This document shows, piece by piece, positions 1 to 54,785 of a stretch of DNA of 54,785 nucleotides. Within the stretch, counting starts at the first letter, position 1. Every line of letters starts with the position of its first letter. Source of the DNA: a virus. Its lineage: Duplodnaviria > Caudoviricetes. Made by a program: the position numbers and the translations under genes. Below the pieces are notes generated by a model, which saw nothing but the letters and a program-made list of their open reading frames with translations, searched no databases and was not told the origin of the DNA. Location of the stretch: positions 1 through 54,785 of the IMG/VR virus record IMGVR_UViG_3300044638_001221. The stretch is one strand, 5' to 3'.

Positions 1-108
1 TCCGAGTCTTACGTTACGCTGCTTGGGCAGTGGGGCATGCTCGTAATGGGTGCGTACTTTGGCGGCAGAACGCTTGAAAAATTAGCCGACATGAAAGGTA
101 AAAAATGA
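1..108 (+). CDS. Holin, 3-TM/GTA-type (5' truncated)
   Basis: Frame 1 reads SESYVTLLGQWGMLVMGAYFGGRTLEKLADMKGKK*: hydrophobic helix, YFGGRxxEK and a basic tail. Stop overlaps the endolysin ATG (ATGA). Not in the ORF track. Confidence 0.7.
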   Translation, partial: SESYVTLLGQWGMLVMGAYFGGRTLEKLADMKGKK

Positions 109-536
109 GCCATCTAAGTAAACACTTCACCCTCGCCGAGTTAACAGTCACAGACCACCGTGAGTTTGACAACAGCCCGACACAGGAAGAAATAAGCAAC
201 CTGCAACGCTTGGCGCAACTGCTGGAGCAAGTTAAAGAAACCCTTGGCGGCAAGCCAATTATGATTAACTCTGCGTTCCGCAGTAAGCAGGTCAATGATG
301 CAGTTGGAAGTTCTGACAAGTCTCAGCATCGTAAGGGGTGCGCGGCTGACCTCCGTGTACCCGGCGTTACCCCTGATGAGGTAGTCCGTGCGGTAATTGC
401 TGCGGGTTTACCCTATGACCAGATCATCCGTGAGTTTGACCGTTGGACGCACATCAGTATCCCAAACACAGAAGATGCAGAACCAAGAGGGGTTGCGCTT
501 ATCATTGACAAAGCAGGTACTCGACCTTTCGCCTGA
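105..536 (+). CDS. Endolysin, peptidase M15A family (Zn-dependent)
   Basis: LSKHFTLAE start, INSAFRS, SQHxxGCAAD and WTHIS motifs. Follows the holin. Confidence 0.88.
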   Translation: MSHLSKHFTLAELTVTDHREFDNSPTQEEISNLQRLAQLLEQVKETLGGKPIMINSAFRSKQVNDAVGSSDKSQHRKGCAADLRVPGVTPDEVVRAVIAAGLPYDQIIREFDRWTHISIPNTEDAEPRGVALIIDKAGTRPFA

Positions 537-554
537 TTCATGGGAAAATGATCT

Positions 555-3116
555 ATGCCATTACAAAAACTACAGTTCAGACCCGGTGTAAACAGAGAAG
601 GCACTACCCTTGCTAACGAGGGTGGCTGGTTTGACTGCGACAAAATCCGTTTTCGTTCTGGCTACCCTGAAAAGATTGGTGGTTGGCAGGTTGATAATGG
701 GGTAGCCTCTACAGTAGAACCTGTTACAACGCTTGTAGCTACTAGTGGGCTTACCACTGCGGCAGTTGCGCCTAGCGGTGCGTTTTGGGGTATTGCCAAG
801 GCCATGTGGAATTGGATTAACCTAACAGGCTACAACCTTTTGGCGGTGGGAACCAACCTCAAGTACTACATCCAAAACTCCAGCGGTGGTGCGTACAACG
901 ATGTAACTCCCATCCGCTCAACAACCACAGGCGTAGCCAACGCTTTTACCACTACAAATACTTCAACGACTGTTACAGTTAATGACCCCGGACACGGGGC
1001 ACAGATCAACGACTTTGTAAACATTTCTAGCGTATCTGGTGCGGTCAATGGCATAACTGCCGCTAACTTAACTGGCGAGTTTCAAGTTCAGTCCGTTACC
1101 AACAATAACGCCTACACAATCATTGCAGGGGGCGCAGCGACATCTACTGGAACATCTGCGGTTACCGCCACATTTAATTACCAACTGACTACAGGTAACA
1201 CCACATTTACCTTCGGTACAGGCTGGGGAGTGGGTGGTTGGGGTGGCTCTACTGGCCCTTCAGCCGCATCCGCTATAAACGGTGGAACGGCGGTTACTTC
1301 TAGTTCAACTACAGCAATTACGCTTGCGTCTGTTACGGGGTTTACTAACGGTGCAGCATCCATGACTGGCTCGACTATTTCAGCTACAGGTGTGTTGAAT
1401 GTTGGAACGCTTGCCTCTGGGACTATCTACATTGGCATGGTGGTCACAGGCTCTGGAGTACCCGCAGGTACGTATATCCTCTCTAGCGTATCTGGTACGG
1501 GTACTGGGTCTATCTGGAACACCAACACAACCACTGCGGTGGCTTCCACAACGATCACAGGCAGCGGCGGGGTTGTGTTTATTGGCATTGAAGCTATTAC
1601 ATACACAACAGTTAGCGGAAGCACCCTTGCTGGGACTATTACTCGCGGCGTAGGAAACACCCCCACATCTGCCCACGCTGATGGTGAATTAGTTTCTCAG
1701 TTTGGCTCTACCGCAACAGGGTGGGGGTTAGCCGCACCAGAGGGTCTTGGCGTTGGCATCCAGATTCGTTTGTGGAGCCAGTCTAACTATGGTGAAGATT
1801 TGGTGTTCAACCCCCGTGGTAGTGCTATGTACTACTGGGCTAACAACGGGAATCCAAACATTTTTGACCGTGGGCAGATTGTTAAGGCTGGTACGGCTAT
1901 CGCTACTAAATATGGCTCGTTTACACCAGATTCCACATGCCCTTCAATGTCTAACCTTGTGTTGGTGTCCGACTCTTCGCGCTTTACTTTTGCTTTTGGG
2001 TGCAATGACCCAACGGGTGTATATGCAACTGTAGCCCAAGACCCAATGCAAGTTCGTTGGTCTGACCAAAATTCATTAGCCACTTGGACACCAGCAATTA
2101 CCAACCAAGCGGGCGGCATCCGTTTAAGCCACGGCTCTACCGTGGTTACTGCCATACAAACTCGCCAAGAAATTTTGGTGTTAACCGATTCGGCAGTTTA
2201 TTCCTTCCAGTACCTTGGCGCTCCCTACGTATGGGGAAACCAAATTCTTGGTGACAACATCTCTATTGCCAGCCCCAACTCAGTAGCCACAGTTAACAAC
2301 GTCACTTATTGGATGGGCGCAGATAAGTTTTATATGTATTCTGGACGGGTGGAAACCCTGCCGTGCGCGTTGCGCCAGTACATCTATGGCAACATCAACT
2401 TAGCAGAAGCAGCCCAAATTCACTGCGGAACCAACGAAGGCTACAACGAAATCTGGTGGTTCTATCCATCTATCACGGGAACTACGTCTGATGATGAAAA
2501 CGGCACTGGCACACCCGGCTCACCCAATACGTTGATTGATCGCTATGTCATCTATAACCACTTAGAGCGTATTTGGTACTACGGCACTTTTAACGGCACG
2601 ACTGTGCGTCCCCGCACTGCTTGGTTAGACAGCGCACTTCGCTCGGAACCTATGGCGGCTATTGGCTATGTTTCTGGTAGTACTTATACCAACGGTGCTG
2701 TGGTCTATCACGAAACTACCGTGGACAATAACGAAACTACCACCCCTGTTGCCATTGATGCTTACGTTCAATCTTCGGATTTTGATATTGGCGACGGGCA
2801 TAATTTTGGGTTTGTTTGGCGGCTTATTCCTGATATTACTTTTGATGGCTCCACTTCAGCAGCACCCTCCACCAACTTCACGGTTCGCCCACGTCAAAAC
2901 CCCGGCTCCAACTACGGGACTTCAAACAACCCGTTTGTAAACAGCACCCAGTCTTACGCTGGCACAACGACCTACAACGTCCAGCAATTTACCCAACAGG
3001 TCTATGTGCGGATTCGGGGTCGTCAGATGGCGTTTAAGATTTCTTCAACCGACCTTGGTACACAGTGGCAACTGGGCGCTCCACGTATTGATGTCCGACC
3101 AGACGGCAGGAGATAA
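555..3116 (+). CDS. Tail/head-closure protein (P22 gp10-like or tail tubular B-like) with S/T-rich inserts
   Basis: 853 aa, beta-rich, VRWSDQ and RGRQ..FKI conserved blocks. Lies upstream of the ejection genes. Confidence 0.65.
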   Translation: MPLQKLQFRPGVNREGTTLANEGGWFDCDKIRFRSGYPEKIGGWQVDNGVASTVEPVTTLVATSGLTTAAVAPSGAFWGIAKAMWNWINLTGYNLLAVGTNLKYYIQNSSGGAYNDVTPIRSTTTGVANAFTTTNTSTTVTVNDPGHGAQINDFVNISSVSGAVNGITAANLTGEFQVQSVTNNNAYTIIAGGAATSTGTSAVTATFNYQLTTGNTTFTFGTGWGVGGWGGSTGPSAASAINGGTAVTSSSTTAITLASVTGFTNGAASMTGSTISATGVLNVGTLASGTIYIGMVVTGSGVPAGTYILSSVSGTGTGSIWNTNTTTAVASTTITGSGGVVFIGIEAITYTTVSGSTLAGTITRGVGNTPTSAHADGELVSQFGSTATGWGLAAPEGLGVGIQIRLWSQSNYGEDLVFNPRGSAMYYWANNGNPNIFDRGQIVKAGTAIATKYGSFTPDSTCPSMSNLVLVSDSSRFTFAFGCNDPTGVYATVAQDPMQVRWSDQNSLATWTPAITNQAGGIRLSHGSTVVTAIQTRQEILVLTDSAVYSFQYLGAPYVWGNQILGDNISIASPNSVATVNNVTYWMGADKFYMYSGRVETLPCALRQYIYGNINLAEAAQIHCGTNEGYNEIWWFYPSITGTTSDDENGTGTPGSPNTLIDRYVIYNHLERIWYYGTFNGTTVRPRTAWLDSALRSEPMAAIGYVSGSTYTNGAVVYHETTVDNNETTTPVAIDAYVQSSDFDIGDGHNFGFVWRLIPDITFDGSTSAAPSTNFTVRPRQNPGSNYGTSNNPFVNSTQSYAGTTTYNVQQFTQQVYVRIRGRQMAFKISSTDLGTQWQLGAPRIDVRPDGRR

Positions 3117-3118
3117 GC

Positions 3119-3454
3119 ATGGCAGCAAAAGGCGTAGTAGCCCCACGATTACCCGCAGCACCCGTTGAGTACGATCGTATATACATAGATTCGCTATTGG
3201 GTTTTTTACGCCAGTACTTCAATGCGCTGGATAACCCCGGCCCAGTATTAGTGGCAACGCAAAGACAGCCAGCTACAGGGACTACGCCTGTACAAGTTAT
3301 TTCTGCCCTAAGTTGCGCTGCGCCCGATGCGGCGGGTTCCCCCACTATTAGTCTGCCAACACAGGCGGATTTTGCTAACTTGCGCTCTGGCGATATTTAC
3401 TACGATACGTCTGGCGGGGCTGCAACAAACTACCCACTAAGGATTAAGGCATGA
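3119..3454 (+). CDS. Hypothetical virion protein
   Basis: Tightly coupled 111-aa ORF; PRLPAAPVEYD...LRQYFNALD. Confidence 0.6.
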   Translation: MAAKGVVAPRLPAAPVEYDRIYIDSLLGFLRQYFNALDNPGPVLVATQRQPATGTTPVQVISALSCAAPDAAGSPTISLPTQADFANLRSGDIYYDTSGGAATNYPLRIKA

Positions 3455-3488
3455 TAAACTCAATTAAACCCTTTTATACGAGGCAAAA

Positions 3489-5087
3489 ATGAGCCTACAT
3501 AACGCCGCTAAACATATAGCCGCCCACGGTCGTGGCGAAGACACAGTACTTATCCACATGACCCCCGAAGAGGTTGGCGGTTTACAAGCCGCAGCACTAG
3601 CGCACGGTGGCTCGTTGACGATTAACCCACATACGGGTTTGGCTGAAGCAGGCTTCCTGCAAGCTATTTTGCCTACATTGCTTGGCGCGGGCCTATCAAT
3701 GATTCCCGGCGTTGGCCCTCTTATGGCTGCTGGGCTTGTTGGTGGCGGGACTGCTCTAGCCACTGGGGATTTGAAGAAGGGCTTGATGGCTGGCCTTGGC
3801 GCGTACGGCGGCGCGGGCATTTACGGCGCTATGAATCCTGCGGCTGTAGCAACCCAAGGCGCAAGCACTGCTGCCGCCAGCACTGCTGCTGCGGCCCCAA
3901 CGTCAATTGTTCCAAACGCCACTGCACTGGCTCCCATCCCCGCAGCCGCTCCCCCCGTCCCAATTAGTAATGGTTTGATGGGTTCTGGCACGTATCCGCT
4001 GGGGAATATTCCAGACGTAACCCAGTCGGTTATGGTAAACCCATCATCAGCGGCGTTCTCACCCACTTCAGTAACGCAAGGAACGCCCCCTACCTATCTT
4101 GGCCCCAATATGTCAAGCGCCAATTTACCGAGTACTAAAATTGACCTTGGTCTAAAGCCCAGCTATACGCCCCCTGCTAAATCGTTTGAAGACGCTCTTT
4201 TATCTAGGAACGGCGCTATGGTTGCGGGTTCGGTTTTTGGTGGTTTGCAAGAAGACCCCAAAGCCGCGACTCCAGCCGACGTTGGCATGATTCGCCCGTA
4301 CACATTTGACCGCACCAAGAACGCCAGCGCGTTCCAAGATGTTGCTGGTGAACCGTTGAGTTCCAGAGAACGTAACTATTTTACTGACCAATACACAGCG
4401 TTGACCCCCTATAAAGCACCGGGCCCTGAGTACAAGAACATGGCAGCGGGTGGCCCTGTAGAGCAGATGTCTAACAACGCAGCTATGGGTGCAAACACCA
4501 TGTATCCGATGGCTAACATGGCATCGTCGTCTTTTGCTACACCTTACCAAGCCCCTCTATCTACCAATATGCTTGCCCCTTCCGGTGATGCTGCGGTGGG
4601 TATAAATGCTGAACCCAATATGCAGGGTACTCGTTTAGCTGGTGGTGGCGCTTTAAATGAGGGTATGTTTGGGTCTGTTGGCGAGATGGCTAAAAAAATG
4701 CTCGGGGAGCAACAATCAAACGGCTCACATCAATATACCTATGACCCAAAAACCCAACAATACACTGAAGTGCAGCAAGGTACTTCAATGCCTTATATGG
4801 CTGCGGGTGGCTCGTTGGGTAGCTACTCAGACGGCGGGCGGATGCTCAAAGGGCCGGGTGACGGCATGTCTGACAACATCCCAGCAGTTATAGGCAAAAA
4901 ACAACCCGCACGGTTGGCAGATGGCGAGTTTGTAGTTCCAGCAGATGTGGTGTCACATCTGGGCAATGGCTCTACCGATGCAGGTGCCAAGCAGTTGTAC
5001 GCCATGATGGACAAGATTCGTGCTGCGCGTACGGGCACAAAGAAACAGGGAAAGCAAATCAACCCACGTAAATACATGCCAGCATGA
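3489..5087 (+). CDS. Internal virion (ejection) protein
   Basis: GRGEDTVLIHM N-terminal block, Gly/Ala hydrophobic segment, C-terminal GPGDGMSD..PA..LADGEFVVPADVV block. GAGG SD. Confidence 0.65.
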   Translation: MSLHNAAKHIAAHGRGEDTVLIHMTPEEVGGLQAAALAHGGSLTINPHTGLAEAGFLQAILPTLLGAGLSMIPGVGPLMAAGLVGGGTALATGDLKKGLMAGLGAYGGAGIYGAMNPAAVATQGASTAAASTAAAAPTSIVPNATALAPIPAAAPPVPISNGLMGSGTYPLGNIPDVTQSVMVNPSSAAFSPTSVTQGTPPTYLGPNMSSANLPSTKIDLGLKPSYTPPAKSFEDALLSRNGAMVAGSVFGGLQEDPKAATPADVGMIRPYTFDRTKNASAFQDVAGEPLSSRERNYFTDQYTALTPYKAPGPEYKNMAAGGPVEQMSNNAAMGANTMYPMANMASSSFATPYQAPLSTNMLAPSGDAAVGINAEPNMQGTRLAGGGALNEGMFGSVGEMAKKMLGEQQSNGSHQYTYDPKTQQYTEVQQGTSMPYMAAGGSLGSYSDGGRMLKGPGDGMSDNIPAVIGKKQPARLADGEFVVPADVVSHLGNGSTDAGAKQLYAMMDKIRAARTGTKKQGKQINPRKYMPA

Positions 5088-5545
5088 CATACACCTTCAC
5101 CGTAGAACGCTTCTCGGACACATACAGCGAACTTGAACCGCTGTATAGGCAGCATTACGGGGAAATGATTGACAGGCTGGCTGGGCAAGGGATTGAGTAC
5201 TCACCCTATAACCCACGCCTTGAGGAGTACATCAAGGCAGGAGATGGCGGTTGGTTGCTGACGTTTGTTTTGCGTTGCGATGGAGTTGCTTGTGGTTATG
5301 GGAATGCCTATATCACCAACGATATGCACAACGGGGATTTGATTTCGCAGGAAGATACGCTTTTTGTATTGAAAGAACACCGTAACGGGGTTGGCAAAAA
5401 GCTTGTTCAGTTTGTACTCCAAGAGCTAAAATCTCGGGGTGTAAAGCGTTTGGTAGTGTCGGCAATGACCGATTTGCGCGTTGCAAAACTTTGGGGCCGG
5501 ATGGGTTTCAAAGAGGCTGCTACGCAGATGATTTACGAATTTTAA
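5084..5545 (+). CDS. GNAT-family acetyltransferase
   Basis: LFVLKEHRNGVGKKL acetyl-CoA motif A and LWGRMGF motif B. Confidence 0.8.
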   Translation: MTYTFTVERFSDTYSELEPLYRQHYGEMIDRLAGQGIEYSPYNPRLEEYIKAGDGGWLLTFVLRCDGVACGYGNAYITNDMHNGDLISQEDTLFVLKEHRNGVGKKLVQFVLQELKSRGVKRLVVSAMTDLRVAKLWGRMGFKEAATQMIYEF

Positions 5546-5554
5546 GGAACCGCT

Positions 5555-6529
5555 ATGTGCAGTCCATCAAAACCTACAGAACCCACTAGTACGACGAATA
5601 CAACCACGTCTATCCCCGAATACGCCAAGCCGTATGTCGAGCGGATGCTGGGTAAGACAGAGGCGTTATCTAACACCCCGTACCAAACGTACGATCGTGA
5701 ACGCATTGCGGGATTTAGCGACTTGCAGAACAAGTCGTTTGAAGGTGCAAACACCATGCAGCCCTCACAACAGTTGGGGCAAGGCAGCGGGCTGGCGTAC
5801 GGCGCAGGGTTAGGCGGTGTGGGTATGGCGATGCAAGCCAACCCACAGAACTTCCAAAGCCAAGTGGGCGGGTACATGAACCCGTACCTACAGCAATCTT
5901 TGGCACCGCAGTTGGCAGAAGCTAACCGCAACTACGACATAAGCGGAACACAACAACAGGCTAACGCTACAAGGGCTGGCGCGTTTGGTGGCTCACGCGA
6001 AGCGATCATGGCTGCTGAAAACGAGCGCAACCGCAACACAGGGTTAAGCAGCATCATTGGGCAAGGCTACAACACAGCATTCGGTAACGCACAGAACCAG
6101 TACAACCAGTCACAAAACCAAGCCCTGCAAGGGTTGGGCATGGCAAATGCTGCGGCTGGCACTTTGGGTCAGTTGGGTCAAAACCAGTACGGTCAGATGA
6201 TGGGCATCAACCAACTGCAAAACCAGTACGGCGCTCAACAGCAGACACAGAACCAGAACATTTTGGGTCAGCAGTACCAAGACTTCCTAAATCAGCAAAA
6301 CTATCCGTACAAGCAGTTGGGCTTTATGTCTGACATGACTAGGGGTTTACCCTTGTCCCAAGGTTCGTCTACGATATATCAAGCGCCGCCTTCTCTGGCA
6401 TCACAGGCTGTGGGTGTTGGCATGCTGGGTAAGGGTCTGGGTGCGTTTGCCGAAGGCGGTGAAATTGAAGAAACTTACGCTGGCTTGCCAGCAGGTGCGT
6501 TACAGCGCGTCATGGGAGGTCAAGCATGA
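5555..6529 (+). CDS. Internal virion (ejection) protein, Gln/Gly-rich
   Basis: YMNPY and AGAFGGSR motifs, low-complexity Q/G/N helices, N-terminal MC. AAGGAA SD. Confidence 0.65.
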   Translation: MCSPSKPTEPTSTTNTTTSIPEYAKPYVERMLGKTEALSNTPYQTYDRERIAGFSDLQNKSFEGANTMQPSQQLGQGSGLAYGAGLGGVGMAMQANPQNFQSQVGGYMNPYLQQSLAPQLAEANRNYDISGTQQQANATRAGAFGGSREAIMAAENERNRNTGLSSIIGQGYNTAFGNAQNQYNQSQNQALQGLGMANAAAGTLGQLGQNQYGQMMGINQLQNQYGAQQQTQNQNILGQQYQDFLNQQNYPYKQLGFMSDMTRGLPLSQGSSTIYQAPPSLASQAVGVGMLGKGLGAFAEGGEIEETYAGLPAGALQRVMGGQA

Positions 6530-8067
6530 TCGGTCAATCACTAGCCCACATGGATATTGCCGCCTTGCAGAAGGCGGTGTTGGGTATGGACCCTGCGATT
6601 AAGCCGTACGCCGCGCTTGCTGCGTTGCAAGAGAAGGTTAAGTCCCAGCAGATGAAACAAGGTCAAGCGTTGCAGAACCCTGCACAGCCGCCTGTGGCGC
6701 AGCAAATGATGGCGCAAGCCCAGCAGTTAAGCCCCGCGCAAATTAGTAACCCCTATATGGCATCTGGTCTGGGCGCTGCCCCCGTGCAGTCTCCTGTCCA
6801 AGAACCCGCTACCGGCATGGCATCAGGCGGCATCGTTGCGTTTGACGAGGGTGGGGAAGTCCCACGCTTTGCTGGCCCAACAGGTAGCCAAGTGCAAGAA
6901 GCTCAAACTTTTGTAGACGCTATGGGTATTGAACGCAACTCCAAAACTGGGGAACCCGTAAAGTCGATGCTCTCAAGAATAGGTGATTTTCGTGATCGCG
7001 AGCAAGCAAAAGCAGCAATGCCAGAACGCCGCATAGCAAACGCCACAGACGAACTAATGTTACGCCCAACGGCAGCCCCTGCAAGTGCTGATAGCCGCCC
7101 TTATATAGAGCGCGACCTAACTACCCGTCCGCCCGGGCTTGCGAGCCTTGTAGGAAAAATAACCCCCGCCGCTAACTTGAAAAAGGAAGGCTCGACCAAA
7201 CGCGGCCCTGCAAATGTAGCTGCTACGCCAACAGAAAAACCCAAGGCGGGGCTTGGTCAAACCGACCAAGCAAGTAGATACGACACAACCCCACAGTACA
7301 AGACTATGGACGAGTTCTTGGCGGCACGCAAAAACGCTGAGAAAAACACAGACGTATTGCCAGAAGACGAGTACAGCAAAACCTTGCGCCAAAACCTTAC
7401 TAAGCGTGAAGAACGCTTGGCACAGGCAGAGAAAAAGGGCGAGCAGATGGCTTACTTGCAAGCTGCTGGAGCTTTCTTCGGTCCGGGCAGTCTGCAACAG
7501 AACGCTTCACGGGCAATCCCCATGTTTGCTGAAGCCAAGATGAAAGCTAACTCTGCGTTGGAAGCCGCGCAAGAAAAAGCTACGGACGCACAAGATGCGT
7601 GGGCACGCTACAACCAAGCACGCCAAGACGGCAATAAGAAAGACGCACGCGAAGCGTTTAAAGATTTCAACGCCTATACCACCCAAGCCAAACAGTTACA
7701 GCTTACGGGCCAACATTACCAAGATACTGCTGCACATTACATCCGTGCAGACGCAACAGGTTCTCGGATGGCTGATGCCTCTATGGTGGCAGCACAAAAC
7801 CGTGGTCTTGGAGGCGGTGGTGGCGGGGAGAAACGGCAGTTGGACCAACTTAAAGCGTTGCAAACAAGTCTGAAAGACCAGTTAAAAGACCCGATGTTGA
7901 GTTTACCTAGAAACGCAGCACAAAAGGCCGCGTTGGCAAAACAGTTAGTAGAAGTGAACGGGGCTATTGCAGGTATGGCAGGATTGAATACAATGCCAGA
8001 AACAACCCTCAGTCCCGGTGCTGGCGGTGTAAACCGACTGCCTTTAGATCAGTACTATATTAAATAA
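6526..8067 (+). CDS. Internal virion (ejection) protein, coiled-coil
   Basis: 513 aa, A/Q/K-rich helices, MASGGIVAFDEGG, located between ejection genes. Confidence 0.6.
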   Translation: MIGQSLAHMDIAALQKAVLGMDPAIKPYAALAALQEKVKSQQMKQGQALQNPAQPPVAQQMMAQAQQLSPAQISNPYMASGLGAAPVQSPVQEPATGMASGGIVAFDEGGEVPRFAGPTGSQVQEAQTFVDAMGIERNSKTGEPVKSMLSRIGDFRDREQAKAAMPERRIANATDELMLRPTAAPASADSRPYIERDLTTRPPGLASLVGKITPAANLKKEGSTKRGPANVAATPTEKPKAGLGQTDQASRYDTTPQYKTMDEFLAARKNAEKNTDVLPEDEYSKTLRQNLTKREERLAQAEKKGEQMAYLQAAGAFFGPGSLQQNASRAIPMFAEAKMKANSALEAAQEKATDAQDAWARYNQARQDGNKKDAREAFKDFNAYTTQAKQLQLTGQHYQDTAAHYIRADATGSRMADASMVAAQNRGLGGGGGGEKRQLDQLKALQTSLKDQLKDPMLSLPRNAAQKAALAKQLVEVNGAIAGMAGLNTMPETTLSPGAGGVNRLPLDQYYIK

Positions 8068-8071
8068 CGAT

Positions 8072-11000
8072 ATGGCAACATTCAACACCGCCGCAGCATT
8101 AAAAGCCGGATACACAGAACTCCAGATTGCAGAGTTCTTAGGGCAGCAAAATAAATTTAATACGGCGGCAGCGTTGCAAGCGGGGTATGCCCCCGCTGAC
8201 ATCATCAAACAGCTAAGTGGGCCCCCACCCACTACCATTGGTGGGCAGACTAAAGAATTCTTTAAAGGTATCCCATCGGGGGCGGTGGGTCTTCTCGAAA
8301 CTGCGGCTACTGGTGCGTCTGCTTTGTTGCCAGACGACATGGAAAAGTCTGCGCGCAAGACTATTTCTGAAACTGCCGCTGCTGCCAAAAAACCGTTTGA
8401 AGCCGCTAAAGGTTACGAAGATAGCATTCCACGTAGGCTCGGTGAAGGTGTTGGTTCTACCGCACCGTTCTTCTTGCTTGGCCCCGCAGGAGTAGCGGGT
8501 CGTGTGGCTGGCGCGGGGTTAGGTGTTGCCGCTGGTGCTGGCGAAGCCCGTCAAGAAGCTGAAGCCAAAGGTGCGACAGGTGACGAACGGATGTTTGCTA
8601 CCGCATTGGGTGCCCCAGTTGGCTTGCTTGACCTACTTGCACCACAAGTTAAAGCTGGCAAGAGCATGATTCTCAACGCGTTCAAACGCGGTGGTATGGA
8701 AGGTGCAACCGAAGCCGCGCAGAAAGTTGCTCAAAACTTAATTGCCAAAGGTCTATACGACCCAACGCGTAGTGCGTTGGAAGGGTCAGGCGAAGAAGGC
8801 GCATACGGCGCTGGCACTGGCGCAATCATTAGTTTCTTACTTGACGCTACCCTTGGCAAACGTGCAAAGAGTGGAAGTTCTGCGCCCGGTACTCCCTCTG
8901 GTGAAGCCCCACAAGGTGATGCAGAACAGCAAGCCAAACGCGTTGCCCGAGAGCAAGAGCAGATGGGTGTTAAGCAAGGGCGCGAAGCCCGTGCAGGTGA
9001 GAAGTTGCTTAATATTGACGAGCGGGAAGCCGCCAAAGCAGAAGCTCTTGCACAGAAAGACCGCCTTGCTGCGATGGACCGCCTCAATGCAGAGGCACGC
9101 GCCGTACGCGAAGCTGACTTAAAAGCAGCGTTCCCCGCAGATTACAGCGATGTAATGCAGCGTGCAGACAACTACGTTGAACTGAGCAAAGAGCTAGATG
9201 CGATTGGCAGTTCCCAAACCAAAGAAGCCAAAGCACGCCGTGCGCAACTCCAAGCGCGGATGCAGGGGATTGTGGAAGAAGATACTCGTGTGGTACGTGA
9301 AGTTTCCCGCATCCAGCAAGACCAAGCCCGCTTGGCTAAACAGGCTGGGTTCCCAGCACAAAAGTCTGCCAAAGCATTTGAAGCCGCGCCCCCGCAGATG
9401 GAGATGCGCGAAGCGATGCTTGAGCCGGGGCAAGTACTGCCACCACAGCTTGACTTGCAGGGAAACATCATTACACCAGAGGCACCTGTAGAGGAGCCTG
9501 TTAAACGTTTTCCCACATTTAAAAACGCAACAGACGCAGCGCGTGGCATGCAGCGTGGCGAGGCTGCACTAGCCAAAGAAGCCACAGCCCTACGCAAAGA
9601 ACAAGAAGCCGCTGGGCAGATGACGCTTGCACCACGCGTTGAACCAAAGGTAACAGAGCAGCCAGTTCCTGAGCCAGTCAAGGTTGAGAAGCCCGTTGCG
9701 CTTACGCCTGACACTGTGCCCACCACCGTCACGCCCGACGTTTTGGGTGCCTTGGGTATTGGACGCACGGCAATTATTCGTAAGCCTGACCACGGCATCA
9801 TGGGTAAAGATATTACTGACCCCGCCCAAGCCGCTGAAGTTAAGTCCATCCTTACAGCCTACCGCCAAGGCCGTAGCGCACCCATACAGGAAAAAATAGA
9901 TGCATACCTTGCGCGACCAGAATTCCAAGCCGCCGCGCCTACCGAGAATATTGCAGAAGGAGAGACAAATGCTGGACAAACTGAGCCGCCCCCAGATCGA
10001 ACTGGCGTTCAACTACCTGACCAAACCGTTCAAGGAAAGCCCCCCAGACGAACTCTCAAAATTAAACGAGATGGAGTGGTTTCTCCTGAGCCGGATGTTG
10101 GACAGCCTGCTGTCGGAGAAGCTGAACAGCCCGCTCCAGTAGAAGAAGCCCCTGCCGAAACACCTGCCGAAACACCTGCCGAAACACCTGCCGAAACACC
10201 TGCCGAAACACCTGCCGAAACACCTGCCGAAACACCTGCCGCGCCTAAGAAGCCGATGGGCATGTTCGACCAGTTGGTAAAACCAGAGACTGCCGAAAAA
10301 GGTAAGGGTGAGAAAGCCGCACCTGAACCCACGGTGGAAGAAGAGGCCATCGGTGTAGCACAAGTTAAGTTTGACCCTTGGGACCCCAACAGCTACAGGG
10401 GGATGTGGAAAGACCTTGAGAAAGAAAACGGGCGTAGTCCGGGGGAAGCCCTGCAAGATTTGTTGGATGCAAGGCACGCAGACCAGTTGGGCAAGCGTAC
10501 TATCGGGGCTAAAACCAAGAGCATAAAAAAATCTGTAGACGAGCAGTCTCCAGCAGAAGAAGCTGTACGCGTAGAAGCTGTTACCGCTGCGGTTAAGACC
10601 CTGACGGGTGCTGACAAGATGGTGCTGGCAAAGCACTACAAGCAACCAAAGTTTAACAAAGCTGCCGAAACATCATTCATCAACGATACCATTAAGGCGA
10701 TTACTGACGGCATTGAGTCCGTCTCTAAGGCAATCCACAAGTACGTTCGCAAGGCCATGTCCGGCATGCTGTCTGTGGCTATGGTTATCAACCCACAGTT
10801 TATGAGTTTGCCAGAGGCTGCGCTAATCACCAGCCCTGCCACATACGTAGTTGAGCAGGCGGTTACAGCCACCGTGCCCGCAGATGCCGCTAAGTTCATG
10901 TCGCCTGCCGCCCAGACTGCGTACGCAACAATACTGCCCGCGCTCAAAGCTGACTTAAAATCACGCAATAAGTTGTTCTTGATGCACGACAAACCCTCGG

Positions 11001-14000
11001 CACAGACGTTTGTCTTTACGCCTGACGGGAAGATGTTGATGCACCAAAAGACTTTGCAGGGCAAGGCTGTAGGAGATTTGTACAAAGGTGACAACGACAT
11101 CCCCGCAAACCGCGTCACCCCTGCTGGGCTGTTTAACTGGGAAAAACGTGTTGGTGGTAAGACCGCCAGTGATTATGACTTCAACACCGTATTCGGTATC
11201 AACGACGGCGAAGCATTTATCACCCTGATGCACTCGGTATGGACAAAAGAAACTGATGCAGCCCAACGACTGAAAGCGCTTAACAACGACTCAGCGTCTG
11301 ACTCCCGCTATTCGTTTGGCTGTATCAACTTTTCCAAAAGCGCGTTCAAAGAAATACTCGACAAGTACCAAGACCAGATAGATGGCGCAAAGATGTTTAT
11401 CGTGCCTGATAACCAAGCACGGGTAAAAGACTTCATTAACGGTGACATAGCCAAGAACATAGTGCGCGAAGATAAACTCTTGCGCCAGTCAGTTGAACCT
11501 GTAACTGAGAAAATTACCAAGACCACATCAGGCGCTAAAGCAGCAGCCAACGCCTTACAACGTGCGGTGTACGGCAAGCCAGAAGACTCTGTGCTGGATA
11601 AGCCAGCCGCAGAAGTCACCACTGCCAACAAGGCCAGCGCCTTGGAAGCTGCGCTCCAAGCAAAGGTAGCAGAGGGTGATGTGCGCGGTGCCTTGCAATC
11701 AATTATTAACGCAGATGCGGCTCTCTATAACGCTGTTGACCGCTTGATTGCCAAACGCCTGCTTCTGTCTGGCAGTCTGCCTAGCGTGGAGATTGTGGGC
11801 GAAGGCACGTTGGGTATGGACGGCGACAAAATTGTGGCGGGTCAGTACGATGCTGTAACCGACAAAGTACGGTTGGTCGATGGGTATATTGGTGCCCACA
11901 CACTTTTGCACGAGTTAGTCCACGGCTTCTTGCACCGCGCCGTCAGTGCCCACGAAGGTGGTCAGATTAACAACGCTGGTGTACGCAACTTGCGGGAACT
12001 CTACGACTACGTAGCGGAACAAAACCCTGCTTTGCTTAAAGAGTACGGCATGGTGAACCTCAGCGAGTTTGCGTCTGAGGCGATGTCTAACAAGGATTTC
12101 CAAGAAGCCCTGCAAAAAATTCCATACCGCAGACAAAGCGTGTTTACTTGGTTTGCTAATGCTGTACTGAAAGCATTGGGTGTCTCAAGCACCGACCAGC
12201 ACACCGCCCTTGCTGCCGCTTTGATTTCTGCTGAGAGCGTTATGTCTGAAGGCCGTGCCTTGCAGATGTCAGAATTTGGTAAGCCCGTTCAAGGTACGTT
12301 GCCCGGTGTGGCAAATGTCGCAGTTGGGTTTACACAGCAAGACTACGACGAAGCAAATCGTATTGCCAATAGCCTTGGGCCAGCGGCAGCACCTGCAATG
12401 GGTGGGTTGATTAACACCAGTTTGAAGGCTATGAACCGCGCTTCAGAACAGTCTGGGTTGTTTACCACCTTGCGTCAAGCGTTGGTTGACAAGTACGCGT
12501 CTGTTGAATCCAAAGTGTCCAACAAGTTTTCTCAGGGCGTACGGGATTTCTTTGGCAACTTAAACCCTATGGTTCTGGTACGCCAAGCAGAAGACCACGC
12601 CAAAATATTTATGAGTTTCTTGTCCGATGGCGGCATTAAATTCAGCAAAGATGGTTTAGTAGAAACCTTCAAGCAAAAAGGTTCGGCTGTAGAGGCGCTG
12701 TCTGAAATAAACCAATTTGGTAAAGACAGCGGGCTTGGGTTTGAAAAAGCCAAAGAGTATGTGTCCAGCGTGCTGGAAGGTCACCGCGCTTTTGATATCC
12801 AAGAGAACCACAACAAGCCGTTGGAATCGTCTGCCCTTTCGTTAGAACAGCAAGGTAAGAACAAAGAAGCTGATGCTGAACGCGCCAAGAAAATCAAGCT
12901 GCACCTGACTGCGGAAGACATTGCTACGCTAGAAGCAAAGTACCAAAAGACTCCTGCAATAAAGAAGATACAAGATACGTTCAATGAAACCCGTGGGCAT
13001 GCAATTGACTTGCTGGCTGCGTCAGGTCGCATCTCCAAAGAGACGGCTGATGATTGGAAAGCTAACTCTGCTTACGTGCCGTTTGACCGTGTGATGGAAG
13101 ACATTGGCGTTAACCTGTTGCCACGCGGCAAGGGGCTTGGTGTGATGACCAAGACACCAGAGATTAAAGGTTCGCTTGACCGCCGTGTTAAAGATGTTGT
13201 TGACTCTTACATGGGCACGCTTGGCTGGATGGTTGAAGAAGCCATGCGCCACAACGCCTCTACCAAGTTGTTAAACGAGATGCAGTTGGCAGGGTTTGCA
13301 GATAAGCACCCAGTAATTACTGCGGCTAAGAACCCCAACCTTGTGGTTCGCCTGTACGAGAATGGCAAGCCCACGTTCTACGAAGTCCAGAACGAATACG
13401 ACTTGCTGGCGTTCAAGCAAGCGCCAGAGGTAAACAACTTGTTGATTAACGGCCTAGCCGCTACATCTAGGATTTTGCGAGTCAGCGTGACTGCCATGCC
13501 ACCGTTTGCCGTGAAACAGGTTATTGAAGATGCGACTCGTGCCGCTATGTACTCTGGCGTACAGCGTCCACTAGTTGTGGCAATGAAGACCTTGTACAAC
13601 ATGCCACGCATTTTCTTCGGCGAAATAACTGGGCGCAAGTCCCCTGCCGCCAAGCGCATGGAAGAACTTGGGATTGTGGGCGACTACGATTTCAACATCT
13701 ACCAACCCACCAGCGAAATTGAAAAACAAATCGGCGCTAAGAAGCGTGGTATGGGCGGTACGCTTTTCCATACTCTTGAGAAGTTCACCAAGGCATCGGA
13801 CCTTGCAGGTCGTATGGCCGTGTACGAAGAGACGATGCGTGAGTCTGGTGGTGACGAAGTGCTGGCACAAACCCGCGCACGCGAGTTAATTAACTTCCAA
13901 CGCCGTGGCTCCAGTGAATCAATGCGGGTAGCGACTCGGGTAATTCCGTTCTTTAACGCTTACGCGCAAGGTATGGACGTGCTGTACCGCGCTGCATCGG

Positions 14001-14998
14001 GTATTGATTCATCATCCTCTATAGAACGTGGGGCTGCGCGGCGGTTGTTTATGGGTCGCGTTGCCATGATGACTGCAATGGGCTTTGCCTACGCGCTGGC
14101 TATGTCTGACGACGAGGGCTACAAGAACGCTACGGACGAGGTGCGTGACAACAATTGGCTGCTGCCCAACGGCTACAAGCTGCCAAACCCCAAAGAATTG
14201 GGCTTTATCTATAAAGTTATCCCAGAGCGTATTGTCGAGTACTACCGCCGTAGCGGCACGCCAGAAGAGCAAAGCGCATTGGATGCGTTGAGTGGTGTAG
14301 TTAAAGCCGCTTACTCTGCGTACTCATCGCCTACCACGGTGCCGTCGTATGTTCGCCCAATCTTGGAGAACATGACCAACTACTCGTTCTTCTTGCAACG
14401 CGAGTTGGAATCCGCCAGCCTGCAAGGTAAGGTACCGGGTCAACGCTATACATCTACCACTTCGGAATTGGCAAAGGGTATAGGCGAAGCAGCCAACATA
14501 TCGCCAATCAAGATAGACAATTTGTTCAAGGGTATGTTTGGTATGGCAGGGTCAACCACCTTGCTGGCAACAGACGCTATGCTTAACCCAACGCGCCCTG
14601 ACCGCCCCATCTACCAACTACCGTTTGGCAGTATCTTTACCTACGACACAATTGGTGGGCGTAACAAGACTGAGTTCTACGATTTGCGTGAACGCGTATC
14701 TCAAGCGGATGCTACGTTTAAAGATTTGTTGCAGCACGACCCCGCCAAGGCAGAGAAGTTCTTAGAGAAAAACGAATCGCTTATCGCTATGGCACCGCTA
14801 GTCAATAAGAGTTTGAAAGAGCTTAGTGAAATGCGCAAGGTCCGCACTGCGATTGAGCAAGGCACCGAAGAGCAGCTTGGCGTTGACAGCGCAGAGCGCC
14901 GCAGGCTGATTGACGAACTGCGGGGTTACGAAAACGACTCGGTCAGCTTCGTGCGCGAACTTGAGAAACAGATGCGTGACATGGAATTGATGGAATAA
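8072..14998 (+). CDS. Giant internal virion/polyvalent protein (LDT-like domain, zincin metallopeptidase, LPD38-like C-terminus)
   Basis: 2308 aa. Gly/Ala hydrophobic N-terminal region; TPAG..MHS..SFGCIN (~10960-11410); HELVH..EFASE zincin (~11909-12080); INFQRRG..IPFFNA..QG and C-terminal YDLR typical of large ejection proteins. Confidence 0.75.
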   Translation: MATFNTAAALKAGYTELQIAEFLGQQNKFNTAAALQAGYAPADIIKQLSGPPPTTIGGQTKEFFKGIPSGAVGLLETAATGASALLPDDMEKSARKTISETAAAAKKPFEAAKGYEDSIPRRLGEGVGSTAPFFLLGPAGVAGRVAGAGLGVAAGAGEARQEAEAKGATGDERMFATALGAPVGLLDLLAPQVKAGKSMILNAFKRGGMEGATEAAQKVAQNLIAKGLYDPTRSALEGSGEEGAYGAGTGAIISFLLDATLGKRAKSGSSAPGTPSGEAPQGDAEQQAKRVAREQEQMGVKQGREARAGEKLLNIDEREAAKAEALAQKDRLAAMDRLNAEARAVREADLKAAFPADYSDVMQRADNYVELSKELDAIGSSQTKEAKARRAQLQARMQGIVEEDTRVVREVSRIQQDQARLAKQAGFPAQKSAKAFEAAPPQMEMREAMLEPGQVLPPQLDLQGNIITPEAPVEEPVKRFPTFKNATDAARGMQRGEAALAKEATALRKEQEAAGQMTLAPRVEPKVTEQPVPEPVKVEKPVALTPDTVPTTVTPDVLGALGIGRTAIIRKPDHGIMGKDITDPAQAAEVKSILTAYRQGRSAPIQEKIDAYLARPEFQAAAPTENIAEGETNAGQTEPPPDRTGVQLPDQTVQGKPPRRTLKIKRDGVVSPEPDVGQPAVGEAEQPAPVEEAPAETPAETPAETPAETPAETPAETPAETPAAPKKPMGMFDQLVKPETAEKGKGEKAAPEPTVEEEAIGVAQVKFDPWDPNSYRGMWKDLEKENGRSPGEALQDLLDARHADQLGKRTIGAKTKSIKKSVDEQSPAEEAVRVEAVTAAVKTLTGADKMVLAKHYKQPKFNKAAETSFINDTIKAITDGIESVSKAIHKYVRKAMSGMLSVAMVINPQFMSLPEAALITSPATYVVEQAVTATVPADAAKFMSPAAQTAYATILPALKADLKSRNKLFLMHDKPSAQTFVFTPDGKMLMHQKTLQGKAVGDLYKGDNDIPANRVTPAGLFNWEKRVGGKTASDYDFNTVFGINDGEAFITLMHSVWTKETDAAQRLKALNNDSASDSRYSFGCINFSKSAFKEILDKYQDQIDGAKMFIVPDNQARVKDFINGDIAKNIVREDKLLRQSVEPVTEKITKTTSGAKAAANALQRAVYGKPEDSVLDKPAAEVTTANKASALEAALQAKVAEGDVRGALQSIINADAALYNAVDRLIAKRLLLSGSLPSVEIVGEGTLGMDGDKIVAGQYDAVTDKVRLVDGYIGAHTLLHELVHGFLHRAVSAHEGGQINNAGVRNLRELYDYVAEQNPALLKEYGMVNLSEFASEAMSNKDFQEALQKIPYRRQSVFTWFANAVLKALGVSSTDQHTALAAALISAESVMSEGRALQMSEFGKPVQGTLPGVANVAVGFTQQDYDEANRIANSLGPAAAPAMGGLINTSLKAMNRASEQSGLFTTLRQALVDKYASVESKVSNKFSQGVRDFFGNLNPMVLVRQAEDHAKIFMSFLSDGGIKFSKDGLVETFKQKGSAVEALSEINQFGKDSGLGFEKAKEYVSSVLEGHRAFDIQENHNKPLESSALSLEQQGKNKEADAERAKKIKLHLTAEDIATLEAKYQKTPAIKKIQDTFNETRGHAIDLLAASGRISKETADDWKANSAYVPFDRVMEDIGVNLLPRGKGLGVMTKTPEIKGSLDRRVKDVVDSYMGTLGWMVEEAMRHNASTKLLNEMQLAGFADKHPVITAAKNPNLVVRLYENGKPTFYEVQNEYDLLAFKQAPEVNNLLINGLAATSRILRVSVTAMPPFAVKQVIEDATRAAMYSGVQRPLVVAMKTLYNMPRIFFGEITGRKSPAAKRMEELGIVGDYDFNIYQPTSEIEKQIGAKKRGMGGTLFHTLEKFTKASDLAGRMAVYEETMRESGGDEVLAQTRARELINFQRRGSSESMRVATRVIPFFNAYAQGMDVLYRAASGIDSSSSIERGAARRLFMGRVAMMTAMGFAYALAMSDDEGYKNATDEVRDNNWLLPNGYKLPNPKELGFIYKVIPERIVEYYRRSGTPEEQSALDALSGVVKAAYSAYSSPTTVPSYVRPILENMTNYSFFLQRELESASLQGKVPGQRYTSTTSELAKGIGEAANISPIKIDNLFKGMFGMAGSTTLLATDAMLNPTRPDRPIYQLPFGSIFTYDTIGGRNKTEFYDLRERVSQADATFKDLLQHDPAKAEKFLEKNESLIAMAPLVNKSLKELSEMRKVRTAIEQGTEEQLGVDSAERRRLIDELRGYENDSVSFVRELEKQMRDMELME
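9969..10142 (+). CDS. Probable nested (overprinted) 57-aa gene inside the giant protein
   Basis: AAGGAG at 9957-9962, 6 nt before the ATG. Product MLDKLSRPQIELAFNYL...EWFLLSRMLDSLLSEKLNSPLQ is amphipathic-helical, while the host frame here is a low-complexity linker. Confidence 0.55.
   Translation: MLDKLSRPQIELAFNYLTKPFKESPPDELSKLNEMEWFLLSRMLDSLLSEKLNSPLQ
10151..10240 (+). repeat. Perfect 12-bp tandem repeat CCTGCCGAAACA x7.5 (PAET linker)
   Basis: Directly visible; in frame. Confidence 0.97.
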
Positions 14999-15025
14999 AA
15001 AAACCCCCGATGATTAGTCGGGGGC
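14997..15025 (-). terminator. Rho-independent terminator at the convergence of the two arms
   Basis: A-run followed by the CCCCCGA/TCGGGGG stem, giving hairpin plus U-tract on the - strand. Confidence 0.75.
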
Positions 15026-15075
15026 AATTCGATCAAGGAGAGACAGCGGCAACTGCTTACCGCGTGCCAATGTTA

Positions 15076-15294
15076 TCACGCAACTCTCCAAGCACGTACG
15101 CCCCACATGCCATTTTCTACCCGCGCTCGGCACTGCACCTTCATATCAAATGACTTTGCCACCATGATGATATGAGTAACTACAGCGCGGTTATCTAGGC
15201 AAGGCACAAAGAAGGACGAGCCCGTTATGAACTTGCCCCACTCTATGGTTACTTGTACGCCTTCAATCTCAAGCTGCTTTAAGTGAGTCGTCAT
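15076..15294 (-). CDS. Hypothetical protein
   Basis: W..F..GSSFFVPC...GVRAWR small protein overlapping the primase stop. Start uncertain. Confidence 0.6.
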   Translation of the reverse strand: MTTHLKQLEIEGVQVTIEWGKFITGSSFFVPCLDNRAVVTHIIMVAKSFDMKVQCRARVENGMWGVRAWRVA

Positions 15295-18115
15295 CGGCAG
15301 TCTTGGCAATGATTGCATCGACATCAAACACGCTGCTGACTGAGTCGTCTATCAGGATAGCGTTTACAGGTGGTGCTGCAACCATTAAACCTTTTGCCAT
15401 ACGTTTCTTCACAACCTCTACGCGTACGCCATCGTTCTTCAGCGCGTTTAATGTTTCGTGGTAACTAACTTGGTTCTTTGAACACCAGTCCTTAAACGCA
15501 CGTTGTACAAAGTACAGACACTTTGTATCCATATCGTAGCGAATCATCAACGCATTCATGGGGGTCATCAACGGCGCTCTAGGTAACCCGTTGTCTGCGG
15601 CCCTGTCGTGACCAACCAAGATGCTGCGGATGTTGGAGTTGATAAACGAACCGATTGCAGAGATGCCGTCTGTCGGGATGGCCTTGATGTCAGTGCTGCC
15701 CTTACGCAAGAACGCTATGAGCCACTTGAAGATGCGCTTGACATCAATGTCAATCAAACCCAAACGCTGGGCTATAAACCCACCTGTAATGGCAACAGCA
15801 CCAAGGCTAGACCAGAAGCGTTCGCGTTGACCCAAGCCAGCCGCTGCATCCAGTTTGAGTTGCACATCGTGCAGAACTTCCAACGCTTCAGCCCGATTCT
15901 CTACAAGATACTTCATGTAGACCTCGCCAGCCAAGCCAAAGTTCTTGTGCAACTTGGCAAACAGGGTGTCGGTAAATTCCTTGGAGAAGTTGACATCGCG
16001 CTCAATTTTCAACTCGATGATACGCATCAACTCGCCTTCTGGAAATTCCTTCAAGCTGTACAGCTTGTCGTACAGGCTGGCGTTGGACGATGTAATTGCA
16101 ATCAGCCGCCACATGGTGTTGTTGATACGCTCTGCGTTGACTTGTGACTCCATGCGGTTCTTGCCCCGCCCTTGGGTTGTAGCGTAAGCCAACTGCGAAA
16201 CGATGTCTTCACGCATGTTCGTGATTTCGTCAATCGTCACAGGCAGGTTGTTCATCACCCCAAAGCGAAAAATCTTGGAGTTGTATGTATCGTCGTTTTG
16301 CAGGAGCAGGTCAAACGGCTCGCCCCAAATACTGTTGATAGCCATCTGCACGGTTGACTTGCCCGTACCCGAACTACCACTCAGCAGGTTAACGATACCC
16401 CCACGCACCTGCGTGAACTTCAGCAACGGTGTGCCAAAGCCCAGTAGAAACGCAAAGGCTTGCGCTTCCATGCCGGGGTTGTCGTAGAAGTTAACGACTG
16501 ACTTCCACTCTTCCAAGTCACCCTTCTTACCCAGCAGGCCGCAGGTCTGCATGATGGCGGTTGATGGCGGGCTGTATTTAATCCCAGCAGGGGTGATTTC
16601 TCTATCCCCTAAGACGAAAGTGTTTTCGTCTGTCCAGCCAAATTGTGTTCTAACTTTTTCTGCTTGTTCCATATTCTGTAATTCCTTTACCCAACGTGAT
16701 ACATAAAACATGAGTTCGTTTACGCCTTTATCAAGGGCTACTACACCATGTTCCCCAATCGCATCGCGAAAGCGGTCCTTGGCAAGCGCCGATGTAAGAG
16801 GTATCGAAAACTCCCTCACTCCATCTCTTGGCAGATGCAACCGCATCCACAATACTTCCCCCAAAGCTGGGTCAAACATTCGCTTGACCACATAAAAATC
16901 GTTCTCGTAGACTAACTTGTCTTGCCCGTCTTCTTGGCCCGCATCGGCTTTGCGGTATATACCACCGTACTTACCACGGAAAAACGGAAAAGGGTACGCA
17001 GGTATTTGGTACACCCGCTTGTCGTTCGTGTCCGCGTTTATGTCTTCTACTAGGTTATCTTTTTCTGTAGCTGCTTCAATCTCTTTTCCCAACACAATGG
17101 GCGAACCAAACTTACCCTTGTGCTTGCATGACCCACAGGTGTTGGGGTACAAGGTATCGAACATACCGCAGGTGTATGGGCCCTTGGTCAGACCCGCCTT
17201 GTACTCTGTCTGCCCCCTGTCGTACGCAGGGTGCATGTTGGAGATGTCGTGGATGGCAGAGTCACGGTCAATGCAATGCTGCGCAACCGATAAGCCAGCC
17301 CGCCACAAAGGTTCGTCTATGTTGCCTTGGTCTTCCAGTATGCGGGTGAGTTGCGCACAGCCTTCGACTTTAAGGGCAATGATTTTCTGAAAGCGGAACG
17401 TATTGTTCTTGCCAATCAGGCTTTTGGTAGTTTCGTCCAGCCCCTCGGCCTTGAGGTGTTCTGGGACTTCAAAGGGTAAGCTGTCAGTAGTTTGGATGGC
17501 TGGCGCACCCAAGGCTTTTGCAAACTCTATCAAATCAATCTTGCCCTCGCCAGCGATGTACTCGACAGGCAGGGGGTTGCTTGGGTCTTTAAAGTGTGTG
17601 GTGTCTGGCACACGCAAGATGCGGGCAGCATCTGTGGTGCATGACGGGTCAGCGTGTAGCTGTCGTTCTAGGCAAACTTCTTTTAGGCGCTTCGCTACGG
17701 GAATCCAAATGTCTTTCTGTATTGCTTCGTCTAGCACCCAGTACGCATGCAGCCCGTTGCCGGAGTTAACGCATATGGGTTGTGTGAGATTAAGGTCAGT
17801 GCAGAACTGACCGAGTGCTGCTATCGCATCGACCCGCGTGGGGTAGGCTTTTGTTGGCCCGCAATCTAGGTCAAGCCAGAACGACTTGATGACTGATACG
17901 TTTGCCGCCAACCTACGTGGTGGGTTGATTGTTTGCTCGAACGAAGACATCGCGAAGTACGCGTCTGCGCCAGCACCGTGGATAGTTTCAATCTCAGTAA
18001 CGAGTGTGGGAATGTCATTTGTAAACCGTGTGCGAATCTTGCCTTGCATTATTCCAACTGCGCAGTACGTGCCTGTATCGGCAAGCACTGCGGTTAGAAA
18101 TTCTGTTTTTGTCAT
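15269..18115 (-). CDS. Primase-helicase (AEP primase plus DUF927-type helicase)
   Basis: AEP motifs WLDLD, SGNGLHAYW, DAARILRVP; Cys cluster; Walker A SGSSGTGKST; TIDE Walker B. Confidence 0.85.
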   Translation of the reverse strand: MTKTEFLTAVLADTGTYCAVGIMQGKIRTRFTNDIPTLVTEIETIHGAGADAYFAMSSFEQTINPPRRLAANVSVIKSFWLDLDCGPTKAYPTRVDAIAALGQFCTDLNLTQPICVNSGNGLHAYWVLDEAIQKDIWIPVAKRLKEVCLERQLHADPSCTTDAARILRVPDTTHFKDPSNPLPVEYIAGEGKIDLIEFAKALGAPAIQTTDSLPFEVPEHLKAEGLDETTKSLIGKNNTFRFQKIIALKVEGCAQLTRILEDQGNIDEPLWRAGLSVAQHCIDRDSAIHDISNMHPAYDRGQTEYKAGLTKGPYTCGMFDTLYPNTCGSCKHKGKFGSPIVLGKEIEAATEKDNLVEDINADTNDKRVYQIPAYPFPFFRGKYGGIYRKADAGQEDGQDKLVYENDFYVVKRMFDPALGEVLWMRLHLPRDGVREFSIPLTSALAKDRFRDAIGEHGVVALDKGVNELMFYVSRWVKELQNMEQAEKVRTQFGWTDENTFVLGDREITPAGIKYSPPSTAIMQTCGLLGKKGDLEEWKSVVNFYDNPGMEAQAFAFLLGFGTPLLKFTQVRGGIVNLLSGSSGTGKSTVQMAINSIWGEPFDLLLQNDDTYNSKIFRFGVMNNLPVTIDEITNMREDIVSQLAYATTQGRGKNRMESQVNAERINNTMWRLIAITSSNASLYDKLYSLKEFPEGELMRIIELKIERDVNFSKEFTDTLFAKLHKNFGLAGEVYMKYLVENRAEALEVLHDVQLKLDAAAGLGQRERFWSSLGAVAITGGFIAQRLGLIDIDVKRIFKWLIAFLRKGSTDIKAIPTDGISAIGSFINSNIRSILVGHDRAADNGLPRAPLMTPMNALMIRYDMDTKCLYFVQRAFKDWCSKNQVSYHETLNALKNDGVRVEVVKKRMAKGLMVAAPPVNAILIDDSVSSVFDVDAIIAKTADDDSLKAA

Positions 18116-18183
18116 GGCGTGGGTTTTCGCAGGGGGTGTTTATCTTGAGCCAATGAAGGCCCGACTTTTTAGAGACGGTTAGC

Positions 18184-18408
18184 TTAATACTTTTCAAGGT
18201 ATGCAAGTACCTTGTCTGCATACTTTTGTTTGGGATTGAAGTCTCCCGCAAACCAGTTGTACACCGCTACAGTAGTTACCCCTGCTACTTTTGCAACCTC
18301 TGATACTGGGATACCAAGTTTGATGCATTTGCGCCCGATACGTACACCTATCTTCTTTATGTCTGCTTGCTTGTTCTTATGAACAGTTGATAGTGAATAG
18401 CCAATCAT
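18184..18408 (-). CDS. XRE-like HTH DNA-binding protein
   Basis: VSEVAKVAGVTTVAVYNWF helix-turn-helix. Confidence 0.75.
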   Translation of the reverse strand: MIGYSLSTVHKNKQADIKKIGVRIGRKCIKLGIPVSEVAKVAGVTTVAVYNWFAGDFNPKQKYADKVLAYLEKY

Positions 18409-18424
18409 ATGATTCCTTGTGGTT

Positions 18425-18440
18425 GGGGGCCGAAGCCCCC
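18425..18440 (-). terminator. GC hairpin (UUCG loop on - strand) after the SSB gene
   Basis: GGGGC/GCCCC stem with a TTCG loop on the - strand. No clear U-tract, so it may be a stabilising hairpin instead. Confidence 0.4.
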
Positions 18441-18446
18441 ATAAAT

Positions 18447-19328
18447 TTACTCGGCAATATCGTCGTCAGCCCACGCATCAAGGACACTAGCTACGCTTTT
18501 CGTCTCAACTTTCTTGGTAGCAACTTTCGTTGGCTCTTTGGTCGGCTCTTCTACCGCAGTGGGTTTAGCAAAGGTGATAGGTAACGCTGGCGCGGAAGCA
18601 TCCGTACCATCCACTTGAGCAACAGTCATCACAACTGCATTCAACGCATCAGGTGTTTGGCCTTGGCTCTTAGCAGTCGCCATCTCTTCAACGCTCAATG
18701 GGCGTACAGCCTTGAACGTCAACTTCGGTGTGGCGCTTGCTGTATCGAAACGCATCTCTGTCACAACCGCAGTCACGGGGATACCGTGTCCACCCAAGAA
18801 CTTGGCGTACTGCTGTAGCGGCATCTTGCCGTTGTCGCCTGTGCCAAAGATTGACTGGGCTGGCAAGGTGAGTTGGTACACATCACCACCGACATTGTTC
18901 TCCAAGACCAACGCGATGCGGTGGCTGAAACGGCAAGCACGGCTGTCGCCTTGACCGGAACCCTTGATGTTCTGTTGGCAGTTCTGGCAGTTGGGGGACT
19001 GCGGATTCTTTGAAGACTTGTCAGGCGCAACGCCATCGTTAGACCAGCACACGGGTGCAGAGTTCTGACCTTCTGTGTAAGTGCCAGCGTAGTAGCTGCG
19101 TGAGGTCTTCTCAGCAGAGCGAACCACAACTACGTTCATGGCGCGGTCGTCGTTTTGTGCAACTTCTTTACCGCCAACAATCATGCGGAATACACCGCCA
19201 CGGATAGACACACGCTTGCCGCTACCGCCGCCACCCATCAGGGCTTTGGTTGTTGCATCGAGTTCCAAGTTTTGGAAGTGTGCTGGAAGGGCGTTACCGC
19301 CTTGAGAAAACAGAGTGAGTTCAGACAT
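18447..19328 (-). CDS. Single-stranded DNA-binding protein (phage type)
   Basis: RVSIRGGVFR, C.S.DG..P, C..C..N..GSG..ACR, acidic C-terminal tail WADDDIAE. AAGGAG SD supports the MSELT start. Confidence 0.6.
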   Translation of the reverse strand: MSELTLFSQGGNALPAHFQNLELDATTKALMGGGGSGKRVSIRGGVFRMIVGGKEVAQNDDRAMNVVVVRSAEKTSRSYYAGTYTEGQNSAPVCWSNDGVAPDKSSKNPQSPNCQNCQQNIKGSGQGDSRACRFSHRIALVLENNVGGDVYQLTLPAQSIFGTGDNGKMPLQQYAKFLGGHGIPVTAVVTEMRFDTASATPKLTFKAVRPLSVEEMATAKSQGQTPDALNAVVMTVAQVDGTDASAPALPITFAKPTAVEEPTKEPTKVATKKVETKSVASVLDAWADDDIAE

Positions 19329-19524
19329 TTGTGGGCTCCTTGAGAATGTCAATGTTCATGTTGAAGTGGCGAGAAAGTTCACTGGCAAAGAATCGGTAAC
19401 TCTTGCCAACGCGAACATACGGGATACGTTTGACTGGGTCTTTCTCCCGAATCAAAGCGTGGATGGTTGACGGGGCGACTTGCAAAAGCTTTGCCACCTG
19501 TGCCAACGTAAGTGCAGTTTCCAA
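19321..19524 (-). CDS. Excisionase/AlpA-like HTH protein
   Basis: LTLAQVAKLLQV..STI...RIPYVRVGKSYRF (HTH_17-like). Confidence 0.7.
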   Translation of the reverse strand: METALTLAQVAKLLQVAPSTIHALIREKDPVKRIPYVRVGKSYRFFASELSRHFNMNIDILKEPTNV

Positions 19525-19914
19525 TTAAGCTCTCCTTACAGTTACTGTATATTTATTGTCTACGTTAAGCCCCGGCGGTAAGAGATCAGGATTTTCACGT
19601 AGGAAGTTTTTCATGCTGAGTTGCGATATACGCCGCTCAACAAGGTCAAGCGCATCGTTGTCACGGATGAACTTATGCATAGACCCCCAGTCACCTGTCC
19701 AATAGCGGGTACTCATTGAACGAATGGCTGTGCCATGCGCGGTCTTGATGCTTTCAGCACCAGTCGTCTTGCAGATTTCAAGAAGGTTAGATTCAACCAT
19801 CTCCATCTGTTCTTTTATGTCGTTGTCTTGCGCTTCGTACGCAGCTTTGATTTCAGCACGCTTATCGCGCATTTTTATATAGACCCTTACAAGTCTATCG
19901 GCAGTTATGTCCAT
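19525..19914 (-). CDS. Conserved phage replication-module protein (coiled-coil)
   Basis: YIKMRD..SIKTAHGT..DW..LPPGL. AAAGGA SD before MDITAD. Confidence 0.65.
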   Translation of the reverse strand: MDITADRLVRVYIKMRDKRAEIKAAYEAQDNDIKEQMEMVESNLLEICKTTGAESIKTAHGTAIRSMSTRYWTGDWGSMHKFIRDNDALDLVERRISQLSMKNFLRENPDLLPPGLNVDNKYTVTVRRA

Positions 19915-19939
19915 GTCTTTCCTTTCGTTGTTTTGGTTA

Positions 19940-19967
19940 ATAATACACCACAACTTTACTTTGTCAA
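19940..19967 (-). promoter_or_regulatory. Sigma70-like promoter
   Basis: TTGACA-16-TATTAT on the - strand. Confidence 0.6.
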
Positions 19968-21517
19968 GTTCTTTCTAACTCATCTTTGTAAAGTTCCATC
20001 AAATTAAATTGCGCTTGCTCTTTGCTATCGAGAGCCTTGTACAACTTAGCTTCTACTGGACTGCCCATTAGTTTTACAACTAAACATTTGTTCTTCTGCC
20101 CAGCCCGATGTATACGGGCGTTTGCTTGAGCGTATGTTTCATAGGAAGTAATAGGCGACCACCACACCACTGTGTTTGCAGCGTGTAAGGTGACACCATG
20201 TGATGCTGCTTGGGGCTGTATGACAAGCACCCGTGGGTCAGCGTCTTCTTGAAACCGTTTGAAGATATCGGTACGCCTGCCTGCTGGCACGCCCCCGTGG
20301 ATTACTTCTACCGTGTAGTTATCTTTACGCAGGGTGTCGTACAGAATTTCAATCGAATGCCTAAACGGCACAAACACAAGTACCTTGTTGGTGGACTCGT
20401 CGATTACTTCTTTCAGCACGGCGATGCGGTTGCTGGCATCGAACGACACCACCTCGTCGTTGTCTGTATACACAGCGCCACAAGATATTTGCAGCAACTT
20501 GTTTAACTTAGCTGCTGCGTTGACTGCCGTGATTTCTTCACCCGCCGCTTGCACCGCCATAACCTTGCGTAACTTGTCGTAGTACTTGGTCTGCTGCGGG
20601 GTAAGAGGTACTTCCCGCTCGGTGTACAACATGTCGGGCAAGTCAAGGCATTGGTCTTTGGTAAAGCGTATAGCGGGCTGGAGCAGTGCGCTGACTGACT
20701 GCTCTGCGGTAACCTTGGGCACCCACTTGAACGCGGTAATCTTGTGCATCACTTGGTCGCGGTACATGGTAAAACTGCGGGGTGTAGCAGAGGGGTTGAC
20801 TAATTTGGCTAGGCCGTACGCATCAAGGGGCGACTGCGAAGCAGGTGTACCCGTCAGCATCCACAGCCACATGTTGGGTTTCAAGATGCGGTTGAGTACC
20901 TTCCAGCGGGTTGTGGTCGCCGTCTTATACGCGTTCGCTTCGTCAATCACAATCATGTCAAACCCAGCTTTTGCTATGACATCTTCAACCACGGCTACAC
21001 CGTCAAAGTTAATGATGACGAACTCAGCATCGGAGTTAATGATTTGTGTACGCTTTTCTTTGCTGCCGTAGGCTATGCCTACCCTGCGGTGCATCGCCCC
21101 TTTGAAGATGTCGTTCTGCCATGCGGCTTGCATGATGGATAGGGGACAGATGACCAGCACACGCTTGATGTGTTTGGTGTTCATCAGGTAGTCAGCCGCC
21201 CATGTAACCGATAGCGTCTTGCCTGTGCCCGGCTCGTTAAAGCAGAACGCCCTGCGGTGCAGGGTAAAGAACGCGGATGTTTGTTTCTGGTGGGTGAACG
21301 GTTGGTAGATTCCGGGCCAGTTGTACTTGGACACAATGGGCGAGGGTACGTTCTTTATACGTAAGTTTTTAAGTACCTGCGCTTCTTCCAAACCCCAATG
21401 CACCATGACTGTACTAACGTCGCCATCCTCCAGCAATGTGCTTTTTGGGATGACGCTTAACACCTTGTGTGGGTTGCGTAATTTGAGCTTTAATGCTCTA
21501 CCTTCAATAATTTCCAT
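19964..21517 (-). CDS. SNF2-family helicase
   Basis: EPGTGKT, IDEAN, LTGTP, QANARIHRAGQ. Confidence 0.88.
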   Translation of the reverse strand: MEIIEGRALKLKLRNPHKVLSVIPKSTLLEDGDVSTVMVHWGLEEAQVLKNLRIKNVPSPIVSKYNWPGIYQPFTHQKQTSAFFTLHRRAFCFNEPGTGKTLSVTWAADYLMNTKHIKRVLVICPLSIMQAAWQNDIFKGAMHRRVGIAYGSKEKRTQIINSDAEFVIINFDGVAVVEDVIAKAGFDMIVIDEANAYKTATTTRWKVLNRILKPNMWLWMLTGTPASQSPLDAYGLAKLVNPSATPRSFTMYRDQVMHKITAFKWVPKVTAEQSVSALLQPAIRFTKDQCLDLPDMLYTEREVPLTPQQTKYYDKLRKVMAVQAAGEEITAVNAAAKLNKLLQISCGAVYTDNDEVVSFDASNRIAVLKEVIDESTNKVLVFVPFRHSIEILYDTLRKDNYTVEVIHGGVPAGRRTDIFKRFQEDADPRVLVIQPQAASHGVTLHAANTVVWWSPITSYETYAQANARIHRAGQKNKCLVVKLMGSPVEAKLYKALDSKEQAQFNLMELYKDELERT

Positions 21518-21531
21518 GTCTTCTCCAATAG

Positions 21532-21705
21532 CAAATCACTCCAAACGCGAATGTCGTTTGAAGATTTGGGTGGCACCTTGCGGGTGCCAATCGGCTAAAT
21601 CACCAACTCTAAGTACATTTAGAAAGGGGAGTAGGCTTTAGCTGGTGGGGTTAAAGGGTAACAACAGAGAGCCCCCGTAGTCTCACTCCCACCTTACAGA
21701 CTACG
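21532..21705 (-). ncRNA. Structured intergenic RNA/leader upstream of the helicase
   Basis: Four hairpins; G-U pairs and a cGCAAg loop favour the - strand; possible loop-loop pairing. Confidence 0.4.
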
Positions 21706-21707
21706 AA

Positions 21708-21986
21708 TTACTTTTTCTTTGGCTTGTTCACTTTAACAGTATGGTCACTGTTACGGCTGAACGAACGATTCTCTGACGCGGTTTTCAACCGTAGGTTGGA
21801 CTTGCCAGCACTACCACCCTTGCTGAGTGGCACCTTGTGGTCAATATCTTTACCCTTGCGGTCTATACCTTCGCGGTCGTACAAGTCACGGGCGTTCTCA
21901 CGCTTGCGTCTTGCAGGGGCTTCACCCCGTTCCAACTGCTGTGTGTATTCTTTTTTGTATGGTCTTGCTTTGTTTACGTATGGCAT
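21708..21986 (-). CDS. HNH endonuclease
   Basis: DIDHKVPLSKGG...NLR...N. Confidence 0.8.
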   Translation of the reverse strand: MPYVNKARPYKKEYTQQLERGEAPARRKRENARDLYDREGIDRKGKDIDHKVPLSKGGSAGKSNLRLKTASENRSFSRNSDHTVKVNKPKKK

Positions 21987-22664
21987 TTATTTCCTTCCAC
22001 AGTGGGCGCACTCGCTTACCCAGCAGTAATTCTTACACAAACCGTTGGGCTTTGCGTTCCAAACACCTGAACTATACGCGCCTTCCAGCATGGTGACGGT
22101 AGGCATCCAGTTGCCCCAGTAGCGGTGCTGCTGCTGGGCTTCGTACACCGATGGTACAAACTTACCCTCAGTCAGAAACAACAGGCCACCCTTGACCTTG
22201 TTCACCTTGGGGAACATCTTGAACACCGCCAGCGCCATGAGTTCTAACTGACCAACGTCAGCGTAACGGCTCTTGCCTAGCTTATAGTCCACAACCCGCG
22301 CTTCGCCCCGCTCCTCGTCCACGATGAGTAAGTCGGCTACGCCACGGAACCAGCAGTCGGGGGAAAAGAAGTCGCACGGCTCTAACGATTCGGTCAAAGC
22401 CATTTTAATTTCGCAATACTTGGTGCCAGAGATACGCTTCAAGGATTCCAGCGGCTCTTGCATGAAGTCAAACTTTGCTGGTATGGGTACGTCATCACGG
22501 ATATATAACTCCGCGACTGTGTGTGCTTCCTTGCCATACATGGCAGCTTCGCCCTCTGGCTCTTTCACATCCTTAATTACCTTGGTGTGGTAATACTTCT
22601 TTGGACAGGTTGTAAAAGTTTTCAAGCTAGAAAACGACCATGCTGGAATCTTATTAGCAATCAC
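21987..22664 (-). CDS. PD-(D/E)XK exonuclease, Cas4/RecB-like
   Basis: WSFSSL..CPKKY, GVAD, VDYK, QL, C-terminal CxxxCxxxxC. Likely GTG start at 22664. Confidence 0.8.
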   Translation of the reverse strand: MIANKIPAWSFSSLKTFTTCPKKYYHTKVIKDVKEPEGEAAMYGKEAHTVAELYIRDDVPIPAKFDFMQEPLESLKRISGTKYCEIKMALTESLEPCDFFSPDCWFRGVADLLIVDEERGEARVVDYKLGKSRYADVGQLELMALAVFKMFPKVNKVKGGLLFLTEGKFVPSVYEAQQQHRYWGNWMPTVTMLEGAYSSGVWNAKPNGLCKNYCWVSECAHCGRK

Positions 22665-24558
22665 CGTATGACATCCCCATTCCGCTTTCGCAGTTGACTG
22701 GTAACCCTTCGGCCCATGATGGTGTCCAACGCATGCAGGATTCCACATAGGCTCGTGCTTCATCTGCTTCTTCTTGCCGCGCAACAATACCGATAGCATC
22801 GTGTACTGTAAGTACAACCTTGTACCGCTTGGCAATTCGTAACATTTGTTCGCCAATGATACACCGCGCTATTGCCTGTGTAAAGTTTTCAACGACTTTT
22901 CCACCATAAATTTTATTGGTTCCCTTACGGGTGGTGTACTGGAATTGGCGTTTACCCTCGCCATCCACGACTTCAGCCAGCCCGCTGTAGAACACATACA
23001 GCCCGTTCGGTAGGCGGATACGCCCGCCAGTTGGTCCAGCGTCTACGGTCAGCAAGGCATTGCGCCCCAAGGTCATCGTCTGCCCCCTTGCCATGCACCG
23101 CAGGGCTTCTTGGGCTTCGCGCCATAACTGCGGTATCTTGGGGTAGGTAGCGCGGTAGGTATCAATGATTCGCTTGGCTTCATCACTGTCAATCTCGGTG
23201 CCAAATGTTTTGAGTTGCAGTTGGAACTTCGGGCCACCCATGCCGTACCCCGCACCAAGAATCGTTGTCTTACCAACGAACCGCTCAACCTTATCAATCG
23301 TATCAGCCGACTTGTTGTAGATGGCAGATGCCATGATTTTGTATACGTCCTCGCCCTTCGCGAATGCTCCCACCAAATCGTCTTGCTCAGATTCCCACGC
23401 CAAGGTGCGGGCTTCAATCTGTGACGAGTCCGCGTCGATAAACACATAACCCTCTGGCGCAAGGATGGCGTTCTTTAACTTGCCAGCGTTGTCACCCCGA
23501 CTTGGTAGGTTCTGTAGATTTATAGAATCTGTACCGCCCCATCGCCCCGTGTGGGCAGCGTAGTATTTCAACGGGATGGGGAACAGCCCGCGCTTGCCGA
23601 TGTCTATGAACCGTTGGGTGCGTGTCTCTTCAATCGTTGACTTCGTACCCAGCCTAGCCGCGACCAACGCTTGCACCCGTGGGTCTTCGTGTTCTAGCAA
23701 ATCTTGTAGGCCAGCATCTGTCTTGGCAAACGCGTATGTCTCTTTGCCCGTGGTCATGCTTATCTTCTTGGGTGGGGATATACCCAGCCCTTCCAGCATC
23801 TGCGCAAACTTGGGGTTGCTCATCAACGTCTTGCGCACCTCTGCCTTTACCTCTTCGTCACCCAGTATGTGTTTGACGGCTAAGTCTTTGTGGCCTATGG
23901 CTTGCAGTGCGCTGACCAAGTGATTGGTCTTCTGTCCCACCGTCTCAGCAAGGTGCTGCTCTAACAGCGTGCCATCAAGGCGCAGCACAGGGTCAATGAA
24001 CATCTGGAGCGTCAGGTCAATCAGCTTGAGTTCCGACTTGGGGAACTTGCCCTTCTGCATCATGATGTTAAAGATGTCGTAGGTTAGCTGCACATCGTTC
24101 TTACAGTACTCACCATAGTGGGCGAGTTCAAGCTGGCTGAACTGCACCAAGCGTTTGCCCTTGGCGTTATCCACCTCAGTGCCCTTCTGCCCCACGCCAT
24201 ACTTAACGGCGATGTTCTTGAGGGATACGCTTTGTTCTACGCCATGCAGGGCACGGGCCATCGACTGTGTGTCGAGCCAGCCCATAGGTTTAACGCCGTA
24301 CCGCCATGACAAGATAGCCCCATCGAACATGGTGTTGTGCGCCAGCACAAGCGAGTCAGCCCAAGGCAGTTGGTCAAGCGCCGCCGCTAGTAATAGTTCG
24401 CTACCTGATACCCACTTGGGGGGTGCGTCATCTATCTTGTAAGAAAAACCAATCGTCTGGAACAGCCCAGCCCGCACGTACTCTTCAGTACTTATCTTGC
24501 TCAGGCTGTAGTCTTGGTCGTAGTACGTTTCAAAGTCTACCGTAATTAGATGCGTCAT
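22654..24558 (-). CDS. DNA polymerase family A with 3'-5' exonuclease
   Basis: DFET exoI, AHNTMFD exoII, YCKND exoIII, DSSQIEAR motif A, KTTILGAGYG motif B, VHD motif C. Confidence 0.93.
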   Translation of the reverse strand: MTHLITVDFETYYDQDYSLSKISTEEYVRAGLFQTIGFSYKIDDAPPKWVSGSELLLAAALDQLPWADSLVLAHNTMFDGAILSWRYGVKPMGWLDTQSMARALHGVEQSVSLKNIAVKYGVGQKGTEVDNAKGKRLVQFSQLELAHYGEYCKNDVQLTYDIFNIMMQKGKFPKSELKLIDLTLQMFIDPVLRLDGTLLEQHLAETVGQKTNHLVSALQAIGHKDLAVKHILGDEEVKAEVRKTLMSNPKFAQMLEGLGISPPKKISMTTGKETYAFAKTDAGLQDLLEHEDPRVQALVAARLGTKSTIEETRTQRFIDIGKRGLFPIPLKYYAAHTGRWGGTDSINLQNLPSRGDNAGKLKNAILAPEGYVFIDADSSQIEARTLAWESEQDDLVGAFAKGEDVYKIMASAIYNKSADTIDKVERFVGKTTILGAGYGMGGPKFQLQLKTFGTEIDSDEAKRIIDTYRATYPKIPQLWREAQEALRCMARGQTMTLGRNALLTVDAGPTGGRIRLPNGLYVFYSGLAEVVDGEGKRQFQYTTRKGTNKIYGGKVVENFTQAIARCIIGEQMLRIAKRYKVVLTVHDAIGIVARQEEADEARAYVESCMRWTPSWAEGLPVNCESGMGMSYGDC

Positions 24559-24976
24559 TAAATGCCTGTCCTATGCTGCTTTGTTGTAAGCTGTTTTGCT
24601 GCCGTAATGCGTTTTCCCAACCTTGTTTGGATGCGTATGCGTTTCTCGCCATTTGCGGGTCGTATTCGTATTGCGGTACTGTGCCTTTCCGTGTGTCTGT
24701 TGTTCCTGAGTCCGCGCCACCAAGGATTTGCTGCAACATATTTTTGTACATATCCGCAAGATAGATTGCACGGTATGTTTCTAGCATCGCACTGACTTCT
24801 TCTTTAGGCAAAGCCCAAAGTGCCTTTGCCCGTACGATGTCGGGGTCGCGTGCAATATCTTGCAGCGCCATTACCAAAGTGTCCCATCTATGCTTGGGGC
24901 TGTGGGGCATGAATTCCTCTGGGTTTGACCCCATGCGTGCTATCACCAGCTTGGTGTAATCAGAAAAGTTTTCCAT
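24530..24976 (-). CDS. Hypothetical protein
   Basis: ARMGSNPEEF block; overlaps both neighbours. Confidence 0.6.
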   Translation of the reverse strand: MENFSDYTKLVIARMGSNPEEFMPHSPKHRWDTLVMALQDIARDPDIVRAKALWALPKEEVSAMLETYRAIYLADMYKNMLQQILGGADSGTTDTRKGTVPQYEYDPQMARNAYASKQGWENALRQQNSLQQSSIGQAFNDASNYGRL

Positions 24977-25274
24977 ACAAGTCCTCTATTTTCATCAGCC
25001 ATTCTTTCAACTGGCCTACGTTTGTTTCGTTGATGACCCACGCCGTGCCGTGTGCCTTGCGTATATTGGCAAGCTCTCGCTCTTGCAAGACAGTCGTTAC
25101 CCCCTTACCCGCCTTGCATTCAATGGCTATGAAGTGCCCATCAAGGCAGCAGATGATGTCGGGTATGCCCTGTCTACCGTAGCCGTTAGCGGGCGGGCAG
25201 AAGTAATAGACACCATGCTCATCGAGTATGGTGCGTACCGCATGCTTGACCTTGACTTCAGGTGTTTGAGCCAT
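24960..25274 (-). CDS. VRR-NUC family nuclease/resolvase
   Basis: TPE..VK, GIPDII, AIECKA, T.LQ. Confidence 0.82.
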   Translation of the reverse strand: MAQTPEVKVKHAVRTILDEHGVYYFCPPANGYGRQGIPDIICCLDGHFIAIECKAGKGVTTVLQERELANIRKAHGTAWVINETNVGQLKEWLMKIEDLYGKLF

Positions 25275-25545
25275 GCGTCTGTTCCTCGTCAAGTTTTAGT
25301 GCGTAGTGCTGCGCTTTGCCCGTGTCATCGCTGCCAGCCTTCTTGCCTTGGCGCATGGCGTACTTGATGATGTTGCCTTTGAGGTAGCCACGGAACTCCT
25401 CTGGGGTAAGCACGGATTTCATTACAGCCCAAGGCTGCATGCCCATGTCTTTGTAGTGTGTGCCGCTGACTTGCAAATCGTCAGCGCGTGTACCGTTGGG
25501 CTGGTGTTCCACTAAAGTCTCTGGGAAAAGTTCAATCTGTTGCAT
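25258..25545 (-). CDS. DUF3310 / T7 gp1.7-like nucleotide kinase domain protein
   Basis: QVSGTHY..GYLKGNIIKYAMR..K..DD..KA.HY. Confidence 0.75.
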   Translation of the reverse strand: MQQIELFPETLVEHQPNGTRADDLQVSGTHYKDMGMQPWAVMKSVLTPEEFRGYLKGNIIKYAMRQGKKAGSDDTGKAQHYALKLDEEQTHGSNT

Positions 25546-25547
25546 AG

Positions 25548-25775
25548 TTATCTCCAAAATTGTTGTAAAGCCGATGTACCAAAACCTTTTTGGTACTCTT
25601 TCTCTTTGGGTTCAGCCAGTCGTTTCTTACTTGGCAAAGCCCCCGCGAACACTTCTTCTTTCGTTTTGAACGTACAGAAACAAAGTTTGCAATACCTTCT
25701 GCGGTAAGTGAATCCTTCGTTCTGTATGGTATCGACAATGGCTATCTTGTCGCCTTCGCACTTGGGGCACTTCAT
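25548..25775 (-). CDS. NrdR-like zinc-ribbon protein
   Basis: MKCPKC..VDT..RRRYCKLC...FKTKE; ATGA overlap start. Confidence 0.7.
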   Translation of the reverse strand: MKCPKCEGDKIAIVDTIQNEGFTYRRRYCKLCFCTFKTKEEVFAGALPSKKRLAEPKEKEYQKGFGTSALQQFWR

Positions 25776-25918
25776 CCAAGTAACTCCTTCTGCAACACCT
25801 CTTGGCATGTTGCAAGGTCTTCGTACAAGTGTTCGGGTAGCCTGTGCTTATCTGCAAAGCTCCACGACTCCAACGCCGATAGCAGTTTAATTATTGCGAG
25901 TATCTGTTCTTTAGTCAT
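25772..25918 (-). CDS. Small hypothetical protein (48 aa)
   Basis: Read by hand: MTKEQILAIIKLLSALESWS...ELLG*. ATGA-coupled at both ends. Confidence 0.6.
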   Translation of the reverse strand: MTKEQILAIIKLLSALESWSFADKHRLPEHLYEDLATCQEVLQKELLG

Positions 25919-26073
25919 GTGTTCTTTCCTCTCCAAATATTGATTGCACGTTTAAGCGCGTACCACAGACTCCGCTGCATAAGCTGCTGTTTTAAACGCT
26001 CGTTCTCCAGCATCAACTCACTGTTATGCGTGGACATTAGGTTCCATGCTTTTTGAATGTCTTCTTGTGTCAT
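25915..26073 (-). CDS. Small hypothetical protein (52 aa)
   Basis: Read by hand: MTQEDIQKAW...WRGKNT*. GGAGG SD and ATGA coupling. Confidence 0.6.
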   Translation of the reverse strand: MTQEDIQKAWNLMSTHNSELMLENERLKQQLMQRSLWYALKRAINIWRGKNT

Positions 26074-26477
26074 GTGTTCCCCTCCTTTAGCCATTCTTGA
26101 ATACGCTTAAACGCAACTAAATAATTACCATTCTCGGCAAGCCGTACAGCCTCCAAGAATTGCGCCTCCGTCAGCCCTACCCAAGGGCGTTGTTGCGGGG
26201 TGGTGTAGAGAGGTGTTGAACGCTTAAACCCGTGGTAATCATCAGTCTCATGTGTGTTGTGCCAATAGATAATTTTCTTTTCTTCATCAAGCCACGCCAC
26301 AGGCTCTTGTGCTGGCTCATCGGGGCAGTCTTCACACTTTGTCTTGCAGCCGTTCATCTTCATGCACCAAGGCTCTTGCTGTGCCAAGGCTGCTTTGATT
26401 TTGGTAAGAAGTGCAGTTGGGTATGCAAAATTACCACCTTCAAGCAAAAATGCCATTTCTTCTAAAAGTTCTTTCAT
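26070..26477 (-). CDS. Hypothetical protein (EPVAW/PLY mosaic family)
   Basis: QEPVAW...PLYT...WVGLT motif common in variable phage genes. Confidence 0.65.
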   Translation of the reverse strand: MKELLEEMAFLLEGGNFAYPTALLTKIKAALAQQEPWCMKMNGCKTKCEDCPDEPAQEPVAWLDEEKKIIYWHNTHETDDYHGFKRSTPLYTTPQQRPWVGLTEAQFLEAVRLAENGNYLVAFKRIQEWLKEGNT

Positions 26478-26686
26478 TCCGTCACCTCCTGTTTTGCAGT
26501 CAAAGATTCCAAGCGTTTAATCCGTGCCACGTTGTAGGCAACGATGGCGGTGTGGTACTCCATGCTCGATTGATGGCGTAGCTTAGTGCGCTGCGCTTGT
26601 ATCAGTTCCTCGGCGATAAGTTCCGCAGGGGTCGGCATGACCCAGTGGTTTATCAGCCATTCCCATACATTTTTTAAGTGGTTCAT
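26474..26686 (-). CDS. Hypothetical protein
   Basis: Coupled ORF; PTPAEL..EL..AQR..EY..RIKRL. Confidence 0.6.
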   Translation of the reverse strand: MNHLKNVWEWLINHWVMPTPAELIAEELIQAQRTKLRHQSSMEYHTAIVAYNVARIKRLESLTAKQEVTE

Positions 26687-26937
26687 TTGAATATGCTCCT
26701 TGCTAATACGGTTTTAGTGGGTTCGCACTGCGTCACGCTCGATGGCTGCTTGTAGATGATGTACCCCGCGATAAAGGCAACGGTTGCTACCATGCCAAGC
26801 AATGTCATTAAATCAATAAAGCCATCCCACAGCCGTTCAAATACGGTTGGCGTTTCGTATTCAATCATGTCGTCAATCGTTTCAAACTTCGCGCCTGTTT
26901 CTTCTGCGTCAATCAATAAGTTTTTTAGCTTGCCCAT
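26683..26937 (-). CDS. Hypothetical membrane protein
   Basis: One TM segment LMTLLGMVATVAFIAGYII. Confidence 0.55.
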   Translation of the reverse strand: MGKLKNLLIDAEETGAKFETIDDMIEYETPTVFERLWDGFIDLMTLLGMVATVAFIAGYIIYKQPSSVTQCEPTKTVLARSIFK

Positions 26938-27269
26938 ATTGCGTCTTCCCATTCTTTAATATAACCAAAGTGAAGTAAATCGTTTGCAAGTTCAACTTGT
27001 ATGAACTTGTTTTTCAATAAGTGTTTACTCGCCTGTGAGACAAGCCAGAACGCGCTACCTACGCGGTGGCCTATGCTCTTAATCTCACCCATCTTGTCCA
27101 CCATACTTAGCAGTGCCACATCTTTACGTATCCAGTCAGGCAGATGGTCATCATCGAATATGGCTTGTGGCCCGATGATTTCTTTTCTGTGGTCTAGATA
27201 CGCAGTGATGCGCCACCGCCCATCTTCTTCAAGAAGAACGCGGTAGATGTAATCAAAATTACGTTTCAA
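26925..27269 (-). CDS. Hypothetical protein
   Basis: LPDWI...ALL.M...IG.RV..FW block. TTG start inferred after the vWA stop. Confidence 0.55.
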   Translation of the reverse strand: MKRNFDYIYRVLLEEDGRWRITAYLDHRKEIIGPQAIFDDDHLPDWIRKDVALLSMVDKMGEIKSIGHRVGSAFWLVSQASKHLLKNKFIQVELANDLLHFGYIKEWEDAIWAS

Positions 27270-27279
27270 ATCTTTGCCC

Positions 27280-28440
27280 TTACATATGAATAGTTGTGCC
27301 GTTGGAAGCAACAGCGTGTTTGTTGTCGGCAATGCACCAAAGGATTGGTGCAGGCCAGTTGTAACCCCAGTCATTGAATACCTCTCCATCTGTGAGCATG
27401 ACGATACAGTCGGGCTTGATGTTGTGTTCATTCAAGTAATCCGACATACAACTCGGGGCCGTACCACCGCCGCCCTTGGGCTTCGTGCTTTCGCGCAGTG
27501 ATGGCAATGCCTGCTCGTCATAGGTTTCGTGTGCAGCTACAGTATGCCCCCAATAAATCACATCGACAAGTTCGGGTTTAACTGACTCGCAAATACCCTG
27601 CGCTTCGGCGAGAAATGCAGCCAGTTCCTTGTCCCCGATTGAGCCTGACGAATCGACACCCAACACAACACGGCGTACCCTGTCGCTATAAGATGTTGGC
27701 AACGTCAAGTCTTGACTCTGGAACCTGCGGTCAATGCGGCGATACGATGTGTAGTCATCCCCTATGATTGAGTTGGTTGCAAACTCACGCATGGCATCGC
27801 GCCAGTCCACCTTGGGGGAAAGCATCTCCATCAGGCCACGGTCTACATTCGCACCCGCCTTGCTTGCAAGGATGCCGCCTTGGCGCAACGCTTGGTCAAT
27901 GGCGCTAGACATGTCGTCCACCTCTGCTTGGGTCATCGACTCACCCGACTCCCAGTCATGCTCATCAAAGCCTTGCTCGCCGCCTTGTGGCTCACCGTCA
28001 GGGTATTGCTTCTTCAGTAGGCGAAACACCTCACCCGCATCCATGTCACGGTACTGCTGGTCTAGACACCCGCCGTCAGGTAGTTTTACAAAACCATCTT
28101 TCAGGTATCTGTCATTGATGGGCAGGTTGATGACATAGTCGCATGCCATGTTGGCTAGTTGCGGGCTGTCTTTGTACATCCATCGCCATGTATGCATATG
28201 CTTGTAGGCACAGTGCATCTTCTCGTGCAGTACCAGCCCCATAAGTTCAGCATCAGTCAGCTTACTGATGAACTGCAAGCCGTACTCGGTGTTGACACCG
28301 TCTGTACGCGCTGTCATCTTGGGGTCGTCCACGACTGTGGATTTCCCATACATAACGATGCATGCAATCATCATGTAATCGGGGTCGCGGATAAGCGACA
28401 CATGCGCCCGCTCAAGGCGCTGTGATTGTGATAAGTTCAT
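27280..28440 (-). CDS. DUF2201-type metallopeptidase plus vWA domain protein
   Basis: ARTDG, HEKMH, NMACDYVIN; MIDAS DSSGS, GGGGT, LTDG. Confidence 0.85.
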   Translation of the reverse strand: MNLSQSQRLERAHVSLIRDPDYMMIACIVMYGKSTVVDDPKMTARTDGVNTEYGLQFISKLTDAELMGLVLHEKMHCAYKHMHTWRWMYKDSPQLANMACDYVINLPINDRYLKDGFVKLPDGGCLDQQYRDMDAGEVFRLLKKQYPDGEPQGGEQGFDEHDWESGESMTQAEVDDMSSAIDQALRQGGILASKAGANVDRGLMEMLSPKVDWRDAMREFATNSIIGDDYTSYRRIDRRFQSQDLTLPTSYSDRVRRVVLGVDSSGSIGDKELAAFLAEAQGICESVKPELVDVIYWGHTVAAHETYDEQALPSLRESTKPKGGGGTAPSCMSDYLNEHNIKPDCIVMLTDGEVFNDWGYNWPAPILWCIADNKHAVASNGTTIHM

Positions 28441-28441
28441 A

Positions 28442-29497
28442 TTATGCAAACAGGTATTGGTTGGCGATAGCGAACTCGGTGAACTTGTCGTTCTCCATAG
28501 CGAAGTCTTTGCTGGGCTTCTTGACAATGGTCGTACAGAACAACGCTTGCATCTCTTTGGGCATGCGGGACATGTAGTCCATCCAAGAGTCAAGCGTATC
28601 TTCTGATACCCAGTTCAACGCCTGATGCGTGAGCATCATCTTGCCAGCGATTTCCTTGGGCATAGGTGCGCTATCAGGGCCAGCAATAATCTCAGCGCGG
28701 CGTGGCAATGAGTCACCCATCTGAATCCATGCTTGCAAGTCCACAGTAGCGGGCGCACCGATAGTGCCAATCAACGCATTCTCCAGCGCACGCTTGGTAA
28801 ACATACCGCGCTTGTTCACAATCTTGCTGGCCTGTGCCAACGAACGATGCGTAACGAACGCACTGCGCTGTGCCTTGGGGTGGTAAATCATGGGGTTGTC
28901 GTCAGGGTTGTCGTACATCTCGAACGGGTGCAACGCTTCGGGGCGCTCACCTACCCACATAATAATTTCGGGCGACACATCGTTGAAGCGTGCCCATGTA
29001 TCCACCCAGTCAGGTGCAGGCATCTTCTCCAATTGAGTAAACGATACGCGGTTGCGGTGATGCCCTTGGAACACATCGCCCACATTCTCAGAGCCTTTGT
29101 TGGTAGTGCCAAAGACAAACGACTCAGGGTGCAGGTATCGGTTACCCGCTCTGCGCTCAACCAGCAGGGGTAGTGACGCATTCAGCGTGGGCCGTGGTGC
29201 CTTGCCAATCTCATCCAGCATAAGTATCACAGGCACGTTGTCGTGCAGCCCAAACGATTCGTTGTAATAGAACTCAGTCGTCTTGGTATCGTGGTTGACT
29301 GCGGGGATGCGGAAGTCACCCTCATGCATCACAGTCATATCCATGTACACCTTGCGGTGGTTGGGGAAACGCTTGTGCAGCGCATCTATCAAAGATGATT
29401 TGCCAGAACCTATGTGGCCTTCAACGATGGTAGTTACCTCCGTGCCAACGGCAGCGATAAAGTCAACTGTCTCTTGATAATTCATTGATGTTTGCAT
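28442..29497 (-). CDS. MoxR-like AAA+ ATPase
   Basis: Walker A GHIGSGKS, Walker B MLDEIGK, adjacent vWA partner. Confidence 0.82.
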   Translation of the reverse strand: MQTSMNYQETVDFIAAVGTEVTTIVEGHIGSGKSSLIDALHKRFPNHRKVYMDMTVMHEGDFRIPAVNHDTKTTEFYYNESFGLHDNVPVILMLDEIGKAPRPTLNASLPLLVERRAGNRYLHPESFVFGTTNKGSENVGDVFQGHHRNRVSFTQLEKMPAPDWVDTWARFNDVSPEIIMWVGERPEALHPFEMYDNPDDNPMIYHPKAQRSAFVTHRSLAQASKIVNKRGMFTKRALENALIGTIGAPATVDLQAWIQMGDSLPRRAEIIAGPDSAPMPKEIAGKMMLTHQALNWVSEDTLDSWMDYMSRMPKEMQALFCTTIVKKPSKDFAMENDKFTEFAIANQYLFA

Positions 29498-29515
29498 ACG
29501 TACTTTCTTGGTTGG

Positions 29516-30382
29516 TTAAAGGGATAAACTAAATTTATCAGTCAGGTCATCCATCTTGATGATGATGGACTCGCGCATCTCAGGTGACTCACGCAATGAC
29601 TTGATATCTACATCTACTAACGAACTCTCCAATGCTCTACGCGCCGCTTCTAAGTCGGGGTCGTCCAGCACATTCAATGACTGCAAGGTAGTGCATAGAC
29701 CCAATGCGTTCTCAAGCATGGATGCATACAGCTTCTGCGGCTTGCCGTCTTCCTTGGGCAGCATCTTGGCGCGGATATGTACCACCTCTTGATACAGGCG
29801 TTCCCACGGTACATTCATAGCTTCTTGTACCCGCGACTTCACCGATGCTTCAAACTTATTTTTAAGTTGCAGCGCAGCTTCTGCGGGGATGTCTACGCGG
29901 AAGTCACCCGACTCAGGCACAGGTGCAAAGTGGTAGTGAAAGCCGAACTTGCGGTGCATCTCGCTCTCCATTGGGTACTCTCTGACATCGAACAACTTAC
30001 CCAGCTTGAACGCTTGCGCTGCCACCTTGGTGCTGAAGTTCTGCACAAACGTATCCACTAGTACATTGAACTCTTGCTCACGCTGTGTCAACTCATGGCT
30101 TACATCCATGAACGCCTTGGTAGGTATAAGCCGTGTGCCGCTATCAGACCAAGGTAAAGTCACGCTATACAACCAAGTACGCGATACCCCTGCAAATGAA
30201 TTGATAGCTTCCAAGTCTTTGTCTTCGGCGAACAGATTCTTCTGTACCGATGTAGCCGAAGTCCGCGCACCCTTGGCAACGCTGACCTCAGTAGCCGTGG
30301 CTTTGTCTTGCTTACGGCCTGTATATACGCTGATGTTTAAGTCCAGCAACATGGCGCTGGACGATAGGCTTTTGTGTTTCAT
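29516..30382 (-). CDS. DUF3150-like protein
   Basis: TLPWSDSG.RL, FD..EYP, P..GDFR, LNV.DDP.L; usual neighbour of the AAA/vWA pair. Confidence 0.55.
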   Translation of the reverse strand: MKHKSLSSSAMLLDLNISVYTGRKQDKATATEVSVAKGARTSATSVQKNLFAEDKDLEAINSFAGVSRTWLYSVTLPWSDSGTRLIPTKAFMDVSHELTQREQEFNVLVDTFVQNFSTKVAAQAFKLGKLFDVREYPMESEMHRKFGFHYHFAPVPESGDFRVDIPAEAALQLKNKFEASVKSRVQEAMNVPWERLYQEVVHIRAKMLPKEDGKPQKLYASMLENALGLCTTLQSLNVLDDPDLEAARRALESSLVDVDIKSLRESPEMRESIIIKMDDLTDKFSLSL

Positions 30383-30795
30383 GCTGTTCTCAATAACTCA
30401 ATTGAGTTGTTGGCCTTGTTAGTAAATACCTTATGGGCGTTGTTGCCCCACTCACTTGATGCCATGCTAGAGATAGAGCCCAGCACAGTCATCAACCCCA
30501 CGCCCGCCTGAACCATCTCAGGTGTAAGGAAGAAGGCTTCAACGTCCCCCACTACCATGCGTTTAATGGCTGGCCCGTAAACATTTCGGTATGTGCCATA
30601 CGGCATAAGTGATGGAGCCTTTTTCGCTCGGGTTGGTTTATCAGGGGCAAGTTGGATTACTTCCCCGCCCTTGTTGATAGTCGTGCCATCAGATAGCACG
30701 ATGATGTATCGCGCCTTGCATGCATCAAGTAAGCGTGTTGCTTGCTCGACAGTTTTATGTATAGCGAGGGGTAAAGATTGTGATGTTTCGTTCAT
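30379..30795 (-). CDS. Hypothetical protein
   Basis: GGAG SD; directly behind a promoter. Confidence 0.65.
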   Translation of the reverse strand: MNETSQSLPLAIHKTVEQATRLLDACKARYIIVLSDGTTINKGGEVIQLAPDKPTRAKKAPSLMPYGTYRNVYGPAIKRMVVGDVEAFFLTPEMVQAGVGLMTVLGSISSMASSEWGNNAHKVFTNKANNSIELLRTA

Positions 30796-30828
30796 AGAAG
30801 TTTCTCCATTAAGTTAATTACAAAGTAA

Positions 30829-30857
30829 AGTTTACATTCAAAAGTTGGGTATGTCAA
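30829..30857 (-). promoter_or_regulatory. Sigma70 promoter
   Basis: TTGACA-17-TAAACT on the - strand. Confidence 0.75.
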
Positions 30858-30886
30858 ACATGTTGTGAGGGTTGCTCCAATAAGCT

Positions 30887-30919
30887 CCATAGAGAACCAT
30901 AGAGAACCATAGAGAACCA
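30887..30919. repeat. 10-bp tandem repeat CCATAGAGAA x3
   Basis: Directly visible, intergenic, upstream of the promoter. Confidence 0.9.
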
Positions 30920-30926
30920 CGCAGGG

Positions 30927-31178
30927 TCATAGGATTGGCCTGTCAGCGGTGACCTGCTCGAAATGGTTCTTGGTGCTGTCGATGAACATAGCCACCTGAT
31001 TGACCGTGCAGTTCTCCACCACGTTCCATACGGTGATGTTGTCCACCATCCACTCCTCGACCTCCATCATCTCCATAATCTCATCGTAGGTAAGGTCGTC
31101 GGGGTAGTACGTCAACCATTCGTCCAAGGCAAAGCGCTCGGCTTTGCTAAGTTTGTTTTCTGTTATTGAGCTGTCCAT
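30927..31178 (-). CDS. Small acidic hypothetical protein
   Basis: AAGGAG SD before MDSSIT. Confidence 0.6.
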   Translation of the reverse strand: MDSSITENKLSKAERFALDEWLTYYPDDLTYDEIMEMMEVEEWMVDNITVWNVVENCTVNQVAMFIDSTKNHFEQVTADRPIL

Positions 31179-31369
31179 GATGTCTCCTTTTGATGTTGGT
31201 AAAAAGTAATCCTGTGCTTGCAGTAGTGCGGCGCAATCCAATCAAGGTTTGTCTCTTCGGCGTACGCTTCTGCTGCATCCATATCCATAAACCGTGCGTC
31301 ACTTACGCTATGCACGATAGCTTCGTCATCAATGAACTCGATGACCCCAAATAATATAAGTACCTTCAT
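31163..31369 (-). CDS. Hypothetical protein
   Basis: ATGA-coupled early ORF. Confidence 0.55.
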   Translation of the reverse strand: MKVLILFGVIEFIDDEAIVHSVSDARFMDMDAAEAYAEETNLDWIAPHYCKHRITFYQHQKETSWTAQ

Positions 31370-31647
31370 TTGCTTTCTCCTTTAAGTTTGTCTGGTATCT
31401 CTAACCCGTCAGCATGCAGCATCGCAATGCCCACAGCCCACGGTATGTCGTGCGTCTGCTCCCAATCCTTGGTGTCGCCGTCATCGTTGTGCAAACTTAT
31501 GGTGAAGTAGCAATCCTTGAACCCCGTGTCAAACGTCAGGCGTAAGTCCACAGAGGTGTTGCCCTTGTCGGGTAGTGCGTATAACTCTTTTTCGTAGTCG
31601 TTGTAAGCGCCGTACGAGTGGACAGGTGTCCATGTGTTTGTTTTCAT
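31366..31647 (-). CDS. Hypothetical protein
   Basis: SD and coupled stop. Confidence 0.6.
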   Translation of the reverse strand: MKTNTWTPVHSYGAYNDYEKELYALPDKGNTSVDLRLTFDTGFKDCYFTISLHNDDGDTKDWEQTHDIPWAVGIAMLHADGLEIPDKLKGESK

Positions 31648-31656
31648 AGTTGCCTT

Positions 31657-32751
31657 TCAGTGGGTTGGTTGATATAAACGGTCGAACAAGTCAGTCAATA
31701 CAGCATGTGTATCGAAGCACTCCAGCATGTCTTCTGCATCTTTCAATACCTTCTTGGTGAGTTTCTTTTTGTTCAAGAACTTGAACGCGAACTCGGGGTC
31801 TTGGGGGTAGCACGCATCACCAATCAGATAGAACAAGTCATCGGTCAGGCCGAACCCAGCGTCAGTCATGGCGTCAAAGAGCATTTCTTTATCCATGTCT
31901 AGGTCTGCGTCTGACCATGCGATGGCTGATTGCTGCCAGTTTCCTGTCCACGCTTTCGGGGCGTAGCACTTGTCGTCCACCTCGCCAGCTTTCCTACTAG
32001 TAGGAAGTTTGTCCCACGGCACATTCAGTACCGTCTTAGCCAGCGCTTCGTAGTGGAAGATGTTCAACGACTCTTTGTCGGTATGCTCTCGCTCATAGCC
32101 CACGCTGATGTTGGTGCATTCGGGTATGTAGTTGATGAACTCTGCCGTGTCGGTATACACACCTGTGTCGTCAGGCGAATACATGAAGTCAGGGTGGCTG
32201 TTCAACGCATCGCTCAACGCTTGTGCAAACGCATCACTACAACACCTGCCCCACCCTTGGTGCGAGATGACGCTGTCAATGCCCCTGCGGTCAAACGCAA
32301 TCGCCCTGTCGAACTCACCCAGTAACGCGCTGTGGTTCTCAGATAGGTAGGCCGCACCTATGCCGCCGCACTCTTCACCTTGTGTGAATACATAGTAGCC
32401 AGCAACATTGGCATGCAGCATATGCATCAGCATCGCACAACCCGCGCCATCGTCCGCACCCAGCGGTGCGCCATCTGCGTACCACATGTTCTTGGTCTTA
32501 CGCATCTTGTTCGGGCCATCCTCACGATGCACCGTGTCCACATGGGCAACGAATAGCGTACGGCTTGCTGCGTCATGCCTGTTGTCCACATGCAGGTTGC
32601 CCGCACCGTCTACCCATATGCGTTCGTTCACGCGTTCAGGCACAGCATTGGCAAGCCACTCGGTAAAGTACGCAACAGCCTTACCCTTATGCCCACGCTT
32701 GATAGACAAGGCACGGCACAGAGTTACATACAACATAGATTTCTTATTCAT
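31657..32751 (-). CDS. Zn-dependent peptidase, M28/M20-like
   Basis: AHVDTV, LGADDGAG, GEECG, AFDRRG, YTD, NISVGY..EH metal ligands. Confidence 0.85.
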   Translation of the reverse strand: MNKKSMLYVTLCRALSIKRGHKGKAVAYFTEWLANAVPERVNERIWVDGAGNLHVDNRHDAASRTLFVAHVDTVHREDGPNKMRKTKNMWYADGAPLGADDGAGCAMLMHMLHANVAGYYVFTQGEECGGIGAAYLSENHSALLGEFDRAIAFDRRGIDSVISHQGWGRCCSDAFAQALSDALNSHPDFMYSPDDTGVYTDTAEFINYIPECTNISVGYEREHTDKESLNIFHYEALAKTVLNVPWDKLPTSRKAGEVDDKCYAPKAWTGNWQQSAIAWSDADLDMDKEMLFDAMTDAGFGLTDDLFYLIGDACYPQDPEFAFKFLNKKKLTKKVLKDAEDMLECFDTHAVLTDLFDRLYQPTH

Positions 32752-32798
32752 ACATTCTTTCCAGTTTCGGTTAAGTTAAAGTTTCCTACAAGTAGGAA

Positions 32799-34181
32799 TT
32801 ATTCGGTAGTCTCAGGCGCTTCATCGGGGTGATACTTATCGCCATCTACCTCAACACATTCGGTATGGAAGTACCAATTGTCAGTCGCCGTACATTGCCA
32901 GCAGTCGTCTTTGAGTTTCGACTCACCATCGGTATCTTCAGGGGCACACACATCGTCATCGTCATGGTCATACCACACGCCATCGACACACACGGCATCG
33001 TCTATGTGTATGACCATATCTTCTTCATCGTGCAGGTACACCATGTTGTTGTCCGCAAGGTGGCTGCGGTGGTAGTAGTTGCCATCCCCATCTTCAACCG
33101 AATACTCGTTGTCGAAGTAGTAGGTGTTGCCGTTCCGCCCGTCACCGCTGACATAGTTGTCGTGAAGGCAGTTCTCGCACACATGGCGGTCTTCGTGATA
33201 GCCCACCCAGTACCCATCGCCATCGCTGACACTGTCGCCACAGTCCTCACACTGTTGCCCATCATCTACGGGTGACGCACTGCCGCCTGTCGAGTTGCAC
33301 TCAAACTCAGGGTCATCCTCTGTAATCCGCAAGTACCCCTCGCTGCGGTTCACGACCACGCCCTTTGTATCGCCGTCAATGTACGGGGCAAGGAAGTCGT
33401 CACCCGATGCTGCGAGGTACCGCAGCTTCTCGCCATTGTTGTACGCGCTCTGTTTGTCATAGCCCTGCTCAACCAGCCATGCTTCGAGCATCTCGTCTGA
33501 GGGTGAGTACCCAGCGGTCGCCTTGTACGAGCGCACCCAGTACTTGCCACGCTTGCCGTCTATGCACAACGCACGCCCTACTGTCTGCCCACCCTCGATA
33601 CGCACAGCCATGTGCCATCCATACTTGGGGTCATAGCATGAGTACGGGTGGCTGTCGTAGTCCGCATCTTCTTCTTTGTAGCTGTCCCACACCATGCACG
33701 ACTTCGGCCCCCGATGCAGGTGTCCAATCATGTCGTCTGTGGTGTAGACAAACTTACACCCTGTCGCCCCGTGCGCCGCAACCAAGTCACGAATGGCGTG
33801 GTCAGGCAGGTTGGAGAAGTGCATGCGCAGGTACTTGCCCAAAGATGTAATAGTCTGCAAGTTAGACTCACCCTTGCGCTCGTTCTGTGTGTACGCCAGC
33901 CTAGTGGGGTCTGTGTCTGCGCTATGCGGCCATTGCAGCAGCAACTCTTGCCAGTCGTTGGGTCGTGACATACGCATGGCTTTGCGTACTGCGGGGTGCA
34001 GGTTCGCGCTGTACTGCTCACGCCTGTGCCACTCACGCCCAAGCTGCACCTCTTGCTGCTCCCACCCATTGTTGGCGCTCGGCGGTATCGTCTGCCACCA
34101 GCCAGCCAAGATGCGGGCACTTGTGTCAAAGATGTTTTCCATGTCATCGGCGTTGTAGCCTGCTTCGGTATATGTTGCCAT
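32799..34181 (-). CDS. Early protein with an SCM/GRAL domain and acidic Cys-rich C-terminal repeats
   Basis: GKYL, GPKSCM, GRAL, APYID, CEDC..CENC. GAGG SD before MATYTE. Confidence 0.7.
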   Translation of the reverse strand: MATYTEAGYNADDMENIFDTSARILAGWWQTIPPSANNGWEQQEVQLGREWHRREQYSANLHPAVRKAMRMSRPNDWQELLLQWPHSADTDPTRLAYTQNERKGESNLQTITSLGKYLRMHFSNLPDHAIRDLVAAHGATGCKFVYTTDDMIGHLHRGPKSCMVWDSYKEEDADYDSHPYSCYDPKYGWHMAVRIEGGQTVGRALCIDGKRGKYWVRSYKATAGYSPSDEMLEAWLVEQGYDKQSAYNNGEKLRYLAASGDDFLAPYIDGDTKGVVVNRSEGYLRITEDDPEFECNSTGGSASPVDDGQQCEDCGDSVSDGDGYWVGYHEDRHVCENCLHDNYVSGDGRNGNTYYFDNEYSVEDGDGNYYHRSHLADNNMVYLHDEEDMVIHIDDAVCVDGVWYDHDDDDVCAPEDTDGESKLKDDCWQCTATDNWYFHTECVEVDGDKYHPDEAPETTE

Positions 34182-34256
34182 ACCATACCTCTTTCTAGTT
34201 ACAGATACCCTGTGAGTCGGCACAGGGCAAACCGTTTTTCCTACAGGTAGGAATTT

Positions 34257-34469
34257 CTAAGTCCTCTTTGGATTCAATTGTTTAAGTACTTCCATGTCTG
34301 TTACGAGCAAGTAATTACTTTTGTTCATAGGCACTATTGTATGCTTATGTTTGGCTGCTGTCAACTCACCGCATGACATGCATGTGCGATACCCTAGTGC
34401 GTATCGTGCAGGTGGTATGCGTTCCACATAGCATGTCAGGCAGGTGTAGTTGTGGTAGTGCGCCATCAT
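34257..34469 (-). CDS. Small C4 zinc-finger protein (DksA/TraR-finger-like)
   Basis: CLTC..IPPAR..LGY.TCMSCGE..P..KSNY. Confidence 0.65.
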   Translation of the reverse strand: MMAHYHNYTCLTCYVERIPPARYALGYRTCMSCGELTAAKHKHTIVPMNKSNYLLVTDMEVLKQLNPKRT

Positions 34470-34627
34470 CTCTCCACGAGTTCTTCAACGATGGACAAGA
34501 GCAGCCATCCACCCATCCAGCCCGCACCCATGCAGAACAGCTTGGCAAACAGTCCTTCGGTCGTCAGCCCAAGGAACAGACAGGCGCACATAAGCACCGC
34601 CATAATGAGTACTTGTAATCTAGTCAT
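34466..34627 (-). CDS. Small two-TM membrane protein (53 aa)
   Basis: Read by hand: MTRLQVLIMAVLMCACLFLGLTTEGLFAKLFCMGAGWMGGWLLLSIVEELVER*. ATGA overlaps on both sides. Confidence 0.6.
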   Translation of the reverse strand: MTRLQVLIMAVLMCACLFLGLTTEGLFAKLFCMGAGWMGGWLLLSIVEELVER

Positions 34628-34878
34628 TTCAGTAACCCCTTCTCAAACATACGCTCCAGCATTGCGCTGTGAATAACTGAATAGCCCAAGTCCTTGCCCT
34701 TGGTTTCCATCCACTCCATCTCTTGCTCGGGGCTCAGTCCGAACGCCCCTGCGTTGCAACAGCACCAATGGATAGCAACATTGAAGTCAGCAGCCGAGTC
34801 GAACCATGTGCCATCGGGTGCAACGCACCCATAAAAAATGTCTTGGATGGTGCGCTTAAATTCTTTCCATGTAGTCAT
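34624..34878 (-). CDS. Hypothetical protein
   Basis: Coupled early ORF. Confidence 0.55.
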   Translation of the reverse strand: MTTWKEFKRTIQDIFYGCVAPDGTWFDSAADFNVAIHWCCCNAGAFGLSPEQEMEWMETKGKDLGYSVIHSAMLERMFEKGLLK

Positions 34879-35102
34879 TTGCTTTTCCCTTTCTTTTCAA
34901 ATGTGCCAAGCCATTGTGTGCCTTCGACTTGGGGTTGATACCTCTTGATGTCGTAGTCTTCGGTGTGGGGTAGCGGCACAAGGTAGAGGTTGTAAGTCTC
35001 GCCTTCTTTGTCCATCAGTTGCAGTAGCTGACGCAGGTCGCGGGTTGCGTTGGTCGTCATCCATGTGTACACGCTTGATGCGTAGAAGTGGAAGTCGGTC
35101 AT
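34875..35102 (-). CDS. Hypothetical protein
   Basis: Coupled early ORF; Y.I..YQPQVEG. Confidence 0.6.
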   Translation of the reverse strand: MTDFHFYASSVYTWMTTNATRDLRQLLQLMDKEGETYNLYLVPLPHTEDYDIKRYQPQVEGTQWLGTFEKKGKSK

Positions 35103-35284
35103 TTCACTACCCCTTTTTCGCTGATAAATAAATATTCTTCTGGTTCTTGCTCGCGTAGTTCTACTAGCTCTTCGAGGTAGCGGGTTATTTCGATACGCAA
35201 ATACTCAGGCAGGGTTTCCCACATGGATTCGGTTTTGCCATCACTCCACTTGAAGTTAAGCGTACAGTTTGTTACGGTTTTCAT
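35099..35284 (-). CDS. Hypothetical protein
   Basis: First ORF after the long leader; AAAGG SD. Confidence 0.6.
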   Translation of the reverse strand: MKTVTNCTLNFKWSDGKTESMWETLPEYLRIEITRYLEELVELREQEPEEYLFISEKGVVK

Positions 35285-35324
35285 ATATACCTTTCAGTTT
35301 CGAAATTTCCTACAGGTAGGAAGT

Positions 35325-35868
35325 AGTGCGGTATGCACCCACAAGCCCACAGAATGAGCTTGCAGTTGTCTACAACTTGTTAAACGACATAGTGTCCAGC
35401 CACTATGCGCATCGTCTTCGTTTGGTTTGATTCGCATCCACGATAGGTCTTGTCGTTCGCACATCTCCCCTTGTTACAGGGCTTGCGTTCCGCTTGGTTG
35501 GGGGTCATTGCATAGGCGCGGCGAATCATCAGGGCGGGTGTGCCCCAGTAATAGATAGTTGATTGCCGTTAGCTATGCACCACAGGCGATGCCTGCTGTT
35601 GTCTCATCCAATAGGGGTGCGCGATGCACCCCGACCATTTAAGTGGTAAGTACTTTTTATGACCTCTGTTACCAAGGTCATACGCCGACTGCCTACGGCA
35701 CGCCTTGTCGCACAGGAAGTATTCTCACAGACAGTTTCTCTTTGCTTGGCATAAAGCCATTCGTTGACAGTCTGATTCCTACTATGTGCTTCTCGTATAC
35801 ATTACTTCCGAGCGGCGGGTATTCCAAGCCATTGTTGGTGGCTTGTGGTAAACATGTTATTAAAGAAC
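35325..35868 (-). ncRNA. Candidate large structured non-coding RNA or long early leader
   Basis: More than 10 hairpins or long-range stems, two GUAACA loops, no credible ORF, downstream of a consensus promoter, bracketed by two palindromes. Confidence 0.55.
35857..35868 (-). promoter_or_regulatory. boxA-like antitermination element
   Basis: GTTCTTTAATAA on the - strand (consensus GCTCTTTAACAA), followed by a CAAGCCA/TGGCTTG hairpin. Confidence 0.5.
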
Positions 35869-35933
35869 TTCCTACTGGTAGGAGATTTTCCTACACTTGG
35901 GAAACCACGATGGATTTCCACTTATTAAGACAT

Positions 35934-35962
35934 AGTATAACACAACTAGAGCGTATTGTCAA
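35934..35962 (-). promoter_or_regulatory. Strong sigma70 early promoter
   Basis: TTGACA-17-TATACT with an extended TG. Confidence 0.8.
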
Positions 35963-36004
35963 GTCAGAACAAGTGGAAACAAGCGGCGAATATATCAAAC
36001 AATA

Positions 36005-36505
36005 CTACCGCATACGGGTTATCTCAAGGGCGTTCTCGTTGCCTATGCGCTTGCTCTTGAAGCGTTTACCATCTACCTTCTTGTTGTAGTAGGAAATCAT
36101 GGACTGTATGTTGTGCGCCAGCGCATCAGGTACGATGAACGACTCTCTGTATTTAAGTTCTTTCAAGCGGGTCTTTGCGTCCACACTTGCGCGTATCAAA
36201 TCCTTGCCCTTGTGCTGGTCGCGCATGGCGTGTGCCAGTAGCTGAGTTTTGTTCTCTGCCACATCGTTGATAAATGTTGCGCTTGTATTTATGCGGCGGT
36301 CGATGGCTTTGTTCACCATGACTGCATCTATCGTGGCGGTTGGCAGTTCCATGTCATCCAGCCCATCGAACAAATCCGCATACTTGGTGGTGGCAAGTGC
36401 AGACAGCTTGCGGTTGGGTTCGGGCAGAACGCCGCTCATCTTGTGCGGGTTGCGTTCCGATGTGGGTGCGTTAAACATGGTGTTGAAGTCGTTGAGTAGT
36501 GACAT
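36005..36505 (-). CDS. Hypothetical early protein
   Basis: AAGGA SD; 166 aa. Confidence 0.6.
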   Translation of the reverse strand: MSLLNDFNTMFNAPTSERNPHKMSGVLPEPNRKLSALATTKYADLFDGLDDMELPTATIDAVMVNKAIDRRINTSATFINDVAENKTQLLAHAMRDQHKGKDLIRASVDAKTRLKELKYRESFIVPDALAHNIQSMISYYNKKVDGKRFKSKRIGNENALEITRMR

Positions 36506-37016
36506 GGTGTTCCTTGTGTTCTGTGTTCCAATCAGATTATGCGTGTACTCAGAGGGGAAGTCAATAGGAACGATGTGGTAAAAGATAATGGAAGTGTGTA
36601 GATGGTAATGGAAGATAGCAAATTAGGTGTTTTTGTTCCATGTGTACGCAAAAGTCTGGTTTTTGAAAATAAAACCTAGCCGTATTTCCGAACATGCTGC
36701 GCCTAACCGAACGAACAGAAAACCCACAAAAAATAGAAGTTCCTACCAGTAGGAAAAATTCCCAGCCCCAAACCCACAAAACCAAAGAAACGAGAACACA
36801 CTACTAACTAATAATAATATATATCTATATCTCTCTCTCTCTCATGTGCTATTCTTGATTGGTTGCTACTAAACGATATCAAACAGCATGTTCTGATAGC
36901 GACCAAGAACTTTTGTGTACAGGCGTGGTTGCTTAGAACATAGAACGCATGGTTGCATGGGTGCTTTGGCGTGGTTGCTACGGCGTAGACCCCACCAGTT
37001 CTCTACCAGTTCCCAG

Positions 37017-37084
37017 AAAAAAAAATAAAAAACCCGCATGGCGCAAACCAAGCGGGCAAGAAAAAACCCCTCTTGCGAGGGGTT
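37017..37084 (-). terminator. Two tandem rho-independent terminators
   Basis: AACCCCTC-GCAA-GAGGGGTT plus U-tract, then CCCGC..GCGGG plus U-tract on the - strand. Confidence 0.8.
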
Positions 37085-37110
37085 CTGAAAAATCCTACAG
37101 GTAGGAAAAT

Positions 37111-37581
37111 TTATTCTTTGATTTCGTACCCTTCCGATTCAAGGTAGGCTTGGATAATTTCGGACAATGTGCCCTCATCATTTTGAAATGCGGTTTCAAA
37201 GTCTGACACTAAACCCGCAAAATCTTTGTGAGAAAAGAGCTTCGCAAGTAACGCGTGTACTTCGCTTGGCGCTTTGTCTTTCCCGCCTTTGGCTTTGCCC
37301 TTGGATGCACTAAAAGAAAATGGCGTGCCCTCGTTAACTGCAGCGACAATGGCGGTCATATAGTTAGCCACAGTCTTTGCCGATACACCTTTGAATGTAG
37401 CTTTCATTGCGTCTTGTAATGTTGCACGGTTAACGCAAGTCTTGACAGACTTACCAAATTTCAAGCCCGCCTTTTTGCAGTCAGTGATTTTGGTGTTTAT
37501 CACTTCCAAAGCATTGTGCCCACTATGCACTGCAGCGACAATGGATTTAATTGTGCCGATTGAATCGAATGATGTAGTCAT
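37111..37581 (-). CDS. Monocistronic immediate-early protein
   Basis: 156 aa, own promoter and terminators, AGGGG SD. Confidence 0.7.
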   Translation of the reverse strand: MTTSFDSIGTIKSIVAAVHSGHNALEVINTKITDCKKAGLKFGKSVKTCVNRATLQDAMKATFKGVSAKTVANYMTAIVAAVNEGTPFSFSASKGKAKGGKDKAPSEVHALLAKLFSHKDFAGLVSDFETAFQNDEGTLSEIIQAYLESEGYEIKE

Positions 37582-37643
37582 AAAATACCCCTAAAGTTAC
37601 TAGGTATCGGTAGAGATAAAACACTCTTTGAACCGATAAATGC

Positions 37644-37672
37644 ATTATGCGCCCTTTTAATCACTTTGTCAA
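37644..37672 (-). promoter_or_regulatory. Sigma70 promoter
   Basis: TTGACA-17-CATAAT on the - strand. Confidence 0.75.
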
Positions 37673-37966
37673 GCGTTATATATTCTTTCCTACAGGTAGG
37701 AAAAACGCCCCTACGCCATCGACTTGCGCCACCAGTTCCCCCCACCCGCCCCCCACCGTCCCGCTATGTGTTAGGAGTCCCGTGGCTGCTATACACTGTA
37801 TTACAGTCAAACGATGTCCAGTTAATTTCAAATCGACCCCCCACCCCCCTTCTTTTTCCGGCAAGATTACATTTATTTTTACTTACAGGAAACCCCCCCA
37901 CGTTCCGGAACGTACCCCCTTCAATATTTTTTAACTGGTTCTATTATTTTTTGGTATAGTACGCCC

Positions 37967-38617
37967 ATGTTTAATTGCGTCCCAGAGTTATCCCACCCTC
38001 TGCCAGAAGCAGAGAAAGACGTGCTGAATCTGCACGAGAAGGTGGCTGCGCTTTTCAAAACTGTTGAGTTCTTGAAAGCATTTGGTGCAGATGACACCCC
38101 CAACGAAGAAGACAAGGTCAAAGCAAGGGCGGGTTTCTATACGTCGGTCACCGATGCAGAAGACCCATCGACGGCTCCAGCAAACATAGCTGTGATAAAC
38201 ACCCCCGGCTCGGTAATGCACTTGCGGCAAATCTTGAGTGAGTACGACCATGTGGTCGTCAGGTCTGCTGTACAGATTCGCACCTACGTCACCAACAAGC
38301 TAATTGAAGAATCCACCAACCCCGATGCCAAAATCAGGATGCGGTCTTTGGAGTTACTTGGTAAGATCGGTGATGTGGGCCTCTTCGTAGAGCGCAGCGA
38401 AATCACGGTCAAGCATAAAACGACCATTGAGTTGCAAGCGTCTATTAAAGAGCGGATTTCCAAGCTGCTGCAAGTTCGCAGTAAGGCCGAGGAGATTCAA
38501 GATGTGCCAGTCAAGGCGGTAAGTCTGCGCGAAGCGGCAGACGATATGTTGGATGAAACCCCTGTAACCCTAGTCGTGGACAACACCCGAACCGATGAAC
38601 GAGACAGCAGAGCTTGA
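37967..38617 (+). CDS. Terminase small subunit (putative)
   Basis: Directly upstream of TerL; R..VTNKL.EE...R.RSLELLGK..DVGLF. Confidence 0.55.
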   Translation: MFNCVPELSHPLPEAEKDVLNLHEKVAALFKTVEFLKAFGADDTPNEEDKVKARAGFYTSVTDAEDPSTAPANIAVINTPGSVMHLRQILSEYDHVVVRSAVQIRTYVTNKLIEESTNPDAKIRMRSLELLGKIGDVGLFVERSEITVKHKTTIELQASIKERISKLLQVRSKAEEIQDVPVKAVSLREAADDMLDETPVTLVVDNTRTDERDSRA

Positions 38618-40133
38618 ACTCGCCAGTTTGCTGAACCAAGACCTGTCTTTGCTCAGTGAGGAAGAGTTGTTGGCTTTGGAAGAAGAAGTCGTGGAAGTCG
38701 AACGTCGCGAAGTGGCGCGGGCATCGCGTGACTCTCTGCTGGAGTTCTGTGTGCGTATGAATCCTGACTACAAAGTCGGGGCACACCACAGGAAGTTGGC
38801 GGGCTTGCTAGAAGATATGGCGTTTGGGCGCAAAGACCGTGTGGCTGTGTCTGTTCCACCGCGTCACGGTAAGTCATTTTTGGTTTCTGTGTATTTTCCA
38901 GCATGGTTTTTAGGCAATTTCCCTGATAAAAAAGTACTTATGGTGTCCCACACCTCTGACTTGGCTGTGGACTTCGGTCGAAAAGTGCGGAATTTGGTCG
39001 ATCAAGCAGCATATAAAGAGATTTTCCCAACTGTAACACTAGCAATCGACTCAAAAAGCGCAGGACGGTGGAATACTAACTCAGGTGGAGAGTACTTTGC
39101 AACAGGTGTGGGTTCCGCATTGGCTGGTAGAGGTGCGGATTTGCTGCTGGTTGACGACCCACACAACGAACAAGACATCATTAACGGTAACTACGAGGTA
39201 TTCCACAAGGCGTATGAGTGGTTTACCTTTGGTGCGCGTACCCGCTTGATGCCCGGAGGGCGTGTTGCGATCGTGCATACCCGTTGGCACCCCAGTGACT
39301 TGATTGGGAACATGGCGAAAGACATGGCACGCAACGGCGAGGCCGACCAGTACGAGTTTTTTGAGTTCCCAGCGATATTTAACGAGAACACCCCTGACGA
39401 GCAGGCGTTGTGGCCGGAGTTTTACGACTTAAAGGCGCTGCACCGCACTCGTGCGTCTATGCCCGCGTACCAATGGAACGCGCAGTACCAGCAAAACCCC
39501 ACATCCGAAGAAGGTGCGATTATTAAACGTGAATGGTGGAAGCTATGGGAGCGCGAAGACCCCCCAGAGTGCGAATACATCATCATGACGCTTGACGCGG
39601 CGGCGGAAAAGAACAACCGTGCCGACTTTTCGGCTCTTTTGACGTGGGGTGTGTTTGAAGATGACGAGTTGACCCAAGGTGCGGCCCACTTGATACTGCT
39701 CAATGCGATCAACGTGCGGGTGGAGTTCCCCGAGTTGAAAGACCTGTGCATGCGCGAGTACAAGGAGTGGGAGCCTGACTCGTTTGTCGTTGAGAAGAAG
39801 TCCAACGGTACACCGCTGTTCCAAGAATTTAGGCGAATGGGCATTCCCGTGGCAGAATTCACCCCACACAGGGGCACAGGTGATAAAGTAGCACGCTTGA
39901 ACGCTGTTGCTGATGTGTTCAGATCAGGCATGGTCTGGTATCCTGCGGGTAGACGCTGGGCGGAAGCTGTGGTAGAACAAGTAGCCGCATTCCCAGCCTC
40001 TGAAAATGATGACATGGTTGACTGCACATCAATGGCGTTGCAACGCTATCGCAACGGCGGGTTTATCCGGCTTGACAGTGACTATGACGACAAAAATTAT
40101 TTGTCGCGTCCGCGTAAAGCGGCGTACTACTAA
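38595..40133 (+). CDS. terL: Terminase large subunit
   Basis: Walker A PPRHGKS, LLVDDP, TRWH..DL, QYQQNP, nuclease DDMVD. Confidence 0.93.
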   Translation: MNETAELELASLLNQDLSLLSEEELLALEEEVVEVERREVARASRDSLLEFCVRMNPDYKVGAHHRKLAGLLEDMAFGRKDRVAVSVPPRHGKSFLVSVYFPAWFLGNFPDKKVLMVSHTSDLAVDFGRKVRNLVDQAAYKEIFPTVTLAIDSKSAGRWNTNSGGEYFATGVGSALAGRGADLLLVDDPHNEQDIINGNYEVFHKAYEWFTFGARTRLMPGGRVAIVHTRWHPSDLIGNMAKDMARNGEADQYEFFEFPAIFNENTPDEQALWPEFYDLKALHRTRASMPAYQWNAQYQQNPTSEEGAIIKREWWKLWEREDPPECEYIIMTLDAAAEKNNRADFSALLTWGVFEDDELTQGAAHLILLNAINVRVEFPELKDLCMREYKEWEPDSFVVEKKSNGTPLFQEFRRMGIPVAEFTPHRGTGDKVARLNAVADVFRSGMVWYPAGRRWAEAVVEQVAAFPASENDDMVDCTSMALQRYRNGGFIRLDSDYDDKNYLSRPRKAAYY

Positions 40134-40141
40134 GGAAGAAT

Positions 40142-42625
40142 ATGGCGATTGACAAAGCAATTTATAGCGCACCTATGGGTCTGCAAGATACGTCGGGGCC
40201 AGCCCTCGACATCGAAATTGACAACCCAGACATGGTGACTCTTGATGATGGCAGCGTTGAAATCACCATCATGCCCGGTGAAGAGAAGGGCGAAGACGGA
40301 ACCGCCTTCAACGACAACTTAGCTGACCACATGGACGAGGGTGCGTTGAACGAGTTGTCAGGTGACTTGGTAGAAGAGTACGACAACGACATCAGCAGCC
40401 GCAAAGAGTGGGAGAAAACCTACACAGAAGGTTTAAAACTTCTGGGCTTGCAGTACGAAGAGCGCACAGAGCCGTGGAGCGGTGCATGCGGGGTGTTCCA
40501 CCCCATGTTGACTGAGGCAGTGGTTCGCTTCCAGAGCGAAACCATCATGGAAACCTTCCCAGCGATGGGGCCCGTCAAGACGCTAATCATCGGCAAAGAC
40601 ACCCGCGAGAAAGAAGAAGCTGCCAAGCGCGTGCAAGATGACATGAACTATCAGTTGACTGAAGTCATGGTTGAGTACCGTCCCGAACACGAGAAGATGC
40701 TGTGGAACTTGCCCATCTCGGGTTCAGCATTCAAGAAGGTGTATTACGACCCTGCACTGGGTCGTCAGGTGTCGATGTTTATCCCCGCAGAAGATGTGAT
40801 TCTGCCGTACGGCACATCAGAGATGACACTCGCACCCCGCGTGACACACCGCATGCGCAAGAGCGAGAACGAGATTAAGCGTCTTATCAGCGCAGGGTTT
40901 TACCGCGACATTGAGTTGGGCGAACCAAGCAAAACAGTTGATGAGATTCAGAAAGCCAAAGACAAAGAGACTGGGTTTAGCGCGTCATACGACGACCGCT
41001 TCCAGTTGCTTGAGATGCACGTCGAGCGTGACTTACCCGGCTTTGAAGACAAAGACGAAGATGGTGAAGAGACAGGCCTTGCCCTGCCGTACGTCATCAC
41101 GATGGTCAAAGACACCAAAGAAATCTTGTCCATCCGTCGCAACTGGAAAGAGAACGACGAGCTACACAAAGCACGCCAGCACTTCGTGCATTACCAATAC
41201 ATCCCCGGCTTCGGTGCGTATGGCTTTGGTCTGATTCACTTGATTGGTGGCGCTGCCAAGAGCGCGACATCTCTCACACGCCAGTTGGTTGATGCGGGCA
41301 CGCTGTCTAATTTGCCCGGTGGTCTGAAGACCCGTGGTCTGCGTATTAAAGGAGACGACACTCCCATCGCACCGGGCGAGTACCGTGATGTGGACATCAC
41401 ATCGGGCACACTCAAAGACAACATCGTCAACCTGCCATACAAAGAGCCAAGCCAGACCCTGTTGGCGTTGATGAATCAGATCGTTGATGACGCACGCAGA
41501 TTTGCTGCGGTGGCTGATATGAAGGTCAGTGACATGAGCGCGAATGCGCCCGTGGGCACTACGTTGGCTATCCTTGAGCGCATGCTCAAAGTGATGTCTG
41601 CTGTACAAGCTCGACTGCACTACAGCTTGAAGCAAGAGTTGAAACTCTTGGCTGGCATCATCCGCGACTACACAGACCCAGACTATTCATACGATGCTGA
41701 TGGCCCACGCGGCGCACAAGCTAAAGAGTCTGACTACCACAAGGTAGAAGTTATCCCTGTGAGCGACCCCAACGCGGCGACCATGAGTCAGCGTGTTGTG
41801 CAGTACCAAGCCGTCATGCAGATGGCGCAGCAGTCACCACAGATTTACGACTTGCCACAGTTACATCGTCAGATGCTGAATGTGTTGGGTGTCAAGCATG
41901 CCGAGAAACTTGTGCCGTTGGAAGACGACATGAAGGCTGTTGACCCAGTTACAGAAAACATGAATATCATCAAGGGCAAACCCGTCAAAGCGTTTATCAC
42001 CCAAGACCACAAGGCCCACATCGCTGTCCACATGGCTGCGATGCAAGACCCCAAGATTGCACAGGTGCTGGGGCAGAACCCGCAGGCCCAGATGTTGATG
42101 GCTGCTGCACACGCACACATCGCAGAACACCTTGGCTTCGAGTACCGCGCACAAGTCGAAGCGCAGTTGGGCGTGCCACTGCCTGCACCAGACCAACCGA
42201 TGGACCCGAAAGTGGAAGCACAACTTGCACCGTTGATTGCACAAGCCGCTCAACAGTTGTTGCAAAACAACCAGAAAGAGGCCGCTCAACAGCAAGCCCA
42301 GCAACAGCAACAAGACCCAGCCGTTCAAATGGACCAAGCCCGGTTGCAGTTGGAAGGCCGCAAGGTCGATATTTCCGAGAAGAAACTACAGATAGATGCG
42401 GCTGCGAAAACAGATCAACTCGACATCGAGCGCGAACGCATCGCTGCCCAAGAACGAATCGCTGGTATGCAAACTGGCGCAAAGGCCGAGAGCGACAAGA
42501 TGAATCTCTCAGCTAAACAACAAGCCGAAGGCTTGCGCATCGGTGCAGAGGTGGCTAGAAACCAAGCACAGATGAACCGTCAATCCGCCCAACAAAAGGC
42601 GCAACAACCGAAGGAACCTGATTGA
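40142..42625 (+). CDS. Portal protein (P22-like)
   Basis: 827 aa after TerL; HPMLTEAV.RFQ, GSAFKKVYYD, YGFGLIH, PVGTT; Q-rich coiled-coil tail. Confidence 0.85.
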   Translation: MAIDKAIYSAPMGLQDTSGPALDIEIDNPDMVTLDDGSVEITIMPGEEKGEDGTAFNDNLADHMDEGALNELSGDLVEEYDNDISSRKEWEKTYTEGLKLLGLQYEERTEPWSGACGVFHPMLTEAVVRFQSETIMETFPAMGPVKTLIIGKDTREKEEAAKRVQDDMNYQLTEVMVEYRPEHEKMLWNLPISGSAFKKVYYDPALGRQVSMFIPAEDVILPYGTSEMTLAPRVTHRMRKSENEIKRLISAGFYRDIELGEPSKTVDEIQKAKDKETGFSASYDDRFQLLEMHVERDLPGFEDKDEDGEETGLALPYVITMVKDTKEILSIRRNWKENDELHKARQHFVHYQYIPGFGAYGFGLIHLIGGAAKSATSLTRQLVDAGTLSNLPGGLKTRGLRIKGDDTPIAPGEYRDVDITSGTLKDNIVNLPYKEPSQTLLALMNQIVDDARRFAAVADMKVSDMSANAPVGTTLAILERMLKVMSAVQARLHYSLKQELKLLAGIIRDYTDPDYSYDADGPRGAQAKESDYHKVEVIPVSDPNAATMSQRVVQYQAVMQMAQQSPQIYDLPQLHRQMLNVLGVKHAEKLVPLEDDMKAVDPVTENMNIIKGKPVKAFITQDHKAHIAVHMAAMQDPKIAQVLGQNPQAQMLMAAAHAHIAEHLGFEYRAQVEAQLGVPLPAPDQPMDPKVEAQLAPLIAQAAQQLLQNNQKEAAQQQAQQQQQDPAVQMDQARLQLEGRKVDISEKKLQIDAAAKTDQLDIERERIAAQERIAGMQTGAKAESDKMNLSAKQQAEGLRIGAEVARNQAQMNRQSAQQKAQQPKEPD

Positions 42626-42813
42626 TAAAAGAACTTGAAATACTGCGAAAGAAATTTCGCGAACGCATGAACCAACTAGCCGATACCGTGGCTACAGGTA
42701 AGTGCGCCGATTTTGGTGAATACCAAAAGCTTTGCGGGGTGATCGAGGGACTGGCCTACGCAGAGAGGGATTTAATCGACCTCGCGGAAACGATGGAGAA
42801 AAACGATGAGTGA
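42622..42813 (+). CDS. Small conserved head-module protein
   Basis: DF.EY...CG.I.GL. Confidence 0.65.
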   Translation: MIKELEILRKKFRERMNQLADTVATGKCADFGEYQKLCGVIEGLAYAERDLIDLAETMEKNDE

Positions 42814-43237
42814 ACTCACGCTAGAACCCGGCATGTACGCCATACCTGTTGTGCCAGCAATTTCTGAAAAAGAAGTTGAAGACATTCCAATTGAAGACAG
42901 AGCCAAGCAGTTGCCAACCCCACAAGGTTGGATGTTGTTAGCGGCAGTAATTGATGTACCAGAGACGTTTGAAGGCTCAAGCATCATTCGCGCTGAAGCC
43001 ACCCGTAAGGTAGACGAGATGACCTCGCCAGTCTTATATGTGATATGCCTCGGCCCCGAATGCTACAAAGATGAAACTAAATTCCCCAGTGGACCCCGCT
43101 GTAAGGCAGGTGATTTCATCTTGACGCGCCCGTACGCGGGAACACGCGTAAAAATCCACGGCAAAGAATTCCGCTTGCTCAACGATGACCAAGTAGAAGC
43201 AACCGTGCAAGACCCCCGTGGCATAAGCCGCGCCTAA
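42806..43237 (+). CDS. GroES-like co-chaperonin
   Basis: LPTPQGW.LL, GPECY.D..KFP.GP.CK.GD, YAGTR..IHGKEFRLLNDD.V. Confidence 0.8.
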   Translation: MSELTLEPGMYAIPVVPAISEKEVEDIPIEDRAKQLPTPQGWMLLAAVIDVPETFEGSSIIRAEATRKVDEMTSPVLYVICLGPECYKDETKFPSGPRCKAGDFILTRPYAGTRVKIHGKEFRLLNDDQVEATVQDPRGISRA

Positions 43238-43247
43238 GGAGATAAAC

Positions 43248-44279
43248 ATGTCAAAATTTAAAGGTGACACGTTCAGATTCCCTGACGAAGTACAGGTCAA
43301 CGTCAAAAACGAAGACAGCGAAACGAAGGTTGAATTTGAAATTGAGGGCCAAGAACCCGAAAAAGTGAGTAAAAAGGTTGAAAAGCAAGAACCTGAGATT
43401 GAAATTGTTGACGATACCCCGCCCACAGAGACGCAATACGACACCAAAAACAAGCATGTAGAAGACCCTACAGAAGAGGAATTGGACACGTATTCGTCAA
43501 ATGTACGCAAGCGTATTGAGAAATTGACCTATGCACGCCGTGACGAAGAGCGTGCAAAACAGGTGGCGCTAAACGAAAAGCAAGAGCTTGAGAAGTTAGC
43601 GCAGTCGTTTGTCGAGGAAAACCGCCGCTTGCAGGAATATGTGCAAAGTGGTGAGCAGGCGTATATGGAAAAGGTCCAAACGCTGGCAAAGATAGAACTC
43701 GACAATGCCAAGTCCAAACTCAAGCAGGCGTACGATGCAGGGGATTCTGAGGCTCTTGCTTCTGCACAGGAAGAAATGATGCTTGCAGGCATGAAAGTGC
43801 AGCAAACACAAAATTTCAGGCCTACCCCTTTACAACAGCAAAATGATGTTGTACAGTCCGCTCAAACAGCCCCCGCTCCTGCGGCACCCAAGCTGGACCC
43901 GAAGACATCCGCATGGATAGAACGGAACTCTTGGTTCGGTGACGGTAAGGAAAAAGCCATGTCGGCTTATGCGATGGGACTGCATCAAGAATTAGTAGAC
44001 AAATACGGGGAAGACTTCGCCCGCACCGACGAGTACTTTACTCAAATCGACGACACCATGCGTCGCACATTCCCCAACAAGTTCAAGTCTGATTCAGACG
44101 ACGAACCAAATGTTCGGGACACCCCCAGAAATAAACCCGCAACAGTTGTTGCGCCTGCAAATCGTGTAACGTCTGCGAAGAAAATTCGCTTGACTCAAAC
44201 GCAAGTATCACTCGCCAAACGACTAGGTGTACCCTTAGAAGTTTACGCAAAACATGTAGCTGCAATGGAGAATAAATAA
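43248..44279 (+). CDS. Capsid scaffolding protein (putative)
   Basis: Acidic coiled-coil, W..RNSWFG, C-terminal LTQTQV.LAKRLGVPLE.YAK. Confidence 0.7.
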   Translation: MSKFKGDTFRFPDEVQVNVKNEDSETKVEFEIEGQEPEKVSKKVEKQEPEIEIVDDTPPTETQYDTKNKHVEDPTEEELDTYSSNVRKRIEKLTYARRDEERAKQVALNEKQELEKLAQSFVEENRRLQEYVQSGEQAYMEKVQTLAKIELDNAKSKLKQAYDAGDSEALASAQEEMMLAGMKVQQTQNFRPTPLQQQNDVVQSAQTAPAPAAPKLDPKTSAWIERNSWFGDGKEKAMSAYAMGLHQELVDKYGEDFARTDEYFTQIDDTMRRTFPNKFKSDSDDEPNVRDTPRNKPATVVAPANRVTSAKKIRLTQTQVSLAKRLGVPLEVYAKHVAAMENK

Positions 44280-44728
44280 TGGCTGAAATTGACCGCACCG
44301 CACGTAGTAAAACAACCCGCGACTCTATCAAGCGCGTCGGGTGGCGTCCTGCTTCCGTTTTACCAGACCCAGACCCACGTCCGGGAATTGCTCACCGTTG
44401 GATTGCAACATCTGTTTTGGGTGAATCTATGCATACTAACGTGTCGAAAAAACGACGCGAAGGTTGGGAACCCGTCAGAGCCGAGGATTATCCTGAATTA
44501 GAAATTCCGGGCAATCCCGCTGGCAATGTGGAAGTCGGGGGCTTGATGTTATGCGCGTGCCCACTTGAGATTGTGCAAGAACGTAACGCTTATTTTGCGC
44601 TGCAAGCACAAGCTCAAACTGACTCTGTAGATTCGAAATTCATGGGTCTTAGCGACCCGCGTATGCCGACTTTTACCGAGAAAAAATCAAATGTGTCTCG
44701 CGGCACAGCTTTTGGTTCTGGTTCTTAA
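44279..44728 (+). CDS. Head-module hypothetical protein
   Basis: RWI..REGWEPV..VGGLML. Confidence 0.65.
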   Translation: MAEIDRTARSKTTRDSIKRVGWRPASVLPDPDPRPGIAHRWIATSVLGESMHTNVSKKRREGWEPVRAEDYPELEIPGNPAGNVEVGGLMLCACPLEIVQERNAYFALQAQAQTDSVDSKFMGLSDPRMPTFTEKKSNVSRGTAFGSGS

Positions 44729-44747
44729 TCTTTTTTTGGAGTCTTAA

Positions 44748-45344
44748 ATGGCATTTCCTACCGTTTCGGCACCTTACGGCCTAGAAGCCATCAACTCGCT
44801 TGATGGTAAACCCTATGCTGGTGCATTCCGCCAAATTCCAGTTGCTACTGGTTTCGGCACCGCTATTTTTAATGGCGATACCGTACAAATCAATAGCGAT
44901 GGTTATTTGATTAAATCAACTACCACAAACTCTGGCACTATTGTCGGCGTTGCTATGGGTGGTCAGTACGTTAATTCGTCTGGTCAAACCGTGCAAGGTC
45001 AATATATTCCAGCGTTGGCTTCCACATCTACTAACCCAGCTTACGCTTACGTTGTAGACGACCAACAAGCTCTGTTCAAAGTGGCCGTTGTTACCTCTGG
45101 TACAACTATGGGCACCGCGAGCCGCGCTGATGTCGGTTCTAACGTCGCTTTGGTGTTGAATGCAGGTAACACTAGTACTGGCAACTCAGCTTTTGCTGTG
45201 ACATTGACTGGTGCTGGCACTACTGCAACCATCCCAATTCGTGTTATCGACGTTGTCGAACAAACTGCATCTGCGGCTGGTGTTTACACCGAGTTGTTGG
45301 TGAAGATTAACACTCACCAATATAACAACACCACTGGTGTATAA
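44748..45344 (+). CDS. Minor capsid/decoration protein
   Basis: APYGL, IFNGD.V, VVDD; immediately before the MCP. Confidence 0.6.
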   Translation: MAFPTVSAPYGLEAINSLDGKPYAGAFRQIPVATGFGTAIFNGDTVQINSDGYLIKSTTTNSGTIVGVAMGGQYVNSSGQTVQGQYIPALASTSTNPAYAYVVDDQQALFKVAVVTSGTTMGTASRADVGSNVALVLNAGNTSTGNSAFAVTLTGAGTTATIPIRVIDVVEQTASAAGVYTELLVKINTHQYNNTTGV

Positions 45345-45355
45345 GGAGCTAAATC

Positions 45356-46264
45356 ATGGCTATTTCACGCGCACAACTACTTAAAGAACTTCTCCCCGGT
45401 CTGAACGCTTTGTTCGGTATGGAGTACGCCCGTTACGGCGAAGAGCATAAAGAAATCTTCGAAACCGAAGCTTCTGAGCGTTCTTTTGAAGAAGAGACAA
45501 AGTTGTCTGGTTTCTCTGCTGCACCTGTCAAAAACGAGGGCTCTGCTCTTTCATATGACAATGCGCAAGAAGCATGGACTGCTCGCTACAACCACGAGAC
45601 TATCGCTCAAGGCTTCTCCATCACTGAAGAAGCAATGGAAGATAACTTGTACGACAGCTTGTCTAACCGTTACACCAAGGCTCTTGCCCGTGCAATGTCT
45701 TACACCAAGCAAGTTAAGGCAGCATCTGTTTTGAACAACGGCTTCTCCTCTAGCTACGCTGGTGGCGACGGTGTTGCTCTGTTCTCTACAGCACACCCCT
45801 TGGTTTCTGGTGGCGTTAACAGCAACACTCCTACTACCCAAACCGATTTGAACGAGACTTCCTTGGAAGCCGCCGTTATCCAGATCGCTGCTTGGACGGA
45901 CGAGCGTGGCCTGTTGATCGCTGCTAAACCACGTAAGTTGGTTGTTCCTCCTGCGTTGATGTTCGTTGCTACCCGCCTGTTGGAGACAAACCTCCGCGTT
46001 GGCACTACCGACAACGATATCAACGCATTGAAGAACAATGGTTCGATTCCAGAAGGTTATTGCGTTAACCACTTCTTGACCGACACCAACGCTTGGTTCT
46101 TGTTGACTGACGTACCTAACGGCTTGAAGCATTTCGAGCGTGTTCCTTTGGCAACCTCGATGGACGGTGACTTTGATACCGGCAACGTGCGTTACAAGGC
46201 TCGCGAGCGTTATTCGTTCGGCTTTTCTGACCCATTGGGCGCTTTTGCCTCATCGGGTTCTTGA
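45356..46264 (+). CDS. Major capsid protein (HK97 fold)
   Basis: MAISRAQLLKELLPGLNALFG, KARERYSFG; TAAGGAG SD; strong codon bias; followed by a terminator. Confidence 0.88.
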   Translation: MAISRAQLLKELLPGLNALFGMEYARYGEEHKEIFETEASERSFEEETKLSGFSAAPVKNEGSALSYDNAQEAWTARYNHETIAQGFSITEEAMEDNLYDSLSNRYTKALARAMSYTKQVKAASVLNNGFSSSYAGGDGVALFSTAHPLVSGGVNSNTPTTQTDLNETSLEAAVIQIAAWTDERGLLIAAKPRKLVVPPALMFVATRLLETNLRVGTTDNDINALKNNGSIPEGYCVNHFLTDTNAWFLLTDVPNGLKHFERVPLATSMDGDFDTGNVRYKARERYSFGFSDPLGAFASSGS

Positions 46265-46285
46265 TTGCCTTCGGGCTTATCAGAG

Positions 46286-46309
46286 AGGGCTCCTTCGGGG
46301 GCCCTTTTT
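46286..46309 (+). terminator. Rho-independent terminator after the MCP
   Basis: AGGGCTCC-TTCG-GGGGCCCT plus TTTT. Confidence 0.85.
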
Positions 46310-46314
46310 ATTTG

Positions 46315-46343
46315 TTGCACACGCTTAAATAAAGTGATATATT
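46315..46343 (+). promoter_or_regulatory. Sigma70-like promoter
   Basis: TTGCAC-17-TATATT with an extended TG. Confidence 0.6.
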
Positions 46344-46352
46344 GCAGCTAAT

Positions 46353-46421
46353 CCGGGTTTTCCGGTGTATCAAACAGTCCCGGCTGACTGGCATGCAAGA
46401 TTGATACACTTCAACGCATGT
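46353..46421 (+). ncRNA. Candidate double-pseudoknot 5' leader RNA
   Basis: Three interleaved stems (5, 10 and 6 bp) ending at the SD. Confidence 0.5.
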
Positions 46422-46435
46422 AAAGGAATTACATC

Positions 46436-46960
46436 ATGGGATTCGCAACTCACCTTGGCCCTTGGTTGCTTGGCACTGTCCGCAACACAACTGGCACGAC
46501 CGTTGGCACTATTGAAAACTGCGGCGCAACCGTTGTTTCTCAGACATTCAAAAAGAACTACGCAGGTCAAGCCGCTTCCGCGACTACCGACACCATTTGC
46601 GTGTTACCTGCTGGCGCTCAAATCGTTGACATTTTGATTGACACCACTGTTGCATTTACAGGCTCTACCGCAGCCAATGTAAGCCTTGGTGATGGCACTA
46701 CAGCCGCCTTGTACTGGGCTGCTACAGACGTGACCACTGCTGGTCGCGCAGCCGTTAGCAACGCAGCAGCTAAGTTGGGCGCATGGTGCGGTGCTGCATC
46801 TACAGCTTCCCCTAATGGTATTGGAATTGGCGCAACAGACGTAAAAATTGTTGCCACAATGACTCCAACCGTAGCCGCAGTGACCGCAGGTACTGTGCAG
46901 TACACCATCATGTACGTGGTTGCTAACTCTAACGGTTCGCAGTTCCCAGCATCTGCTTAA
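46436..46960 (+). CDS. Virion structural protein
   Basis: Beta-rich A/T/G; LPAGAQIVDI. Confidence 0.6.
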   Translation: MGFATHLGPWLLGTVRNTTGTTVGTIENCGATVVSQTFKKNYAGQAASATTDTICVLPAGAQIVDILIDTTVAFTGSTAANVSLGDGTTAALYWAATDVTTAGRAAVSNAAAKLGAWCGAASTASPNGIGIGATDVKIVATMTPTVAAVTAGTVQYTIMYVVANSNGSQFPASA

Positions 46961-47003
46961 TTGATCTTGGGGGCTTCGGCCCCCGCATTACAGGAGATTA
47001 ATT

Positions 47004-47480
47004 ATGGGTATGCAAACCGACGTTAAATCGCAACACGGTGGAGTTTCTGGCTTGATGGTTCCGTACCGTACTCGCCTTAAAGGAGCGGTTGTTTTTCCGT
47101 TTTCTGGTGCTACTGAGTACACTGTTTTGGTGGACGATCAAAGCATAAGTGGAACTTACGCAAGGGCCACCACAACAGCGACAATTACAGCAACTAATCA
47201 CGGCTTGAAGGCGGGCGATTGGGTTTATTTGGACTGGGATTTGGCGGATAACCCGTACCAAGTTCAAACAGCGTCCACTGCAAATACGTTTACTGTTACT
47301 GTCGCCAATTCTGGCGCAGCCAGCGGAAATGTGACTGTGTGGAATGATGTGCTGCTGCAACTAGACGCATCAAATCAAACTGGGTACAGCGTACCAATTC
47401 CCGGAGAAGGCGTCCTTGCTCATAACGGCGTACGACTTTTCTTAGGCGCTAACACGCATATCACGGTGTTTTATGGCTGA
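47004..47480 (+). CDS. Virion structural protein with an FCCH-like insert
   Basis: MQTDVK..IPGEGVL..TVFYG, with an inserted HGL..GD.V domain. Confidence 0.6.
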   Translation: MGMQTDVKSQHGGVSGLMVPYRTRLKGAVVFPFSGATEYTVLVDDQSISGTYARATTTATITATNHGLKAGDWVYLDWDLADNPYQVQTASTANTFTVTVANSGAASGNVTVWNDVLLQLDASNQTGYSVPIPGEGVLAHNGVRLFLGANTHITVFYG

Positions 47481-48222
47481 TACAGAGAAGAGCGTTAACC
47501 TAGTTGGGCGCAAACTTATGGTTTGCATCCCTGCTTACGACGGCAAGCTGAATATTGATTCGGCTTTTGCGTTGTCCAACCTCGCCGTTAAGGTGCAGTC
47601 GTTGGGGGTTAAGCTCTATCTCACACACCTTTCGGGGTGTTCCCTCATTACAAAGGCACGCAACTGCTTGGTTGCGGACTTTCTCAAATCCGATGCAGAC
47701 ACGCTTTTGTTTATTGATGCTGACGTGGTGGTTACCGCTGACGCAGTACTCCGCCTAATGGCGTTGAGCCTTGACAAAGACATCACGGCTGGTATTTACC
47801 CACGCCGTGGCATGGACCGCAAGTTCTTCCTTGACTACCACCTTGATGAGAATGGTGCGCTTGAGTTTGACAAGAACGGTTTGATGCGCGTAAAACGTAT
47901 CGGTACTGGATTCATGATGATTCAGCGTCACGTCCTTGAGACGATGATTGCTAACCACCCAGAGTGGAGCTATTCCAACAACGTCGATAACCGTACCGAC
48001 AGCGCCATCTTCGACTTGAAGATTGTGAACGGCGAATACTACGGCGAAGATTATCTCTTCTGTGACCGCGCAGCCGAAGACGGTTTTACGGTTTACTTAG
48101 ACCCGTCAATTAGCTTGCCCCATGTGGGGCAGGAAAAGTTTACCCGTAGCTTTGAAGAAGATGTGTTGCAACCTTTGCTTGCTGAACACTGCACTCCGAA
48201 ACTGAAAGTTGTAAATGGCTAA
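47473..48222 (+). CDS. GT-A fold glycosyltransferase
   Basis: IPAY, SLITKARN, LFIDAD (DxD), GTGFMMI, GEDYLFC, HVG. Confidence 0.8.
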   Translation: MADTEKSVNLVGRKLMVCIPAYDGKLNIDSAFALSNLAVKVQSLGVKLYLTHLSGCSLITKARNCLVADFLKSDADTLLFIDADVVVTADAVLRLMALSLDKDITAGIYPRRGMDRKFFLDYHLDENGALEFDKNGLMRVKRIGTGFMMIQRHVLETMIANHPEWSYSNNVDNRTDSAIFDLKIVNGEYYGEDYLFCDRAAEDGFTVYLDPSISLPHVGQEKFTRSFEEDVLQPLLAEHCTPKLKVVNG

Positions 48223-48469
48223 GAAAAACCCATCCCTTGCAGTGGGGCGTGGCGAAAAGCTACCAGTTTCTAAGGGGGCGGGGCTGACTGCCAAAGGCCG
48301 CGCTAAGTACAACGCAGCCACAGGGTCAAACCTCAAAGCGCCACAGCCACAGGGCGGGGCCCGCAAGAAGTCATTCTGTGCCCGCATGTCGGGTATGCCC
48401 GGTCCGATGAAGGACGAAAAAGGCAAGCCTACTCGTAAGGCTGCTTCACTAGCAAGATGGAAATGCTGA
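48215..48469 (+). CDS. Small basic protein
   Basis: GLTAKGR..NLKAP..RKKSFCARM..RWKC. Confidence 0.7.
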   Translation: MAKKNPSLAVGRGEKLPVSKGAGLTAKGRAKYNAATGSNLKAPQPQGGARKKSFCARMSGMPGPMKDEKGKPTRKAASLARWKC

Positions 48470-48470
48470 T

Positions 48471-48731
48471 ATGGAATTAAGCACAATTTGGTCAGCAGTC
48501 CTCTCTGTTTTGATGGGGGTTTTTGGCCTGTTCGTAAAAGAAAAGTTTGCGCAAATGAAAGAAATTGGTGAAGACGCGAAGCGTGTTGAGCGTCTTTTAA
48601 ACATAACTCGCGAGGAGATTGCCCGTGATACAGTTACTCAAGCAGAAGTTCAACGGATTACTGACCACATTGACCAACGCTTTAACAAGCTTGAAGCAAA
48701 AATTGACCAGCTTATTCAAGCGGGAAAATGA
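48471..48731 (+). CDS. Membrane-anchored coiled-coil protein
   Basis: N-terminal TM; LLN.TREEIA. Confidence 0.65.
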   Translation: MELSTIWSAVLSVLMGVFGLFVKEKFAQMKEIGEDAKRVERLLNITREEIARDTVTQAEVQRITDHIDQRFNKLEAKIDQLIQAGK

Positions 48732-49171
48732 TGCCAAGCACGAGTAAGAAGCAACACAATTTCATGGCTGCGGTGGCTAACAACCCATCATTTGCCAAGA
48801 AAGCGGGAGTCCCACAGTCCGTTGGTAAAGACTTTACCGACGCTGATAAGGGCAAGAAGTTTGGTAAGGGTAGTAGTACCCGCGCTGATGTACAAGGTAT
48901 TAACCAGCCAAAGACCAATCACGGTGCGATGGCATTTTTTAAAAGAGGTGGAACTATGGCTACTAAGAAAATGAACGAAGGTTTTATGGCAATGATAGCT
49001 AAGAAAAAAGCTGGAGCCGAAGCGCCGTCTAAGATGGGCAAACCTGTGATGAAAAAAGGCATGGACACTGCCAAAGACGGAATGAAAATGGCTAAAGGTG
49101 GCGGCATTGAGTCCAAGGGTAAAACCAAAGGCAAAATGATTACCATGAAGTCCGGCGGCAAAGCCTGCTAA
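48728..49171 (+). CDS. Lys/Met/Gly-rich protein
   Basis: MPSTSKKQHNFMAAVA start; three xxGG motifs. Confidence 0.65.
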   Translation: MMPSTSKKQHNFMAAVANNPSFAKKAGVPQSVGKDFTDADKGKKFGKGSSTRADVQGINQPKTNHGAMAFFKRGGTMATKKMNEGFMAMIAKKKAGAEAPSKMGKPVMKKGMDTAKDGMKMAKGGGIESKGKTKGKMITMKSGGKAC

Positions 49172-49174
49172 ACC

Positions 49175-49450
49175 ATGATGCCTAGCCGTGGTATGGGGGC
49201 TGTTGCCTCCAGCAAAATGCCTAAAGGCGTGAAAAAAGCACGCCGGGACGATACCGATTTCACCGAATATAAAAAGGGTGGGAAGGTTAACGCGGCGGGC
49301 AATTACACAAAACCCAGTCTTCGCAAGAAGATTGTGTCTCAGGTAAAAGCCGCAGCAGCGCAAGGCACAGGTGCAGGACAGTGGTCAGCACGCAAGGCCC
49401 AACTTGTAGCCAAGAAGTACAAGGCGGCGGGTGGTGGGTACAAAGATTGA
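49175..49450 (+). CDS. Small basic protein
   Basis: NYTKP.LRK..GQWSARKAQL..YK.AGGGY. Confidence 0.7.
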   Translation: MMPSRGMGAVASSKMPKGVKKARRDDTDFTEYKKGGKVNAAGNYTKPSLRKKIVSQVKAAAAQGTGAGQWSARKAQLVAKKYKAAGGGYKD

Positions 49451-49680
49451 AAGCGCCACAGCAATCCCTAAAAAATTGGGGCGACCAGAAATGGCGTACC
49501 AAGTCGGGGAAACCTTCTTCCAAAACGGGAGAGCGTTACTTGCCAGAAGCAGCAATCAAGTCTTTAAGCCCCGCGGAGTATGCGGCGACTACCCGTGCTA
49601 AGCGCAAGGGTAAAGCGGTAGGTAAACAGTTTGTAGCGCAACCAAAAGGTATTGCAAAGAAAACAGCAGGATTTAGATAA
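49447..49680 (+). CDS. Small basic protein
   Basis: TTG start overlapping the previous stop; QQSLK.W..QKWRTKSGKPS..GERYLP. Confidence 0.65.
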   Translation: MKAPQQSLKNWGDQKWRTKSGKPSSKTGERYLPEAAIKSLSPAEYAATTRAKRKGKAVGKQFVAQPKGIAKKTAGFR

Positions 49681-50612
49681 TGGCATACACCTCTGGCAGC
49701 ACATCGTTCAACCTTGACCTCTCCGAGTTAGTCGAAGAGGCGTTTGAGCGCGCAGGTTCAGAGCTACGTACTGGCTATGACTTACGCACAGCGCGGCGTT
49801 CGTTGAACCTGATGTTTGCTGAGTGGGCCAACCGTGGCATCAACATGTGGACGTTTGAGCAGGGCACAATCACCCTGACTCCGGGCTTACCCACATACGC
49901 GCTACCGCTGGATACCGTGGATTTACTAGACCATGTGATTCGCACACAAGCGAATGTGACGGCTACTCAGGCTGACCTGACCATCACGCGTATTAGTGTT
50001 TCTACCTATGCCACGCTGCCCAACAAACTGCAACAGGCCCGTCCTATCCAAGTGTGGGTTCAACGGCTAGATGGGCAGACCTCGCCTACCACTTCTACGT
50101 TGAATGGGGCCATAACCTCCACAACAGCCACCACAATCGTTTTAAACACCGTGGTAGGGCTACCCGCCACAGGGTTCATTAAAGTCGATTCTGAGACGAT
50201 CTGGTACGGCTATATTGATGGCAACACCCTTGGCAACTGCTTTAGAGGCCAAAACAACACAACTGCGGCGACCCACATCACGGGTACAGCCGTGTACGTA
50301 CAGAATTTACCTTCCATCACCGTGTGGCCTACACCTGACAGTTCGCAGACTTATCAGTTCGTGTACTGGCGCATGCGCCGTACCCAAGACGCTGGCGGCG
50401 GTGTAAATGTCATGGATGTGCCGTTCCGCTTTGTGCCATGTATGGCGGCGGGTTTGGCGTACCACGTAGCCCTCAAAGTGCCCGGTGGGCTAGAGCGCAT
50501 ACAGCTTTTGAAAGCCCAGTACGACGAAGCATGGATGGTTGCTGCTGACGAAGACCAAGAACGTGCGGCAGTGCGCTTCGTTCCAAGGCAGATGTTTATC
50601 GGGGGAACGTAA
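49680..50612 (+). CDS. Head-tail adaptor/neck protein
   Basis: EEAFERAG..YDLRTARRSLN..WANRG.N.WT, PFRF..GLAY. Confidence 0.65.
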   Translation: MAYTSGSTSFNLDLSELVEEAFERAGSELRTGYDLRTARRSLNLMFAEWANRGINMWTFEQGTITLTPGLPTYALPLDTVDLLDHVIRTQANVTATQADLTITRISVSTYATLPNKLQQARPIQVWVQRLDGQTSPTTSTLNGAITSTTATTIVLNTVVGLPATGFIKVDSETIWYGYIDGNTLGNCFRGQNNTTAATHITGTAVYVQNLPSITVWPTPDSSQTYQFVYWRMRRTQDAGGGVNVMDVPFRFVPCMAAGLAYHVALKVPGGLERIQLLKAQYDEAWMVAADEDQERAAVRFVPRQMFIGGT

Positions 50613-51001
50613 TGGGTAATCGGTACGCGTCAGGCAAGAATGCGATTGCGGAATGCGACCGTTGCGGGTTTCGTTTCAAACTGACCAAACTGCGGCGCGA
50701 GGTCGTAAAGACCAAGAATTACGACTTGCTTGTGTGCGGCCCCTGTTGGGACCCAGACCAGCCCCAGCTTCAACTGGGTATGTATCCAGTTGACGACCCA
50801 CAAGGTGTGCGTGACCCACGCCCTGACAGAAGTTACCAAATTTCTGGCTTGGATACGGAAGGATACCTTGGAGGTGGCAGCAGGGTTTTTGAATGGGGGT
50901 GGAACCCTGTAGGCGGGGCATCATTTTTTGATGCAGCTTTAACACCAAATGCCTTGGCTTTAACCGTAAGTCTTGGTACAGTAACGATAGCAACAACTTA
51001 G
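50612..51001 (+). CDS. Zinc-finger virion-module protein
   Basis: CDRCG..VCGPCWD.D.PQ. Confidence 0.65.
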   Translation: MGNRYASGKNAIAECDRCGFRFKLTKLRREVVKTKNYDLLVCGPCWDPDQPQLQLGMYPVDDPQGVRDPRPDRSYQISGLDTEGYLGGGSRVFEWGWNPVGGASFFDAALTPNALALTVSLGTVTIATT

Positions 51002-51004
51002 GAG

Positions 51005-51190
51005 TTGAAAATGGACAAAGCAGACTTAAAACAGGACAAGAAAATGATGGCAGGTGCCGTGCATAAGCACGAGAAAAAGATGCACCCCGGCAAGCCAATG
51101 ACTAAATTAGCCAAAGGCGGCAAGACTAACGAAATGATGAAGAGCATGGGCCGTGGTATGGCTAAAGTTGCAAATCAAGGGGGCAAGTGA
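51005..51190 (+). CDS. Small Lys-rich protein
   Basis: KHEKKMHPGK, LAKGG. Confidence 0.6.
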   Translation: MKMDKADLKQDKKMMAGAVHKHEKKMHPGKPMTKLAKGGKTNEMMKSMGRGMAKVANQGGK

Positions 51191-51447
51191 TGGCTAAATT
51201 CAGCATGAAAAAAGGCGGTAAAGAAGTTGGCGCTGCCAGCGTCTACGCCAAACCCCACGATATGTCTGGTAAAGAAACCAAGGCTGTAGTCCCAACTGAG
51301 ACTGGCGCTAAACGCATGACAGAGATGAATCCCTCTGTTGGCGGTATCAGCAAGGGTAACTACCCACCCACCAAAACTAGTGGTATTAAAATCCGTGGTA
51401 CTGGCGCGGCTACTAGAGGCGTGATGGCTAGAGGACCAATGGGATGA
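51187..51447 (+). CDS. Small Lys-rich protein
   Basis: MKKGG; RGTGAATRG..RGPMG C-terminus. Confidence 0.65.
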   Translation: MMAKFSMKKGGKEVGAASVYAKPHDMSGKETKAVVPTETGAKRMTEMNPSVGGISKGNYPPTKTSGIKIRGTGAATRGVMARGPMG

Positions 51448-52166
51448 CCTACACGGAGTTAATAACAGCGATTCAAACGTATACAGAAAATACGTTTCCC
51501 GCCACCACTTTGGCGGACGGAACACCTGTGTCTTCAACGACCCAATTGAATCGCTTTATTACACAGGCTGAACAGCGTATTTATAACTCTGTTCAGTTCC
51601 CATCCCTACGTAAAAACGTAACTGGTAGCGTTACTTCCGCAAATAAATATCTGTCTTGCCCTGACGATTTTCTGTCTACCTACTCGTTAGCAGTGATTGA
51701 CGCTGCTGGTGTGTACACGTTCTTGCTTAACAAAGATGTTAACTTCATCCGTGAAGCGTACCCACAGCCAACCGATACAGCCATTCCTAAGTACTACGCC
51801 TTGTTTGGCCCAACGGTTACGTCTTCTACGATCAGCAATGAGTTGTCGTTTATCGTGGGCCCAACACCAGATGCTACATACAGTGTAGAACTGCATTACT
51901 ACTACTACCCGCAATCAATCACAGTTACCGCTTCTGGGCAGACTTGGTTGGGCGACAACTTTGACACAGTCCTCTTGTACGGTTCGCTGGTTGAAGCGTA
52001 CACCTACATGAAGGGCGAAACTGACATCATTACTTTGTACGATATCAAGTACAAAGAAGCACTTGCGCTTGCTAAACGCCTTGGTGACGGTCTGGAACGC
52101 AGCGATGCGTACCGCAGTGGTCAAGCGCGGGAAGCCCCGTTGCCACAGAATTTCGGGGTTAAATAA
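51444..52166 (+). CDS. Tail tubular protein A-like adaptor
   Basis: MTY.EL..AIQ.YTE, QAEQRI, PKYYA, PTPD, LLYGSLVEAY. Confidence 0.7.
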   Translation: MTYTELITAIQTYTENTFPATTLADGTPVSSTTQLNRFITQAEQRIYNSVQFPSLRKNVTGSVTSANKYLSCPDDFLSTYSLAVIDAAGVYTFLLNKDVNFIREAYPQPTDTAIPKYYALFGPTVTSSTISNELSFIVGPTPDATYSVELHYYYYPQSITVTASGQTWLGDNFDTVLLYGSLVEAYTYMKGETDIITLYDIKYKEALALAKRLGDGLERSDAYRSGQAREAPLPQNFGVK

Positions 52167-52609
52167 TGGCGTTTACAGGCAATTGGGCAACCAACACGTT
52201 TAAGACAGGCATGCTGGGCGGCGTGTTTAACTTTGATACTGGGACTTCTCAAGTATTCAAGATTGCTTTGTACACCAACGCAGCCACACTAGATGCCACT
52301 ACAGCAGCCTATACAAGCACGGGTGAAACGTCTGGCGGGAATTACGCGGCTGGCGGGCAAATTTTGGTTATTAGCCAAGTTCCGACAATTGGCACCCAAA
52401 CAGGCGCTGCAACAACGTACTTATCTTTTACAAACGCCGCATGGAGTGGCGCAATCACCGCACGAGGCGCGTTGATTTACTTGGCTAACGGCACAACAAA
52501 CCCAACGGTTTGTGTGTTAGATTTTGGCGCAGACAAGACCTCAACAGCAACCTTCACCGTACAATTCCCAGCAGTCACTAATACGTCTGCGATTATTCGA
52601 CTCTCATAG
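52166..52609 (+). CDS. Tail structural protein
   Basis: FKIALYT..TARGALIY..VLDFG.DK..FT.QFP. Confidence 0.65.
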   Translation: MAFTGNWATNTFKTGMLGGVFNFDTGTSQVFKIALYTNAATLDATTAAYTSTGETSGGNYAAGGQILVISQVPTIGTQTGAATTYLSFTNAAWSGAITARGALIYLANGTTNPTVCVLDFGADKTSTATFTVQFPAVTNTSAIIRLS

Positions 52610-52617
52610 GAGCCACC

Positions 52618-53217
52618 ATGCACAAAGAACAATCAGGTTTTGGCGATAACGCCGTAGCCACCCTGCAAGCTAATGCGTCCATCCCAGAGGGTATGGGTAT
52701 TGAGGGTTACTACCAAGTCGAGTGCCGTGACGCACAGGGCAACCTCAAGTGGGACGAGGCGTTCCCTAACTTGGTGGTAGCTGTTGGCAAAGAGTTGTTG
52801 CTGGACACCCTGCTCCGCACATCTGGAACATACACCACCGTTGGGCCATTCCTTGGCCTGATTAACAACAGCACCACGTTTGCAGCAGCAGACACCATGT
52901 CTTCTAAGACGTGGACAGAGTTGACTACCTACACCGTTGGCGGCTCAGCGGTTCGCGGCACAGCGGTATTTGCGGCGGCTAGTTCGTCTGGCTTAACTCC
53001 ATCGAACGTGACTACGTCTACAGCCACAGCGATTACTTACACAATGACAGGTTCTGCTACTGTGTATGGTTGTTTCTTGGTGACAGGTACTGGCGCAGTC
53101 AGCACAATCTCTAGCACTGCGGGTACTTTGTACTCCGAAGGTAACTTCAGCACTGCCAAGACTGTTACTTCTGGCGACACCGTAACTGTTACCTACTCGA
53201 CTACTGCGACTTCATAA
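52618..53217 (+). CDS. Tail structural protein
   Basis: NLVV..G, T/S-rich beta protein, GD...VTY. Confidence 0.6.
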   Translation: MHKEQSGFGDNAVATLQANASIPEGMGIEGYYQVECRDAQGNLKWDEAFPNLVVAVGKELLLDTLLRTSGTYTTVGPFLGLINNSTTFAAADTMSSKTWTELTTYTVGGSAVRGTAVFAAASSSGLTPSNVTTSTATAITYTMTGSATVYGCFLVTGTGAVSTISSTAGTLYSEGNFSTAKTVTSGDTVTVTYSTTATS

Positions 53218-53227
53218 GGGGTCTTAA

Positions 53228-54271
53228 ATGGCTCTAGCCCTCAATGACCGGGTACAACAGACTGGCACAGCCAACACCACAGTAAGTTTTACGCTTACTG
53301 GCTCTGTCGCGGGCTTCCAGTCCTTTGCCGTGGTGGGCAATGGTAATACCACCTACTATTCTTCCTTTGACGCTACGGGCAATTGGGAGGTAGGGGTTGG
53401 TACATATTCAACGACTGGCCCAACGCTAACGCGTACAACTATTCTGTCGTCCAGCAACTCCGGTTCAGCGGTTACGTTCAGCGGTACGGTCAATGTCTTT
53501 GTAACCTATCCATCTAGCAAGTCTGTTAATTTAGACGCATCTGGTAACGTCAGTCCGTTGGGCACAATTGCTTCTGGTACTTGGCAAGGCACAACCGTAG
53601 GTGTGGCTTACGGCGGCACAGGCGTAACTTCCTCCTCTGGCGCTAACTCGGTGATGATTCGTGATGCTAACCAGAACGTATCTATTAACCGACTTAACCA
53701 ATCCAATACCTCTATTGCGGCGGCAGGTGGCACAACGGCGCTAACTGCGGCATCTAGTTACTCTCAGACCCTTACTGGCACAGGCAACCAGACTTACACA
53801 ATGCCAGATGCGACTACCCTGAGTACAGGCGTAGCGTTTGGGTTTAACAATAACGCAACTGGAACACTGACACTCCAAGACTATGCCACTGGCTCGATTG
53901 GAACGATTACCTCTGGTGGCGCGATTGAACTTGTATTGGTATCTAACGCCACTGTTGCGGGTACATGGGACTACCACGGGTATCTCCCAGAGAATGTGAC
54001 TTGGGGTACTAACGCCCTTAACATGAACTCTACGGTCATCACAGGCGGTACATGGCAGGGTGGAACTATTGCTAGTAATTATGGTGGTACAGGGCTAACA
54101 AGCTACGCCGTTGGTGACATTTCTTACTACGTTTCTGGCACTGCCCTGTCTAAATTGCCAATTGGTGCAAACGGGTATGTTTTGACTTCAAATGGTACAG
54201 GCCCAACATGGGCAGCAAGCACCGCAGCCTCAGTTGACCAAGCGTACTATTTTGCTTTTATGATGGGATAA
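53228..54271 (+). CDS. Tail fibre protein
   Basis: DRV..T, WEVG.GT, repeated GTWQG..YGGTG, LPIGANGYVLTS. Confidence 0.7.
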   Translation: MALALNDRVQQTGTANTTVSFTLTGSVAGFQSFAVVGNGNTTYYSSFDATGNWEVGVGTYSTTGPTLTRTTILSSSNSGSAVTFSGTVNVFVTYPSSKSVNLDASGNVSPLGTIASGTWQGTTVGVAYGGTGVTSSSGANSVMIRDANQNVSINRLNQSNTSIAAAGGTTALTAASSYSQTLTGTGNQTYTMPDATTLSTGVAFGFNNNATGTLTLQDYATGSIGTITSGGAIELVLVSNATVAGTWDYHGYLPENVTWGTNALNMNSTVITGGTWQGGTIASNYGGTGLTSYAVGDISYYVSGTALSKLPIGANGYVLTSNGTGPTWAASTAASVDQAYYFAFMMG

Positions 54272-54274
54272 GAA

Positions 54275-54598
54275 ATGGCTACCTACACCAACGTATCGTA
54301 TGGGGTTAAGAACGTAAGCACGAGCGGTTCAACCGTTACAACAGTTTCTTCTGGCACATTGGCTGTAGCCAGCCTTGTGGTGTCCAACACTTCCGTTTCC
54401 CCGATTACCTGTGACGTTTACATCACCCGTTCGGCGGTTAACTACTATTTAGTAGAGACAGCAACCGTCCCAGTTGGCGGGTCGTTAGAGGTAATTCAAG
54501 GCAACAGGATTATTTTGCAGGCTTCAGATGTTTTAGTAGTACTCTCAAGCGCAGCAACATCGGCAGACGCTTGGGTATCAGGATTGACGGTGGTCTAA
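54275..54598 (+). CDS. Tail-fibre associated protein
   Basis: VPVGGSLEV..IILQASD.L. Confidence 0.6.
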   Translation: MATYTNVSYGVKNVSTSGSTVTTVSSGTLAVASLVVSNTSVSPITCDVYITRSAVNYYLVETATVPVGGSLEVIQGNRIILQASDVLVVLSSAATSADAWVSGLTVV

Positions 54599-54785
54599 AT
54601 GGCGTATCTAGGCAACACCCCTACACAGCAGGCGTTTACACCAGCCATTGATTATTTTAATGGTAATGCCTCTGCCACGTCATTCACGCTGTCTCGCCCC
54701 GTTGCGTCTGTGGCGCAGGTACAGGTAACTATTGATAACGTAGCCCAGAATCCTAGTTCTGCTTACACGGTCAGCGGTAACACAA
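54599..54785 (+). CDS. Tail fibre protein (3' truncated)
   Basis: Read by hand: MAYLGNTP..FNGNASATSFTLS..DNVAQNP..YTVSGNT. Confidence 0.7.
   Translation, partial: MAYLGNTPTQQAFTPAIDYFNGNASATSFTLSRPVASVAQVQVTIDNVAQNPSSAYTVSGNT

What the first reader, a model, noticed from the sequence alone, without database searches (positions are those of the whole stretch)
35325..35962. Candidate large (~550-600 nt) structured ncRNA transcribed first from a strong early promoter
Seen: a near-consensus promoter (35934-35962), then a palindrome, a boxA-like element and ~550 nt without a credible ORF in a genome that is otherwise nearly gap-free. The interval is packed with stems: CAAGCCA/TGGCTTG; long-range GGAAGTA/TACTTCC (35715-35809) enclosing CAGAC/GTCTG and TGGC/GCCA; TATGACCT/AGGTCATA; GGGGTGC/GCACCCC; CAGGC/GCCTG; TGCATAG/CTATGCA enclosing CGGC.AATCA/TGATT.GCCG and GGGC/GCCC; CATAGTG/CACTATG. 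Two hairpin loops carry the same GUAACA (35472-35477, 35667-35672), suggesting tertiary contacts. Established: phages encode large structured RNAs of this size (ROOL, GOLLD) and antiterminator RNAs (HK022 put). I cannot assign this one to a known class. With the flanking palindromes and the monocistronic 156-aa gene, it is the best candidate here for an undescribed RNA-protein system.
Basis: partly seen in the sequence, partly recalled or inferred. Interest (0 to 1): 0.78.

Follow-up and report, generated by a model that had tools for sequence, protein, structure and literature searches.

The report
Large structured phage leader RNA
A roughly 640-base untranslated stretch at the head of a phage's early genes belongs to a conserved, intricately folded RNA family that matches no catalogued RNA and carries the same short signal that bacteria use to keep transcribing their ribosomal RNA.

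Summary
Window 35285-36004 (- strand) has no credible ORF. It is more than chance. The MFE z-score is -3.4 (0 of 120 shuffles as low), against +0.7 to -2.0 for ten coding controls. About 37 distinct homologues exist in uncultured viral and metagenome contigs, always behind the same kind of promoter. Several helices keep pairing while their sequence changes completely: 8 of 8 pairs compensatory in one hairpin, 80 of 80 cells paired in another, and 3 of 4 pairs compensatory in the most conserved hairpin. All six reading frames carry stops. Rfam 15 gives no match.

It is not a free-standing gene. No terminator separates it from the next gene, so it is the 415-757-nt 5' leader of the main early operon. 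At +31 to +80 it carries a match to the boxA consensus GYTCTTTAANA. In one relative, 26 of 27 bases match the E. coli rrn leader.

Best reading: a cis-acting leader with an rrn-type Nus/boxA antitermination module joined to a large new structured domain whose partner is unknown. The link to the 156-aa gene is synteny only.

The parts
35934..35962 (-). Promoter: -35 TTGACA (35962-35957), 17-nt spacer with TG, -10 TATACT (35939-35934). Predicted start near 35927.
   Evidence: An equivalent TTGAC-N16-19-TAnAnT lies 200-270 nt upstream of the conserved block in most homologues.
35285..35927 (-). Predicted untranslated leader RNA, 643 nt, from the inferred start to the base before the ATG of the 61-aa gene.
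   Evidence: The start site is inferred from the promoter and was not observed.
35900..35919 (-). H1, 5'-proximal hairpin GGAAAUC/GGUUUCC with loop CAUCGU. Relatives keep a hairpin with an AUCG-type loop on different stems.
35869..35884 (-). 5' copy of the lineage-specific palindrome (C)UCCUAC-CA-GUAGGAA. An imperfect copy lies at 35902-35889.
35858..35868 (-). boxA, GUUCUUUAAUA: a perfect match to GYTCTTTAANA, at about +60 of the predicted transcript.
   Evidence: The relative L105 matches the E. coli rrn leader here.
35825..35845 (-). H3, a hairpin 12-14 nt after boxA (CAAGCCA/UGGCUUG, loop CCAACAA), in the position of a boxB.
   Evidence: at least 10 unrelated stem sequences in relatives, with loops close to CUNACAA.
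35792..35818 (-). Conserved CCGCCGCU followed by hairpin H4 (CUCG...CGAG).
   Evidence: 20 distinct hairpins, 80 of 80 cells paired, 5 G.U pairs.
35728..35774 (-). Insertion hairpin (CAGAC...GUCUG enclosing UGGC/GCCA), present only in the window's closest relatives.
35684..35704 (-). Most conserved block, GGCGUGCCGUAGGCAGUCGGC: a 4-bp stem (35699-35696 with 35687-35684) closing the 8-nt loop UAGNCAGU.
   Evidence: Three of the 4 stem pairs change on both sides in L118 and L119.
35658..35682 (-). P hairpin, an 8-bp stem with the conserved loop UGGUAACAG.
   Evidence: 8 of 8 pairs compensatory, 144 of 144 cells paired. Also.
35509..35632 (-). Middle domain: GGGGUGC/GCACCCC hairpin with conserved flanks CUUAAAUGG and CCCCUAUUG, the CAGGC/GCCUG hairpin, and the UGCAUAG/CUAUGCA multi-stem arm.
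   Evidence: The inner part of the arm is missing in L059.
35441..35469 (-). Conserved 3' module GGGAGAUGUGCGAACGACAAGACCUAUCG, shared with distant subgroups.
35325..35407 (-). 3' hairpins: CAUAGUG/CACUAUG (35407-35388), Hy CAAGCUCA/UGGGCUUG (35362-35342), Hz GGUGC/GCACU (35339-35325).
35307..35322 (-). 3' copy of the palindrome, UUCCUAC-CU-GUAGGAA. It is 86% complementary over 22 nt to the 5' copy.
   Evidence: (I3)
35282..35295 (-). Ribosome-binding site GAAAGG (35295-35290) and ATG (35284-35282) of the 61-aa gene, preceded by the conserved UCGAAACUGAAAGG.

Best explanation
The interval is the long 5' untranslated leader (about 643 nt here, 415-757 nt in relatives) of the main early operon of an uncultured tailed phage. 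It belongs to a structured-RNA family that is absent from Rfam 15. Proposed mechanism, with what is shown and what is inferred marked. The host sigma-70 RNA polymerase starts at the near-consensus promoter (inferred from sequence). The first ~100 nt of the nascent RNA present one or two hairpins, an rrn-type boxA and a further hairpin with a conserved loop (shown in sequence and by conservation). This module recruits host NusB/S10 and the other Nus factors, so the polymerase becomes resistant to Rho and proceeds through several hundred untranslated bases into the early genes (inferred by analogy with rrn leaders and lambdoid nut sites). Downstream lies a conserved core: CCGCCGCU, hairpin H4, a variable arm, then GGCGU, the stem-loop with loop UAGNCAGU and the P hairpin, followed by further hairpins joined by CA-rich linkers. 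This core is under selection as RNA structure (shown by covariation). It most likely serves as the docking surface for an unidentified protein or RNA partner that modulates early expression (inferred; partner unknown). A pair of lineage-specific palindromes flanks the core. They are probably sites for a phage-encoded dimeric regulator (inferred).
For: Family and conservation. The 21-nt block was found in 14 viral, 48 metagenome and 5 genome stretches. After inspecting the flanks of all 67 loci plus the window, 53 rows share promoter, flanks and hairpins. They give 35 distinct 201-nt cores and 28 distinct full leaders of 415-757 nt. A scan with a different conserved module added two further distinct members whose block differs.

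RNA structure. P hairpin: 12 sequences, 8 of 8 pairs changed on both sides, 144 of 144 cells paired, against 31-45% when the partner is slid; covariation score reached by 0 of 500 shuffles. H4: 20 distinct hairpins, 80 of 80 cells paired. Block stem: 3 of 4 pairs compensatory, 40 of 40 cells paired, 2 of 500 shuffles as high. H3 has at least 10 unrelated stems at a fixed place. G.U pairs support the promoter strand: 5 in H4, 3 cells in P, and many in the 142-pair consensus of the window's subgroup.

Folding energy. z = -3.37 against +0.71 to -1.98 in 10 coding controls.

Non-coding. Each of the six frames has stops in 29-35 of 35 members. Cross-group 'peptide' similarity is equal on both strands and in several frames.

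Leader, not a separate gene. No terminator-like site lies on the - strand between 35935 and 35285. A conserved ribosome-binding region follows directly.

boxA. The consensus GYTCTTTAANA comes from passages of PMC5725501. It is matched perfectly in 18 of 28 distinct leaders and with one mismatch in 10 of 28, always at +31 to +80. The part of the same leaders downstream of the block has no match with at most one mismatch, 0 of 28. L105 matches the E. coli rrn leader in 26 of 27 bases, a median of 7 places per genome in 5426 of 5426 genomes, upstream of 16S.

Context. The first gene after the leader differs between relatives while the leader is kept. This argues against a gene-specific sensor.
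Against: No transcript was observed; start, end and stability are all inferred. The only RNA-library contigs found are short pieces of relatives, and one spans the promoter. The host is unknown, and the boxA consensus was derived for gamma-proteobacteria. Ten of 28 leaders differ at boxA position 5, and whether that is tolerated is not known. No enterobacterial boxC (UCUGUGUGGG, at most 2 mismatches) lies in the leader. Antitermination needs only some tens of nucleotides, so this reading does not explain why 300-600 nt of conserved structure follow. Few intrinsic terminators are predicted downstream: 3 sites in 6 kb against 6.7 expected. Rho sites cannot be predicted. The element is single-copy in 4 of 4 complete 64-66-kb genomes, unlike the paired nut or put sites of lambdoid phages. 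Only 2 of 42 related loci found through the 474-aa protein carry it, so relatives do without it.
Confidence: 0.5

Rival explanations
1. A stand-alone trans-acting non-coding RNA cut out of the leader. The two flanking palindrome copies pair into a ~20-bp leader-trailer stem, as around 16S rRNA. A double-strand-specific RNase cuts the stem and releases a stable ~550-nt structured RNA that acts on a host or phage target. On this reading boxA is there only to get the long untranslated RNA transcribed.
For: The two copies are 86% complementary over 22 nt (I3), and RNAalifold pairs them as the closing helix of the whole domain. By my motif list, 21 of 28 distinct leaders have two or more copies of their own palindrome flanking the core. 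By eye, the members without those motifs carry other paired palindromes, for example in L049 and L093. Both copies change together between lineages. The rrn-like boxA fits an rRNA-like way of making a structured RNA. The leader is conserved while the gene behind it varies.
Against: Each palindrome can also fold on itself, and co-transcriptional folding favours that. The same palindrome occurs at 8 perfect sites across 31992-37701, including upstream of the first early promoter and inside the peptidase gene, which suits a DNA-binding protein better. In one subgroup the second copy sits mid-leader, 200-336 nt after the block, leaving the 3' module outside. Three leaders (L048, L050, L073) have only the 5' copy. 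No processed RNA has been seen.
Confidence: 0.2
2. A sensing riboregulator. The conserved core binds a small molecule, a tRNA or another cellular RNA, and switches transcription or translation of the early genes, as riboswitches and T-box leaders do.
For: It sits in a 5' UTR, and its loops and junction nucleotides stay fixed on covarying stems, as in aptamers. Three short words occur in the same order as in the specificity domain of bacterial RNase P RNA, which docks the tRNA elbow: ACCGCCG, GUGAAAnGG and a hairpin capped by GUAA. They were seen by aligning E. coli rnpB and five other RNase P RNAs. The role of that domain is recalled, not tested.
Against: No riboswitch, T-box or RNase P model matches. 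The rnpB similarity is at chance level: 21.1 bits against 16.8-24.0 for 20 shuffles. My model R1 hits only the UGGUAACAG loop of E. coli P14, at E = 0.61, and nothing in the RNase P RNA of the other 5 genomes. The downstream genes vary. No alternative terminator or anti-terminator, and no structure hiding the ribosome-binding site, was found.
Confidence: 0.1
3. A DNA-level element: an origin of replication or early-region control region. On this reading the palindromes are operators and the hairpins matter as DNA, not as RNA.
For: The region is ORF-free and dense in palindromes. The palindromes change by lineage, as operators of a co-evolving protein would. The antisense strand folds as well by MFE, z = -3.79.
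Against: The element always has the same orientation and distance relative to a strong promoter and to the ribosome-binding site of the next gene. G.U pairs in covarying helices would be A.C mismatches on the other strand. boxA acts in RNA. Compensatory changes in many separate short hairpins have no known role in duplex DNA. The composition profile shows no clear skew switch at the site.
Confidence: 0.07
4. A decayed or unusually coded protein gene, or a cluster of small ORFs.
For: Sense ORFs of 39-56 aa exist in the window. One relative has an open 174-aa frame across the block.
Against: Stops occur in all six frames in 29-35 of 35 members. The 174-aa frame is an accidental upstream extension of a real downstream gene, and its first ~110 residues are low-complexity. 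Indels between close relatives are not multiples of three. Translated similarity is the same on both strands.
Confidence: 0.02

Closest known systems
rrn operon leader antitermination elements (boxB-boxA-boxC; rrnTAC with NusA/B/E/G, SuhB, S4)
   Same: A boxA matching the consensus lies tens of nucleotides after a strong sigma-70 promoter, preceded by a hairpin and followed by a long structured untranslated RNA. In L105, 26 of 27 bases are identical to the E. coli rrn leader.
   Different: No boxC and no rRNA. The RNA behind it is a 300-600-nt domain of unknown function that runs into protein-coding genes. It is encoded by a phage.
Lambdoid phage nut sites (boxA plus boxB, bound by N and the Nus factors)
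   Same: A phage early-operon leader with boxA followed after 12-14 nt by a hairpin with a conserved loop on variable stems. The loop, close to CUGACAA, recalls the GACAA loop of P22 boxB. That comparison is from memory and was not tested.
   Different: No N-like arginine-rich protein was recognised among the neighbours. There is one copy per genome, not two. It is an order of magnitude longer.
HK022 put RNAs (RNA-only processive antiterminators)
   Same: A structured RNA just downstream of an early promoter that could act in cis on the transcribing polymerase.
   Different: put is about 70 nt with two stem-loops, occurs in two copies and needs no boxA (recalled). Here there is one copy, boxA is present, and the length is 415-757 nt. 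No sequence or structure comparison was possible.
E. coli suhB 5' UTR boxA (Nus-factor autoregulation)
   Same: A boxA in the leader of protein-coding genes rather than of rRNA (passages of PMC5725501).
   Different: There the outcome is repression by blocked translation followed by Rho termination, in a short UTR. Direction of control here is unknown.
Large ornate phage- or bacteria-associated RNAs (GOLLD, ROOL, OLE, raiA)
   Same: The size class is 400-800 nt. It has many covarying hairpins, invariant loops and modular insertions and deletions, and occurs in phage genomes.
   Different: No Rfam model matches. Those RNAs are free-standing genes, often near tRNAs; this one is a promoter-proximal leader with boxA.

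Membership tests
boxA / Nus-dependent antitermination site (rrn or nut type) | Sequence matching the boxA consensus GYTCTTTAANA | tested here: met
   Window GTTCTTTAATA at 35868-35858, 0 mismatches. 18 of 28 distinct leaders are perfect and 10 of 28 have one mismatch. The parts of the same leaders downstream of the block have no match with at most one mismatch, 0 of 28.
boxA / Nus-dependent antitermination site (rrn or nut type) | Lies in the nascent RNA shortly after the promoter, next to a hairpin (boxB) | tested here: met
   It lies at +31 to +80 of the predicted transcripts. Hairpins stand before it (H1, palindrome) and 12-14 nt after it (H3). The start site is inferred, not observed.
boxA / Nus-dependent antitermination site (rrn or nut type) | boxC (UCUGUGUGGG) about 18-19 nt downstream of boxA, as in Enterobacteriaceae rrn leaders | tested here: not met
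   No match with at most 2 mismatches inside 35285-35927. The window total of 60 is at chance level, 55 expected. The motif was taken from passages of PMC10250234.
boxA / Nus-dependent antitermination site (rrn or nut type) | Binds NusB-S10 and makes RNA polymerase termination-resistant | not testable with these tools
   Needs binding and read-through assays.
Any Rfam 15 family (including GOLLD, ROOL, riboswitches, T-box) | Covariance-model match at or near the gathering score | tested here: not met
   0 matches at gathering score in the whole window. In the interval at E up to 10, only mir-1789 at E = 1.4. In 12 relatives' loci, only Ysr197 at 26 bits against a 167-bit cut-off, on the boxA stretch of L105, and anti-hemB outside the leader.
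Bacterial RNase P RNA (specificity domain) | Match to RF00010, or significant similarity to real RNase P RNAs | tested here: not met
   RF00010 on the window gave 0 candidates. blastn of rnpB against 28 leaders gave a best score of 21.1 bits, within the shuffled range of 16.8-24.0. R1 against 6 RNase P loci hit only the E. coli P14 loop, E = 0.61.
tRNA, tmRNA, 5S rRNA | Detected by ARAGORN or RF00001 | tested here: not met
   ARAGORN found 0 genes in the window. RF00001 found 0 matches.
HK022 put-type RNA antiterminator | Two copies, one after each early promoter; a two-stem-loop RNA of about 70 nt | tested here: not met
   One R1 match per genome in 4 of 4 complete genomes. Length is 415-757 nt. 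The defining features are recalled, and no put model was available for direct comparison.

The most novel reading that the evidence does not exclude
The family is a new class of large phage RNA made the way the cell makes rRNA. A strong promoter and an rrn-type boxA load the host's ribosomal antitermination and RNA-chaperone complex. The complex transcribes and helps fold a 350-600-nt ornate RNA. Flanking palindromes pair into a leader-trailer stem, and the RNA is released to act as a ribonucleoprotein scaffold or decoy on a conserved host machine. On this reading the conserved GGCGU and the UAGNCAGU loop (only its N varies) are the contact surface.
Probability: 0.2. Interest if true: 0.85.

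Novelty: new variant of a known kind. Interest (0 to 1): 0.66.

Why it matters
boxA-dependent antitermination is known from rRNA operons, a few cellular genes and lambdoid phages. Large ornate RNAs are known from phages but have no known function. This family joins the two: a textbook host signal sits in front of an uncatalogued, strongly covarying RNA domain of several hundred nucleotides, at the head of the early operon of a group of uncultured phages. That gives a concrete experiment. Reporter fusions with boxA and core mutations in nus or rho backgrounds would ask what a large phage RNA does. The well-defined core, with about 37 distinct natural variants, is also a candidate for structure determination. 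If the core binds a host factor, it would be a new route by which phages take over transcription or RNA processing.

Tried and rejected
DNA search of isolate phages. The 901-nt interval gave no match. A 66-nt core query gave two chance hits. So no cultured phage in that collection holds the element.

Neighbouring proteins as handles. The 166-aa and 156-aa proteins gave no related viral loci. The 474-aa protein gave 42 loci, of which only 2 hold the element.

Gap analysis of those 42 loci. It was unreliable because spurious ORFs fill the gaps, and it is not used.

Expression. Two RNA runs held 6% of the sampled words each. Laid on the window they gave five short contig pieces of 85-99% likeness, one spanning the promoter. 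They give no starts, no ends and no evidence of expression, and no habitat is inferred.

tRNA or tmRNA, RNase P and 5S rRNA: not supported.

Complementarity of the block, the CCGCCGCU word and the 3' module to E. coli 16S, 23S and 5S rRNA. It lay within shuffled ranges; the best cases were 1, 6 and 7 of 100 shuffles as good, out of nine tests.

A kissing contact between the H3 loop (CUGAC) and the block loop (GUCAG). I considered it by eye and dropped it, because the variable base N does not covary with the H3 loops (sequences).

Long-range pairing CGCC:GGCG (CCGCCGCU with the start of the block). RNAalifold predicts it, but both sides never vary, so it is neither supported nor refuted.

L087 carries the exact block upstream of an excisionase-like HTH gene, without promoter or boxA. 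It is left out as doubtful.

The five bacterial-genome matches, and nine of the viral or metagenome matches, lie in GC-rich coding DNA without the flanks. They were dropped as chance.

Literature. No paper in the searched library prints the block or neighbouring strings. Two keyword searches found no description of such a leader. Pieces of this leader may be among them.

Full report
WHAT IS THERE. The window is one whole viral record of 54,785 bp, estimated 87% complete. On the - strand, the 166-aa gene (36005-36505) and the 61-aa gene (35099-35284) are separated by 720 bases without a credible ORF. The interval begins with TTGACA-17-TATACT and a TG extension at 35962-35934. The interval is not the first early transcription unit. 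Equally good promoter-like sites lie upstream on the same strand at 37672-37644 and 36564-36536, and another downstream at 34364-34336.

IS IT MORE THAN CHANCE? The tool's fold of 651 nt gave z = -2.21 with only 20 shuffles. With 120 dinucleotide-preserving shuffles of the 643-nt predicted leader I obtained z = -3.37, and none folded as well. Ten coding segments of the same length from this genome gave +0.71 to -1.98. The antisense strand scores the same (-3.79), so energy alone does not give the strand.

RELATIVES. DNA search of isolate phages found nothing. The 474-aa protein downstream led to 42 related viral loci. Two of them, L002 and L014, have a syntenic ORF-poor gap of 510-565 nt. Aligning the three showed islands of identity in otherwise diverged sequence. 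These are the promoter, a palindrome, a boxA-like word, a 21-nt block GGCGTGCCGTAGNCAGTCGGC, two 3' hairpins and the ribosome-binding region. Scanning for the block gave 14 viral, 48 metagenome and 5 bacterial-genome stretches. Inspecting the flanks of all 67 loci separated two sets. Fourteen matches lie in GC-rich coding DNA without any shared flank, and one more (L087) is doubtful; these were dropped. That leaves 52 loci plus the window that share everything else. They give 35 distinct 201-nt cores. There are 28 distinct complete leaders, 415-757 nt from the predicted start to the next ATG.

The block search selects for an unchanged block, so I scanned with a different conserved module, GAGATGYGYNAACGACAANNNCTATCG. 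It returned 5 viral contigs. Two were already known. Three (two distinct sequences) have the full architecture but altered block stems.

STRUCTURE IS SELECTED.
- The hairpin after the block (P) was aligned by MAFFT without reference to structure. In 12 sequences, 8 of 8 pairs change on both sides and 144 of 144 cells pair. With the partner slid by 1-3 columns, 31-45% pair. No shuffle of 500 reached the covariation score. Its loop UGGUAACAG is constant in one subgroup. Other subgroups replace it with a different cap or with a 60-95-nt arm bearing conserved UGGUGUAG...AGUAGUG...CCGAA...GAUAGCA words.
- The hairpin after CCGCCGCU (H4) has 20 distinct versions with 80 of 80 cells paired, including 5 G.U pairs.
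- In the block's own 4-bp stem, 3 of 4 pairs change on both sides in the independently found members (GCCG/CGGC becomes CCCG/CGGG or GUGG/CCAC). All 40 of 40 cells pair, and 2 of 500 shuffles score as high. The 5' GGCGU stays fixed, and so does the loop UAGNCAGU apart from its N.
- A hairpin 12-14 nt after boxA (H3) has at least ten unrelated stems and a loop close to CUNACAA.
- RNAalifold on the ten closest leaders predicts 142 pairs, many with G-C to G-U changes.
G.U pairs become A.C on the other strand, so the structure belongs to the strand that the promoter transcribes. Between subgroups whole hairpins are inserted or lost, for example the window's 47-nt CAGAC...GUCUG arm and the inner arm missing in L059. 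Such modular change is usual in large structured RNAs.

NOT CODING. Within 100 nt either side of the block, each of the six frames has stops in 29-35 of 35 distinct members. Translated similarity between subgroups is as strong on the antisense strand and in several frames. An open 174-aa frame in one relative is an accidental extension of the real downstream gene.

NOT A KNOWN RNA. Rfam 15 gives nothing at gathering score in the window. In the interval at E up to 10 it gives only a microRNA model at E = 1.4. In 12 relatives' loci it gives two sub-threshold hits. One is a Yersinia sRNA model on the boxA stretch of L105. ARAGORN finds no tRNA or tmRNA.

While reading the sequences I noticed three words in the same order as in the specificity domain of RNase P RNA: ACCGCCG, GUGAAAnGG and a GUAA-capped hairpin. 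I tested this against E. coli rnpB and five other RNase P RNAs fetched for the purpose. RF00010 finds no candidate in the window. blastn similarity equals that of shuffled rnpB. My model of block plus P hairpin hits only the E. coli P14 loop, at E = 0.61. The resemblance is therefore a lead at most. 5S rRNA is also excluded.

A LEADER WITH AN rrn-TYPE boxA. There is no terminator-like site on the - strand inside the interval. The last hairpins are followed directly by the conserved UCGAAACUGAAAGG and the start codon. So the RNA is the 5' leader of the operon unless it is processed.

At 35868-35858 the window reads GTTCTTTAATA. This is a perfect match to GYTCTTTAANA, the consensus derived for gamma-proteobacterial boxA (passages of PMC5725501). 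Among 28 distinct leaders, 18 match perfectly and 10 with one mismatch, always at position 5 and always at +31 to +80. The parts of the same leaders downstream of the block have no match with at most one mismatch. In L105 the stretch GCTCTTTAACAATTTATCAGAC and its neighbours match the E. coli rrn leader in 26 of 27 bases. Matches to this stretch were found in all 5426 E. coli genomes, at a median of 7 places each; the one place I inspected lies about 120 nt upstream of 16S rRNA.

In rrn operons the order is boxB, boxA, boxC just after the promoter, and boxA is necessary and sufficient to form the antitermination complex (passages of PMC10250234). Here hairpins stand on both sides of boxA. No enterobacterial boxC is present.

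CONTEXT. Where the contigs reach far enough, a homologue of the 156-aa protein lies 1.5-2.2 kb upstream. A 70-aa zinc-finger protein (weak DksA-like match, E = 0.007), the 474-aa protein and an M28/M20-like peptidase lie downstream. The first gene after the leader differs between relatives. The element occurs once in each of four complete 64-66-kb genomes. It is absent from 40 of 42 loci found through the 474-aa protein. The block is found in no isolate phage. In 185,579 species' genomes the exact block occurs only at chance sites, so no prophage copies turned up. The nearest isolates by large terminase are phage DSL-LC04 and Pelagibacter phage HTVC023P, at about 46% identity. The host is unknown.

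THE PALINDROMES. TCCTAC-NN-GTAGGA occurs 8 times perfectly between 31992 and 37701, against 1.0 expected. It lies mostly at gene boundaries, once upstream of the first early promoter and once inside the peptidase gene. Two copies flank the structured core. In relatives the flanking pair is kept but its sequence differs by lineage: TTCATAC-C-GTATGAA, TCATACA..TATGA, TCCCAC-T-GTGGGA, TCTAAT-ATTAGA. My motif list found pairs in 21 of 28 distinct leaders; others were seen by eye. As RNA hairpins they are weak, -3.3 to -6.8 kcal/mol. A phage-encoded dimeric DNA-binding regulator is the simplest reading. Pairing of the two copies into a ~20-bp stem is the alternative: the window's pair is 86% complementary over 22 nt, and RNAalifold predicts this pairing as the closing helix for its subgroup. 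That alternative underlies the processed-RNA rival.

HOW IT MOST LIKELY WORKS. Shown: a conserved, covarying, non-coding RNA structure directly downstream of a strong promoter, with a boxA consensus at a fixed early position. Inferred: Nus factors bind boxA and protect the polymerase from Rho over several hundred untranslated bases with CA-rich single-stranded linkers, which would otherwise be good Rho substrates. The conserved core recruits an unknown partner. This reading does not explain the size of the core, and that is its main weakness. I give it 0.5. The rivals are a processed trans-acting RNA (0.2), a sensing riboregulator (0.1), a DNA-level element (0.07) and coding (0.02). The rest is left open.

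NOVELTY. The boxA module is a known kind. The domain behind it has no counterpart in Rfam, and none turned up in the papers I could search. I class it as a new variant of a known kind. The bolder reading, a new class of rRNA-style phage RNA, gets 0.2.

Noticed in passing
window 31992-37701 (sites at 31992, 32784, 34239, 35308, 35870, 36741, 37093, 37688): There are eight perfect copies of the palindrome TCCTAC-NN-GTAGGA, usually TTCCTAC..GTAGGAA, against 1.0 expected. They are confined to the early region. Most lie at gene boundaries, one lies 15 nt upstream of the -35 of the first early promoter, and one lies inside the peptidase gene. Relatives carry different palindromes at the same places. 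They look like operators of a lineage-specific dimeric regulator, or like recombination or shuffling sites that bound variable early gene cassettes.
   Followed up: partly
L076, L096, L059, L057, L091 (alignment columns about 595-630 of A6): In some close relatives, a copy of the palindrome with about 15 nt of flank on each side is inserted into the loop of the 3' hairpin Hy. This suggests the palindrome unit is mobile or recombinogenic.
   Followed up: no
window 36506-37110: A second ORF-poor gap of about 600 nt lies between the 156-aa and 166-aa genes. It holds a clear hairpin plus T-run directly after the 156-aa gene (CCCCTCGCAAGAGGGG then TTTTTT, about 37080-37055, - strand), which the scan did not list. 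It also holds two palindrome copies, a promoter-like site at 36564-36536 and a 17-nt direct repeat at 36578-36614.
   Followed up: no
window 34257-34469 (-): A 70-aa four-cysteine protein gives a weak match to DksA-like zinc-finger proteins (phrog_54, E = 0.007). It is conserved downstream of the leader in most relatives. TraR/DksA-like phage proteins are reported to reprogram host transcription, including of rRNA promoters (search listing of PMC9239242 only). That would be interesting next to an rrn-like leader.
   Followed up: no
L087 469-489: An exact copy of the 21-nt block, followed by a hairpin, lies about 135 nt upstream of an excisionase-like HTH gene in an unrelated contig. There is no promoter, boxA or other family feature. 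R1 scores it at E = 4e-5. It is either chance or a distant use of the same hairpin.
   Followed up: partly
window 32799-34223 (-): The 474-aa protein has an acidic, cysteine- and aspartate-rich C-terminal half and no Pfam or PHROG family. It is conserved in 42 viral loci at 36-49% identity, and the only isolate-phage match is a weak one in Rhizobium phage Pasto.
   Followed up: no
window 8072-14998 (+): A single 2308-aa ORF, the largest in the record. It was not examined.
   Followed up: no
L051, L055, L099, L105, L118, L119 (arm after the block): In one subgroup the P hairpin is replaced by a 60-95-nt arm with conserved AGUA and GAA words facing each other. These resemble a loop-E or bulged-G motif (recalled, not tested), a common protein-binding platform.
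   Followed up: no
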